Virus record (IMG/VR): IMGVR_UViG_3300027805_000015
Span: 1-59,798 of that record
Source: a virus
Taxonomy: Duplodnaviria > Caudoviricetes
Strand: one strand, 5' to 3'
DNA length: 59,798 nucleotides
Position numbers and translations under genes: made by a program. Shown piece by piece: positions 1 through 59,798 of this stretch. The notes beneath the pieces were generated by a model. It did no database searches, had not been told where the DNA came from, and saw nothing but the letters and a program-made list of their open reading frames with translations. Numbering within the stretch: position 1 is the stretch's first letter; each line of letters starts with the position of its first letter.

Positions 1-1
1 T

Positions 2-151
2 AATCCAGTATTTTTTAGACCAGCAGAAGTTGATATTCTTCTTGGAGATTCTACCTTAGCTAGAATAGAGCTTGGATGGAAGCCAAAAACTTCATTCCCT
101 GATCTAGTTAAAAAAATGGTAAATAATGATATTGCTCTACATAACAAATGA
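2..151 (+). CDS. gmd: GDP-mannose 4,6-dehydratase, C-terminal end (truncated by window edge)
   Basis: Frame 2 reads NPVFFRPAEVDILLGDSTLARIELGWKPKTSFPDLVKKMVNND, the typical Gmd C-terminus. Its stop overlaps the next start (ATGA). Confidence 0.85.
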   Translation, partial: NPVFFRPAEVDILLGDSTLARIELGWKPKTSFPDLVKKMVNNDIALHNK

Positions 152-1092
152 TCAATGAATATGTAGAGTACTGCGTTTTTAATGAGTTCGACACAAGAAG
201 GGTCAATCTTCCAAAAGACCCATCAAACTGCCATTTATTCAAAAATGAAGTTCAATTCAAAATTGAAAACGGTGTCCTTTCTGTAGAAAGAAAGGGTAGC
301 GATATCGATGAGTTTAGACTTGGATTTTTTACAAACTTTACAAATCAAGTGCTAAACTCTAAAGGTTTGCCGAGCCTTAATTTTAAAGCTATAATTTCTT
401 TAGGAGATGGGCCAGAGAATGATTCGACGGAAACCAGACTTTGTTTTGCAAGGGAGCGGCAGAGTCCCCATGTCTGTATTCCAGACCCGCACTTAGTAAA
501 GCTTCTTCACATTTGTCACGACTATCTTCCTTCGTGGGATATTCCTTTTTCTGAAAAGATAAATAAAGCATGTTTTTTTGGATCAGATACTGGAAGAAAG
601 GCCAAAGACGGCTCAATCCAAAGAATTAGATTCTGCGAACTTCATAAAGATAGCAATCTCATAGATGCAAAAATTACTGCCTTTGTTCAAGGGCCAATGC
701 ATCCTTCTGTCTACGGAAATCAAGTTAGTGTTCAAGAGCAATTAAAATATAAGTTCATATTCAATATCAACGGAAACACAACATCTTGGGAGAGGTTGAT
801 CTGGGCTATGAACTCAAATTCTATTTGTATTTTTATTAAACCACCGTCGTACCAAAATGAACTATCTTGGTACTATCATATTTTTGATATCTTTCGCCCA
901 TTTCCAGAAGTCGATGAGTTTGGCGCCGAAAACTTTCTTAGCAGCCTAGCCAAAAATAAATATCTATTAGAAGATATCAAAAATCAGCAAAAAATCTTTG
1001 GGAAAACTCTTGCCAATGTCAATCTGCATGCTCAATACTACTCCTCAGTACTGTTAAACTATCATTACCTGTACAATGGATTACTCAAATAA
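148..1092 (+). CDS. Glycosyltransferase family 90 (CAP10/POGLUT-like)
   Basis: KACFFGSDTG and QLKYKFIFNINGNTTSWERL...NS match the GT90 'YKYxxxxDGNxxSxR' motif. Confidence 0.7.
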   Translation: MINEYVEYCVFNEFDTRRVNLPKDPSNCHLFKNEVQFKIENGVLSVERKGSDIDEFRLGFFTNFTNQVLNSKGLPSLNFKAIISLGDGPENDSTETRLCFARERQSPHVCIPDPHLVKLLHICHDYLPSWDIPFSEKINKACFFGSDTGRKAKDGSIQRIRFCELHKDSNLIDAKITAFVQGPMHPSVYGNQVSVQEQLKYKFIFNINGNTTSWERLIWAMNSNSICIFIKPPSYQNELSWYYHIFDIFRPFPEVDEFGAENFLSSLAKNKYLLEDIKNQQKIFGKTLANVNLHAQYYSSVLLNYHYLYNGLLK

Positions 1093-1705
1093 AGTTCAAT
1101 TAATAGGTGTCTATGGAGACGATATGACCCATGCATGCTCTGCTTGGACCTCAACTAGCAGAGAGGTGACGGAAGAAAAGAAGGGTCGAGTTGAAAATCT
1201 TCTAAAGATGCTGGCTGACAACGGCCACCATACGCCTTTCGAAAAATCTTCTCTTCACTTTCTTATCGATACCGATATTGCATCTCATATTCATTTGATT
1301 AAGCATAGAGTTGGAGTCTCGGTAAATGGTGAATCTGCAAGATACAAAGAGCTTAAAGAGGACAAGTTTTTAGTGCCAAATGATTGGCCTGATAGCTGGA
1401 AAGAAATTTTGCAGACTCATACAGAAAGGGGACTGGATCTTTATCACAAGTGTATTAATGATTTAGTTCAGAACCATAACTTTGACCGCAAGAGGGCCAA
1501 AGAGTCAGCAAGATTTTTTAGGGGCTACAACACGCAAATCACTGCTGATGTGATGTTTAACTGGCGCTCTTTTTATCACTTTTTAAATCTTAGAAACAAG
1601 CCAGATGCCCAGAAGGAGATCCGAGAGCTTGCCGCAGAGATGCTTACGCTTGTAGCTGACACCAATAAGTTTCCACTTACCATTAAGGCTTTTGGCCTAG
1701 CTTAA
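1076..1705 (+). CDS. thyX: FAD-dependent thymidylate synthase
   Basis: GHHTPFE, KHRVGVSVNGESARY (RHR-x-S-x-SxRY variant), KESARFF, NWRSF, AQKEIR. Confidence 0.92.
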   Translation: MDYSNKVQLIGVYGDDMTHACSAWTSTSREVTEEKKGRVENLLKMLADNGHHTPFEKSSLHFLIDTDIASHIHLIKHRVGVSVNGESARYKELKEDKFLVPNDWPDSWKEILQTHTERGLDLYHKCINDLVQNHNFDRKRAKESARFFRGYNTQITADVMFNWRSFYHFLNLRNKPDAQKEIRELAAEMLTLVADTNKFPLTIKAFGLA

Positions 1706-1713
1706 TCATAATA

Positions 1714-1720
1714 GTGTAAA
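1714..1720 (+). promoter_or_regulatory. GTGTAAW putative late promoter
   Basis: Recurrent intergenic motif, here 14 nt before the GTG start. Confidence 0.55.
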
Positions 1721-1727
1721 CTATTAT

Positions 1728-2162
1728 GTGATAACTCCAGAATTAATCAGCCTGTTTGGCGGCGCCATAACAGGCTTTATATTTAGAATTATTGCGTTAA
1801 AAGCAGAGGAAAGCAAGAACCGCTTTGATCGCATGATGAGCGCGATTGATAAGCAGGACGAATCTGCTGACAAAGCGGCAAATAGAGATGCTGATTTTGG
1901 CAAGGTAATCAGACGGATGATCGTGATGTCTGTGATATTCTCTATCGTAATATCACCATTTGTGATGGCGATACTCGGAATCCCAACTTACTTAGAGGTG
2001 AGTTATCAAGATGGCGGCGGAATGTTTGGTCTACTTGCCGATAAGACTAAAACTGCTTTCGTTGAAATTTCTGGTAATTTGATTACTACTGAGATAAGGC
2101 AGTGCCTAATCGCAATTACTGGATTTTATTTCGGTTCTGCCGCAGCAGCAAATAAGTCGTAA
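1728..2162 (+). CDS. Membrane protein with about 3 TM segments, possible holin
   Basis: Three hydrophobic segments and a C-terminal GFYFGS as in 3-TM phage holins; preceded by the late-type motif. Confidence 0.45.
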   Translation: MITPELISLFGGAITGFIFRIIALKAEESKNRFDRMMSAIDKQDESADKAANRDADFGKVIRRMIVMSVIFSIVISPFVMAILGIPTYLEVSYQDGGGMFGLLADKTKTAFVEISGNLITTEIRQCLIAITGFYFGSAAAANKS

Positions 2163-2166
2163 TCTC

Positions 2167-2195
2167 TTGACAAGGGTAGCCTGATTTGCTAGGAG
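2167..2195 (+). promoter_or_regulatory. sigma70-type promoter
   Basis: TTGACA-17-TAGGAG; GTG start 35 nt from the -35 box. Confidence 0.5.
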
Positions 2196-2201
2196 TAGTT
2201 T

Positions 2202-2531
2202 GTGAAAGAAAAAATCAATCGACACAAGATTATTAAAAATCTAGTGGATGTTCCAGATCAGGCTCCAAAAGCCTTTTGGCAAAAGGAGATGGTCTTGCTC
2301 AAGAAGCTGGAAAAGCGTTTTGGTATTGACTTTTTAAATCAGTTAAAAGTCGAATCAAAGGTTCCAACCGTTGCGTTTTATTTCGCCCCTTGGAAGCTTA
2401 AACTGCTTGAAATCGAGTTCAAGGAGTATTACTATAATCACCTTCACAAAGAAGATCTTGCCAGTGAGCAAAAGATTGGCAAAGACGCAAAGGTATCCCG
2501 CAAGAAAACAATCAAAGAATTTTTAACATGA
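2202..2531 (+). CDS. Hypothetical protein
   Basis: ORF coupled to recA by an ATGA overlap. Confidence 0.6.
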   Translation: MKEKINRHKIIKNLVDVPDQAPKAFWQKEMVLLKKLEKRFGIDFLNQLKVESKVPTVAFYFAPWKLKLLEIEFKEYYYNHLHKEDLASEQKIGKDAKVSRKKTIKEFLT

Positions 2532-3688
2532 GCCGTAAACCAAAAGAAGAAGAAAAGCAAGACGCCGTATCATCCAAGAGTGTTCTTGGCTCCTTTCTAA
2601 AGGAAAAGAAGGAAGATCATTATAATTTTGAAGAGGCTGTAAACTATCGAGTTTCCACGGGCTCTTTGAATATGGACATGCAAACTGGCGGCGGTCTCGG
2701 ACCGGGTTTGCATAGATTCGTAGGCTTTACCGAAGGTGGTAAAACATCTGCATCCCTTGAGGTAATGAAGAACTTCCTCAACACAGTGCCAAACTCAAAA
2801 GGCTTTTACATTAAAGCTGAAGGACGGCTCTCAGACGAGATGAGAATTCGCTCTGGCGTAAAGTTCGTGTTTGATGCTGATGAATGGGAGGCTGGAACTT
2901 GCTTTGTTTTTGAGTCTAATATCTATGAGACTGTAGTAGATGCGATGCGAAAGCTGATCATGTACAACGAGGAAAAGAACAAGTATATGTTTATTATTGA
3001 TTCTGTAGATGGGCTTATCGCCAAAAACGATCTAGATAAGACTTTTGAGGAATCAACTAAGGTTGCTGGTGGAGCAGTCATTGCCGCCAATCTTATGAAA
3101 AAGATCTCTATTGCCCTTACAAAGAGGGGTCATATGGCAATATTTATCTCTCAAGTAAGAAGCGATATCAAGCTTGACCCCTATAGCTCTGCGCCAATTC
3201 GTCAAACTTCTGCAACTGGCGGTAACGCCCTACTGCACTTCGCTAACTTTATCTTTGAGTTTGAGCCTCGATTTGAAGGAGACATCATTCTAAAAGATCC
3301 TGCAATTAAAAAAGCAGACGCAGTAAAGAATCCAATCATTGGTCACTACTGCAAGATTTATATCAAGAAGAGTCCAAATGAAAAGAGTAAAAATCGCGTT
3401 TCTTATCCTATCAAATACGGAAGAAAAGATGGTCGCTCTGTTTGGCTAGAAAAAGAAATCGTTGATATGCTAATGACTTGGGAGCTTGTTTCCCGTTCTG
3501 GTGCTTGGTACTATACGTCTGACGAACTGCGAGAGCTTGCCAAAAAGTCAGGTACAGAGCTTCCAGAGAAGTTCCAAGGCGAAAATGCAGTTTTCCAATT
3601 CATCGAAAACGACGAAAAGCTCACAAAGACACTTCACAAATACTTTGTGGATATGATCGTTGGCAAAGATGAAATTCAAAACACTTAA
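2528..3688 (+). CDS. recA: RecA/UvsX-like recombinase
   Basis: STGSLNMD, Walker A GFTEGGKT, IIDSV Walker B, FISQVR, TGGNALLH, SGAWY. Confidence 0.9.
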   Translation: MSRKPKEEEKQDAVSSKSVLGSFLKEKKEDHYNFEEAVNYRVSTGSLNMDMQTGGGLGPGLHRFVGFTEGGKTSASLEVMKNFLNTVPNSKGFYIKAEGRLSDEMRIRSGVKFVFDADEWEAGTCFVFESNIYETVVDAMRKLIMYNEEKNKYMFIIDSVDGLIAKNDLDKTFEESTKVAGGAVIAANLMKKISIALTKRGHMAIFISQVRSDIKLDPYSSAPIRQTSATGGNALLHFANFIFEFEPRFEGDIILKDPAIKKADAVKNPIIGHYCKIYIKKSPNEKSKNRVSYPIKYGRKDGRSVWLEKEIVDMLMTWELVSRSGAWYYTSDELRELAKKSGTELPEKFQGENAVFQFIENDEKLTKTLHKYFVDMIVGKDEIQNT

Positions 3689-4079
3689 TGGCAAAGAGCG
3701 CTTCCTGCGAAACGCGAGGAAGTATGCTATAAATTGGGAAGCCAAGTCCAAAAGCAATATACAGAGAGCCGTAAAGGAATTTCTTTACCCTTACTGGCAT
3801 AGGGATATCGTGTTTGAGGAACTCAGAATTGTAGGAACAAGACTGTCATTAGACATTTATAATGCAAATAAAAAGATTGCCGTAGAAGTTCAAGGCAGGC
3901 AGCATCAGACATACAACCCATACTTTCACGGCAATGATCGCAGAAACTGGCTTTCCCAGCTAAAAAGGGACGACTTAAAGCTCAATTTCTGCTTGACAAA
4001 CGGGATAGCTCTGGTAGAAATCTACGAGACAGATCCCATCTGCAAAGAAACGTTCGAAAAACAAGGCATCATACTCTGA
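3669..4079 (+). CDS. PD-(D/E)XK endonuclease (DUF559/Vsr-like)
   Basis: LSLDIY...IAVEVQGRQH...RDDLK pattern. Confidence 0.65.
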   Translation: MKFKTLNGKERFLRNARKYAINWEAKSKSNIQRAVKEFLYPYWHRDIVFEELRIVGTRLSLDIYNANKKIAVEVQGRQHQTYNPYFHGNDRRNWLSQLKRDDLKLNFCLTNGIALVEIYETDPICKETFEKQGIIL

Positions 4080-4336
4080 TGAAAAAATCTAACAAGGAAC
4101 TTCCAGAAGAAGAGAAAGACTTTCTTTTCCCAACAGAACTCGTAGAACAGATCTACGAGCTTTCTGGAAATGCGGAAAGCCACAAAGGAGTTATTCTCTG
4201 TGTTCTTTCCCCTAAAGGCGTACCGCAAATTTATTCAAGATACGACTCTATCGTTACTTCTCTTGGTATGCAAAAAGCCCTTGACAAGTGGCTTGATCAA
4301 GAAGAAGAAAAGCTAGATACAAGTGGCGAAGAATAA
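4079..4336 (+). CDS. Hypothetical protein
   Basis: ORF tightly packed in the replication operon. Confidence 0.6.
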   Translation: MKKSNKELPEEEKDFLFPTELVEQIYELSGNAESHKGVILCVLSPKGVPQIYSRYDSIVTSLGMQKALDKWLDQEEEKLDTSGEE

Positions 4337-4338
4337 AA

Positions 4339-5859
4339 ATGCTTTACTCACTAGAAGTTGAGCGCCAGTTTTTAGCTGGCCTAATTCAGCATTCTGAAGC
4401 ATACGCAGAGATCTGCGACTTTATTTCAGAAGCCGATTTCTATTCTGATGATACAGTTGTTCACAAGACAATTTACCATATTATTAGAAAATGCATTGAG
4501 GCTAATGAAAAGGTCGATGAGATAATTATTGCCCAAAGAATCAAAGAGATAGGAATCTCTTTCAAAGATAATATTGATATCTTTGATTATCTCAGGTCTC
4601 TCGCTATTAGAAAGACAAACAAGAATACCGCCGTTTCCGCTGCCAAAGAAATCAAAAGATATTCTATCAGAAGAGCCATCCACTCTTCTGCTCTGGATGT
4701 GGCAGACAAGATGAAGAAGATCGCGCCAGACTCTTCTTATCAAAAAATTATTGAAGAAGCTGATGGAGCTTTTAATAAAATAATTAATATTTACGAAAAC
4801 AATGAAGAAAAACCTATCAATATCTTCGATGAGATGGAAAGTGTCATCGAGGAGCGAGGAAACAATCCAATCACTGAGTTTGGATTTATGGGTCCGTTTC
4901 CAACCGTTAATAAGATTTACGGTTCACTTCTCCGACCAGGCAATATTACCGTCATTGTCGCTAGGTCTGGCGTAGGCAAGACCCTTCTTGCCCTTAATTA
5001 TACTACAAAGGTTTCGGCGCAGTATGATGTGCCAGTTCTGCATTTCGACAATGGAGAGATGAGCAAGGAAGAGGTTATTATGCGCCAATGCGCCGCATTG
5101 AGCCATGTTCCTATGCACTTGCTGGAAACAGGGCTTTGGCGTAAAGCTGGTGAGGATGTGGTTCAAAGAGTTCGCTCAACTTGGGCTAAGATCAAGAATC
5201 TTAAGTTTTATTATTATAATGTCGGTGGTATGACTACCGATCAAATGATTAACAATCTTAAGCGTTTTTATTATTCAAAGATTGGCAGGGGCAATCCATT
5301 GATCTTTAGCTTTGATTACATCAAGCCTTCCGCAGACGCTGAGAGCGGAAAGCCAGAATGGCAAGTCATTGGCGATATGTTAAATAGATTTAAAAAGACT
5401 ATTCAGCGAGATATCGTTCAAGATCAAAAGCCGATGATCACGATGTTCACTTCTATTCAATCAAATAGAAGCGGAATCACCACAAACCGAAATTCTGACG
5501 CGATCAATGACGATGAGGGCATCGTCTCAATGTCGGATAGAATTACGCATTATTGCTCGCATATGGCTATTCTACGGCCTAAGACTGCGGATGAGAGACA
5601 GGAAGAAGGCGCTATGTTTGGTTCTCACAAGCTAATCTTCGTCAAGAACCGCTTCCTTGGATCAGATGTGGCGGGGGCTGTCGAACTTGTCAGAATGCAA
5701 GACGGAACCTTGAAGAAGAACTTCATTAATCTTCAATTTGAGAATTTCGACATTAAGGAGCGAGGCGACCTAAGAGATATCGTAAATCAAGCGGATACTG
5801 GAGGAACAACACTGGAGCGTGCAAATGAGCAGGATGATGTCCCAGACTTCAACAATTGA
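4339..5859 (+). CDS. dnaB: Replicative DNA helicase
   Basis: N-terminal SLEVERQFLAGL domain, Walker A ARSGVGKT, GEMS, FDYI, QSNR, KNR. Confidence 0.9.
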   Translation: MLYSLEVERQFLAGLIQHSEAYAEICDFISEADFYSDDTVVHKTIYHIIRKCIEANEKVDEIIIAQRIKEIGISFKDNIDIFDYLRSLAIRKTNKNTAVSAAKEIKRYSIRRAIHSSALDVADKMKKIAPDSSYQKIIEEADGAFNKIINIYENNEEKPINIFDEMESVIEERGNNPITEFGFMGPFPTVNKIYGSLLRPGNITVIVARSGVGKTLLALNYTTKVSAQYDVPVLHFDNGEMSKEEVIMRQCAALSHVPMHLLETGLWRKAGEDVVQRVRSTWAKIKNLKFYYYNVGGMTTDQMINNLKRFYYSKIGRGNPLIFSFDYIKPSADAESGKPEWQVIGDMLNRFKKTIQRDIVQDQKPMITMFTSIQSNRSGITTNRNSDAINDDEGIVSMSDRITHYCSHMAILRPKTADERQEEGAMFGSHKLIFVKNRFLGSDVAGAVELVRMQDGTLKKNFINLQFENFDIKERGDLRDIVNQADTGGTTLERANEQDDVPDFNN

Positions 5860-6919
5860 CCCAACTGTTCTTAAATCTTCTCTTGAATCCTTGGGATATC
5901 AATTGAAAGATTATGGCAACTATTGGAGAACTAGAGCTATTTATCGCGGTGGAGATAACTCCACGGCTTTAAAGATCTATAAAAATAGCGGAGTATGGAC
6001 AGACTTTGCCGAGACAAGCTCAAAAAGCTATCCGTTTCAAAGGCTCGTCGAATTGACTTTAGATACCAAGGACTCGCATATTGTAAATAAATATGTAAAA
6101 TTTGATCCACAGAATATTATTCATGTCGAGATAAAGGAAAAGATCGAAATGGAAAAGATATACCCAGAGGACATACTCAACAATCTTTTGCCAGAGCTTT
6201 CTTTTTATCAGAAAAAGTATATCAGCGACGATACGTTAAATTTTTATAAGTGCGGATATGCAACCTCTGGACAGCTTTTTCGCCGTATAGTTTTTCCGAT
6301 CTATAATCAGTTTGGGCAGATTCACGGCTTTTCTGGAAGAGCAGTCTTCTGGGATAAAAGTTCAGAGTATCCAAAATGGAAGCATATCGGTAAACGTGCT
6401 GATTGGGTCTACCCTCTCTACATCAAGAGAAACGGGCGTGAAGAGATCAGAGAAGGCATCGAAAAGGAAAAGAGCGTTATTATTGTAGAAAGCGTTGGTG
6501 ACAGCATGGCCCTCTTTGAAAGAGGTTTCAAAAACACGATTGTTACCTTTGGTCTTGGAATCTCATCTAAGATATGCTCTGCTCTAGTTGCTCTTGATCC
6601 AGATAAAATCATTATCGCTTCAAATAATGACCATGAAGGCGATATTAATCACGGGCTAGTTTCTGCCTGCAAAAGCTATCTTCAGCTATGCTCGATCTTT
6701 GATCCAGTTAAACTTGAGATTAGGCTCCCTATTAAAAATGACTTTTTTGACATGCATGCTTGCGAGTCAGAAGGCGAAGCTGGTCTTTTCTCACAGTGGG
6801 TTGACAAGCGTGTGAATGCCAAGCTACAGTCAGAAAGCATTCATAAAATCGCAGTAGAAAATAAGTTCTCAGATACCCTTATCGAAAGAGCTTCTAAACT
6901 TACAGAAGATTTTGTCTGA
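5837..6919 (+). CDS. dnaG: DnaG-type primase
   Basis: RIVFPIYN...GFSGRA, PKWKH, Toprim IIVESVGD and NNDHEG; follows dnaB. Confidence 0.82.
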   Translation: MSQTSTIDPTVLKSSLESLGYQLKDYGNYWRTRAIYRGGDNSTALKIYKNSGVWTDFAETSSKSYPFQRLVELTLDTKDSHIVNKYVKFDPQNIIHVEIKEKIEMEKIYPEDILNNLLPELSFYQKKYISDDTLNFYKCGYATSGQLFRRIVFPIYNQFGQIHGFSGRAVFWDKSSEYPKWKHIGKRADWVYPLYIKRNGREEIREGIEKEKSVIIVESVGDSMALFERGFKNTIVTFGLGISSKICSALVALDPDKIIIASNNDHEGDINHGLVSACKSYLQLCSIFDPVKLEIRLPIKNDFFDMHACESEGEAGLFSQWVDKRVNAKLQSESIHKIAVENKFSDTLIERASKLTEDFV

Positions 6920-7943
6920 GAATAAACACACCGCCCTCTCTGCTAGCAGAATAAAGACCCTAGAAAAATGTAGCTGGTCTTATTGGTGCAGCTATGTGTT
7001 AAAGCTCCCAGAGAAGAGTAACGATGGTGCTAATAGAGGCAACGTCGTTCACTTTACTTTGGACGTTTTAGCAAAAGCGAAAAGAAAGCATTACGTCCAA
7101 ACTATTCTAAAAGAAAAAGACGTATTTGTTATTCCTTCGGTTCGTAAGTTGATGCTCAGACACGCTAGAGATCATCGCGTATCAGATCCTGATAATATTG
7201 AGATGATCAAGCAGATGACCCTGACCGCATTAGAGTACGACTTCTGGGGCGATTCTAAACTAAAGCCTGTTAAAGATATCGGAGAAAGAGATTTTGACAT
7301 CACCGTAAATAAGGGCAAAAAGAATTATAGAATCAAAGGTTTTATCGATAGGCAGTTTATTTACGAAGACTTTACTTCTGTTGTCCGTGATTACAAAACG
7401 AGTAAGGCGGTATTTGCGGGCAAGGACGCAGAGGATAACTTGCAGCATCTGATGTATACCCTTGCTACAAAAAAACTCGATCCAGAGCACAACGTGTCGA
7501 TGGAATTCTTGTTTTTAAAGTTTTCTCTTAAGGATAAAGGCAAGGGAAGCGGCCTTCTGAGAATGGACCCGTTGTCTAAAAAAGATCTTACTGATTTTGA
7601 GAACCATCTTACAGAAGTGCAAAAGGTGGTTGATAACTTTAGCGAGGCAGATGCTTATTCAAATTTTGCTGCGGATAAGCCTATGCCCTCAGATGGCTCC
7701 TTTACTGGAAAGCTCTCATGCGGCTTTGCGAAATACAAGGGCCAGCTAAAGAAGGACGGCAACCCAATGTGGCATTGCCCTTTTAAATTTGGTTTTAATT
7801 ACTACGCTCTTAGAGACAAGGATAATAAGATTATCAAAACGTTTCTTGAAGATGATAAGGACGAAGCCTTTAAGTTAGCAAAGGCTGAACAAAAAGTTAC
7901 CAAAGAAACGTATCTTGGGTGTCCAAAGCACTTGACATCCTAG
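6912..7943 (+). CDS. RecB/AddB-family PD-(D/E)XK exonuclease
   Basis: LSASRIKTLEKC, GNVVH, KGFIDR, VRDYKTS, QHLMY and C-terminal Cys residues. Confidence 0.8.
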   Translation: MSENKHTALSASRIKTLEKCSWSYWCSYVLKLPEKSNDGANRGNVVHFTLDVLAKAKRKHYVQTILKEKDVFVIPSVRKLMLRHARDHRVSDPDNIEMIKQMTLTALEYDFWGDSKLKPVKDIGERDFDITVNKGKKNYRIKGFIDRQFIYEDFTSVVRDYKTSKAVFAGKDAEDNLQHLMYTLATKKLDPEHNVSMEFLFLKFSLKDKGKGSGLLRMDPLSKKDLTDFENHLTEVQKVVDNFSEADAYSNFAADKPMPSDGSFTGKLSCGFAKYKGQLKKDGNPMWHCPFKFGFNYYALRDKDNKIIKTFLEDDKDEAFKLAKAEQKVTKETYLGCPKHLTS

Positions 7944-7959
7944 CCATCCTTGGTAGGAT
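7932..7959 (+). promoter_or_regulatory. sigma70-type promoter
   Basis: TTGACA-16-TAGGAT with a TG extension; ATG 34 nt from the -35 box. Confidence 0.55.
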
Positions 7960-7965
7960 AGTGGT

Positions 7966-8700
7966 ATGATTCCACTATTCAAGTCCCACTTTTCTATCGG
8001 GAAAAGCATCTTGACTCTGGCAGAACCAGAAAAGCAAAAGAAAGATGGGCCAGACAGCATCCTATCCTTAGCTTTAGACAACGGGCTAAAGGAGCTTTAT
8101 CTTGTAGAGGATTCTCTTACAGGATTTTTGACAGCATTTAAAATCTGTCAAAAGTATGATCTGTCACTAAGGTTTGGGCTTAGAATCAGTATCTGTAATG
8201 ATTACCAGTCGATTGAATCTTCAAAAAGCAAGCTTGTATTGTTTGCCTTAAATGATCAAGGGTTCAAAGATATCAATAAAATCTACACCTTTGCTCATAC
8301 AAAAAATGACGGCTTAATCTCTAACGACGATCTAACATCTAGATTGAATCCAAACATCTTTGTTTGCGTCCCATTTTACGATTCTTATGTTTGGAATAAT
8401 TATCATTATTTTAATAATTGCACTCCATTTTTTCTGGATAACCTCGATCACGCTTACTTCACGGAAAATAATAAACTTCCTTTTGACCAGATTATTTCGA
8501 AGATAATCGAATCAAAGGGAAAGGAGATCATGCCTGTCAAGTCAATCTATTATAAAAATAGAGAAGATTACGAGGCATGGATTACTTATAAGATAGCTTG
8601 CAGTGGAACAATGGGAAGAAGCCGCACTTTATCGGCACCAGATCTAAGCGACTGTGGTAGTAAAGAATTCTGTTTTCAATCTTGGAAGGAGTCTTCATGA
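7966..8700 (+). CDS. Stand-alone PHP domain of DNA polymerase III alpha
   Basis: FKSHFSIGKSIL...LVEDSLTGF...FGLRI...LVLFALNDQGFKDI parallels the DnaE N-terminal PHP domain; metal ligands appear degenerate. Confidence 0.75.
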   Translation: MIPLFKSHFSIGKSILTLAEPEKQKKDGPDSILSLALDNGLKELYLVEDSLTGFLTAFKICQKYDLSLRFGLRISICNDYQSIESSKSKLVLFALNDQGFKDINKIYTFAHTKNDGLISNDDLTSRLNPNIFVCVPFYDSYVWNNYHYFNNCTPFFLDNLDHAYFTENNKLPFDQIISKIIESKGKEIMPVKSIYYKNREDYEAWITYKIACSGTMGRSRTLSAPDLSDCGSKEFCFQSWKESS

Positions 8701-9323
8701 ATAGTCTTTTAAGACAAAATCTAAATCAGAAGTTCGTTGTTTTTGACACAGAGACAGAAGGGCTGTCTTTGACAGACTCTCGTCCTTGGCAGCTTTCTTG
8801 GATCGTCTGCAAAGGCGAAGAGATTCTAGAGCAGTACGATGAATTCGTTCTATATCCAGACTTGAACGTTTCTGCGGATGCAGCCAGAATCACTGGCTTC
8901 AATTACGACACTTATCGCAGCAAAGCAAAGCCTCCTATCGAAGTCTGGAAAACTTTTGCTAATTATTTGTACAATGAAAACTATATTCTCGTTGGACAGA
9001 ACATTTTGAATTACGATATTTATATTTTGAATACCATGATGAGAACGATTGGTATCCAGAACAACTGGAGCTTTTTGCCAAGAATGATTGACACTAGGGC
9101 ACTTGCCACCGCAATGTTCAAGGACATCAAGCTATCTGGAGATAGACTTTCTTGGCAAATGAAGCTAATGCATTTTAGAGAAAAGGGACTAAAAACCAAC
9201 CAAGCTTTTCTTCTAAAGCATTTTGGGATTGATCACGATCCATCGAAACTGCACAATGCGTTATATGACATCACGATGAATTATAAGATTTTCCGTAAGC
9301 TGATCATGGGAGTAGAGCTATGA
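8697..9323 (+). CDS. DEDDh 3'-5' exonuclease (DnaQ/epsilon-like)
   Basis: FDTETEGL, GQNILNYD, IDT, HNALYD. Confidence 0.85.
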   Translation: MNSLLRQNLNQKFVVFDTETEGLSLTDSRPWQLSWIVCKGEEILEQYDEFVLYPDLNVSADAARITGFNYDTYRSKAKPPIEVWKTFANYLYNENYILVGQNILNYDIYILNTMMRTIGIQNNWSFLPRMIDTRALATAMFKDIKLSGDRLSWQMKLMHFREKGLKTNQAFLLKHFGIDHDPSKLHNALYDITMNYKIFRKLIMGVEL

Positions 9324-11887
9324 AAACATTCCAAACTTCGTTCGAAAAGTACAAGAACCCTGTACCTCCCGGTGTTCGCTTGCCAGAAATTAAGATTGAC
9401 CAGAGATATTATGCATCTCTGGGCATCGATCCAACCGTTTCAAATTTCGAATTTCTACGTCAGCTTTGCCTAAAGGCTGTCAAAACAAAAGGTATAGATA
9501 AACTACAAAACAAGAAAGATTATTATGAGCGAGCTAAATATGAACTGGCAATCTTTGAAGAGCTTGGTTTCGTCGATTATGTTCTGCTTAATTGGGACAT
9601 TCTTAATTATGCTCATGAGCACAATATTCCTACTGGTTATGGTCGTGGGTCTGCGGCTGGCTCTCTGGTTCTTTTTTTGATTGGTGTTACTAATGTAGAT
9701 CCAATCAAGAACGGGCTCTTCTTTGAGCGATTCGTTTCGAAGAGTCGTGCTAAAAAAATTGTCGTCGAGGGAATCACCTACCTCGACGGCTCTTTGATGC
9801 CTGACGTTGACAATGATATTGAGTTCTCAAAACGTCAGGAAGTTATTAATTATATTAAAACAAAGTATCAAGGTAAGACTTGTAAGATTCTTACTATGAA
9901 TACTTTAACTGGCAAACTCTGTATTAAAGAATGCGGCAAGATTGTTGCCGAAATGACAGAGGATGAAGTCAATGCGGTAAGCGACGTTATCCCAAAACAA
10001 TTCGGTAAAGTCTTCGCGCTGAAAGACGCTTATGATGAAAGTGAGCAGTTCAAGGCTTTCTGCGACAAGAATCCAAAGGTATTTAAAATTGCAAAAAAGA
10101 TTGAGGCTCTAAATAAAAATACAGGAGTTCACCCATCAGGTATCTCCATCTCTTATTATGACAACGAAGAGATTATGCCGCTACAAAAGACTGGTGATGG
10201 AGAAATCGTATCGGCTTACGATATGAATAATGTCTCCGAAATTACTGTTAAGTTTGATATTCTTGGACTGAGAACACTTACAGTAGTTTTCGATACCTGT
10301 CAGCGTCTTGGCTTGGACTTTAAGAATCTAGACTTCGACAACTCTTCTACCTACAAGTTCCTTCAAGACTTGTCTAATCCAAAGGGACTGTTTCAGATCG
10401 AGGCCAATACCAACTTTCATGTTTGCAAAAAGGTGAAGCCGCGCAATATGCTTGAGCTTGCTTGCGTGCTTTCACTTGCGCGACCCGGTGCGTTGGACTT
10501 CTTGGATCAATATGCCACCTATGTTAGAACAGGAGAATTCCAATCAGTTCATCCTTTCTTTGACGATATCCTTAGTGTGACTGGGGGAATCCCGATCTTC
10601 CAAGAGCAGTTGATGAAGATGATTGTTAAGGTGGGATTTACGCTAGACGAAGCTGAAACAGTTCGTCGCATTATCGGCAAAAAGAAAGTTAGTGAAATGC
10701 CAGCTTGGCAGCAGAAGATCAGAGAAAAGATCGCGCAAAATAATCTTGATCCAGCTATCGCTGACGTTCTTTGGAAAGTTGCTGAAGATAGTGCGAACTA
10801 TTCTTTTAATGCTTCTCATGCATTTAGTTATGCAACTCTAAGCGCATTAACTACTTACCTTAAATTCAATCACCCTAAAGAGTTCTTTTTGGCTCTGCTT
10901 AGATCATCTAGACACGAACCAAATCCGCACGAAGAGATCGAGTCGATTTCTCAAGAGCTTAGTTTTTTTGACATTCGCCTTCTTCCTCCTGACTTATCTA
11001 AGTCCAAGGCTGATTTTGAAATCCAAGGAAATGATATCCGATTTGGACTTAATGCAATCAAAGGAGTATCAGACAAAGTCCTTTGCAATCTGCTTGAGTT
11101 CAGAGATGTTGAGTTTTCAAATAAGATTGACTGCTTCGATGCAGCCAAAGAGGCGGGGGTAAATATCGGTGTCCTATCATCTTTGATTCAAGCTGGAACG
11201 CTTTCGAGCTTCAGCGAAAGACGATGCAGGCTCGTCCTTGAGGCTCAGACATACAATATTCTTACCGATAGAGAAAAAAGAAACGTAAAGCTTTTGGCTC
11301 CAAAGTATAACTTTGACGTTCTTAATACGATAGCCGAAACAGTAAAAAGTAAAACCGTTGGAGACGATGGGAAGATCTTTATGAAAGATTCTCGTTATGA
11401 GACTTTCAAAAACAAGTATCAGTCGTATAAAAAAATCTACGATATGAATAAGCAGTATGAAAAGTTTGCTAACTGGTTTTTTGAACGTCAGCTTCTTGGA
11501 TACAGCTATACCCATAAGCTCAAGGAGGTGTTCTCAGAAGATGATTCTGATCGGCTTTCCACAACATACGAAGCTTCTCAAGTAGACATTCGTCAGAATG
11601 TTAAAATGGTTGGCGTAGTCAAAGAAGCTCGAAAGAAAGTCAGCCGTGCCGGTCGCCCTTATTTATTTGTTAAAATATCAGATGAATATGGCGAAATGGT
11701 TTGCCGACTTACAGACGGAGGTAGAGACGACAAGTTTACAATGTATTATGAAGGCGGTGGCAAGACTCCAAAAGAGGATGACATCGTAATTGTTTATGGA
11801 TCAAAAGCAGAGGATTCTATTTTCTTAAATGGCTTGACAATCCTAAGCGAAAAGATTTACACAAGGATGTCACAAGTAGAATCTTAA
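9320..11887 (+). CDS. dnaE: DNA polymerase III alpha catalytic core lacking the PHP domain
   Basis: GRGSAAGSLV, FERF, PDVDND, HPSG, KFDILGL, RPG, FQEQ, YSFNASHA and a C-terminal OB fold. Confidence 0.93.
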   Translation: MKTFQTSFEKYKNPVPPGVRLPEIKIDQRYYASLGIDPTVSNFEFLRQLCLKAVKTKGIDKLQNKKDYYERAKYELAIFEELGFVDYVLLNWDILNYAHEHNIPTGYGRGSAAGSLVLFLIGVTNVDPIKNGLFFERFVSKSRAKKIVVEGITYLDGSLMPDVDNDIEFSKRQEVINYIKTKYQGKTCKILTMNTLTGKLCIKECGKIVAEMTEDEVNAVSDVIPKQFGKVFALKDAYDESEQFKAFCDKNPKVFKIAKKIEALNKNTGVHPSGISISYYDNEEIMPLQKTGDGEIVSAYDMNNVSEITVKFDILGLRTLTVVFDTCQRLGLDFKNLDFDNSSTYKFLQDLSNPKGLFQIEANTNFHVCKKVKPRNMLELACVLSLARPGALDFLDQYATYVRTGEFQSVHPFFDDILSVTGGIPIFQEQLMKMIVKVGFTLDEAETVRRIIGKKKVSEMPAWQQKIREKIAQNNLDPAIADVLWKVAEDSANYSFNASHAFSYATLSALTTYLKFNHPKEFFLALLRSSRHEPNPHEEIESISQELSFFDIRLLPPDLSKSKADFEIQGNDIRFGLNAIKGVSDKVLCNLLEFRDVEFSNKIDCFDAAKEAGVNIGVLSSLIQAGTLSSFSERRCRLVLEAQTYNILTDREKRNVKLLAPKYNFDVLNTIAETVKSKTVGDDGKIFMKDSRYETFKNKYQSYKKIYDMNKQYEKFANWFFERQLLGYSYTHKLKEVFSEDDSDRLSTTYEASQVDIRQNVKMVGVVKEARKKVSRAGRPYLFVKISDEYGEMVCRLTDGGRDDKFTMYYEGGGKTPKEDDIVIVYGSKAEDSIFLNGLTILSEKIYTRMSQVES

Positions 11888-11894
11888 GTGTAAA

Positions 11895-14306
11895 ATGAAT
11901 AAAGTGCAAGATATTAACTTTACTCCTAGAGTTAAGAGAGCATTGGACGTTGCCAAGCAAAGATGCTTGGAGAACAACTGGCATGAAATTACGGATGAAT
12001 TTTTATTGCATGCCATCCTTTTCTCGGAGTCAATGATAGTAAACCTTGCATTTCAAAGCGTTAAGATTGAAATAAAAGATGTAGTTCTTGCTCTTTCCAA
12101 GACTTTACCTACTGGCAAAAAGAAAGTCAGCGAGAAAAACGTTAACTTTAGCTCCTCTGCAAAATTAATCGTTGATAATTCATATAAAATTTCTCAAAGC
12201 TTTAAGCAAAATTATACTGGAGTAGAGCATTTATTCCTTTCGATTCTTAGGCATTCGCCTAGCGTTGCCAAGTTCTTTAAGAAGCATGGCCTTGATATTG
12301 CTTTCTTTGCCGATAAAGTAGAAAAAGAATGTAAGCATTTATCTAATCCAGTAAAAAAGCCTATCGAATCACAACAATCCAAATCGCAGGATTCGCTGTC
12401 GGAGTTCTGTGAAGACTTTAACGAAAAGGCTTTAGCTGGAGAGTTTGACCATATCTCTTTTAGAGAAAAAGAAGTAGCTCAACTTTCAGAAGTTCTTTGC
12501 CGCAAACAGAAGAGAAATCCAATCCTTATTGGACATCCAGGTGTCGGCAAGAGCGCTGTTGTTGGACTCATCGCTAAAAAGATTATTAGCTGCCAATGCA
12601 CAGAGTTTCTTCTTAATAAGAAGATTATCAGCGTTAATCTAAGCGCTCTTATTGCTGGAACAAAGCTTAGAGGAGAATTTGAAGAGCGTTTGACTAAAGT
12701 AATGGAACAGATAAAAAAGATTGGCAATGTTATTGTGTTTATCGATGAGGTGCATAACTTGATAGGTCTTGGCAACGATGCTGGTTCAATGGATGGTGCC
12801 AATATCTTAAAGTCTTATCTTACTTCCGAAGACATGTCTTTTATTGGCGCTACTACTGAAAAAGAATACGAGGCTTATTTTGCTAAAGATGCTGCTATGA
12901 ATCGTCGCTTTGAGCCCGTATTTATCAAAGAACCTAATAAAGAGCAGACTCTTGATATCCTTAAGAACTTAAAGGGTTACTATGAATCATTCCACATGAT
13001 TCTTTATCCAGATAGCGTTCTTGTAGATATCGTTAATGTATGCGACAAATATATCACAAGCAAATATTTTCCAGATAAGGCTATTGATCTAATGGATCAG
13101 GTTGGCGCGAAAGTTAAAATTAAAGCTTTTGCCCGCCCTCAAGAGATTAAAAACATGGAAAAGTTAATTTTGGAGTTTGAGAAGATTGCTCCAGACGATA
13201 TCAAGGAAGAGCATCTCGATGACATCATTGAAGACTATCAAAAGAAATACGATGCTTGGGCAGAGGTAATAAAGAATAAAAAAGAAAAGGCCAGAACAAA
13301 AGACGTTTACCAAGCACTGTCTGATAAGATTGGCAAGGTTGTTGATATGGAGTCCGAGAACTCTGGCATCAAGAATATTTACTCCAATCTCAAAAAGCAT
13401 GTCTTTGGTCAAGATGATGTAGTAAAAAAGATATCAGACTGCATCCTGCGTAGTTCTTTTGGTCTAGCTAAAAATTCTCGTCCGCTTGGAAACTTTATGT
13501 TTATCGGGCCAACGGGTTCTGGCAAAACACACTTAGCTAAGATGCTGGCAAAAGAAGCGTTTGGCTCAGACTCTAATCTCTGTATTGTTGATATGTCAGA
13601 GTTTATGGAAAGCCATGCAGTCTCTAAATTGATCGGAGCGCCTCCAGGTTATGTCGGGCACAAAGAGCCTAGTATATTTTTTACACAGCTACAAAAGCAC
13701 CCATCTACCGTGTTCCTGTTCGACGAAATAGAAAAGGCGCACCCAGATGTAGTCAATATTCTGCTTCAAATTATGGATCGTGGAGAGCTTACTGATTCAG
13801 TAGGCAATAAGCTGAATTTTAAAAACTCTATTGTCATCATGACTGGGAATGTTGGTTTTCAGATTAACGACAATAAAAGAATGGGTTTTGGAGCAATATC
13901 GAATCCAAAGCCAACCAAGGATAGCATCATGGATAGCCTAAAGAAATTCTTTAGGCCAGAATTTTTAGCTAGGCTAAATGAAATTGTTATTTTTCAAGAG
14001 CTTTCCACAGAAAGCTTGATTAAAGTTATCGAAACAGAATTGGACTTTATCAAGACATCTTTGGCGAACAATGGAACAACCATTTCCTTCTCTTCAGAAA
14101 TTATTGATTATGTTATAGATAAGACCAAAGACTCTAATTCTGGCGCTAGAAAAGTAGTATTTTTTATAGAGAACGAACTGAAGACTAAAATAGTTGATGT
14201 TTTATCCACTGCCAAGTATAATCAAATTAAAGTCTCCGTTAAAAACGGGGAAATACAAGTAGATGGAAAAACAAAAAAACTTCTTGCAACATGCGATAAA
14301 AAATAA
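11895..14306 (+). CDS. clpC: ClpA/ClpC-family AAA+ ATPase
   Basis: Clp N-domain, GHPGVGKS, FIDEVH, RRF, PDKAIDL, GPTGSGKT, KLIGAPPGYVG, FDEIEKAH, MGFG loop, FRPEFL. Confidence 0.88.
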   Translation: MNKVQDINFTPRVKRALDVAKQRCLENNWHEITDEFLLHAILFSESMIVNLAFQSVKIEIKDVVLALSKTLPTGKKKVSEKNVNFSSSAKLIVDNSYKISQSFKQNYTGVEHLFLSILRHSPSVAKFFKKHGLDIAFFADKVEKECKHLSNPVKKPIESQQSKSQDSLSEFCEDFNEKALAGEFDHISFREKEVAQLSEVLCRKQKRNPILIGHPGVGKSAVVGLIAKKIISCQCTEFLLNKKIISVNLSALIAGTKLRGEFEERLTKVMEQIKKIGNVIVFIDEVHNLIGLGNDAGSMDGANILKSYLTSEDMSFIGATTEKEYEAYFAKDAAMNRRFEPVFIKEPNKEQTLDILKNLKGYYESFHMILYPDSVLVDIVNVCDKYITSKYFPDKAIDLMDQVGAKVKIKAFARPQEIKNMEKLILEFEKIAPDDIKEEHLDDIIEDYQKKYDAWAEVIKNKKEKARTKDVYQALSDKIGKVVDMESENSGIKNIYSNLKKHVFGQDDVVKKISDCILRSSFGLAKNSRPLGNFMFIGPTGSGKTHLAKMLAKEAFGSDSNLCIVDMSEFMESHAVSKLIGAPPGYVGHKEPSIFFTQLQKHPSTVFLFDEIEKAHPDVVNILLQIMDRGELTDSVGNKLNFKNSIVIMTGNVGFQINDNKRMGFGAISNPKPTKDSIMDSLKKFFRPEFLARLNEIVIFQELSTESLIKVIETELDFIKTSLANNGTTISFSSEIIDYVIDKTKDSNSGARKVVFFIENELKTKIVDVLSTAKYNQIKVSVKNGEIQVDGKTKKLLATCDKK

Positions 14307-15246
14307 CTCAATTCTTCCAATTGAAGATGAAATGCTTGCTCATGTATGTCGCAGAATAAAAGAAAAGACCTCTAAAGACGTATCCTCCAAGCAAAAGCTT
14401 GAGAGTGAAATAATGTCGGATACTTATTTGCTTATGATTGAAAAGCTTCCTTACTATTTAAAAATAAACCTTTCTCCAGAAGTTCCTAACTTTTGGAAAG
14501 AGCTTTGTTCCGGTGATTTTGACTTTCATCCTAAAATAATAGATTATTCTTTTGATGAAGAGTTTAAGTATTTTTGCTATGAAGTTCCAATTGGCATTTT
14601 AGCTAGGGACATATCAAACTATCCACTTCACCCAAGCCTTAATCTGCAAAAGGCTTTTTCTGATTTACTGAAAAAAACTCATGGCACAAAGATTAAAAAC
14701 GATGACGAGACTGTAGGTATATTTAATTCATTTCTTCCATTAGAGTCTCTATCTATTTATAATACATTCCCTGTAGTTGAGTTATTTTCTACATTACGCC
14801 TATTATTTAAACAGACATACCAATTCAATCCTGAGCTTCTTGGTCTTTGCCATTTTGATATATCCTTAGATAACTTAATTTTGTCTAAGAAACAATTTAA
14901 ATTAATCAATTTTGAATACGGAGGAAATGCTAATATTTATTTAGATCTTTTGTTGGCTAAAGATAATTTAAATGTCTCCGAAGAAACTTTTGATAGCTTC
15001 TTAAAACAGCATGGGTTATATAGGTCAGATTACAGAGATTATGTAGATGCTTCGTATATATTTAATTTTGCCTATTTTAATAGTAAGATTGTTTCAGAAT
15101 ATATGACTTTCGGAACAAGCAATCCAATCAAACTTAAAGATTGGATCAATAGATCTAGCTTTTATTATGAAAAGCTCGCTCCAAAGCTTTTTGTTTCAAA
15201 AACTATTGACAAAAAGATACGTCATTTATATTATCTTTGGAAATAA
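14263..15246 (+). CDS. APH/choline-kinase-like phosphotransferase fold, divergent
   Basis: LCHFDISLDNLI (HxDxxxxN) and KLINFEY in place of IDWEY. Confidence 0.5.
   Translation: MEKQKNFLQHAIKNNSILPIEDEMLAHVCRRIKEKTSKDVSSKQKLESEIMSDTYLLMIEKLPYYLKINLSPEVPNFWKELCSGDFDFHPKIIDYSFDEEFKYFCYEVPIGILARDISNYPLHPSLNLQKAFSDLLKKTHGTKIKNDDETVGIFNSFLPLESLSIYNTFPVVELFSTLRLLFKQTYQFNPELLGLCHFDISLDNLILSKKQFKLINFEYGGNANIYLDLLLAKDNLNVSEETFDSFLKQHGLYRSDYRDYVDASYIFNFAYFNSKIVSEYMTFGTSNPIKLKDWINRSSFYYEKLAPKLFVSKTIDKKIRHLYYLWK
15206..15234 (+). promoter_or_regulatory. sigma70-type promoter
   Basis: TTGACA-17-TATTAT. Confidence 0.5.
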
Positions 15247-15254
15247 GGAAACTT

Positions 15255-15476
15255 ATGGCAAAAACAAATAACACTGCACTCAACGTAATCCGAAATAGCG
15301 CTGGTCGCTACTTTGGTCTTGAAACCAAGAATGAAACTATTAATGCCCGCTACATTGGCGAATCAATCGCAACTATTGTTGTAGAGGATCGTAATGCTGG
15401 CGAGGTTCGACGAATCGCAAAGTCGAGCATTACCTCTGTTTCGTTCAAGGGTCGCACTTATACTACAAAGCGCTAA
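15255..15476 (+). CDS. Small hypothetical protein
   Basis: ATG with upstream AAGGA, flanked by a promoter and a terminator. Confidence 0.65.
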   Translation: MAKTNNTALNVIRNSAGRYFGLETKNETINARYIGESIATIVVEDRNAGEVRRIAKSSITSVSFKGRTYTTKR

Positions 15477-15498
15477 CTCCTTGTAGGATAAAGACTTC

Positions 15499-15528
15499 AA
15501 CCCACAGGAAACTGTGGGTTTTATTTTT
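15499..15528 (+). terminator. Rho-independent terminator
   Basis: AACCCACAG-GAAA-CTGTGGGTT followed by TTATTTTT. Confidence 0.8.
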
Positions 15529-15535
15529 GTGTAAA
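15529..15535 (+). promoter_or_regulatory. GTGTAAW putative late promoter
   Basis: Motif immediately after the terminator, heading the Ig-protein gene. Confidence 0.55.
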
Positions 15536-15557
15536 TACATAGTACCGCACAAAATTT

Positions 15558-16166
15558 ATGAAGTTTTTATCTTATTTATTTTTTTGGGTGGCTTTCTCAC
15601 TATCAGTTTTAGCTCAAGATAAAATTGTTTACAAGCAAACTGATCATACAATTTCAGTTGCAGATGAAGACGTTATGATCACTTTTGCCGATGTAAAATC
15701 TAAAGATGTTACTGTATACGTAGCTCCTCCGACTGGGAGAATCCAATTCAAGACTGGTGATAAAATTTATTTTTCAGCGTTAACGGACAAAACGATAAAA
15801 ATATCTGCAATAAAAGGAGCGGCTTTAATTAGCCCAGATAATTCATTTACTGTATCAGGTTACGGATCTCAATGGCAGTTATTGCATTTAGGCAAAAATA
15901 TATGGCTCGCTTCTGGCGATTTATATAGTTTAGAAGTCGATGCTTATCTGAATCAAGATATTACGCTTAGAGCCAGAGTTGATTCGCAGGCTACGGGACC
16001 GTTTACATTTATTTGGCGAAAGAACCAAACTATTATACGGAACGCAATAGGCCCAACTTTAAAGCTAGAAAGACTGAAGCTCTCAGACGCTGGAATATAT
16101 ACCGTTACCGTATCCAATCCTGCTGGGGTTGTATCTAGTGAGGGTATGCAGCTTATCGTTCGTTGA
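15558..16166 (+). CDS. Signal-peptide protein with C-terminal immunoglobulin (I-set-like) domain
   Basis: N-terminal MKFLSYLFFWVAFSLSVLA; C-terminal PFTFIWRKN...TLKL...SDAGIYTVTVSNPAG. Confidence 0.7.
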   Translation: MKFLSYLFFWVAFSLSVLAQDKIVYKQTDHTISVADEDVMITFADVKSKDVTVYVAPPTGRIQFKTGDKIYFSALTDKTIKISAIKGAALISPDNSFTVSGYGSQWQLLHLGKNIWLASGDLYSLEVDAYLNQDITLRARVDSQATGPFTFIWRKNQTIIRNAIGPTLKLERLKLSDAGIYTVTVSNPAGVVSSEGMQLIVR

Positions 16167-16181
16167 TTGCGGTCTATTTTA

Positions 16182-16188
16182 GTGTAAA
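16182..16188 (+). promoter_or_regulatory. GTGTAAW putative late promoter
   Basis: Motif upstream of the fibre module. Confidence 0.55.
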
Positions 16189-16220
16189 TACTAAGGCACG
16201 AATCTATCTGCCATTTAATT

Positions 16221-16625
16221 ATGAACCTGACCTCATTAGCACCCGCAGGATTGGTAAGCGCCCAAAGCCCACTTACAGACCCAGTTATAATTGGGACAAT
16301 AAAGGAAGATATCTATACAATCAATGACGGTGTTGGGTTTGAAGTTGATCCGGGGAATGGGTCGATTCAATTGGTTGCTCTTGCCGCAAACCGCAGCCCA
16401 CAAGCTACTAATTTTCTTGCAGGCGAAAGCGTTACTTTGATGGTGGATGATGGCAGCGGCTACGCTTTGACTTGGACAGGAGCAACTTGGGGCACAGGCT
16501 CAATTAGCGGTGTTAGTTGGGTTGGCGGCAACGCGCCAGTTTTGGCGGCGACTGGGTATACTGTATTGCAGTTCTGGAAGATCGACACTAGAATTTACGG
16601 CGCTTTAGTTGGCAATGTTTTATGA
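16221..16625 (+). CDS. Putative virion fibre-associated protein
   Basis: Beta-rich sequence (GESVTLMVDDG...VSWVGGNAPVL...FWK...YGALVG); ATGA-coupled to the LamG protein. Confidence 0.55.
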   Translation: MNLTSLAPAGLVSAQSPLTDPVIIGTIKEDIYTINDGVGFEVDPGNGSIQLVALAANRSPQATNFLAGESVTLMVDDGSGYALTWTGATWGTGSISGVSWVGGNAPVLAATGYTVLQFWKIDTRIYGALVGNVL

Positions 16626-18673
16626 GGCATCACTTCGTAAGAAGCTCTGCGGGACTAAGAGACCCGAATTTTAAAAATGTAACGCTGTTGTTGCACGGAG
16701 ATGGAACAAACGGGGCACAGAATAATACATTTTTGGATAGTAGCGCAAGCAATAACGCCATCACTACAACTGGAAATGTAGCGCAGGGATCGTTTAGTCC
16801 TTATGGAGATAGATGGAGTGTAGCGCTTGCAGGAAGTTCAGCGCACTTAAGAAGCGCCAATAATGCAAATCTTAACATTGGCGCTTCAGATTTTACATTC
16901 GAGTGTTGGGCAAATGGGTCTTCTTTTTCTACTGATTGGGCTACATTTTTTGCCCGCTGGAATAGCAATGGAAATTATGGTTATTTTTTTAACTACGATA
17001 CTGATGGAGGACTTACTTTTATTTACTCCACAACTGGTTTAGCTGCTGGAAACGTAATCAGGGCTTATGGCGGAACAATGACAGTTGGCAAATGGCATCA
17101 TGTAGCCTTTTGTCGTTCTGGTGGCACTACTAGAGCATTTCTTGATGGAGTTCAAATCGGCTCATCAACATCAGATAATGTGACAATTTTTAACTCTAAT
17201 GGTCAGCAAGTGATTGGTGGAGTTCTTGATGCGTCCACAATATATCACCCATTCACTGGCTACATTTCTAATTTGCGACTTGTTATAGGAACAGCGCTTT
17301 ATACTTCAAATTTTACACCATCTTCGACTCCACTTACGGTTATTGCAAATACTAGAATACTAGCTTGCGCTTCAAATAGATTTGAAGACAAAAGTCCAAC
17401 AGCTTTGACTTTAAATCGAAACGGAACCCCATCTGTTCAGCGCTTTTCTCCATTTGGTCCAGATACTTTATACAGAACAGATAGAATTGGAGGCAGTGCG
17501 TATTTTGATGGTGGAGAATTTCTTCAAGTGGCAAATAGAGGCTTGAAACTAACTGCTGGCTTTTTTACGGCAGAGTGCTGGGTTTATATTTCTGCATATT
17601 CAGGTAATTTTTACGCTCTATTTGATGATTGGTATTGGCAAGGCGGGCACAATGGAGGGTGGAGGGTTTTTATTGATTCTCTGGGACGAATTGTTATGCA
17701 AGCCTCTAATGGAAACTGGAACAACTGGGGCGGCACATTTATAACTTCAAGCAATTCTGTAATTCTCAACCAATGGAATCACGTTGCAATAGTTAGGGGG
17801 GCTAATGATTTAATTAACATATACATAAATGGAATTTCAACAACAACTCCCGTCGCCAGAAAAGAATTAAATCTAAACAGCGGAAGTGCTCAAAGCGCTT
17901 GGCAAAGCAGAATCGGAATAAACGCAAGTGATGTTGTATTTGGAGGAGTTTATAATTATTCCTTTACTGGAACTATCTCTGACTTGAGAATCATCAATGG
18001 CAAATGTTTATATACTGCCAATTTTACCCCGCCAACTGAACCCCTAACAGCTATTCCAGAAACAACATTTTTGGGTAGATTCGCCAATGGCTCTATTGTA
18101 GACAATGCAATGATGAGTAGTTTGGAGACGGCTGGCACGGCTAGAATTAGTACTAGCCAAAAAAAGTATGGAACAGGGTCTCTTGAAATTTCTGGAAATG
18201 GCCTAAACTTTAGAAATACACCTAATTTTCAGTTCGGAACTGGCGACTTCACGCTAGAGTTTTGGCTTTGGCGTAGCAGCGGGGTCAATATGAACAACCG
18301 TATGGTCATCAGTTGCTGGGCCACAAACGGGTGGGGGATTCTTTTTGACGGATCGCAGCAGATTTCCTTGTCAATACCGACAGGATCTTGGGCAAACGTA
18401 GTGCGAGACCCATCGACGTTCCCTTCGGATCAATGGGTCCACGTAGCGGTAAGCCGCCAAACAGGCACAAGCCGCCTTTTCATCAACGGGACACTGGTGG
18501 CTAGCGCCGCAGATTCCAATAATTATGTTGCGACCGCGACCGTGAGGATCGGCACCTTAGACGGGGCAAACTGGAACTTCGTGGGCTACCTTGATGACCT
18601 CCGCATCACCAAAGGCGTAGCCCGCTACACCGCCAACTTCACCCCGCCCACCACCCCCCTGCCTGACTTTTAA
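16622..18673 (+). CDS. Fibre/adhesin with three concanavalin A-like (LamG) domains
   Basis: Three repeats of (D/F)FTxExW...WxHVA...xG(Y/T)xx(N/D)LR...YTxNFTP; N-terminal LLLHGDGTNG. Confidence 0.85.
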   Translation: MRHHFVRSSAGLRDPNFKNVTLLLHGDGTNGAQNNTFLDSSASNNAITTTGNVAQGSFSPYGDRWSVALAGSSAHLRSANNANLNIGASDFTFECWANGSSFSTDWATFFARWNSNGNYGYFFNYDTDGGLTFIYSTTGLAAGNVIRAYGGTMTVGKWHHVAFCRSGGTTRAFLDGVQIGSSTSDNVTIFNSNGQQVIGGVLDASTIYHPFTGYISNLRLVIGTALYTSNFTPSSTPLTVIANTRILACASNRFEDKSPTALTLNRNGTPSVQRFSPFGPDTLYRTDRIGGSAYFDGGEFLQVANRGLKLTAGFFTAECWVYISAYSGNFYALFDDWYWQGGHNGGWRVFIDSLGRIVMQASNGNWNNWGGTFITSSNSVILNQWNHVAIVRGANDLINIYINGISTTTPVARKELNLNSGSAQSAWQSRIGINASDVVFGGVYNYSFTGTISDLRIINGKCLYTANFTPPTEPLTAIPETTFLGRFANGSIVDNAMMSSLETAGTARISTSQKKYGTGSLEISGNGLNFRNTPNFQFGTGDFTLEFWLWRSSGVNMNNRMVISCWATNGWGILFDGSQQISLSIPTGSWANVVRDPSTFPSDQWVHVAVSRQTGTSRLFINGTLVASAADSNNYVATATVRIGTLDGANWNFVGYLDDLRITKGVARYTANFTPPTTPLPDF

Positions 18674-18675
18674 TT

Positions 18676-19158
18676 ATGAATATCGCCATCATCAACAATG
18701 GTCAAGTCACTCAAGTTGGTGACTACAGAGCTTTATTTCCCAACACTAGCTTTCCGCCTAGCGGCCCCAACGACTCTTTTCTTTCCGAGAATAACGCAAT
18801 GAAGGTTAACTTCTGGAAAGAGTATAACCCAGCCACCGAAAAGCTTGTTGGCTGTGAGCCTTACATTGAGAACGGTTGGGTTTATACAGTAACAGTTCAA
18901 GCTTTGACGCCAGAAGAGATCGCGGAGCGCGACATTGTCTTGCCTTATAGAGTTACTAAGGATACTATTACCAGCAGAGTTTTAGAAGCCAACAAACTAC
19001 CCGACTTGATGGCGCTGATAGCCTCGCTCCCAGCAGAGCAAAAGTTTCTTTGGGACGGCTTTTCTTGGTTTTGGAACAATAACCAAACAGTTCGCGGTAT
19101 GGCCACTCAGATCGGGTTGGACCCAGAGGTTATCTTGGCACCCGATCCTTACCTTTAA
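18676..19158 (+). CDS. Fibre-associated (assembly/chaperone-like) protein
   Basis: Follows the LamG fibre; YRALFPNTSFP...YNPATEKL...EPYIE pattern. Confidence 0.5.
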   Translation: MNIAIINNGQVTQVGDYRALFPNTSFPPSGPNDSFLSENNAMKVNFWKEYNPATEKLVGCEPYIENGWVYTVTVQALTPEEIAERDIVLPYRVTKDTITSRVLEANKLPDLMALIASLPAEQKFLWDGFSWFWNNNQTVRGMATQIGLDPEVILAPDPYL

Positions 19159-19162
19159 TTCA

Positions 19163-19169
19163 GTGTAAA
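19163..19169 (+). promoter_or_regulatory. GTGTAAW putative late promoter
   Basis: 15 nt upstream of ATG 19178. Confidence 0.55.
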
Positions 19170-19177
19170 TATATTAT

Positions 19178-19393
19178 ATGCCACTACCAACACCAAAAAA
19201 GAATCAAGAAGAGGATGATTTCATTGCCTCTTGCATGGGCTCAGAGACAATGAACAAAGAGTATCCAAATCAAAAGCAAAGAGCCGCAATTTGTTATTCT
19301 CAATACAAAAGAAAGAAGAAGAAGTCAGAAGGCTCAATGGACGAGAAAACAGAGTGGAAAGAAGAGGATGTTTCTAGAGTAATCATAGAGTAA
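19178..19393 (+). CDS. Small conserved phage protein
   Basis: MPLPTP...FIASCM...EYP...QRAAICYSQ, a motif familiar from phage proteins. Confidence 0.6.
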   Translation: MPLPTPKKNQEEDDFIASCMGSETMNKEYPNQKQRAAICYSQYKRKKKKSEGSMDEKTEWKEEDVSRVIIE

Positions 19394-19444
19394 TAAATAG
19401 TTTAAAAGATAAAGGGCGCATTTATCATCCTAAAACGATGATTT

Positions 19445-19897
19445 ATGCGCCTTAATTTTTATAAACCAAATAGATCGAATACAGGTACAGCCGTATCCTT
19501 TAATACGGTAGAAAAGAAGGAAGAAAAGGGTATAGATCTCTATGTCAGCTTTATCAAGCAAGCTGGCTGGAATGATCAAACAAAGAAAGGTTCTTTTAGC
19601 GAAAATGCAAAGAACCCAGAGAAGACCGCTTCTCTAAAGTTTAATGAAGCCGAGGCTGCGTCCATTATCCGAGCAGTCCGTCTTGGATCGAAGTTCTCAA
19701 CAGTTCACGCCTTTCAAGGCTCCACCACATCTATTATGTTTGGACCCTATCAAAAGAAAAATGGCGATGCCGCGCTTTCTTTCTCCATTAAAAAGGGCGA
19801 ACAGTCATTTCTTATTGGCTTTGAACTTGGAGAAGGCGAACTTATTGCCCAGTACCTAGAGAACTATCTCCGTAAGTCGTTCGACCTTTCTGAATGA
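19445..19897 (+). CDS. Putative ssDNA-binding protein (Whirly/PC4-like fold)
   Basis: Two beta-sheet plus helix units ending in KFNEAEAASII and GFELGEGELIA; resemblance judged by eye. Confidence 0.4.
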   Translation: MRLNFYKPNRSNTGTAVSFNTVEKKEEKGIDLYVSFIKQAGWNDQTKKGSFSENAKNPEKTASLKFNEAEAASIIRAVRLGSKFSTVHAFQGSTTSIMFGPYQKKNGDAALSFSIKKGEQSFLIGFELGEGELIAQYLENYLRKSFDLSE

Positions 19898-21795
19898 AAA
19901 AGACTGTAGTTTTCCATAGCAATCACAGCCGAATGTTTACAGGATTCGGTAAGAATGCTAAAAATGTTCTCAGGTATCTTTATAAAACTGGCAAGTATAA
20001 TATCATTGAATTTGCCAACTCAAAGACTAAGAACGCCGAAGATCTAAAGACGCTTCCTTGGCAGGCGTTTGGCACTCTTCCAGAGCAGGGGAAACTACAG
20101 GCTCTTGCCTCTGATCAAACAAAGATCAGAATGGCTAGTTATGGCGTAATTGAAATTGACGAACTTATCAAAGAGGCAAAGCCAGATTTTTATATTGGCA
20201 CAGAAGATATCTGGGCTCTTTCTCCTTTAGTAGAAAAGAAATGGTGGAATGAAAACTGCATGATCTGGACCACTCTTGATTCTTTGCCAATCTATCCAGA
20301 CGCTCTTAAAATTATACCCAAAGTAAAACATTATTATGCTTGGAGCGCTTTTGTCGAAAAGGAGGTCAAAAGACTTGGGCATCCAGAAGGTTCGATAAAG
20401 ACATTGAGAGGAGCAACAGAAACCTCATGCTTCTTTCGCCACAAAGATGAACAAAGAAAACTACTAAGAAAAGAGTTTGGCTTGACTGACGAGTTTATCA
20501 TTGGTTTTGTTTTTAGAAATCAGCTAAGAAAAAGCGTTCCAAATTTAATGCAGGGCTTTAAAATTTTTAAAGACAAAAACCCAAAGCTCAAACCAAAACT
20601 TCTTTTGCACACTCACTGGTCAGAAGGCTGGGACATTCAAAGATTGATTAAAGATAATGGACTTGAGAACTCTGATGTTCTTACCACTTACTTCTGTAAA
20701 AAATGTAGGCAGTACGATATTAAACCTTTTTGCGGCCAAAAAATCGCATGCAGGCTTTGTGACGGCAAAGACACAGTGGAGACGACAAATATCCACAATG
20801 GCGTAAGCGAAGAGCAGCTTAACGAAGTTTATAATTTGATGGACGTTTACTGCCATCCATTTACTAGTGGTGGGCAGGAAATTCCAGTAACAGAAGCAAA
20901 ACTTACAGAATTAATTACCCTCGTTACCAACTATTCTTGTGGAGAAGATTTTTGTACTGATGAAAGCGGGGGAATGCCCCTTTCTTGGAAACCGTATTAC
21001 GAACCCGGTACAAACTTTATTAAAGCAACTACACTGCCAGAATCCATTGCTGATAAATTAGAAAGAGTTGCTTTTATGCCAATTTCCAAACGTAATGAAA
21101 TTGGCAAAAGGGGAAGACAGTTCGTCTTGGACAATCTTTCTGCTGAAGTCATTGGCAAGCAAATAGAAAAAATTATAGACGAAGCGCCGCCTATTTCGTG
21201 GAATTATTCTTCATCTTTTGAGCTTCGAAACCCTAACTATGAGCCCCCGCAATCAAATGATGACACTAGTTGGATAATTGATTTGTATAAGAATATTCTC
21301 AAAACAAATGTTGACTCCGAAGACAGCGGCGTCAAAAGCTGGGTCAACCAAATAAAAAATGGCATCTCTAAAGAAAATATTTTAAATTATTTTAAGCAGA
21401 CAGCCATCAAAGAGAATCAAGAAAATACTAGAGTTGAGCTTTCAGATCTCTTGGATAAAGATGACAAAGGAAGAAGAATTTTATTCGCTATTCCGCAAAG
21501 CGCAGGAGATGTTTTTCTCTGTACCTCCCTGCTTCCATCAATTAAAAAAATCTATCCAAATTATAACATATACTTTTCTACAAAGCCAGAATTTTTTGAA
21601 ATTCTTGATTGCAATCCATACATTCACAAAAAGATAGTCTTCAGTCCGTTTATGGAAAATCTTTTGACTATGGAGGGCCATGCTGGTGGAGAGGGGTATT
21701 TTGACATCGCTTTCCTTCCGCACGTAGGAACTCAAAAAGTTTTTGATTATCAACATAACGGCAAAGATATTATCCAATTCGATACAAAAGCTTAA
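19894..21795 (+). CDS. GT4-like glycosyltransferase with Zn ribbon, DUF4214-like segment and C-terminal GT9 N-domain
   Basis: TGFGKN, RNQLRK, CKKC...CRLC, YNLMDVYCHPFTSGGQEIPVTEA; C-terminal SAGDVFLCTSLLPSIKKIYP...NPYI. Confidence 0.78.
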   Translation: MKKTVVFHSNHSRMFTGFGKNAKNVLRYLYKTGKYNIIEFANSKTKNAEDLKTLPWQAFGTLPEQGKLQALASDQTKIRMASYGVIEIDELIKEAKPDFYIGTEDIWALSPLVEKKWWNENCMIWTTLDSLPIYPDALKIIPKVKHYYAWSAFVEKEVKRLGHPEGSIKTLRGATETSCFFRHKDEQRKLLRKEFGLTDEFIIGFVFRNQLRKSVPNLMQGFKIFKDKNPKLKPKLLLHTHWSEGWDIQRLIKDNGLENSDVLTTYFCKKCRQYDIKPFCGQKIACRLCDGKDTVETTNIHNGVSEEQLNEVYNLMDVYCHPFTSGGQEIPVTEAKLTELITLVTNYSCGEDFCTDESGGMPLSWKPYYEPGTNFIKATTLPESIADKLERVAFMPISKRNEIGKRGRQFVLDNLSAEVIGKQIEKIIDEAPPISWNYSSSFELRNPNYEPPQSNDDTSWIIDLYKNILKTNVDSEDSGVKSWVNQIKNGISKENILNYFKQTAIKENQENTRVELSDLLDKDDKGRRILFAIPQSAGDVFLCTSLLPSIKKIYPNYNIYFSTKPEFFEILDCNPYIHKKIVFSPFMENLLTMEGHAGGEGYFDIAFLPHVGTQKVFDYQHNGKDIIQFDTKA

Positions 21796-21796
21796 T

Positions 21797-22999
21797 ATGC
21801 ATATTTTAGATAGATACGCTTTGTCCTGTGGGGTTAAAATAGATAAGCCGTTTATAAATTTGCAGTATTATCCAATAACTTTGGATAAATACGTAGCATT
21901 TCAAACCAGCGGCAAAGGCAACTCTCGCCAGTATGATTACTGGCACAAGGTATTTTCTTTCATAAAAGAGTATGCCCCAGAATATAAAATTGTTCATGTT
22001 GGAGTGCCTAGCGATCAATCAGTTTATGGAGTTGATCTTGACTTGAGGGGCAAAACTTCAATCAATCAATTAGCGTATATTATTAAAAATTCATCTATCT
22101 ATCTTGGTGTAGATAGTCTTTCTGTTCATTTGGCTAGCGCATATAACAAAAAAATTGTTGCGCTGTACTCTTATTGCTACGCTCAAAATTGTAGTCCAGT
22201 TTGGGGAGATAAAAAAGATCATTCACTTTTGGAGGTTGACTGGACTAAATATGGCAAGCCTTCGTTTTCGCTAAACGAAACCGATAAAAAAATCAACAAA
22301 ATTAATCCAGAGATTATTGCCAAAGAAGTCTTGGATAAATTAGAAATCCCAAATGATCTTGACAAGATTCATACGATCCACATTGGCAAATCGTTTCATA
22401 ATCCAACAATTGAAATTATTCCAGATGACGGACCAGTTCCCACTCTTGTAAAAGAAAAAATTTGCAATGTAAGACTTGATTATCTATTTAACGAGAAGAA
22501 GCTTTTGCAGCTAGCTTCAGTTTGTTTTTTGAATATCATTTCAAATAAAATGATCGATTTGAATGTTTTAAGTACAATTAAATCAAAAATTTCTGGGATT
22601 ACTTTGATAGTAGATCAATCGTTTGATTTAATTTATCTTAAATCTCTAAGAGATCTTGGAGTTAAATTAACTTTGACGGCTCCAAATGACGCCAACTGGA
22701 GCAGTTTGGCCGAAAGATTCTTTGACTTTGGTCTGGAAAAGGAAGAGGTCGTTACAAAAGAAAGCGTGAAAGGTTCAGATAAATTGGATGAACAGTGGAT
22801 TTTTTCATCAGAAAAAATTATAATTTCAAATGGAAAAATCTTTGCCAGCAAAGCAAGTTGGAAAAATAACCAACCAAAGCTTGACAAGTTCTCAAAAGTC
22901 GTAGACACTCCTGACTTCTGGGAAGAATCAGAACACTTTCACATATTAAAAGATGAACGACCAAACTGGAACAGTACAAAAGCCACACTCTCTCCGTGA
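21797..22999 (+). CDS. GT9 (heptosyltransferase-like) C-terminal domain protein
   Basis: DLRGKTSINQLAYIIKNSSIYLGVDSLSVHLASAYNKKIVALY. Confidence 0.75.
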   Translation: MHILDRYALSCGVKIDKPFINLQYYPITLDKYVAFQTSGKGNSRQYDYWHKVFSFIKEYAPEYKIVHVGVPSDQSVYGVDLDLRGKTSINQLAYIIKNSSIYLGVDSLSVHLASAYNKKIVALYSYCYAQNCSPVWGDKKDHSLLEVDWTKYGKPSFSLNETDKKINKINPEIIAKEVLDKLEIPNDLDKIHTIHIGKSFHNPTIEIIPDDGPVPTLVKEKICNVRLDYLFNEKKLLQLASVCFLNIISNKMIDLNVLSTIKSKISGITLIVDQSFDLIYLKSLRDLGVKLTLTAPNDANWSSLAERFFDFGLEKEEVVTKESVKGSDKLDEQWIFSSEKIIISNGKIFASKASWKNNQPKLDKFSKVVDTPDFWEESEHFHILKDERPNWNSTKATLSP

Positions 23000-23726
23000 C
23001 GAGAAGGGTTTAATCAAAAACGTTAATTATATTTTTAAAAAGGACGGGACCGTAGATTGGCGTGCAATGGTCAATCCAGCCCACCTTTACCCAAACAAAG
23101 ACTGGTTTGCCCGTAGAAATATGGCGGTACCAGAAACTTCTGATGGTCTCCGAGATGACCAGCTTTTGATTAAGCTGGCTGGAATTAAAGAGGTGGCAAA
23201 GCTTCGCGGATTCAATAGGGTAAGCTTTAACTTTCCAAAGCTTGAAAATGATTATGTCGTGGCAACTTGCCAAGTTGATTGGATCGAGAATTTTGAAACA
23301 TCGTTTGATCCAAATGCATTCAATATGATCGCTTCAATGGATGTGGCAAATGCTACATTTGAAAATACCGATGGATTTGGTCAAAAATTTCTAGAGACAA
23401 TCGCCGCGAATCGAGCTTTTGTTCGCACGGTTCGCAATTACCTTAGCATTCATATCGTTGGCGAAGATGAGATCGCCAAAGGAAATGGAGCCAAGATGTC
23501 TGCTGCTAGCGAAGGCTCTGCGGATGTTTCGCCTCAAGGTATTCTTTCCAAGAAGTTCGCTGATTCTTCCCATTGCCACTCTGGAGCAGAATGGCCTGAC
23601 TTCAAGGAGTGGCTTAGAGAGCTTTGGAAGTCAGAAACCTACAGAAACGAAGAGGCTAAAAATTGGAAGTCTTGGACTGATATTCCCGCAAAAGATGCTC
23701 GTACTCTACTGAAGTTTGTAAAGTAA
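22953..23726 (+). CDS. Putative Rad52-like single-strand annealing protein
   Basis: IKLAGIKEVA...ATCQV...ANAT...ETIAANRAFVRTVRNYLSI resembles the 'AETRAxxRALR' SSAP motif. Confidence 0.45.
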   Translation: MNDQTGTVQKPHSLRDEKGLIKNVNYIFKKDGTVDWRAMVNPAHLYPNKDWFARRNMAVPETSDGLRDDQLLIKLAGIKEVAKLRGFNRVSFNFPKLENDYVVATCQVDWIENFETSFDPNAFNMIASMDVANATFENTDGFGQKFLETIAANRAFVRTVRNYLSIHIVGEDEIAKGNGAKMSAASEGSADVSPQGILSKKFADSSHCHSGAEWPDFKEWLRELWKSETYRNEEAKNWKSWTDIPAKDARTLLKFVK

Positions 23727-23730
23727 ACTT

Positions 23731-24204
23731 ATGACCAGAAGAATTACTAGCGGATCTGAGCTTCGTAAGATCTTGGACGAAATGGAAAATGGAGGCTTGG
23801 TAGAAAAGCTTCGCGCTAAACAAAAGCATGTAGCTGGAGACTGGGATATTAAACATTTAAAAGATCAGTTAATCCAGCTTGTTTTAGTTTTTAAACAAAA
23901 TGCAGTTGTTTTTGTTCACTTTGAGAATAACAAAAAGCCGGTATCTATTTTTGCTGGAATGGTTACAGAAGATTGGGCCTGCGGCAAATTGGGTCTTAAT
24001 GAAATTCTCTGGGTCAGTATTGACAAAACTAGACTTGGTGGGGTAAAAGTTCTTCAAGCCGTTGAAAGCGTAATCAAAGAATTAAATATAGATTTTCTAT
24101 CTTCTAATTATATTTGCAACGGTGGAGATCCAAGAGTGCAAGCTTTTTATTTAAATAATGGGTTCAGATTGGATACACTTACTTTTGTAAAGAATTACAA
24201 ATAA
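23731..24204 (+). CDS. GNAT-fold acetyltransferase-like protein
   Basis: EILWV...RLGGVKVL...FYLNNGF. Confidence 0.55.
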   Translation: MTRRITSGSELRKILDEMENGGLVEKLRAKQKHVAGDWDIKHLKDQLIQLVLVFKQNAVVFVHFENNKKPVSIFAGMVTEDWACGKLGLNEILWVSIDKTRLGGVKVLQAVESVIKELNIDFLSSNYICNGGDPRVQAFYLNNGFRLDTLTFVKNYK

Positions 24205-24230
24205 TTCCTAACCCAATTTTTTTACTTTTT

Positions 24231-24258
24231 AGGCTTTACTAAAACTGTAAAGCCTTTT
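24231..24258 (+). terminator. Hairpin upstream of nrdA (terminator or regulatory)
   Basis: AGGCTTTAC-7-GTAAAGCCT followed by a short T-run. Confidence 0.45.
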
Positions 24259-24274
24259 ACCTTATTTTACTTTT

Positions 24275-26569
24275 ATGAAAAAAACAATGTCTGTTAAGAA
24301 GAGAAGCGGAGAAGTCGTAAAGTTCGATGCTGATAAGATTAATAAAGTCTTAGCTTGGGCTTGCGAAGACATTCCAGATACCTCTTTTGAGGAGGTTGCG
24401 ATGAACGCTAACCTTTCATTCTTTGACGGTATTTCTTCTAAGGATATTCACAATACCCTTATTGAAGCTGCCGCAGGATTAATCTCTGAGGAAAAGCCTC
24501 AGTATCAATACGTTGCGTCTAAACTTCTTAACTTTCAGCTTAGAAAGGAAGTTTGGGGAGGCAAGAACGCCCCAAAGCTCATTGATTTTGTCAAGGAGAA
24601 TATCAAGCTAAAGGTTTACGATCCAGATATTTTAAATTGGTATGACGAGCGCGAATTTCACAAGCTCGATGAGTTCCTGCGCCATAACAATGATTTTAAT
24701 TTCACCTATGCTGGTATTAAGCAGCTTTGTGAGAAATATCTGGTTCAGAACAGAACCACAAAGAAAATCTACGAAACCCCGCAGTTCGCTTATATGCTTA
24801 TTGCTATGACGTTCTTCAAGAGCTATAAGAACGACAGAATCAATTATATTAAAAAGGCTTATAACTACTTCAGCCAGCACAAAATCAATTTGCCAACTCC
24901 AATCATGGCAGGCGTCCGCACAACGCTGAAGTCATATGCGTCTTGTGCCTTGTTTACTGTAGATGATGCTCTTGGCTCAATCTTTGCAAACAATAGCGCG
25001 ATTGGCTTCGCTACTGGAAGCCGCTATGGCATTGGCATTAATGCTAGCCGTATTCGCGCCGTCAATAGCCCAGTAAAGGGAGGAATGGTCAGTCATACCG
25101 GCCCAGTACCATTTTTGAAGATGTTTGAGTCTACGGTAAAAAGCTGCCATCAAAATGGAATCCGAGGCGGATCTGCAACTGTTAACGTAGCTTGGTTCCA
25201 TCATGATATCGAAGACATTCTTGTTCTAAAGAATAATGCTGGCACAGACGACAATCGGGTTCGCAAGCTGGATTACTGCATTGGTTTTGATCGCCTGTTC
25301 TATGATCGCGCAATGTCAAACAAAAATGTCACTCTGTTTTCATATCACGAAGTTCCTGAGCTTTGGAATAATTTCGGAATGCCAGAGTTCAAGGAGCTTT
25401 ACGAAGCCGCAGAGAACAATCCTAAGATCAAGTTCAAAAAGACTGTAAACGCCAGAGAGCTTCTGTTCCTTTTCTCAAAGGAGCGTGTAGAGACTGGGCG
25501 TATTTACGCGATGAATGTAGACCATGCAAACTCTCATGGCGCTTGGCTAGAACAAGTCGATACATCGAATCTTTGCCTTGAAGTAAATCATCCCTTGAAG
25601 GCAATCAATGATGTTAATGATCCAAATGGCGAAATCGGCGTCTGCATTCTTTCTGCCGTTAATCTAGTAGAAGTTTCAGAAAACGAAATGGAATCAGTCT
25701 GCGATGTCATCGTGAGAATGCTTGACGAGCTTATTGATCACCAAGATTATTTCGTTCCTGCCGCAGCAAACTTCGCAAAGAATCGCCGCAGTCTTGGCGT
25801 TGGCGTAACAAACCTCGCTGCTTACTTTGCCAAGAATAAGATTAAATATTTTGATAAGCAAGCGCCAAATAAGGCCGCCGCCATAATGGAGCTTGTCAGC
25901 TATAATCTTATCAAGGCTTCCATTGGTTTGGCAAAAGAAAAAGGCACTTGCGCTAAATTTAATCTAACTAAATATTCAAAGGGTATCCTCCCTATTGACA
26001 ACTACTGCAAGAGTGTCGATGAATTTGTGAAGGAAAAGCTTCATTGTGATTGGGAGGCTCTTCGTCAAGATATCAAGCAATACGGAATGCGCCATAGCAC
26101 TCTGACCGCTTTGATGCCCGTAGAGTCAAGCTCTGTGATTCAATCATCGACTAACGGCATTGAGCCTCCACGCTCTCTTATCTCCTTCAAGAGATCAAAG
26201 GCTGGCGTAATGCCCGTTGTTGTCCCCGCTATCGATAAGCACAAGGATGACTATACTTTGGCATTTGAAATGCCCACCAACGAAGGGTATCTCAAGGTAG
26301 TCGCCGCTCTTCAGAAATTCGTTGACATGAGCATCTCAACGAATCTTTATTACAATACTACCAGATATCCAAACAAAATTCCTCCTCAGACCGAGCTTGT
26401 AAAGGATATTCTGCTTGCTTATAAGTACGGGATCAAGAATCTCTATTACACAAATACGTTTGATGGGGACACTCAGACAGTTCTGCACACCAAAAAAGAA
26501 GTACAACAACCACAATCAGAACCGCAAGAAGAAACCGAAGGATGTGCCGGTGGAGCTTGCACATTATAA
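24275..26569 (+). CDS. nrdA: Ribonucleotide reductase class Ia alpha subunit with ATP cone
   Basis: VKKRSG ATP cone, PTPIM, ASC, QNGIRGG, SNLCLE, CILSA, NGIEP, LYY, C-terminal CAGGAC. Confidence 0.96.
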   Translation: MKKTMSVKKRSGEVVKFDADKINKVLAWACEDIPDTSFEEVAMNANLSFFDGISSKDIHNTLIEAAAGLISEEKPQYQYVASKLLNFQLRKEVWGGKNAPKLIDFVKENIKLKVYDPDILNWYDEREFHKLDEFLRHNNDFNFTYAGIKQLCEKYLVQNRTTKKIYETPQFAYMLIAMTFFKSYKNDRINYIKKAYNYFSQHKINLPTPIMAGVRTTLKSYASCALFTVDDALGSIFANNSAIGFATGSRYGIGINASRIRAVNSPVKGGMVSHTGPVPFLKMFESTVKSCHQNGIRGGSATVNVAWFHHDIEDILVLKNNAGTDDNRVRKLDYCIGFDRLFYDRAMSNKNVTLFSYHEVPELWNNFGMPEFKELYEAAENNPKIKFKKTVNARELLFLFSKERVETGRIYAMNVDHANSHGAWLEQVDTSNLCLEVNHPLKAINDVNDPNGEIGVCILSAVNLVEVSENEMESVCDVIVRMLDELIDHQDYFVPAAANFAKNRRSLGVGVTNLAAYFAKNKIKYFDKQAPNKAAAIMELVSYNLIKASIGLAKEKGTCAKFNLTKYSKGILPIDNYCKSVDEFVKEKLHCDWEALRQDIKQYGMRHSTLTALMPVESSSVIQSSTNGIEPPRSLISFKRSKAGVMPVVVPAIDKHKDDYTLAFEMPTNEGYLKVVAALQKFVDMSISTNLYYNTTRYPNKIPPQTELVKDILLAYKYGIKNLYYTNTFDGDTQTVLHTKKEVQQPQSEPQEETEGCAGGACTL

Positions 26570-26571
26570 AC

Positions 26572-26856
26572 ATGAACTTTAATAATCTATCAAAAATAAG
26601 CATAGCGACAAAACGCCAATGGCTTATAAAAAAAGGATATAAGTCTGCTATTACTGCCGACAATGATTATATTAATAAACTTTTTGAACTTTATGTTCCT
26701 ACATGGGCTTTAGAAGCAGAAAAGTTTAAAAAGCAAAATAAGAAAAATAAAAATAAATATTCTGGAGCTTCTCCTAAAGAATGGGCCTCATGGGGAGGGA
26801 CAAATAGACCACATCACTCAGGTGGACGAAAGCGCAATACCAGAAACTATATCTAA
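26572..26856 (+). CDS. Basic hypothetical protein between nrdA and nrdB
   Basis: AT-rich ORF filling the intergenic gap; no recognisable nuclease motif. Confidence 0.5.
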   Translation: MNFNNLSKISIATKRQWLIKKGYKSAITADNDYINKLFELYVPTWALEAEKFKKQNKKNKNKYSGASPKEWASWGGTNRPHHSGGRKRNTRNYI

Positions 26857-26861
26857 TAAAA

Positions 26862-27917
26862 ATGAAAACTGTTCTTAACACCGTTAATCTAGATTCGCTC
26901 AAGCAGCCGCTTTTCCTCGGAGAAGACTTGGCTATCCAGCGATATGATCGCCTCAAGTATCCTAAGTTTTACGAACTGTACGACCAGCAGATTAATTTTT
27001 TCTGGCGTCCACAAGAGGTGAATCTTACAAAGGATGCCGCCGATTACAAAACCCTTTCTCCAGAAGAGAAGTTCGTGTTTGATAGTAACTTGCGATTCCA
27101 AACAATGACAGACTCAATGCTGTCTCGCAGCATTAATTCGCTCTCGGATTACGTAAGTAACCCAGAGCTTGAGATCTGCATGAATGTTTGGTCTTTCTTT
27201 GAAACTATCCATAGCAACAGCTACACATACATTCTACAGAACATTCATCCAGACGCTACCAAATTTTTTGATTCGATCTTGGAAGATAAGGAAATTGTAA
27301 AGAGGGCTCAAGCTATCTCTAGCCGTTATGACGCCCTACTTAACACAAAGAGTGATGATCCAAAGCAGCAGATATTTGAGGCTCTTCTTGCAACCCAGAT
27401 TACTGAGGGTGTAACCTTCTATGTTTCCTTTGCCTGCTCCTTCTACTTTGGGTATCGCGGGAAGATGGAGGGCAACGCTAAGATCATTAACCTTATCTCC
27501 CGTGACGAAAATCTTCACGTTGCTATCACTCAAAACATCCTAAAAGCTCTTCGTGACCAACCAAAGGAAGGCTTCCAAGACATTATCAAAAAGAACGAAG
27601 ATAAGATCTATGAAGCTTATAGAATGGCTGTTGAGTCCGAAAAGGAATGGGCTGATTATCTTTTCTCAAAGGGTAGTCTAATTGGTCTCACTGCTGATTC
27701 TTTGAAGCGTTACGTTGAATGGCTTGCTGATAATAGACTTACTTCAATGGGTTATAAAAAGATTTATAATGTCAAGGGTAACCCCCTTGCTGGCTGGCTA
27801 GACAGCTTCTACGACAGCAAAAAGATCCAAGTAGCCCCTCAAGAGACAGAAATCTCTTCTTATGTCAAAGGCGTTGACAATAAGATTGATGAATCTGTCT
27901 TTGATATGAAGTTCTAA
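26862..27917 (+). CDS. nrdB: Ribonucleotide reductase class Ia beta subunit
   Basis: FFWRPQEV, ETIHSNSY, EGVTFYVSFA, RDENLH, VAPQETEISSY. Confidence 0.96.
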   Translation: MKTVLNTVNLDSLKQPLFLGEDLAIQRYDRLKYPKFYELYDQQINFFWRPQEVNLTKDAADYKTLSPEEKFVFDSNLRFQTMTDSMLSRSINSLSDYVSNPELEICMNVWSFFETIHSNSYTYILQNIHPDATKFFDSILEDKEIVKRAQAISSRYDALLNTKSDDPKQQIFEALLATQITEGVTFYVSFACSFYFGYRGKMEGNAKIINLISRDENLHVAITQNILKALRDQPKEGFQDIIKKNEDKIYEAYRMAVESEKEWADYLFSKGSLIGLTADSLKRYVEWLADNRLTSMGYKKIYNVKGNPLAGWLDSFYDSKKIQVAPQETEISSYVKGVDNKIDESVFDMKF

Positions 27918-30900
27918 TTACTCAAGGCTTAGGATATTACCTCTAGGATCAACCCAGCCACCATCTTCCTTGATGAGTTCAAGTCTCTCATCAGGTCTGA
28001 TGGTGGCTATTGTTTCTCCGTTTGAGTCTCTAACGTAAATATTATTATCGCCTTGATTTACTACAGTAAGAGATTGTCCATCGCCAACATCTGTTGGCAC
28101 TACCATTGAAGAGTCGCTCTTAGTATCAGCCTTTATCATTCCTTGATTGAGGTCTTCTGGCGTGACTTGATAAGGAAGTTCGATCATTTTTACTTTTCCT
28201 GTGCCAGAAATTGTAGCTCCATTATAAATAAATTCGTGGCCGATAACTTCCTCAGTAGCTCCAATCTGTTTCCAATTTGTAGTGCCAACAAAAACAATCT
28301 TATATTTATAATTTCTGGACATAGTAGTTGCAGCAACTTCATTATCTTCGTTCGCTCTACTATTTAATACCACTCTTCTGGCTGGAATAGTAGTGTCTTC
28401 TATTGGAGCAGGAGTAAGATAGCCGCTATATACATCAGTCAATGGACCGGGTCCAAAATCATCCCAAGCTACAAATCTAAAATAATGCCACTTATTCACT
28501 TCTAAGCCATCTGATTCGCTTAAAGAAAAGGTATTGACATATGATCTTGTAGAGGTGATTTGAAGTGATTTCAATTGATTAGAATTTTTTTCTATATCAG
28601 CTTCGAATGAGCCGCTAGCGCCTGTATAAACATCAATGAATAAAAGATCTTTATTTGAAGTTATAGAATAGCAATCAAAAATTATTCTTCCTTCAGCAAC
28701 TCTTTCTGGAAACACTGTAAAAGAAACTCCAGAAAAACCAGTTTGATTTGCATTAGTAATCTTGCTAAGATCGCTAATTCCTAGTGGATTATCCTTTGTT
28801 CTTGGTAAATCTCTACCTTCGCCAGAACCATATTGTATATAATGCCCAGAACCCCAAACTTCTTTAGTTTTTTCTGGTTCATTTATTTTTACGTTACTAT
28901 TATAGTAATTGATTAGATCTTCGTAACTATTTACGTATGCTTCGTAATCAGGTTGAGTTCCAGAGCCTCTAAAGTTAATATTTACGCCGTTTCGGCTTCT
29001 TGTTGCCGCTGCACCAGTACCATTAAATCCGGTAGCGCTTTTAAATGCTCCAGAAATGTCAAAGAAATCTACATCTCTTTCATCTTCGCTTCTTAGCAAT
29101 GCGCCACCTGTGCCCCTGACTCCAGAGCCATAAATAGTTTCATAGATGCCCGTTCCACCATCCCAGATAGCAATTCCAGTAAACGTTGAATTGCCATAAT
29201 AGCCAGAAAGAATATAATATGGTGAATTTTGATAGCAGTCAATTACTTCTATTGTTGAGAATTGGGGAGGAACATTGTATGCATAATAAGTTCCTGTAAA
29301 TGTTCTATTTGTATTGTCTGTAACTTCTAATTTAAGACCAAAATTTCTTGAGTCTTGTACTGCTTGCCAATTACTATCTTCTCTATTAACAAATTTTTTG
29401 TTATCATTGATATCTATCTTGTAAGAAAAACCTTGGAATTGATCTTCTCGATGTAATACTTGTCCCGCCATATCTAAAACAGAAACTTTAACCTTTGGAA
29501 TCAAAGGCATAAATATATTCTGTTTCATTTTTTCTACGGAATTTATGGCGCCACCTGTTGGGTCCATATAGGCCCATCTAAAAGTTAAATCTCTGGAAGT
29601 AAAATTACCTGCTCCTAATCCAGAGTGTCCGGTGCCAGTATAATAAATCTTATAATCAAGACTTCTAGTATCTGCTGTTTCTACATAAATACCACTTACA
29701 AATGTAGATTGTACAGTTTGTCCTGTTATGGATAAGCTTGGGTTTGGCAGGTAAGTTATCGAGATAGCGGCATTATCATCAGATAGCAATTTATATGGAT
29801 TTATGCCCTGACCATAAACATTAATGTCATATTGACCATATTTGCCACTTACATCAATAGTGATACCTGTTGTTCCAGATGCCACAAAATAAGCCTGCGT
29901 CATTGCGCTTAGTGTTGGCGAAGAATAATCTGGACGACTTACATAAACTTTATAGCCGTTAATAGGCGTGGTCGTTACGGCAGGCCAATTAAAATATAAT
30001 CCAGTTGAATTAATAATGCCAGTCCCAGTAATGTAAGCAGGAGAGTCTGGTTTTATGACGACATCATAAACTGATTTTACATAAAGATTAGGGGAAGTAT
30101 CAATAATATCTCTTTCAATAAACTCTTCTTTGTTTGCGTTAAATTCAATACCAACAACGCCGTATTGATTTGCTTCTTCTTCTTTTGTTGCGATAGTTTT
30201 ATATAGCTTTGGCTCTACACCAGAGCCGCTTAAAACATACAAGCTTCCAGCACTAATTAAATCTAAATTTTTTGGGGTTGTATCTGTACTTAATGAATAA
30301 AAGCCTTTTTCAAAACCAGTCCCATAAACAAAACCGCTAAATCCAATTCCATTTTCTGCTTTTAAAGTTCTTATATCAGTTTGACCGAAAGTTCCTGCGC
30401 CACTATACATTTCAATTCCAAGCGTAGCAAAAGCCTGCAACACGCCAGAAGCGGTGAGTGATTGATTTATATATGTTTTTTGAGAACCAAAAAAGTCTTT
30501 TGGAAAACCAAGAACAGAATAACCATTAGTTGAGCCAAGAAGCCATTTAGATCTAGCAGAGTTACCGGCATTATAATCATTTGAAAATATTCCGGTGCTA
30601 TTTGTAAAGTCTGAGTCATGGTCTCTTGTGGAAGTATAAACGACCCCAGAAAATTTTACTATATTTCCAGCTTCATATTTTCTTCCGCCAGTCCATTCTC
30701 CATATACGGACTGCTGATCATTTCCGATTTCAGCTTGTAGAAAAGTATAATATCCTCTTAATTTAGAAAATGCAAGAAGATCTCTGTAAGTAAATCTTAA
30801 AGAACCATAATCATTTAAAGCTTTTGATGCCCTCTCTATGATTCTATAACCACCTTTTATAAAGGCACAGGCATAGCCAAAGCTTGTTGAGGTTCCAGAA

Positions 30901-33542
30901 GAGTCTCGTCCAATTTTATAAATTTCTGTTGCTCCATAATCGGTTGCCCAAGTTGAACTTGCATTAAAGCCGTTACTTATTACTCCTCCCCTTGTAAAGA
31001 CAACAATTGCCCGTCCTGTGGCAGCAGAGGTAAATACTGCGTTTGAAAAAACAGCGTCAAGTGAAGCAAGAGTTGTTTGGGCCTCGATTGCTCCTGCGAT
31101 AGTTAATCTAGCCGCATATATCTGATCTGTGCTTAACGTTGTTAGTGTGCTGCCGTTTACGGCCAAAGTAGAACTGGAAGATATAGAATAAGAAATAACG
31201 CCAGTCCAATTTGACTCATTTCCAATTAATTGACCAGTTAATCCCGTTCCAGAAACATCTACGTCTATTTCTAGGTCTTTAAGTAGCCCTGAAACTTCTG
31301 AAAAACTAACAGTGTCAACAGTTGGATTTCCATCAATGATCGTCCCTTCAGGAAATGTATAGAATGATCCATCTAGATTTGTCTCTCCCGTTACTTGGCT
31401 TGATCCAGAAATTCTTCCTTCGTCTACGTGGACATCAACAACTCCAGATTTTAGAAGAAAATTTCCAGTTAAAGTTAAAAGAGCGCCATAGTCTAAATCA
31501 GTATGAGCGCATATATTATATTTTTTTACTTGAGATTGTCTTCTTGCCCTGATGATATCTAGAGTTCCACTAAAAGAGCCATCAGATCCAGTCATCGAAT
31601 TTAAATCTGAAACTGCAAAGTTTCCAGAAGGAACATGGATATATATTCCAGAATCTAATCCGGTTGCAAATTCTCCATCGATTCTTACTGAGCCGTCAAA
31701 AGTGTCTACAGAAAGTATTCTTCCAAATGTTCTAGCCACATTCTTTAGTTCGTCGCTAACAGCAAAAATATCACCAGGTTGCAAATAAGCGCCTTCTAAT
31801 CCAGCAGTAAAGGATACGGTGTCCGCTTCAAACATTGAAGAATGAAGAATGTATCTGCCTATTCTTCTCGCTTCAGAACGGGAAGTGCATCCAGCCGCAT
31901 TAACTTTAAATGGGTTTAGGCCAAACGTTCTAATTCCATCCATGTCTTCAACAAACTCTATTTTAGTTTTAAAATTATCAAATTTATCATTATATACAAC
32001 TTCTACGCTTGTGTATCTAAGATTTTTAGCGGTTTCTGTATAATTGAAAGCGCCATCTTTAACATTAGAATTCGCAAAATACATTATTGGTTGTTTTGGC
32101 CTATCTGCAAAGAACGAAAAGCCTTCAGTATTCCAATAAACAATGCCTTTGAAAATAGCAGCGATATCCTTAATTACCTTGTAAGCCTCATCTTTATTGC
32201 CGAATATTATATTGCAAGTATATCTTGGCTCTAGTCCGCCCTTGCCGTCAGATACGCCTTCAAAAAATCCTTTATCATTTACAGCATCGCAGTATCTGCC
32301 GATATCATAAAGCGTCCACTTATCTATTGAATTGTTATCAATATAATTGCCAAGGCCATAATTTGTATCGGTGATGATGTCATACAATACCCATGCAGGA
32401 TTATCTGTCCAAGCTATTTTGAATGTGCCATCCCAATCCCCATAATATATTTTGTTATGATCATAAAACTGATTACTGCAAAATTTTTGAAATTCTATAT
32501 CAGAATCATGCCTACAGTTAAATTTACCGCCGCCAGAGTCAACTGCGAGTTCTCTTAATGTTCTTGTCCCAGAAGAGTTGGCATCATTAAATATGTAATA
32601 TATTTGAATCGCATTTTCTTGGGCGTGGTTCAAAAGTATTGCATATGTTTTTGCAGACATGGTTTCTGGCTCTGATCCAGAAAAATATACCACCTTCCTA
32701 ACTGTATTAACCCAAATCTTGCTCAAAACATCTTCTTCTTTTAAAGTTCCAGCTTCATCAGTTAAACCAAATTGACTTCTTCTTAAAAAGAAATTTGCAA
32801 TTGAAGTTTCTGTTGGATCTGTAGTTATTTTATTCGAAAAATTTAATGCGGCAGTTAATTTTGTCAGTAGATTTGTATTTGACCCTCCACTTGCATCTGG
32901 ACTTTCTATTTCAAAAAAATCATCAGTTTCATAATAGGTAAAACCAATTAACTTCTCTCCGGTTTTTTCGTTTAATGTCGTGTCTTGGGTCGCAGATGTT
33001 TGCCAAATCGAAGCTCGGACAAATGTATATCCAGCCACCAGCTTAGATATCATTTCTTTGATATTTCTAATCAGCAATTGTCTTTGGGCATAATTCATGT
33101 TTTGATCCACAACGAAAGCAATATCAAGATTACTTGGGTCTCCAGCAAAGTTTGGGCTAGTATATATGTAGCGCCTATCTAATCCGTTGCCTCCAATTGA
33201 GTAATAATTAGAAGGAACTTTAACCTTCTTCATTTTTACGTCAAACTCTCTTTTAGGAAAATTAGAAAAAGTCCTAGAGTCAAACTTCAATCCCACATGC
33301 GCTGTCATTGGATAGGAAAAGCTCCTATCAATTACCTCGATGACGCTTTCAACAGAAATTTCTCTTTTGACTAACGGATTGATTGTTTCTGGAGTAATTT
33401 TTTCTAGCGACACGAACCTGTCTCTTCCATCAATTGATGGAGGAAGGACGATTTCCCCCATGCCAGAATCAATACCGACATAGGTTAAATTGCTCTCTGA
33501 ATCTTCGTTTCCTTGTGACTGATCTGAATAGCCGTCGTCCAT
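27918..33542 (-). CDS. Tail tip / central fibre protein J, C-terminal part, with vWA insertion
   Basis: YPMTAHVGLKFDS...VKVPSNY...WDGTFKIAWTDNPAWVLYD...YGLG...DKWTLYDIGRYCD...EPRYTCN...GCTSRSEARR...PGD match lambda gpJ. Confidence 0.9.
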   Translation of the reverse strand: MDDGYSDQSQGNEDSESNLTYVGIDSGMGEIVLPPSIDGRDRFVSLEKITPETINPLVKREISVESVIEVIDRSFSYPMTAHVGLKFDSRTFSNFPKREFDVKMKKVKVPSNYYSIGGNGLDRRYIYTSPNFAGDPSNLDIAFVVDQNMNYAQRQLLIRNIKEMISKLVAGYTFVRASIWQTSATQDTTLNEKTGEKLIGFTYYETDDFFEIESPDASGGSNTNLLTKLTAALNFSNKITTDPTETSIANFFLRRSQFGLTDEAGTLKEEDVLSKIWVNTVRKVVYFSGSEPETMSAKTYAILLNHAQENAIQIYYIFNDANSSGTRTLRELAVDSGGGKFNCRHDSDIEFQKFCSNQFYDHNKIYYGDWDGTFKIAWTDNPAWVLYDIITDTNYGLGNYIDNNSIDKWTLYDIGRYCDAVNDKGFFEGVSDGKGGLEPRYTCNIIFGNKDEAYKVIKDIAAIFKGIVYWNTEGFSFFADRPKQPIMYFANSNVKDGAFNYTETAKNLRYTSVEVVYNDKFDNFKTKIEFVEDMDGIRTFGLNPFKVNAAGCTSRSEARRIGRYILHSSMFEADTVSFTAGLEGAYLQPGDIFAVSDELKNVARTFGRILSVDTFDGSVRIDGEFATGLDSGIYIHVPSGNFAVSDLNSMTGSDGSFSGTLDIIRARRQSQVKKYNICAHTDLDYGALLTLTGNFLLKSGVVDVHVDEGRISGSSQVTGETNLDGSFYTFPEGTIIDGNPTVDTVSFSEVSGLLKDLEIDVDVSGTGLTGQLIGNESNWTGVISYSISSSSTLAVNGSTLTTLSTDQIYAARLTIAGAIEAQTTLASLDAVFSNAVFTSAATGRAIVVFTRGGVISNGFNASSTWATDYGATEIYKIGRDSSGTSTSFGYACAFIKGGYRIIERASKALNDYGSLRFTYRDLLAFSKLRGYYTFLQAEIGNDQQSVYGEWTGGRKYEAGNIVKFSGVVYTSTRDHDSDFTNSTGIFSNDYNAGNSARSKWLLGSTNGYSVLGFPKDFFGSQKTYINQSLTASGVLQAFATLGIEMYSGAGTFGQTDIRTLKAENGIGFSGFVYGTGFEKGFYSLSTDTTPKNLDLISAGSLYVLSGSGVEPKLYKTIATKEEEANQYGVVGIEFNANKEEFIERDIIDTSPNLYVKSVYDVVIKPDSPAYITGTGIINSTGLYFNWPAVTTTPINGYKVYVSRPDYSSPTLSAMTQAYFVASGTTGITIDVSGKYGQYDINVYGQGINPYKLLSDDNAAISITYLPNPSLSITGQTVQSTFVSGIYVETADTRSLDYKIYYTGTGHSGLGAGNFTSRDLTFRWAYMDPTGGAINSVEKMKQNIFMPLIPKVKVSVLDMAGQVLHREDQFQGFSYKIDINDNKKFVNREDSNWQAVQDSRNFGLKLEVTDNTNRTFTGTYYAYNVPPQFSTIEVIDCYQNSPYYILSGYYGNSTFTGIAIWDGGTGIYETIYGSGVRGTGGALLRSEDERDVDFFDISGAFKSATGFNGTGAAATRSRNGVNINFRGSGTQPDYEAYVNSYEDLINYYNSNVKINEPEKTKEVWGSGHYIQYGSGEGRDLPRTKDNPLGISDLSKITNANQTGFSGVSFTVFPERVAEGRIIFDCYSITSNKDLLFIDVYTGASGSFEADIEKNSNQLKSLQITSTRSYVNTFSLSESDGLEVNKWHYFRFVAWDDFGPGPLTDVYSGYLTPAPIEDTTIPARRVVLNSRANEDNEVAATTMSRNYKYKIVFVGTTNWKQIGATEEVIGHEFIYNGATISGTGKVKMIELPYQVTPEDLNQGMIKADTKSDSSMVVPTDVGDGQSLTVVNQGDNNIYVRDSNGETIATIRPDERLELIKEDGGWVDPRGNILSLE

Positions 33543-33561
33543 AATTTATTATAAATCAAGG

Positions 33562-34098
33562 TTAAGTAATAACAAAAGTTCTTACATCATTTTCCATCCC
33601 AGAAGCTGCTAGCCTTACTGAACCTATTGGAGAAAAAGCGTCAATATAAACAGTATGAGTCCCAGCGGCCATTTTTTGCGTTTCTGATCCTGGTATTGTA
33701 AAGCTAAATGTTCCATCTGGATTTATATTAGCTGGAGTTGATCTAACTTGTAATGAAGCGAAACCAGTATCTAGTCTTCCTATATTTATTTGCGCCACTA
33801 GTCCCAATGCGGGAACCACAGTTCCAGTTGCTCCTCTGGTAAGTCTATATGTAGCTGTACCTGTTAATGTAATCGCGCTTCCTTTTGCTGCTGAAGCAGT
33901 TACAGACGTAAATGTTGCCGCTGTTCCAACTCCAAGACCGACATATCCCGCACTCACTAATTCTCTTTCTGGCGAAGAAGGAATAAAATCTTTAAAATAC
34001 CTTCTCTTAAGAAAAGTTATAGTATTCAGTATTTTAGCGGGATTTGTAGGGTATAGTTTATCCGCTATTTGTTCTTGAGATGTTTTTTCTATTGGCAT
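33562..34098 (-). CDS. Ig-like (Big) domain protein between the two J parts
   Basis: ITLTGTA...DGTFSFTIP...AAGTHTVYIDA. Confidence 0.55.
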   Translation of the reverse strand: MPIEKTSQEQIADKLYPTNPAKILNTITFLKRRYFKDFIPSSPERELVSAGYVGLGVGTAATFTSVTASAAKGSAITLTGTATYRLTRGATGTVVPALGLVAQINIGRLDTGFASLQVRSTPANINPDGTFSFTIPGSETQKMAAGTHTVYIDAFSPIGSVRLAASGMENDVRTFVIT

Positions 34099-34100
34099 TT

Positions 34101-35000
34101 TTATCTATTTAGCACAGGATCTTGATCTATATTTTCGTTATAACTACCCAAAGAATTAGATATATTTCTGCCTCCACCTCCGCTTGGAGCCGAGGCAGTA
34201 TAACTATTAGATATTGTTCCTCCTGTTGCAATTTTTGCCGCCGCTGTTGACGCTGCGGCATCTTCTTCAGATTCAGAGTCGCCAATTACCATTGCGAATG
34301 GACTTGTTGCAGTTCCGCGAATAGTGATTGTCCTGCTTATTGCGCTGAAAGAGTTTTCTAATCCGTATGTTAAAAACAACGTCATAGTTGCTTCTTTTGA
34401 TGTTCCGATATTATTTGTTCTGCCAGTTTTAACGTCAACTGTATCAGCTAAAGCTTCAACTAATAAACTTATTTTTAACTTTTTTACATCTTTATTTTTA
34501 ATTTTATGAACAAACACAAATGGATCTTTGTTCTCGGAAGGCCAATCTCCCGCTTTTGCCCAGTTAACGAAGTTTCCTCCTGCTCTATTATTTAATGGAG
34601 CCTCTGTTGCGTCATCAACAGCTTTTATTGGCCCAAGCAATTTAAACCCTGCGCTTCTTGGAATATTTACGTTTTTAAAACTTGGCAGAGGCTTTTGATT
34701 CTCTGTTCCGAGATTAACCTCCATCAGTATATTTCTAAAATTATATTCTCCTTTATTATTCATAACGGGTATTCCGTTTAAATAAATACCTTTAAGCATA
34801 TCTAATCCGTATACTTTTTTGCCAAATTGATCTACTAACCCATAAATTGGCCCTTCGCAAAGAATATCTATTGTTTCACTAACAGAAATACTTCTTCTCA
34901 AATTTTGAGCTTGTGGCGGAACTAACTTTGGATCTTCGCCAGTCTTACCTCCCGAACCACCTTTACCTTTTAAAAATCTGTATGGATTTAATATTTTCAT
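34101..35000 (-). CDS. Tail tip protein J, N-terminal part
   Basis: GKGGSGG...ETIDILCEGPIYGLVD...IYLNGIPV...YNF...GTENQ...ITIRG match the gpJ N-terminus. Confidence 0.82.
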   Translation of the reverse strand: MKILNPYRFLKGKGGSGGKTGEDPKLVPPQAQNLRRSISVSETIDILCEGPIYGLVDQFGKKVYGLDMLKGIYLNGIPVMNNKGEYNFRNILMEVNLGTENQKPLPSFKNVNIPRSAGFKLLGPIKAVDDATEAPLNNRAGGNFVNWAKAGDWPSENKDPFVFVHKIKNKDVKKLKISLLVEALADTVDVKTGRTNNIGTSKEATMTLFLTYGLENSFSAISRTITIRGTATSPFAMVIGDSESEEDAAASTAAAKIATGGTISNSYTASAPSGGGGRNISNSLGSYNENIDQDPVLNR

Positions 35001-37594
35001 ACATCAATAAAAGCTTGGGTTGATAAAGTACCTCTTTGGTTTGAATCGAGTGGAAGCTCTGTTGGTAAAAATCTTATATTAAGTTTTACGGGAGATGTGT
35101 TTTGCTCTTGATTGTCTACTATTACTTTACATTTATATTTAGCTTGGTAGTAAGATAAGCCCTTATCTATTTTGCCATCTTTAATGGGACGCTCAGAAGA
35201 GAATGTCACCATTCTGTTTGAATTTGCAGCGGTTGATTCGTAGTGGCTGAAAGCATCTTCGAAAACAAAACCTCCAGAACCTGTCACCGTTCCTGCTCTT
35301 CTAACAAAAATAGTCCCTACTCTTGGAGAGCTTGCGCCTATTGATCCCCAATTTATGGTGCCCACTGTTGCTATTCTGTATTTTTTTCCAACAACCGTTG
35401 CAGAAGCTTCGATAAGTAGATTTTTTGTCAAAAATTTATCATATCTATTAAGAGAAAAATCAGATGTCTTTCTATGAAAGAGTTCTTCTTTTGGTATTAT
35501 TGTCCAATTCGAATAAACAGTATCTCCATTTGAATCAATTTTTCTATATATTGAAATTCCCTCTCCTCCCAAACTGTCTTGAAATCTAGCATATAATCTA
35601 TGATAACCTACAGTCAGATAAATTTCTGATGTAGTCGAATCTAAATCTTCTATCTCACCTTCTGTTGGGTTTTGATAATCTGCAAAACCCGAATACATTC
35701 CGTGATTTCCATAATATGAGCTAGCTAACTGACCATCAATATATAAATCAGAAGCGTCGTCAGAATCTAATTTAAATTTATAAGACGCTACCCTCATTAT
35801 TGTTCCATCTCCTGTGACTTGATTTGAGTTTTTTGTAAAAGTCATTCCAGCTACAACAGGAATAGCAGCGCCAGCCGCACCTGTTAAGCCCGCGCCTGTC
35901 CACTGAACGCCGCCAGTTACTCCGGGGTTTATGACTTCATACATAACTCCATTCTCAGCATCAGCTATATTTATTACCCTATTTCTAACAAATGGAACCT
36001 TATAAAAGCCTAAAAACTCCATAGCGTAATTATCGGCATTCAATCTGGCATCGTCATTCGAAGTTCCTTCAAGGTAGGTTCTGTTAATATTTGTTCCGTT
36101 TATGGCTGCGGCATGAATGGCGTCTGGTTTATAAGGAGAACCAAACAAATTAATTAAATCATTAAATTGACCGCTAGTAGAAGGAGAAGATATTTGTTCC
36201 CAAGCATTTGTGTCGGTTGGTAGCCAGCCTGTAGCGTCAAATAATGCTTTATAAAGACTTTCTGAAGCAGGAGAAGACACTGCCTTCCAACAAGAAGCTC
36301 CACTTGCAGCGCCAGTTGGCTCAATGCCACTATGTCCCGTTAGCGCTTTGTAATGGAGATCTCCTGTAGTTCCTGTCAGCCTCACTAACTCTCCACTTGC
36401 GTAGGCATATCCACTATCCCAATTTGCAAACACCAAAGTTCTGAATTGCGCTGGGCCATATCTAATTAAAGAATTCTGCGGATAAGAAATAAAATAAGAA
36501 CTCCCTGTGTTTGAAATGCCTTCTAATTGGCTATAATACGAAAAGTCTTTTGCAAAATAAGATCTATAAACAACTCCAGAACTAAAAGCATAAGGGTTTT
36601 CAATTTTTACTTTGCCCTTATTTATTTCTGAACTCAGATCTTCCCATAAATACTGAACATCAAGATCGTAATTTGGGAGATTTGGGTTAGAAATTATTTC
36701 GCCATTTCTTTTAACTACAACTTCAACAGGTTCAGTTGTAACCTTAGCCGCACTTCTGCTGATTATGCTGGCATAAGAATTTAAAATATTAACAGTTGTG
36801 AACGAAAGAGATTCGTCCATTCCCATCGCTTGGTTTGTATAAAAACTATCCACTGCTGCCGTTTCGTCTTCGTTACTGAACTCAAGATCAGTATAATCAT
36901 CGATTGGCCTATCAACAGGAGTCATCAAGGCTTTAATATCAGTCTTTAAAGGATAATGGCCCAGATTCGCGCTGATCTGCGAGCTTCCTATCAACAGTCT
37001 GCCATATCCAACTGGAACAGCTTGGCCTTGAGATGTATTGTTAGATTTGCCTCCAAACAAATAAGACTTACCGCCTGCCGCAACTTCTTGATTAAAGTCT
37101 GGTTTTGGTGGTGGATATAATAGCCCCATTACGCCTTGAAGGGCCAAGCTTGCGCCTATGCCAAACACAGCCATTCCAAGACCACTCAAACCGCCACCAG
37201 CAGCACCAAATGCCGCCCCTAACATTCCCGAGGCTCCTCCTAAAGCTCCTTGAATCGCGCCTCCCAAAAGCCCTGCTGCACCAGCAGTAGCTATCATTAA
37301 AACCGCACCAATGGCGATCAATGCTCCATTTTTTCCTGCTCCCCAAACAATAGGAACAATATGAACTTCTTGCGGAACTTTTGTTATTTCTAGTTCTTTT
37401 GGATCTTGTATGACCTGATCATCAACTATCACTCTGTAAAATACTCCTCTGCTTCCTAATTTTTTTATCTCATCTAGAAAACCTCTTCTATTAGCGTTGA
37501 TTGCAAGCAAAGCCTCTTTTGCCGAACCTATGTTAAATCTAAATTCATCTCCAAATTTGTTTTGCAACTCACCGTATAAATAAACATTAGTCAT
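34997..37594 (-). CDS. Tail assembly protein I (ubiquitin-like N-terminus) with long C-terminal CBM/PA14 extension
   Basis: VYLYGEL..KFG...EALLAI...HIVPIVWGAG, Gly-rich hydrophobic stretch, SYLF, GQAVPVGYGRLLIGS; later DSDDASDLYIDG (PA14). Confidence 0.85.
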   Translation of the reverse strand: MTNVYLYGELQNKFGDEFRFNIGSAKEALLAINANRRGFLDEIKKLGSRGVFYRVIVDDQVIQDPKELEITKVPQEVHIVPIVWGAGKNGALIAIGAVLMIATAGAAGLLGGAIQGALGGASGMLGAAFGAAGGGLSGLGMAVFGIGASLALQGVMGLLYPPPKPDFNQEVAAGGKSYLFGGKSNNTSQGQAVPVGYGRLLIGSSQISANLGHYPLKTDIKALMTPVDRPIDDYTDLEFSNEDETAAVDSFYTNQAMGMDESLSFTTVNILNSYASIISRSAAKVTTEPVEVVVKRNGEIISNPNLPNYDLDVQYLWEDLSSEINKGKVKIENPYAFSSGVVYRSYFAKDFSYYSQLEGISNTGSSYFISYPQNSLIRYGPAQFRTLVFANWDSGYAYASGELVRLTGTTGDLHYKALTGHSGIEPTGAASGASCWKAVSSPASESLYKALFDATGWLPTDTNAWEQISSPSTSGQFNDLINLFGSPYKPDAIHAAAINGTNINRTYLEGTSNDDARLNADNYAMEFLGFYKVPFVRNRVINIADAENGVMYEVINPGVTGGVQWTGAGLTGAAGAAIPVVAGMTFTKNSNQVTGDGTIMRVASYKFKLDSDDASDLYIDGQLASSYYGNHGMYSGFADYQNPTEGEIEDLDSTTSEIYLTVGYHRLYARFQDSLGGEGISIYRKIDSNGDTVYSNWTIIPKEELFHRKTSDFSLNRYDKFLTKNLLIEASATVVGKKYRIATVGTINWGSIGASSPRVGTIFVRRAGTVTGSGGFVFEDAFSHYESTAANSNRMVTFSSERPIKDGKIDKGLSYYQAKYKCKVIVDNQEQNTSPVKLNIRFLPTELPLDSNQRGTLSTQAFIDV

Positions 37595-37949
37595 ATTGCT
37601 TTTTTAATAATTCTAAGTTTTCTTTTTTTACGTGAGGTTTTCTTGGAACCAAAAGATTAAATTTATTACTCTGCTTGCTATAGATTACATAGGGAATACA
37701 AGAATTATCACAATTAAATTTATCAAACTTAGATTCCTTCTCTTCTGTTTGAGGATGCGTGTGGTAGATCGCAGCCAGCTTGCCGCTTCTAATGTGGCGT
37801 AAAATTTCAAGTGGATGTATTTCAAATACATCATTTTCATACACAGCTATATTTTTTGCAGGCTCAGTTTTTAACTCTCCATTCTCAACAAGAATAAAGC
37901 CACAAACTTCAAGGTCAGATTTTTCAGCGTGTTCAACAATAGTTTTCAT
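37587..37949 (-). CDS. Tail assembly protein K-like JAB/MPN metalloprotease (no NlpC/P60 domain)
   Basis: EVCGFI...YHTHP...SKFD JAMM motif, located between L and I. Confidence 0.82.
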   Translation of the reverse strand: MKTIVEHAEKSDLEVCGFILVENGELKTEPAKNIAVYENDVFEIHPLEILRHIRSGKLAAIYHTHPQTEEKESKFDKFNCDNSCIPYVIYSKQSNKFNLLVPRKPHVKKENLELLKKQYD

Positions 37950-39451
37950 TGATTAATTGAATATTCTTCTGTTCCTGGGAATCCACCAAATGGCAATGAG
38001 GTTTGTTTGCCAAATCTAAATGAGCATCCAGTTAAGGTTCTTGAACATTGATCCGCCAACCAATAAACCTTATTAAAAAATGGGTGATTGTTTGACGAAC
38101 TTGTATGGTCTTTAATGCAGATATAAACTTTATTCAACGGCTCCCAATTTGGGATAGCGTTTATATCTTGCTTTGGGACTTTTACATTAAAGTTTTCCAA
38201 ATAAACGAAATCGCCAACTCTATACTGAGTTTTTAATTTCCATTTGGCTCGATCTCCCGAACCAAAATCAAATAAAGAATAACCGTCTAAAGCAACATTT
38301 TTAAATAAAGATATGTCTTTGCTAAATCTTTGGTTAGTTGTCATTTTCCCAGTTTCATCAATATCGTAATAAAATCTTGATGCTGGTATTGCAGTCCAAG
38401 TATCAGATCCAGGAGTTTTGTAGTACAAGCCTAAACCTTGCGGAGAAGTTGCGGCGGCACAGAAACGAATTAAAATTCTGTGATTGCCCTCTTGTAGCCA
38501 TTCTTGAATAACTTGAGTTCCTTTTGGGGCAGAGCCATTTTGATTGCCTCCACTATAGCTGCTAGCGACGACTCTTCCATTTAATAAAATATCGGCTGCG
38601 TCATCAGGATCAACGCCAAGAAAATATCTTCCAGCCTCTCCACGATCAACTCTAAAATAACCAAGAAATTCGTAGCTTTTGGACGTTTCGTTATCTACTG
38701 TCGCATTTGCGGTTACTGTTTCAGAAGGAGACGTAGAAGCTGCTAATTTTGCAGTAAAATCATCTGCGCTTGACGGCGCAGAGCCGTCATTACTATACTT
38801 TCTTCTGATCAATCCAGCGCGCATGTCTGTAGCATAAGATATTCTTACATCGTTTTCATCTGCTATTGGTGGGCCAGAATATCTACAACCAAGCCCACGA
38901 TAATGAAAAGAGCAATAACGAGACATCACGATCCTTTTTGGGAAGGTGACGTTCTCTAATTCAAGTGGCGAAGCCAACTCAAATTCCACTATAGATCTAG
39001 TTTCAGCAGACTTTCTGAGTATAAAAAATACTTGATCTTCCAGTCCCGCTGTCGAATCTGCGGAGCCGTAAGGATTTCTGCTTTCAGAAAAGTTCTGATT
39101 GTCTAAAAATTTTAAAAATGTTCTTTTTCTAACTACTTTAGCTCCAATCAGATTGCTGTGTCTTCTGAGTAAATTAGATATAAAAAAGTCTTGATTAGAT
39201 ACGGCTAGTTTGGGCCTAGGCAAGCTTCCGTCGCCTTTGCTTTCAAACCCTGAGCTTTGAATTGGAAATGGCGAATACTCTTGACCTTGCCAATAAATTG
39301 ACCCTTGTATTCCATTAGTTCCGCCATGAATGTAAAGTTTCTCATCAGGCTGATTAACGTAATCATAATAAATGACGAAGAATTCCAATAAAGCTGTTGG
39401 CTCTAGTGAGAAAAGCTCCGCATTGATCTTTTGATTAGACTGCCTTGACAT
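37946..39451 (-). CDS. Minor tail protein L with PA14 insertion
   Basis: WQGQEYSPFPIQSSGFE..GDGSLPRPKL, GAKVVRKRTFLKFLD, EFELASP, four Cys, FGGFPG. Confidence 0.9.
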   Translation of the reverse strand: MSRQSNQKINAELFSLEPTALLEFFVIYYDYVNQPDEKLYIHGGTNGIQGSIYWQGQEYSPFPIQSSGFESKGDGSLPRPKLAVSNQDFFISNLLRRHSNLIGAKVVRKRTFLKFLDNQNFSESRNPYGSADSTAGLEDQVFFILRKSAETRSIVEFELASPLELENVTFPKRIVMSRYCSFHYRGLGCRYSGPPIADENDVRISYATDMRAGLIRRKYSNDGSAPSSADDFTAKLAASTSPSETVTANATVDNETSKSYEFLGYFRVDRGEAGRYFLGVDPDDAADILLNGRVVASSYSGGNQNGSAPKGTQVIQEWLQEGNHRILIRFCAAATSPQGLGLYYKTPGSDTWTAIPASRFYYDIDETGKMTTNQRFSKDISLFKNVALDGYSLFDFGSGDRAKWKLKTQYRVGDFVYLENFNVKVPKQDINAIPNWEPLNKVYICIKDHTSSSNNHPFFNKVYWLADQCSRTLTGCSFRFGKQTSLPFGGFPGTEEYSINQ

Positions 39452-39472
39452 TTCCTTTTACCTTTAGATTAT

Positions 39473-39479
39473 ATTACAC
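39473..39479 (-). promoter_or_regulatory. GTGTAAW putative late promoter for the tail-tip operon
   Basis: GTGTAAT on the - strand, 28 nt upstream of the L start. Confidence 0.55.
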
Positions 39480-39481
39480 TT

Positions 39482-39964
39482 ATGGGTACTAAAAACCAAA
39501 TAAAAATAGAATCCTTTGAGATTCGCCCATTAAGAACCAATGATATTCCAGAAGTTCTAAGGTTAGCTATAAAAGCCCAAGGGGCATTCGGAATCACTTC
39601 TACCGTGTCTCCTTCTATGTTTTTTAAGGAGATTGCCGTTAATATTCAAAACAACTCAAAAAACTCTATAGTTTACGTGGCTCCTAATGGAGCCATTTTT
39701 TGTGTTTTGATTTTTAGACAGATAACTAGCTTGTCTGCGGAGTTAAGTTACGTATTCTCTGATCCCAAGGTCTATCAGAGCGAACAGATTAAAAATTCAG
39801 TATACGAGGTCTTTGCCAACTCCAAATATCCTGAGATATTTATAAATGTATTTAAAAAGAGAAAGCGGCTCAACGCTTTCTTAAAATTGCTGAAAACCTA
39901 TGGGTTTACGGAGGTTATGGAAGATAATGACGCTTTTCTAAAACTGAAGTTCAAAAAGGCTTGA
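39482..39964 (+). CDS. GNAT-like hypothetical protein
   Basis: EIRPLRTNDIPEV...LLKTYGF pattern. Confidence 0.45.
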   Translation: MGTKNQIKIESFEIRPLRTNDIPEVLRLAIKAQGAFGITSTVSPSMFFKEIAVNIQNNSKNSIVYVAPNGAIFCVLIFRQITSLSAELSYVFSDPKVYQSEQIKNSVYEVFANSKYPEIFINVFKKRKRLNAFLKLLKTYGFTEVMEDNDAFLKLKFKKA

Positions 39965-39987
39965 CAAGTTTTGAGAAATCGTATTCC
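39961..39987 (+). promoter_or_regulatory. sigma70-type promoter (weak -10)
   Basis: TTGACA exactly 35 nt upstream of ATG 39996. Confidence 0.4.
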
Positions 39988-39995
39988 CGTAGGGA

Positions 39996-40370
39996 ATGAG
40001 GTTTGAAAGATTGGTTCAGATAGCCAGAAGCCTAATCATCTATGATGGGGTTGACTTGCGTTGCCGTCACTTCGCATTCATCTTAAATAAAAACAAAATT
40101 GTTTCGATTGGCAAGAACTCTAAAAAGTCGCATCCAATTAACCAAAAGTATGGTTACTTTGATGGGAGTGGACTTCACGCAGAAGCTTGTGCGATCATTA
40201 AATCGGGCAAAGTTGATCACACCAGAAATACTTTGGTTACTTTTCGAATCGATAGGAATGACAAATTGGCAATGGGCAAACCTTGCAAACACTGCCAAAA
40301 GCTATTGAAAGATGTTGAGTTCAAAGAAATATACTATACCAACGAGCAAGGAGATTTCTGTAAAGCATGA
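39996..40370 (+). CDS. Zn-dependent cytidine/dCMP deaminase-family protein
   Basis: HAE and PCKHC motifs. Confidence 0.8.
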   Translation: MRFERLVQIARSLIIYDGVDLRCRHFAFILNKNKIVSIGKNSKKSHPINQKYGYFDGSGLHAEACAIIKSGKVDHTRNTLVTFRIDRNDKLAMGKPCKHCQKLLKDVEFKEIYYTNEQGDFCKA

Positions 40371-41365
40371 ATATTTTAATTATCGAAGCGACCAGTAAAC
40401 GCAAGCCCCTTGCCGAAGACTACAGCGATACGTCTATCGTGCATTGCCGCAATAGCCTGATTTTGAAGCGCGCTCTAGGGGCGGATCTTCTTGATGGCGA
40501 GTACGCACTTCCACAAGTGCTTGCCAAGCAATACGATGTAATCATTTGCGCTTATGCTTCGCCTTATATGCCTCATGTACCTTACAGGCAAATCCTTGAG
40601 AAGAACCCAAAGGCGCGTTATATTTGGCTCGTAAATGATCACGATGTTGAAGACAATCAGCTTTTGCGCTGGGGCGTAATCAATATGGGCTTAGTGTACG
40701 ATATGATCTGCAACAATCCAAGAGAAGGATATCGCCATTGGATTTTGAACAAGAATATCGCAAATAGAAAACTTAACGACTTTATTCACAAGTGGCTCAC
40801 GGTTAATTTAAACTCTTTGATTATTGATCCAGAAAGAACCCCAGTAAACTGCTCAGATAAGAATGGGGTTATTTATTATGGAACTTATCGCAAGTGGCGG
40901 GCAGAATCTTTTAAGAAGTTCTTGACAAAGGGTGTTTTCCTTTCAGCCTCTAGCAAGAACTGGAAGAAGTTCCAAGCCCTTGGTTGCGATTGCAACTATA
41001 TGCCAAAGCTTGAATGGCAAAAGAACAATGAAGACCTCCGCAAGTTTAAATATTCCATTTATATGGAAGACGAGCATACTCACACTAACTATGCTTTTCT
41101 TGCCAACCGCTTCTATGAAGCTTTGATGTCTGACGTTGTGATGCTGTTCGATGCCGACTGCGCTAACACGATCCAGAAATGCGGCTACAAGATCCCAGAG
41201 AACCTAATTATCACCAATGATAAACTTAAAGATGGCGTAGCTGCTTATGCAGATTCATTAGCTTTTCAAACTAACCTTATGTATCAGCAACTTTTCTTTG
41301 ATAAGGCTGTGGAAGAAAAGAATGAAGCTGTTTCACAAATCAAGAAATTCCTAAACGTAACATGA
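40367..41365 (+). CDS. GT-B glycosyltransferase resembling T4 DNA beta-glucosyltransferase
   Basis: VIYYGTYRKWRAESFKKFL and FLANRFYEALMSDVVMLFD parallel the T4 BGT segments VIYGGSFRSGQRE and ITLRVWETMASDAVMLID (recalled). Confidence 0.55.
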   Translation: MNILIIEATSKRKPLAEDYSDTSIVHCRNSLILKRALGADLLDGEYALPQVLAKQYDVIICAYASPYMPHVPYRQILEKNPKARYIWLVNDHDVEDNQLLRWGVINMGLVYDMICNNPREGYRHWILNKNIANRKLNDFIHKWLTVNLNSLIIDPERTPVNCSDKNGVIYYGTYRKWRAESFKKFLTKGVFLSASSKNWKKFQALGCDCNYMPKLEWQKNNEDLRKFKYSIYMEDEHTHTNYAFLANRFYEALMSDVVMLFDADCANTIQKCGYKIPENLIITNDKLKDGVAAYADSLAFQTNLMYQQLFFDKAVEEKNEAVSQIKKFLNVT

Positions 41366-41655
41366 AATATAAAGCTCGTTTTGTTATCCCAAATGTTTCC
41401 GCCCAAAAAGTTGGGGTCAACCTGACTTCGACTTATTTAGTCGATGTCGTTTCCTATAAAAACCCATTTCTTTATGTTACGATTCTAGATGGCGAACTAA
41501 AAAATACTTGCCTTCTTGTTGAGCAGCAGGGAAATGTTTTCAAGGAATATTGCCTTGTCATTTCTGGCTGGATGAACCATAATTACTGGACTCAAGACTC
41601 CTATCTTTTCCAAGGCGCAATTGAACTATTCTCCACAAATGATAAAGTACTATAA
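41362..41655 (+). CDS. Hypothetical protein
   Basis: ORF overlapping the upstream gene end. Confidence 0.55.
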   Translation: MKYKARFVIPNVSAQKVGVNLTSTYLVDVVSYKNPFLYVTILDGELKNTCLLVEQQGNVFKEYCLVISGWMNHNYWTQDSYLFQGAIELFSTNDKVL

Positions 41656-41860
41656 GCCAACATCGACTTTTTCCGTCCTTGCTGATAATCCAAAGCTTGG
41701 ACTTCCTTATCAAACAATTACCCTTTACAAAGATGAGCCATTCTCTGTAGAGAATAAACAGAAAGATCTTTTCGATTCCTCAATCGAATATTGGACAAAT
41801 GTCCAAGGCTGGGTTCTCAAAATCACTCAAAACGAATTAGACAATCTAATTCACGCCTAA
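41639..41860 (+). CDS. Hypothetical protein
   Basis: Packed ORF. Confidence 0.5.
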   Translation: MIKYYKPTSTFSVLADNPKLGLPYQTITLYKDEPFSVENKQKDLFDSSIEYWTNVQGWVLKITQNELDNLIHA

Positions 41861-41861
41861 T

Positions 41862-42530
41862 ATGATGACTAAAAAAGAACAGGAAGAGAAAGTATTCTCT
41901 GAACTGTCAAAGATTAAAACCGATGTCGAAGATTTTGTCGGCAAGAAAATCACCCGAAAGAACTTCAAAAAAGTCATCGTTCAACTAACTCAAAAAATCG
42001 CTGGTTCAGAAGATGAATCTGCCACACCCGTAGAATTTCAAAAGAAAGTTTCAAACTTTTTTGAGGTTTGCCATAGCTGTTTAGGAGACGTTATCTGGTC
42101 AGAGCTTAAAGAAAAAGGTCTTATCGTTAAAATCTGCTATGGAGACGAGGTGATGTCTGTTTGGAATATTCCAATAAAGACATTTTTTGTCAGCCAAGAT
42201 AACTTCACCACCACCACAACTTTAATGGCGAAAAGCCTGCTTGATTGCATGGTAGCGTTTTTCCTCAGCCCTAATCTGCGGTCGCTGGTGATGGAAGGTG
42301 ATCAAGACGCCATCAAGACTCTTTATAATTCTTTTAATCGCCCGTCTGCAAGTTCGACCATTATTAATCTAAAGTTGATGCGAGATAACTTTCCAGAATT
42401 CTACGAGTACATCACAACAAAGCTTGATGTGATGACCGTAGAAGGAATGGAAAAGTACGCCAAGGATAAGCTGAAGCAAGAAAAGCGCACCAATGCCAGA
42501 AAGAAAAATCGTTCTGTCAACCGAGCCTAG
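41862..42530 (+). CDS. Hypothetical protein
   Basis: 222 aa ORF in the operon. Confidence 0.65.
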   Translation: MMTKKEQEEKVFSELSKIKTDVEDFVGKKITRKNFKKVIVQLTQKIAGSEDESATPVEFQKKVSNFFEVCHSCLGDVIWSELKEKGLIVKICYGDEVMSVWNIPIKTFFVSQDNFTTTTTLMAKSLLDCMVAFFLSPNLRSLVMEGDQDAIKTLYNSFNRPSASSTIINLKLMRDNFPEFYEYITTKLDVMTVEGMEKYAKDKLKQEKRTNARKKNRSVNRA

Positions 42531-43419
42531 TTGGTTTGGGTTAGGAGACGCAATTTGGTTTTTCCCAACCCTTAAAAAATTAAGCTTAGTTTTTAAACAA
42601 AAGGTGGATGTTGTGACCCAGCATCCACAATTGTTTAAGACAAGCCCTTACGTAGACTCAATCTTTTCTCTCAAAGATTTTGATTTTGATTCTCAGCAAG
42701 GTAATCCGTTTTGTTTTCGTCCTTTGTCGGGACCAGACCCCTTATGGTTCAACATAAACATTAAACAGTTTATCGCAAATAAATGCGGGTTTTCTCTTTT
42801 GCCAGAAGAAGAACAAATCATTTTTTTGCCAGAAAAACGAACTACAAACGATCAAATAAGTGATTATGTTTTGATTAACGCTTCTATTCGCGGTCCTGAT
42901 AGAGATATTGGCAAAGCAGGGTGGCAAAAGATAGTAGATGATTTAAACGGCAAAGGCATTCCTGTTGTGCTAGAAGGTCCGTCACAATACACTCATGATC
43001 TACAAATAAATAACGGTTTAAATTTGCGGGGTCAAACAAATTCTTTGAGTGAAACTTGGCACCTGATGGACAATGCCGCTTGCTACTTGACTTTTGATAC
43101 TGGAATGTATGTTCTAGCTGGAACTACAGGAACGCAAATATTTTTAATTAATTCTTATTTCGAAAACCATTGGCACAAGCCTTATAGAAACAATTCTTAC
43201 GATTATAAATTATCAGTGATAGAAGGAAGATGCATTGAAAAATGCCTTGGTAATTTAAAATACTATGTAACACCGAATGGTTTAAGCCAGTTCAGAGTTC
43301 AAACTTGTCCATTAAATATAAATTTCCGCTGTATTCCAAGCCCAGAAACAATTTCAGAAAGGATAATAAATTATTATGTCTCTCGAAAAAGCAATAAAGC
43401 ACAACAAGGAAAAACGTAA
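42493..43419 (+). CDS. GT9-like glycosyltransferase
   Basis: GLGDAIWFFPTLKKL...SPYVD...NLRGQTNSLSETWHLM...FDTGMYVLAG. Confidence 0.75.
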   Translation: MPERKIVLSTEPSWFGLGDAIWFFPTLKKLSLVFKQKVDVVTQHPQLFKTSPYVDSIFSLKDFDFDSQQGNPFCFRPLSGPDPLWFNINIKQFIANKCGFSLLPEEEQIIFLPEKRTTNDQISDYVLINASIRGPDRDIGKAGWQKIVDDLNGKGIPVVLEGPSQYTHDLQINNGLNLRGQTNSLSETWHLMDNAACYLTFDTGMYVLAGTTGTQIFLINSYFENHWHKPYRNNSYDYKLSVIEGRCIEKCLGNLKYYVTPNGLSQFRVQTCPLNINFRCIPSPETISERIINYYVSRKSNKAQQGKT

Positions 43420-43573
43420 GGCATATCGGGGCTCCAAAGCTTTTGATACGTCTTGCCGAAATCATGGAAGCTGCTCTTGGTGCGAAGACAATAGATTTTA
43501 TTCAGAAAAAAAGCGCAAGGCTTCTGCTAAAGAGCAGCTTGATCGGTATTACGATTACTACGACGAGCAATAA
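43376..43573 (+). CDS. Small conserved Cys/His phage protein
   Basis: SKAFDTSCRNHGSCSWCEDNR. Confidence 0.55.
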   Translation: MSLEKAIKHNKEKRKAYRGSKAFDTSCRNHGSCSWCEDNRFYSEKKRKASAKEQLDRYYDYYDEQ

Positions 43574-44241
43574 TGCCTTACCTTAACGCAAATATTCCTG
43601 TTTTTACCGCTTATTTAAAAAGCGACTTTCTTTATAACGAAGAAAATAAGACCACAGATTATGTTCTGTGCGAGGTTCTTGGCATCACAAGCTTAACAAG
43701 ACGATGCTTAACCTTTCAAATAATGACAGAGTATGGCTCTCGTCACGATAGAGTCCCGATTCACTATCTTGTAAATGATCCAATCCATCAAAATTATCCA
43801 TTAGATTGGCTCCAGCTTTGGGACTGCTATTCTAATTCTCTATCAGTCACAAGATACGAGTACCATAAAAATTCAGCAGTCAAGATACAGCTAAAGAATC
43901 GTGAATGGGTAAATGGCAAATATTTGTTTACCGTTGATTGGCACGACAACCCAGACGCTCCATACGGCTATTCTGAAATGGCAGGAGGTCACAAATGTGG
44001 GCATCTGATATGGGGACTGTCAACCAGCAATGGAGAGCCTGTAAACCAACTGTTTTTCCAACCAAATAATAGAATATTGTGGAAAGACGGCGGCGCATTT
44101 ATCTCAAAGAAATTCGACAAGAAGCCAGACTGGAAAGTTTTTGATAAGGAATTTTCTTGTGAAGGGTCTAGCAAATGGGAAGCGGAAGATAATTGGGACT
44201 ACTTCTACCAGTTCAATCATGAACAAGAATCTGATAAATAA
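43573..44241 (+). CDS. Conserved phage hypothetical protein
   Basis: MPYLNANIP...LQLWDC...GKYLFTVDW...HKCGH...QPNNRI family pattern. Confidence 0.65.
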   Translation: MPYLNANIPVFTAYLKSDFLYNEENKTTDYVLCEVLGITSLTRRCLTFQIMTEYGSRHDRVPIHYLVNDPIHQNYPLDWLQLWDCYSNSLSVTRYEYHKNSAVKIQLKNREWVNGKYLFTVDWHDNPDAPYGYSEMAGGHKCGHLIWGLSTSNGEPVNQLFFQPNNRILWKDGGAFISKKFDKKPDWKVFDKEFSCEGSSKWEAEDNWDYFYQFNHEQESDK

Positions 44242-44704
44242 GATAGTGGTATGCGCTTTAGTCGCCCTGTTGGTTTTTGTCTATTTTTATAGACCAAAAA
44301 AGACAGAATACGAAGTTTTTTATTTTGAAAACGAACAAAAATTAGCTTTAGCCCTCCAAGCTAAGTCGCTCCAAACTGGAGGGCGTCCAGTTTTTGTTTT
44401 GCCTACAGGATCAATGCGTCCAACCGTACAAGATTACGACTACGTTATCATTATCCCTCCTTCTGAACAACCGTATGACAGCATCGAAGAAGGCGACATT
44501 GTGATGTATAAGGCTGAATGGACGACTCAAGATATTCCAGTTTTGCATCGAGCAGTAACCAAAGATCGGTGGGGTTGGATCATGAAAGGCGACAACCCAA
44601 ATAATTCATATGAAAATAAAAGTAGAGTGACGGCGCAGAATTATCTTGGCAAACTGCATTCAATCTATAGGCTGAAAACGAATGATCGAAGTCCAAATAA
44701 GTAA
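44219..44704 (+). CDS. S26 signal peptidase I (Ser/His type)
   Basis: N-terminal TM segment, TGSMRPT, GDIVMY, VLHR, KGDN. Confidence 0.8.
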   Translation: MNKNLINKIVVCALVALLVFVYFYRPKKTEYEVFYFENEQKLALALQAKSLQTGGRPVFVLPTGSMRPTVQDYDYVIIIPPSEQPYDSIEEGDIVMYKAEWTTQDIPVLHRAVTKDRWGWIMKGDNPNNSYENKSRVTAQNYLGKLHSIYRLKTNDRSPNK

Positions 44705-45170
44705 AGATATGGTCAGCGAAGCCCTTGAGAGGGCGGCGCAAGTACCTTTGCTGAGAAATTCTGACACTAACGGTCACGGGCAAAAGATCGCAGCTTTGAG
44801 TGATCTTATGGTTCAGAAGACTTGGGGCGGCAGAATCATGTCCAATAAAAGCTACGATTTTGATTGGATCTCTCCCAAGTTATTTTTATTTGAAATAAAA
44901 GCCAAGGAGCGGAACGTTGTTCCCCAACCTTGGCACAACTGCGCGGTCAAAGAATACAATACTAAACAGCAATGCGATTACTATCTTTTTACCAGCATCT
45001 TTGGGGATTACAGCAGAGGCTGGATTCTCGGCTACATTAAGAAAGAAAAGTTTTTTGATTTAGCTGAATTTTATAAGAGTGGAGAAGTTGACCCCGATCC
45101 TCGCGGAGACAAATACGTTTTCCCCTCAAGCTGCTACAATTTAAAAATCGAACAGTTAACTTCTAATTAA
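44682..45170 (+). CDS. PD-(D/E)XK nuclease-like protein
   Basis: YDFD...FEIKAK...CDYYLF...GWILGY. Confidence 0.5.
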   Translation: MIEVQISKDMVSEALERAAQVPLLRNSDTNGHGQKIAALSDLMVQKTWGGRIMSNKSYDFDWISPKLFLFEIKAKERNVVPQPWHNCAVKEYNTKQQCDYYLFTSIFGDYSRGWILGYIKKEKFFDLAEFYKSGEVDPDPRGDKYVFPSSCYNLKIEQLTSN

Positions 45171-45178
45171 TAAAAAAA

Positions 45179-45571
45179 ATGGGCCACTACATTCCAACTA
45201 GATACAAGTATATTCACAATAAATTTTTCAATAGGCAGTTTAAAAATATTGATCAATCAAAAATCTTTTTTTCTTCAGAAGATGAAGATTTGAGGTCGCA
45301 TTTAGCCGATTTGATAAATGATGACGGATTCTTGCAGCTAAGATGCCAACAGGATTTTTTGTTTGCTGTTCATTTGGAAATTGCGGACAGAATGGGATGG
45401 AATCCCGAAAGAAGCAGAAGATTTTGCGTAACCCACATCAATGGCAACAGAATGGACAACCGTAGAGAAAATTTAAAATTAGTCACTCGGTCAGAACTTA
45501 AAGCGATAGCTAAGGAAAGAAAAAATAATCAAAAAAATCTATTGACAGAAGCACATTCTTGCGTAACTTAA
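45179..45571 (+). CDS. HNH endonuclease-like protein, possibly degenerate
   Basis: VTHINGNRMDNRRENLKLVT. Confidence 0.65.
   Translation: MGHYIPTRYKYIHNKFFNRQFKNIDQSKIFFSSEDEDLRSHLADLINDDGFLQLRCQQDFLFAVHLEIADRMGWNPERSRRFCVTHINGNRMDNRRENLKLVTRSELKAIAKERKNNQKNLLTEAHSCVT
45542..45569 (+). promoter_or_regulatory. sigma70-type promoter of uvsE
   Basis: TTGACA-16-TAACTT; ATG 7 nt after the -10 box. Confidence 0.6.
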
Positions 45572-45576
45572 CCAGT

Positions 45577-46497
45577 ATGCAACTCTCACTTTGCTGCATC
45601 TCCAACGTTCTTGCCGAGCGCGGAATCAAGTTCCAGACTATGACTCTGACTCGTTTCCTTGCGCTCCCTCGCGCCGAGGCTATTCGCACTCTCAGCGAGC
45701 GCATCCTCAACAACTTCATCGTTACCAATGCAACTATTCAATACTGCGCCAATTGCGGTATTGCTGGCTATCGCTTGTCGTCCTCTCTTGCCCCTGTCAT
45801 CGACCATCCTGACGTTAACTTACGTCTGCAAGATTTGCCTAATTGGCCTGACCTTCGCGCTGCTCTCGACGCCATCTCTCGCACCATCAAGCTTACCGGC
45901 GTTCGCGTCTCTGCTCACCCTTCAGAGTACATCACCTTGACCAGCAATGACGCCTCCGCAGTCAACAACAGCATCACCGATCTTGCTTCACACGCTGATC
46001 TGTTCGACTTGCTCGACTTGCCTAACGACTACCGCTCTCCCCTCAACATTCACTGCCGTCAAGACGGCGATCCTGCCGAGGTTTCGCAGCGTTTCCTTTC
46101 CAACTTCAATCGCCTGCCCAGCAACGTTCGTTCTCGCCTTGTGCTAGAGGTCAACGACAACGTTAACGGCACTTGGTCCGTCTCTAACCTTCACAAATAT
46201 TTCTTTCTGACCGCAGGAATTCCAATCACTTACGATTCCTTGCACCGTCAGTTCTGCAATCACGGCAACGATGACCGCGCTGACTTCGACCTTGCCTACT
46301 CTACTTGGCCCACAGTTCCTCTTTTTCATTACTCAGAAGGTATTGACAATACTCGTAAGCACGCTCTCATGCCTTCTAGCGTCCCTAACTCTTACGGTCG
46401 CCCTGTATTTTTCGACGTAGAACTCAAGAACAAAGACTATGCCATCTATCAAATCCTCCGCAACATCCAAGCTCCAAAGCCAATTAATAACGATTAA
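45577..46497 (+). CDS. uvsE: UV DNA damage endonuclease
   Basis: YRLSS, RVSAHPSEY, NIH, RLVLEVND, PITYDSLH, FHYSE, HA, DVELKNKD. Confidence 0.9.
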   Translation: MQLSLCCISNVLAERGIKFQTMTLTRFLALPRAEAIRTLSERILNNFIVTNATIQYCANCGIAGYRLSSSLAPVIDHPDVNLRLQDLPNWPDLRAALDAISRTIKLTGVRVSAHPSEYITLTSNDASAVNNSITDLASHADLFDLLDLPNDYRSPLNIHCRQDGDPAEVSQRFLSNFNRLPSNVRSRLVLEVNDNVNGTWSVSNLHKYFFLTAGIPITYDSLHRQFCNHGNDDRADFDLAYSTWPTVPLFHYSEGIDNTRKHALMPSSVPNSYGRPVFFDVELKNKDYAIYQILRNIQAPKPINND

Positions 46498-46795
46498 AAA
46501 TCAGGTCGAGGAGACTTTATCGCAAAAGAATTTGCGCTTTGAGAGCGCACCTTTAGAAATCGAAAACGAAACAGAAGACGAAAAGATTATCGGCTATACG
46601 ATAAAGACATCTCAAATCTCTGCGTCGATCATTCCAAATTTTAGAAACAGAAAAATAGAATTTCTTGTTCTGAACGAGAAGATGATCGAGCACCTTTTGC
46701 AAGAAGGCTTCTCTGACGAAGAGATTATGGCTAATGGTAGAGTTTGGTTTCACTTGAAGAAGAAGAGCGACTTTTTAAAATTGGTCTCAAATTAA
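46439..46795 (+). CDS. Hypothetical protein
   Basis: ORF overlapping the uvsE 3' end; start uncertain. Confidence 0.5.
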   Translation: MPSIKSSATSKLQSQLITIKNQVEETLSQKNLRFESAPLEIENETEDEKIIGYTIKTSQISASIIPNFRNRKIEFLVLNEKMIEHLLQEGFSDEEIMANGRVWFHLKKKSDFLKLVSN

Positions 46796-46805
46796 TTCAT
46801 AAAAA

Positions 46806-47042
46806 ATGAAGTTCAATCCAATCTTTAGCTCAAAGGATGTCAAAGAGGTTTACGAGATGTACAATCTACTCAGCGAGGGATTTTTAAAGAATTTTAAATA
46901 CCAAGCTGAGTTCAGAATTACTACCTCTTCTTTTAAGAGCGACTTTGTTCTGAGTGCCGAATACTCCTCGGAAATCGAGCGTAAGTGGCTGGAAGATAAG
47001 GTTCTGGAGATTTCTTCAGAAAAAGTTAAGAAAACCTCTTGA
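46806..47042 (+). CDS. Hypothetical protein
   Basis: Packed ORF. Confidence 0.55.
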   Translation: MKFNPIFSSKDVKEVYEMYNLLSEGFLKNFKYQAEFRITTSSFKSDFVLSAEYSSEIERKWLEDKVLEISSEKVKKTS

Positions 47043-47067
47043 CGAACGCTGTGCCTTGTGGCACATT
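47039..47067 (+). promoter_or_regulatory. sigma70-type promoter
   Basis: TTGACG-17-CACATT upstream of rIIA. Confidence 0.5.
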
Positions 47068-47090
47068 AGGCGTGTAATCAAATTGCTCCA

Positions 47091-56133: not shown

Positions 56134-56556
56134 ATGCTTTACGAATACAAAGCCGAATTAGTCAAAGTAATCGACGGCGATACAATCGAAGTCGATTTTG
56201 ATTTGGGCTTTGGCGTTTGGCTCAAAAATCAAAGAATCCGATTGGCTGGTATTGACACCCCAGAAATTAGAACCTCTGATAAGGAGATGAAAGCTATGGG
56301 CAAAGCAGCATTGGCGGGTTTGATTGACGTTCTTGATGACTATTCTGGCCCAGTTATCATTCGCACAGAGATTGATCCCGACGACAAGTTTGGCCGCATC
56401 TTAGGTCATGTCCAAACAGGAGGGGGAATTGATGTGAACAAGTGGATGGTTCAGCGCAACTACGCTGTTGCTTACGACGGCAAGAGCAAGGTTAACCTTG
56501 AACAACTCCACAAGCAAAACGCCATTAAGCTAAGAGAAAGGGGCGAGATACCTTAA
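56134..56556 (+). CDS. Thermonuclease (SNase-like)
   Basis: VIDGDT, RIRLAGIDTPE, DKFGRILG. Confidence 0.88.
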   Translation: MLYEYKAELVKVIDGDTIEVDFDLGFGVWLKNQRIRLAGIDTPEIRTSDKEMKAMGKAALAGLIDVLDDYSGPVIIRTEIDPDDKFGRILGHVQTGGGIDVNKWMVQRNYAVAYDGKSKVNLEQLHKQNAIKLRERGEIP

Positions 56557-56560
56557 TTTT

Positions 56561-56782
56561 ATGAAAATTAAAATCGAAGTAGACGAAGACATGATGGACG
56601 GCATCATCGTTTCCAGCATCACTAATTCCATTGATTGTATTGAAGCCGACATCAAACGTCTCAAAAGCAAGAAAGGTCTCAAGGCATACGAAAAGGAAGA
56701 CTTGAAGTACCACGTTTTGAATCTTGACTCTCTTAAAAGGACTAGATACTATTTCGGTGGGCAAAAGTATTATTACGAATAA
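56561..56782 (+). CDS. Hypothetical protein
   Basis: ORF. Confidence 0.55.
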   Translation: MKIKIEVDEDMMDGIIVSSITNSIDCIEADIKRLKSKKGLKAYEKEDLKYHVLNLDSLKRTRYYFGGQKYYYE

Positions 56783-56787
56783 AAAAT

Positions 56788-57060
56788 ATGGCGACCAAAT
56801 TCGACGAGAAGCTAATCAAAGAAATCGTTGGTTCGCCACATAATTATTGGCTTACCGTCAAAGCGTCAAAAGATATCAAGGTTGAGATTGACATTTGCAG
56901 AGTTGTAGATTGGAATTGGGACTTGCCCAAGGCTCGCCCAACGCTAAAGCAAGCAATGCAAGATATTGTCGCTCACGCTTACTGGATGGGGCGAGAAGAA
57001 GAAAGAAAGCTTTATTCCAATACTTTAAAGAGAATGATCGATGGCAAACTTGATACTTGA
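56788..57060 (+). CDS. Hypothetical protein
   Basis: ORF. Confidence 0.55.
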   Translation: MATKFDEKLIKEIVGSPHNYWLTVKASKDIKVEIDICRVVDWNWDLPKARPTLKQAMQDIVAHAYWMGREEERKLYSNTLKRMIDGKLDT

Positions 57061-57091
57061 CTAATATCGCTACTTAGTAAAAACACAAGAA

Positions 57092-57289
57092 ATGAAAACG
57101 TTTCCTGAACATCCATTCGTTGAAGGTGACAGACTTGTTCACGTTAAAAGTGGACAACTCGCCACATTCACTGGTACTCGCAAGGAAGTCAAAGGATGCG
57201 ATTTCGATTTCTTTGATTTTGACAACGGGTCTTGTTGCTTCTTTTCTCCCTGCGAAGTTGCCGAGGAATTCAAACCATTAGCCAAATAA
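57092..57289 (+). CDS. Hypothetical protein
   Basis: ORF with TTGACT 35 nt upstream. Confidence 0.55.
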   Translation: MKTFPEHPFVEGDRLVHVKSGQLATFTGTRKEVKGCDFDFFDFDNGSCCFFSPCEVAEEFKPLAK

Positions 57290-57322
57290 AAAATATCAAC
57301 AATAGACCATAGTATAAGCGCA

Positions 57323-57820
57323 ATGAAAAAGAAAACAGACGCAGAAACTATCGAGTATTACAAGAACGAAGTTAAGCGACTTCATAATCAGCTTAATTTT
57401 AAGTTTCAATCTGATCCCGTAGCTCATCGCGCTTCTATCAAAGAAGATCAACGGCTTTATCGTAAGGTAGGTAAGAAGTTCGTGCCAGATAATGACCCTT
57501 ATGCTTATGAGGGGCTTCGCAATGGCTTTTGGCTAATTCACATTAAGGATGGTTCTACCTCTATTCGCCAAGAGATTTATCCAGACAAGGCGCACATCTC
57601 TGCTGCTGCTCGCGTAATGGAAGATAAGCTGGTTGAAATTATTCGCAAGGCTGGAGAGGCTCGGCCCACAAAGACCCCTCTTACTGAGGAAGAAAAGAAG
57701 GACTGGGATAAGTTTATCAAGAAGCACGGCGAAGCTTTCAATATGCTTACTTATCCTTCTATGCAAGAGAATGCTGAAAAGATTGTTGCAGCTTTGCTCG
57801 GTAATGAGGTACAGCCGTGA
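57323..57820 (+). CDS. Hypothetical protein
   Basis: LYRKVGKKFVP...GFWLI phage-type motif. Confidence 0.6.
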   Translation: MKKKTDAETIEYYKNEVKRLHNQLNFKFQSDPVAHRASIKEDQRLYRKVGKKFVPDNDPYAYEGLRNGFWLIHIKDGSTSIRQEIYPDKAHISAAARVMEDKLVEIIRKAGEARPTKTPLTEEEKKDWDKFIKKHGEAFNMLTYPSMQENAEKIVAALLGNEVQP

Positions 57821-57969
57821 ACGAATCTCCTAAATGGCCTACTCTGGAAGACCGAATTAAAAACAAATTAAATTCTACGGAAGAGGCTATCCGTCAATTA
57901 AAAAACACTGTAGAGATTTCTCCTATCGCACAAGAGATTTTAGATCGCGCAGAAAAAAAACATGAATAA
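57817..57969 (+). CDS. Small hypothetical protein (50 aa, not in the ORF track)
   Basis: GTGA overlap with the upstream stop; fills the gap to the sigma gene. Confidence 0.4.
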   Translation: MNESPKWPTLEDRIKNKLNSTEEAIRQLKNTVEISPIAQEILDRAEKKHE

Positions 57970-58555
57970 TGTTGCAGCCTGTCTTTCAAAAGTTCGCAAG
58001 GGCAACCAAGAAGCTGCGCGTGAATTGGTTGAGTACCTTCAGCCAATGGTTACTAAAATTGTGCGGGCTCGCCGCCCTTGGCGAGCAGCAGAGGAAGACT
58101 TAATTCAAGAAGTTTACAAAAAGGTTTTCGTAAGACTGAAGCAGTACAAGAAAGAAGTTCCTTTTCATCACTGGGTTTCTCGCGTTGCTGTCTCCACTTG
58201 CATCGATGCTTTGCGCTATCAAAAGCGCAGGCCAGAATACAGGTGGGCAGATATGTCAGAGACTGAAGCAGAAACTGTTGAAAGTAATCTTCTAGATCAG
58301 CAGGCCGAATCTCCGAAAGGTCTTTCAGTAGACTCTGAGGTCATTCATAGTTTTATTTCTAAATTAAAAGTTAATGACCAAAAGGTGATTCGTTTGTTTT
58401 ATTTTGAGCACAAAAACAGCGAAGAGATCGCCGCTTTGACTGGATGGAGCGAACCTACCATAAAAGTAAAAGCTTTTCGCGCCAGAAGTAGATTGAAAAA
58501 TCTTCTCATAGAGAATAATATTTTAGATAAAGCTGGCCGCATGGTGGAACGGTAG
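57962..58555 (+). CDS. ECF-type RNA polymerase sigma factor
   Basis: Region 2 (AEEDLIQEVY...FHHWVSRVAVSTCID) and region 4 (LFYFE...EEIAALTGWS..TIKVKAFRAR). Confidence 0.9.
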   Translation: MNNVAACLSKVRKGNQEAARELVEYLQPMVTKIVRARRPWRAAEEDLIQEVYKKVFVRLKQYKKEVPFHHWVSRVAVSTCIDALRYQKRRPEYRWADMSETEAETVESNLLDQQAESPKGLSVDSEVIHSFISKLKVNDQKVIRLFYFEHKNSEEIAALTGWSEPTIKVKAFRARSRLKNLLIENNILDKAGRMVER

Positions 58556-58557
58556 AC
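58535..58557 (+). pseudogene. 5' remnant of a Leu/Ser-type tRNA
   Basis: GGCCGCA-TGGTGGAACGGTAGAC forms an acceptor 5' strand plus D-arm, with no anticodon or T arm following. Confidence 0.5.
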
Positions 58558-58591
58558 TATTCGATATACAGTTCTATCCCTCTTCCATTCT

Positions 58592-58598
58592 GTGTAAA
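58592..58598 (+). promoter_or_regulatory. GTGTAAW putative late promoter
   Basis: 14 nt upstream of the HNH ATG. Confidence 0.55.
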
Positions 58599-58605
58599 TC
58601 TCTAT

Positions 58606-59049
58606 ATGAGAAAATATAGAGAATATTCAGATCAAGACATAATCAACAATTCAAAAAACGTTAAGTCAATCGCTGGACTTTTAAAAAGTTTAAATTTAGC
58701 TGCCGTTGGCGGCAACTACAAAAACATAAAAAGATTAATTCAGAAGCTCAACATTGACACCTCTCATTGGACGGGTCAAGGTTGGAACAAAGATCAGCGA
58801 ACAAAAGATTGGTCTAAATACACAAAAGCTTTTCGTTTTAAAAAACATTTAATTAGCGAAAAAGGCCACAAATGCGAATCTTGCGACTTGACACATTGGA
58901 AAAAAGAACTAATCTCTTTAGAAATTCACCATATTGATGGCGACGCATCAAACAACGAAAAAAATAATCTTCAGTTACTTTGTCCCAATTGTCACTCCTT
59001 AACAGACAATTATAGGGGAAGAAAAAACAAAAGCGGTGATATGGCGTAA
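58606..59049 (+). CDS. HNH homing endonuclease
   Basis: IDTSHWTGQGW...CESC...LEIHHIDG...NN...NLQLLCPNCHS. Confidence 0.88.
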   Translation: MRKYREYSDQDIINNSKNVKSIAGLLKSLNLAAVGGNYKNIKRLIQKLNIDTSHWTGQGWNKDQRTKDWSKYTKAFRFKKHLISEKGHKCESCDLTHWKKELISLEIHHIDGDASNNEKNNLQLLCPNCHSLTDNYRGRKNKSGDMA

Positions 59050-59119
59050 TGGTAGCCGCAAAAGTCTTAAAAACTTTTGGATTAAATCCGTCTGGGTTCG
59101 AGTCCCAGTATCACCACCA
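59035..59119 (+). tRNA. tRNA-Leu(UAA)
   Basis: GGTGATA/TATCACC, AAAGT-CTTAAAA-ACTTT, long variable arm, GTTCGAGT, CCA. Confidence 0.9.
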
Positions 59120-59123
59120 ATTT

Positions 59124-59339
59124 ATGAATCATTCAATTAGAAATCAACCTATCTTCAGACCAGAGACTAACAGGGAAGTCCATATGGAAGATGTGACGCG
59201 AATGAAGCTTGCTCTTATGAAAGAGATGGCTTGTTCTGATATTAGTATGGGCATTGAGGACGAAAACAAATTTTACAATAGCTTATCTTTTTTTCTGGAA
59301 GAGTCATTCAATTGGCCCGATTATAAAAGCTACAATTAA
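59124..59339 (+). CDS. Hypothetical protein
   Basis: ATG just after the tRNA-Leu CCA. Confidence 0.55.
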   Translation: MNHSIRNQPIFRPETNREVHMEDVTRMKLALMKEMACSDISMGIEDENKFYNSLSFFLEESFNWPDYKSYN

Positions 59340-59341
59340 TT

Positions 59342-59593
59342 ATGGGATGTGACAAATACCGTCTAAACGAAAACATCATTGCGTTCTCTGAACTAAATGA
59401 TGATGTTGGCTGTCTTTGCACTTTTGCAAATGACAACAGTTATACCCTAGCTCCAGAAACAGTTCGTTCGCTTGCTTATCTCGGCGCAACTGTAATTTTG
59501 TTGCATCACAAAGAAATTGACCATGGATTCATCCCAAGCTGCTTGCCAGACTGGATCAAAAAAGATATCGACCGCATTGTTTTAAACAAATAA
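59342..59593 (+). CDS. Hypothetical protein
   Basis: ORF. Confidence 0.5.
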   Translation: MGCDKYRLNENIIAFSELNDDVGCLCTFANDNSYTLAPETVRSLAYLGATVILLHHKEIDHGFIPSCLPDWIKKDIDRIVLNK

Positions 59594-59595
59594 AA

Positions 59596-59798
59596 ATGAA
59601 AGCCACCCTAGAATTTAATTTACCGGAAGATAGGGCAGAGCATCTTCGCGCCGTTCACGCTGGCGCAGCTTGGTGCGCGTTGTATGAGCTAGATAACCGG
59701 CTGCGAAATCTAATCAAGTACGGAACCTCCAAGGATAGTTCCTATGAACAAGAACTGTCCGAGATTCGCAGAGAGATTAATGAAACTACTTCTCTTAT
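59596..59798 (+). CDS. Conserved phage protein (truncated by window edge)
   Basis: MKATLEFNLPED...LRNLIKY motif. Confidence 0.6.
   Translation, partial: MKATLEFNLPEDRAEHLRAVHAGAAWCALYELDNRLRNLIKYGTSKDSSYEQELSEIRREINETTSL

Follow-up and report, generated by a model that had tools for sequence, protein, structure and literature searches.

The window analysed here is a stretch of 59,798 nucleotides of viral DNA (Caudoviricetes) in which the following genes surround uvsE, the subject of this analysis:

45179..45571, plus strand, HNH endonuclease gene directly 5' of uvsE (Pfam HNH_3)
45577..46497, plus strand, uvsE, encoding a UvdE-family UV damage endonuclease of 306 aa (Pfam PF03851, PDB matches, composition)
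46439..46795, plus strand, conserved downstream gene of 118 aa without family assignment (tblastn synteny in at least 20 loci)
47091..49142, plus strand, rIIA (PHROG 612; Y3 0.68, synonymous dipurine ratio 0.88)
49174..50286, plus strand, rIIB (PHROG 609; Y3 0.73)

The uvsE product matches the UvdE profile PF03851 with 121.4 bits (cut-off 24; profile positions 8-255 of 275) and is homologous to the solved UVDE structures 3tc3 of Sulfolobus acidocaldarius (E 4.3e-24) and 2j6v of Thermus thermophilus (E 2.8e-9), the match being full-length. Residues H114, E117, H159, E191, D220, H223, H251 and E254 are invariant in the family alignment and align with 3tc3; these conserved His, Glu and Asp residues presumably include the metal-binding and catalytic residues of the family. 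Judged from these matches, uvsE is an intact UvdE-family UV-damage endonuclease gene. The start of the downstream gene overlaps the final 59 nt of uvsE, and the upstream HNH gene is present in some relatives and absent in others, i.e., it is optional and mobile. No close cultured phage was found by DNA comparison, and the uvsE protein is at most 29% identical to those in 25 phage records. In an attempt to identify the host, the nearest cultured matches of the phage polymerase were merely 26-29% identical. A major capsid gene, sought as a translational reference, was not found in the window, nor did Pfam PF05065 (capsid) have a match in three related contigs, with L015 and L014 lying outside that search.

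The coding strand of uvsE comprises 307 C, 251 T, 202 A and 161 G. Its purine fraction of 0.39 is the lowest among the 56 ORFs of at least 300 nt in the window (mean 0.53, sd 0.036), and it ranks first likewise by dipurine density (0.150 vs 0.304). Against a null in which the protein was kept and codons were drawn from window usage, uvsE contains 0.668 of the expected dipurines (z -8.8, rank 1 of 56), which bears out the suspicion that it is an outlier: no other gene of the window is as poor in purines and in dipurines. In three related contigs it also ranks first by dipurine depletion (of 60, 50 and 46). Relative to other genes, GG is reduced to 0.38, AA and AG to 0.48 and GA to 0.58, each below the minimum of 43 other genes, and depletion at the synonymous level covers all four dipurines, including AA (0.70, z -4.5). 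Compared with an ordinarily composed version of the gene, the template strand of uvsE certainly has only about half as many dipyrimidine (photodimer) sites.

The hand counts of the initial annotation proved exact. AAA occurs four times in 921 nt, only at 46195, 46432, 46451 and 46476; purines number 41 of 120 at 45781-45900 vs 62 of 120 at 45181-45300; the 306 aa include seven Lys and eight Glu (rIIB, 21 Lys in 370 aa); and Arg is encoded by 14 CGC and seven CGT codons, with AGR at zero. At the window rate 38.6 AAA would be expected, and none of 589 sliding 921-nt windows has four or fewer (minimum 7). Three of the four AAA lie at or beside the overlap with the downstream gene: two fall within it and the third 7 nt before it. 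The skew begins at the uvsE start codon, where the purine fraction per 90 nt falls from 0.60-0.68 to 0.40, and ceases within the last ~60 nt of the gene, where the downstream gene overlaps. Chance as the source of this composition is ruled out by the z of -8.8, the rank of 1 among 56 and the 0 of 589 sliding windows, and an assembly artefact by dozens of independent viral contigs in which the gene and its skew recur. An overlapping or antisense gene was likewise rejected as the cause, antisense and out-of-frame ORFs inside uvsE being at most 93 aa long. Other low-purine ORFs across 62 viral loci are all short and spurious-looking.

Phage-encoded tRNAs generally serve codons that are frequent in a phage and rare in its host. 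Five such tRNAs are encoded in the window (ARAGORN):

53110..53263, plus strand, tRNA-Arg(TCT) and tRNA-Met(CAT)
54116..54273, plus strand, tRNA-Lys(TTT) and tRNA-Ile(TAT)
59035..59119, plus strand, tRNA-Leu(TAA)

Relatives carry the same set, to which one adds Gly-TCC and Thr-TGT. Most window genes use the tRNA-served codons heavily, whereas uvsE and rIIB avoid them: the phage-tRNA codon share among Leu, Lys, Ile and Arg codons is 0.036 in uvsE (rank 3 of 55; median 0.32), 0.012 in rIIB and 0.126 in rIIA. The avoiders of AGA, AAA, ATA and TTA are uvsE, rIIB, rIIA and the genes at 50869-51195, 52442-52768 and 57323-57820, and the codon-by-codon shift of uvsE and the rII genes runs in the same direction. 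Two-fold NAY codons of uvsE also favour C over T (e.g., AAC 0.70 vs 0.34). uvsE thus belongs to a small codon class that avoids the A-ending codons served by phage tRNAs and prefers C-ending ones. The scarcity of AAA and the use of CGN instead of AGA, which had been put forward as specialities of uvsE, arise because this class avoids phage-tRNA codons, and they are common to rIIB, rIIA and the three small genes. What is unique to uvsE is its low total purine content, not the lack of AAA and AGA. Genes of the class, uvsE among them, would be translatable by the host tRNA pool alone; this first layer does not give a low purine content, since the gene at 50869-51195 contains zero phage-tRNA codons and yet has a purine fraction of 0.53.

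Beyond the shared codon class, uvsE adds an amino-acid purge, avoidance of G-ending codons and a neighbour-dependent placement of purines. The gene has lost about half its Lys and Glu, the replacements being Arg-CGY, Ala, Thr, Asn and Val, and the loss was one-way, as the uvsE of the window gained zero Lys and just one Glu. Lys and Glu make up 4.9% of its residues, compared with 10.7-13.8% in five cultured-phage homologues and 10.8-13.5% in two cellular ones, the comparison that the initial annotation had called for; likewise, 39% of its coding strand is purine, vs 48-54% in cultured-phage and 50-52% in cellular homologues. A GC-driven amino-acid shift is ruled out, as Asn, Ile, Phe and Tyr are undepleted and only Lys and Glu are affected. 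Across ten sequences of the uvsE clade, third positions are purines at a frequency of 0.274, 0.128 and 0.032 with zero, one and two purine neighbours, whereas the corresponding values in 22 other window genes are 0.338, 0.466 and 0.464; in the uvsE of the window alone the trend is weak (0.185, 0.157 and 0.111). At codon junctions, the clade avoids G|G (z about -3) and G|A, is enriched in A|G and is unchanged in A|A, and the effect in the window's own uvsE is again weak (ratio 0.93, z -0.9). One-way Lys/Glu loss, G-ending codon avoidance and context-bound third-position purines are unique to uvsE; the rII genes show neither the Lys/Glu loss nor the context effect. The earlier claim that both codon and amino-acid choice were affected holds, and sequence context has to be added to it.

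The Lys/Glu loss could alternatively be a protein-level adaptation, e.g., of surface charge, of stability or for escape from Lys modification, and be unrelated to the nucleotide bias. Charged residues have dropped from about 69 to 55 per 300 aa, and the remaining Lys and Glu sit at family-invariant positions (E117, E191, E254, E282, K284 and K286), both of which would suit such an adaptation. However, in the same clade the loss coincides with changes at synonymous sites and in context that likewise avoid purines, and Asp and Arg (CGY) have risen while Glu and Lys fell, so that charge was partly kept via codons with fewer purines. We therefore regard a purely protein-level cause as improbable.

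Among relatives sampled from the 62 viral loci, all uvsE genes at least 76% identical to that of the window have purine fractions of 0.38-0.41 and Y3 of 0.77-0.81, and their GC3 drifts between 0.47 and 0.66 despite this steady Y3. Four-fold sites differ at 53-59% between subclades, which is near saturation, and Y/Y pairs at these sites are identical in 46 and different in 41 cases. The purine-poor state is derived and arose once; it is graded across the phage tree, and sister clades (47-60% identity), from similar phages, are hardly skewed. Two loci of these sister clades (L049 and L056) have a perfect sigma-70 promoter and yet are hardly skewed. The skew was held while synonymous sites became nearly saturated, in support of the selection claimed by the initial annotation: by this comparative reading, selection on the nucleotide sequence drove the uvsE coding strand towards pyrimidines and maintains that state. 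An apparent intron in locus L005 was ruled out, the long match being a tandem duplication of window positions 46165-46600.

A recent import, not yet ameliorated, from a donor that was GC-rich or of otherwise different composition might seem to account for the same composition, given that the GC content of uvsE is 0.51 vs 0.40 for the window and that uvsE alleles have been reshuffled among phages; in locus L011, for instance, HNH is 98% and rIIA 90% identical to the window, and uvsE just 81%. In a scan for cellular homologues that covered one genome for each of 185,579 species, only five uvsE loci were found, all of normal composition. Of these, the two most similar to the window's gene (58% and 53%) come from short MAG contigs, with rIIA/rIIB present on one, and true cellular homologues are at most 39% identical; no close cellular homologue sharing the composition, the circumstance named as refuting the initial reading, turned up among these genomes. 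As the skew is moreover derived and graded on the phage tree, and was retained after four-fold sites had been nearly randomised between C and T, we reject recent import as a very remote prospect.

Two promoter-like elements precede uvsE:

45542..45547, plus strand, TTGACA, a -35-like hexamer 29 nt 5' of the ATG (alignment)
45564..45569, plus strand, TAACTT, a possible -10 (TANNNT), separated from the -35 by 16 nt and from the ATG by 7 nt (sequence)

TTGAC stands at a fixed distance from the uvsE ATG in ten of ten aligned clade members, and a Shine-Dalgarno sequence is absent upstream of uvsE, both in the sequence and in the clade alignment. This absence, together with a possible -10 hexamer only 7 nt from the ATG, makes the arrangement compatible with a leaderless mRNA that would start at or next to the ATG. 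Of the adjacent host-type promoter proposed earlier, the conserved TTGACA and the lack of a Shine-Dalgarno sequence stand, but the candidate -10 hexamer is not kept in all clade members. The pattern TTGAC-N29-33-ATG has 14 matches in all, of which five end on ORF starts. The genes at 7966, 39482 and 39996 share the TTGACA-to-ATG geometry and are neither skewed nor in the codon class, which rules out the skew as a general trait of leaderless genes with host promoters.

The composition could also reflect selection on the mRNA, i.e., for a C-rich, G-poor, weakly folded transcript without purine-rich motifs. The avoided motifs would be Shine-Dalgarno-like sites or the cleavage sites of a purine-specific RNase or toxin, and such a transcript would suit a leaderless message that needs instant translation or has to outlast early-mRNA decay. 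Predicted folding points in this direction: the mean MFE of uvsE is -29.9 kcal per 150 nt, vs -41 to -42 for rII stretches of equal GC, so that despite 51% GC its mRNA folds as weakly as AT-rich genes. G is specifically avoided at third positions (5.8% vs 16.6% in rII) and, through G|G, at codon junctions, and the lack of a Shine-Dalgarno sequence and the leaderless start geometry agree with this explanation as well. However, it gives no reason why uvsE alone is affected when genes with the same promoter geometry are unskewed, initiation requires only an open 5' end and not 900 nt of open mRNA, and a candidate nuclease or motif is lacking (Rfam returned no known RNA element in the uvsE region). 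We consider selection on the mRNA unlikely as the cause.

The initial annotation had interpreted the skew as UV resistance. According to this idea, adjacent purines were removed from the coding strand so that the template offers few dipyrimidine sites, and a sunlight-damaged genome could still be transcribed through uvsE by host RNA polymerase before repair; the phage lineage would have rewritten codons and amino acids of uvsE to halve photodimer sites on the transcribed strand, sparing expression. According to PMC6042481, the RNA polymerases of E. coli and T7 are blocked by lesions in the template strand but not by those in the non-template strand, and UV target size in T7 is selectable. UV hardening is the sole hypothesis that says why uvsE alone is extreme, ranking first in the window and in three contigs. 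It is further favoured by the synonymous depletion of all four dipurines, AA too, by the one-way loss of Lys and Glu, whose codons are all-purine, by the isolation of most surviving third-position purines, and by a skew that spans promoter to stop exactly, with a putative leader of about 0 nt, and was maintained past synonymous saturation.

The details fit less well. Depletion is not weighted by photoreactivity: the expected weighting towards template TT (coding AA) did not appear, as GG (template CC) is the most depleted dipurine, at 0.38 of other genes compared with 0.48 for AA, Asn (AAY, template TT) has risen by 4.4 per 300 aa, and the junction effect of the clade concerns G|G and G|A but leaves A|A unchanged and A|G enriched, being weak in the window's own gene. 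The sister clades are near normal, the extreme state has a single evolutionary origin, and the C-over-T bias in two-fold codons demands another force anyway. A real, selected skew that halves template dimer sites thus remains of the UV interpretation, without the TT weighting and without hardening in the sister clades. UV protection is possible as one among several explanations of the skew, and the rewriting that it implies strikes us as conceivable though doubtful.

Unrelated phage UV endonuclease genes provide a further comparison, in which several lie at the extremes of their genomes. By synonymous dipurine ratio, T4 denV ranks first of 208 genes (0.79), Aeromonas phage uvsE second of 232, and two Vibrio phage uvsE genes fourth of 122 and third of 144; the codon-junction ranks are 1 of 173, 5 of 232, and 3 of 122 and 6 of 144, respectively. 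In denV, all 12 Arg codons are CGT, all seven Gly codons are GGY and 82% of third positions in four-fold boxes are pyrimidines, and the gene departs from the purine-ending codons preferred by gp23 (CTG 0 vs 0.59, CCA/CCG 0.20 vs 0.90, GTA 0.14 vs 0.52), a departure that, like the ranks, would favour UV hardening. However, AA is undepleted in the Vibrio and Aeromonas phage genes (1.02-1.03), whose AGR/GGR avoidance is common with capsid genes, the AA ratio is 0.98 over 17 T4-like denV loci, all four dipurine ratios of 17 environmental denV loci lie at 0.93-0.99, and the uvsE genes of Bacillus phage SP-15 and a Dickeya phage show no dipurine depletion (0.99 and 0.98). The suggestion that other uvsE and denV genes share the skew agrees with the ranks in T4, Aeromonas and Vibrio phages, but these ranks come mainly from AGR/GGR avoidance, with AA undepleted, and family-wide UV hardening, promising by rank, was set aside once it weakened on splitting by dinucleotide. 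Other phage UV-endonuclease genes, T4 denV among them, may bear weaker traces of the same pressure. The denV gene itself belongs to an unrelated protein family, shows a much weaker effect without the amino-acid purge, and has a purine fraction of 0.47 (rank 7 of 208), AA being undepleted across its T4-like relatives.

The explanation that we tentatively prefer, while stopping short of calling it probable, is that two layers both allow the repair enzyme to be expressed at once and self-sufficiently, in the first wave, from the genome as it enters. The first layer combines the avoidance of phage-tRNA codons, which would leave the gene translatable by host tRNAs, with a TTGACA of the gene's own, placed so that transcription would start at or near the ATG; the second, found only in uvsE, consists of the Lys/Glu loss, the avoidance of G-ending codons and the isolated third-position purines, and its cause can only be suggested. 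Such expression would draw on the RNA polymerase and the tRNAs of the host and on an mRNA that is C-rich and weakly structured. In cultured phages the lowest synonymous dipurine ratios belong to capsid and decoration genes, hence the low-dipurine signature goes with strong expression. First-wave expression agrees with the first rank of uvsE among the 56 ORFs of the window and in three related contigs, and with the preference for C over T in NAY codons, which template dimers cannot explain. On the other hand, the first layer alone leaves purine content normal (0.53 at 50869-51195), neither the Lys/Glu loss nor the context effect is seen in the rII genes, and the three genes of the same promoter geometry (7966, 39482 and 39996) are unskewed and outside the codon class. 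Translational selection does not predict third-position purines only between pyrimidines, the -10 hexamer varies within the clade, and first-wave expression is silent on why a repair enzyme is the extreme gene.

Purine loading of coding strands is known as Szybalski's rule. It holds for the remaining window genes, whose purine fraction averages 0.53, whereas uvsE reverses it, as a pyrimidine-loaded gene in a purine-loaded genome. Strand-specific dinucleotides or target size have been tied to UV damage and transcription in PMC8002178 and in the T7 study PMC6042481. The former describes a TT strand asymmetry in human exons and introns, with that of exons ascribed to codon usage and not attributed to selection for UV tolerance, the latter concerns evolution of target size by deletion and not by recoding, and neither reports a repair gene depleted of template dimer sites. 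In the open-access papers searched, no description of template-strand dimer-site depletion in a repair gene was found.

Sunlight is a main cause of the loss of phage infectivity in surface waters. If UV hardening were true, uvsE would be a clear case of a gene sequence selected for a lower damage cross-section of one strand, a kind of robustness that phage ecology does not take into account, and would make it possible to recognise, from a sequence signature, those genes whose action is needed first on a damaged genome. Under an ordinary reading, too, it is a repair enzyme that shows stronger codon and amino-acid bias than any other gene of its genome, and the window clearly exemplifies two codon classes that are linked to tRNAs encoded by the phage. 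An unexpected result of the comparison was the position of denV, which at synonymous sites is more depleted of dipurines than any other T4 gene.

The 306-amino-acid product of uvsE matches Pfam UvdE (PF03851; 121 bits, cut-off 24) and, among solved structures, UV damage endonucleases 3tc3 (E 4e-24) and 2j6v. The gene belongs to an uncultured tailed phage, and elsewhere the window encodes a DnaE-type polymerase, a Lon-like protease, ribonucleotide reductase, J-type tail fibre proteins, a UvsX-like recombinase, a sigma factor, rIIA and rIIB. A DNA search with the window returned no close cultured phage, the uvsE protein is at most 29% identical to 25 phage records, and the best matches of the polymerase lie at 26-29% identity. 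Gene order from the ferredoxin-like gene to rIIB is kept in relatives, apart from an optional HNH gene:

43573-44241, ferredoxin-like gene, first in the local order
44682-45170, open reading frame (ORF) between the ferredoxin-like gene and the HNH endonuclease
45179-45571, HNH endonuclease, directly before uvsE, optional among relatives
45577-46497 (+), uvsE, Pfam UvdE
46439-46795, 118-amino-acid gene of no known family, starting within the 3' end of uvsE (59-nt overlap)
46806-47042, ORF between the preceding gene and rIIA
47091-49142, rIIA, followed by rIIB

The 118-amino-acid gene sits downstream of uvsE in all members checked of the clade, i.e., the pyrimidine-loaded uvsE relatives of at least 76% protein identity. 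Among relatives, loci L002, L004, L011 and L015 included, some have the HNH gene and others lack it; it reaches 98% identity in phages whose uvsE shares only 81%, a sign that the gene is mobile and that the uvsE region has a mosaic history. In one related locus (L005:2075-3620) the 3' part of uvsE is tandemly duplicated together with the beginning of the gene after it (window 46165-46600; 436 nt, 92.7% identity); the repeat may be genuine or may come from two strains joined in assembly.

The initial annotation had proposed that uvsE avoids purine runs so that a UV-damaged template strand can still transcribe its own repair gene, and all of its hand counts were exact on recount. AAA occurs in uvsE only at 46195, 46432, 46451 and 46476, purines make up 41/120 nt within the gene vs. 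62/120 in the upstream neighbour, and the protein has 7 Lys and 8 Glu, its Arg being encoded by 14 CGC and 7 CGT; rIIB has 21 Lys in 370 amino acids. At the window rate 38.6 AAA are expected per 921 nt, and the lowest count in 589 sliding segments of that length is 7. The base counts of uvsE are C 307, T 251, A 202 and G 161. Of 76 mechanically listed ORFs, none is poorer in purines (fraction 0.395) or dipurines (density 0.150) than uvsE or ends more of its codons in a pyrimidine (share 0.795), and uvsE also ranks first for purine fraction and dipurine density among the 56 ORFs of at least 300 nt. Against a control that encodes the same protein with the codon usage of the window, it remained the outlier among these 56 (observed/expected dipurines 0.668, z -8.8). 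Each of the four dipurines is rarer in uvsE than in any of 43 other genes, and the purine fractions at codon positions 1, 2 and 3 are 0.52, 0.46 and 0.21, compared with means of 0.63, 0.53 and 0.44 in other genes. The skew sets in at the start codon and ends about 60 nt before the stop, at the overlap with 46439-46795; two of the four AAA lie inside the 59-nt overlap and a third 7 nt upstream of it.

Dipurine density is 0.24-0.28 per nt in ordinary homologues, would be 0.21 for the uvsE protein written in window codons, and is 0.15 as observed; by our estimate, about half of the total deficit stems from amino-acid change and about half from synonymous change. The reduction of template-strand dimer sites to about half is real. 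Purine poverty also leaves the mRNA with weak predicted folding (-29.9 kcal/150 nt vs. -41 to -42 for rII stretches of equal GC), and weak folding could itself have been selected. An Rfam search of the region gave no match, nor did any long conserved ORF show up within uvsE in antisense or out of frame.

Two layers can be distinguished in this composition, the first of which is a codon class shared with the rII genes. The window carries the following tRNA genes, and related contigs have an identical set, to which one adds Gly(TCC) and Thr(TGT):

53110-53263, tRNA-Arg(TCT) and tRNA-Met(CAT)
54116-54273, tRNA-Lys(TTT) and tRNA-Ile(TAT)
59035-59119, tRNA-Leu(TAA)

All but tRNA-Met serve A-ending codons (AGA, AAA, ATA and TTA), and these are the codons avoided by uvsE, rIIA and rIIB.

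Share of phage-tRNA codons among their synonyms (uvsE; rII; rest of window)
AGA of Arg: 0; 0.20; 0.47
ATA of Ile: 0; 0.01; 0.20
TTA of Leu: 0.03; 0.02; 0.21
AAA of Lys: 0.29; 0.18; 0.54

Class score (joint share of AGA, AAA, ATA and TTA among Leu, Lys, Ile and Arg codons; 55 genes)
50869-51195: 0
rIIB: 0.012
uvsE: 0.036 (rank 3 of 55)
52442-52768: 0.037
57323-57820: 0.059
rIIA: 0.126
Median of 55 genes: 0.32

The scarcity of AAA and absence of AGA noted initially therefore hold for uvsE but are not special to it, being a property of the class. The avoidance is best interpreted as an adaptation to translation with host tRNAs alone. It does not account for the low purine content, since 50869-51195, which lacks these codons altogether, has a purine fraction of 0.53. 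In two-fold codons uvsE prefers C over T (AAC 0.70, GAC 0.70, TTC 0.77 vs. 0.34, 0.34 and 0.29), a choice that template-strand dimers cannot explain. The genome as a whole divides into codon classes around the tRNAs, with GC3 of 0.17-0.30 in tail genes and 0.52-0.60 in the rII/uvsE block.

Upstream of uvsE, TTGACA at 45542-45547 is followed 16 nt later by TAACTT (TANNNT-type), which ends 7 nt before the ATG, and no Shine-Dalgarno sequence was seen ahead of the gene. TTGAC, with an A-rich stretch ahead of it, is kept at this distance from the ATG in 10/10 aligned clade members, across which the -10 hexamer is not conserved. The pattern TTGAC-N29-33-ATG has 14 matches in the window (10.9 expected), five of which end exactly on ORF starts (7966, 39482, 39996, 45577 and 57092). 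These five have the form TTGAC(A/T)-N29-32-ATG without a Shine-Dalgarno sequence:

7932-7968
39445-39484
39961-39998
45542-45579
57057-57094

A leaderless arrangement thus seems to be used repeatedly, and the motifs suggest leaderless transcripts from sigma-70-like promoters; for uvsE, the putative transcript start and timing are likewise read from sequence. Of the other four genes, those starting at 7966, 39482 and 39996 have no purine shortage and fall outside the codon class, and 57092-57289 is too short to judge. Two relatives with a weaker skew, L049 and L056, carry a terminator, a perfect TTGACA-17-TATAAT promoter and a Shine-Dalgarno sequence.

The second layer is specific to uvsE. Pyrimidine-ending codons fill 84% of its four-fold boxes (rII 75%, elsewhere 58%) and G-ending codons 5.8% (rII 16.6%, elsewhere 11.2%). 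The reported shortage of Lys and Glu is borne out relative to homologues: compared with 82 homologues of <63% identity, the 21 skewed sequences are poorer by 9.2 Lys and 10.0 Glu per 300 amino acids, with Ala, Thr, Asn, Val, Arg and Pro raised. At 16 sites where distant homologues agree on Lys the query retains 6 and has Arg at 5, and at 12 such Glu sites it retains 5; it gains no Lys and one Glu, and the retained residues include family-invariant positions. This loss is not a GC effect, since Asn, Ile, Phe and Tyr, which also have AT-rich codons, are not depleted. Purine third positions in four-fold boxes fall from 0.274 to 0.128 and 0.032 with zero, one and two purine neighbours (10 clade sequences), vs. 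0.338, 0.466 and 0.464 in 22 other window genes, and are flat in rIIA and rIIB. With synonymous codons permuted within each gene, purine-purine junctions give ratios of 0.68-0.87 in clade members and about 1.0-1.08 in flanking genes, and none of 35 flanking ORFs is lower than clade uvsE. The ratio of the query is just 0.93 (z -0.9), still the lowest of 56. Within the clade, G-to-G (z about -3) and G-to-A junctions are depleted, A-to-G enriched and A-to-A unchanged.

The initial observation is fully confirmed and proves stronger than could be seen at first: the compositional state extends through the clade, is derived, is under maintaining selection and occurs in no other gene. Scanning viral contigs yielded 62 loci. 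Every sampled relative with a protein identity of at least 76% has purine fractions of 0.38-0.41 and a pyrimidine share at third positions (Y3) of 0.77-0.81, with 5-9 Lys and 5-9 Glu each in full-length members. Three loci at 72% identity are intermediate (purine 0.46, Y3 0.64; the two that are full-length have 12 Lys and 14 Glu), at 57-60% purine is 0.49 and Y3 0.59-0.60, and loci at 47-50% are ordinary (purine 0.51-0.53, about 20 Lys and 20 Glu). Maximum-likelihood analysis groups the skewed genes in a single clade (15 rows, support 98/95) with the intermediate locus as sister and ordinary phage and cellular genes outside, indicating a derived state of single origin. Four-fold sites differ between subclades at 53-59%, pyrimidine pairs at such sites are nearly evenly split (46 identical, 41 different), and Y3 stays near 0.8 while GC3 spans 0.47-0.66; such constancy despite divergence and drift shows that the purine/pyrimidine axis is actively held.

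One genome for each of 185,579 species yielded only five uvsE loci, two on short MAG contigs (58% and 53% identity) and three at ≤43%, one of them merely a partial match. All four full-length loci have normal composition, so the skew is not inherited baggage, and a recent import with donor composition is contradicted by these homologues together with the derived clade and maintained Y3. The two MAG contigs, labelled Kapaibacterium (L063, with rIIA- and rIIB-like genes adjoining uvsE) and Saccharibacteria (L064), are probably phage contigs binned with bacteria.

The UV idea was also tested on other phage repair genes, several of which rank low in their genomes. By synonymous dipurine ratio, uvsE of Aeromonas phage avDM12 ranks 2/232 (0.814), of Vibrio phages 249E41-1 and R16F 4/122 (0.874) and 3/144 (0.882), and denV of T4 1/208 (0.793; next ORF 0.865), whereas Bacillus phage SP-15 and a Dickeya phage, scored against flanks only, show no effect (0.99 and 0.98). 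The genes below uvsE in the cultured phages encode major capsid and decoration proteins, so a low ratio is also a mark of strong expression. The junction statistic does not depend on codon usage; by this measure T4 denV ranks 1/173 by ratio (17 by z), the Vibrio genes 3/122 and 6/144 and the Aeromonas gene 5/232; capsid genes are not low except in the Aeromonas phage. Negative z values occur in 83% of 47 denV loci, whose mean percentile against flanking ORFs is 0.30. These ranks seemed to favour UV selection, but a breakdown by dinucleotide weakens the case, as AA depletion (0.67-0.71) is confined to the window's clade. In the Vibrio and Aeromonas uvsE genes AA is 1.02-1.03 and the deficit lies in GA, AG and GG, owing to avoidance of AGR and GGR codons common to capsid genes; 17 T4-like denV loci sum to AA 0.98, GA 0.82, AG 0.83 and GG 0.98, and 17 environmental denV loci to 0.93-0.99 throughout. 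As template TT (coding AA) is the main dimer site (PMC8002178), these patterns lack the photochemical weighting that UV selection predicts. T4 denV (NC_000866, 64939-65355 (-); locus L113, regions L193-L201) is still suggestive as a single case: Arg is CGT in 12/12 and Gly GGY in 7/7, four-fold boxes have 82% pyrimidine third positions, and it avoids purine-ending codons preferred by gp23 (CTG, CCA/CCG and GTA).

The initial interpretation is supported in part. Protection of the template from UV is a possible but less favoured main cause of the uvsE-specific layer, and it alone explains why a repair gene is the one affected. The halving of dimer sites is real, but four points weigh against this cause: no weighting towards TT is seen, the sister clades are not hardened, comparison across repair-gene families gave no clean support, and part of the evidence first cited belongs to the tRNA-linked class common to rII. 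We tentatively favour a composite reading, plausible yet short of probable, in which uvsE is shaped for autonomous expression and UV protection is at most a contributing benefit. The remaining probability falls to mRNA-level, protein-level or historical causes. The literature searched holds no published account of such a gene.

Further compositional and structural differences were seen along the window. In related contigs (L009-L045) rIIA is just 37-50% identical while uvsE is 72-90% and neighbouring genes 77-95% identical, so phages that are otherwise alike carry two strongly diverged types of rIIA. Towards its 5' end rIIA, too, is rich in pyrimidines (purine fraction 0.40-0.44 in 300-nt segments), and this part contains an antisense ORF of 205 amino acids (47016-47633 (-)) that is probably no gene but a consequence of the stop-poor composition. 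Genes at 16221-18673, with PHROG matches to baseplate wedge or virion structural proteins, have unusually low Lys+Glu (0.03-0.04) and higher GC (0.44-0.49), a composition unlike that of the tail module at 27.9-39.4 kb.
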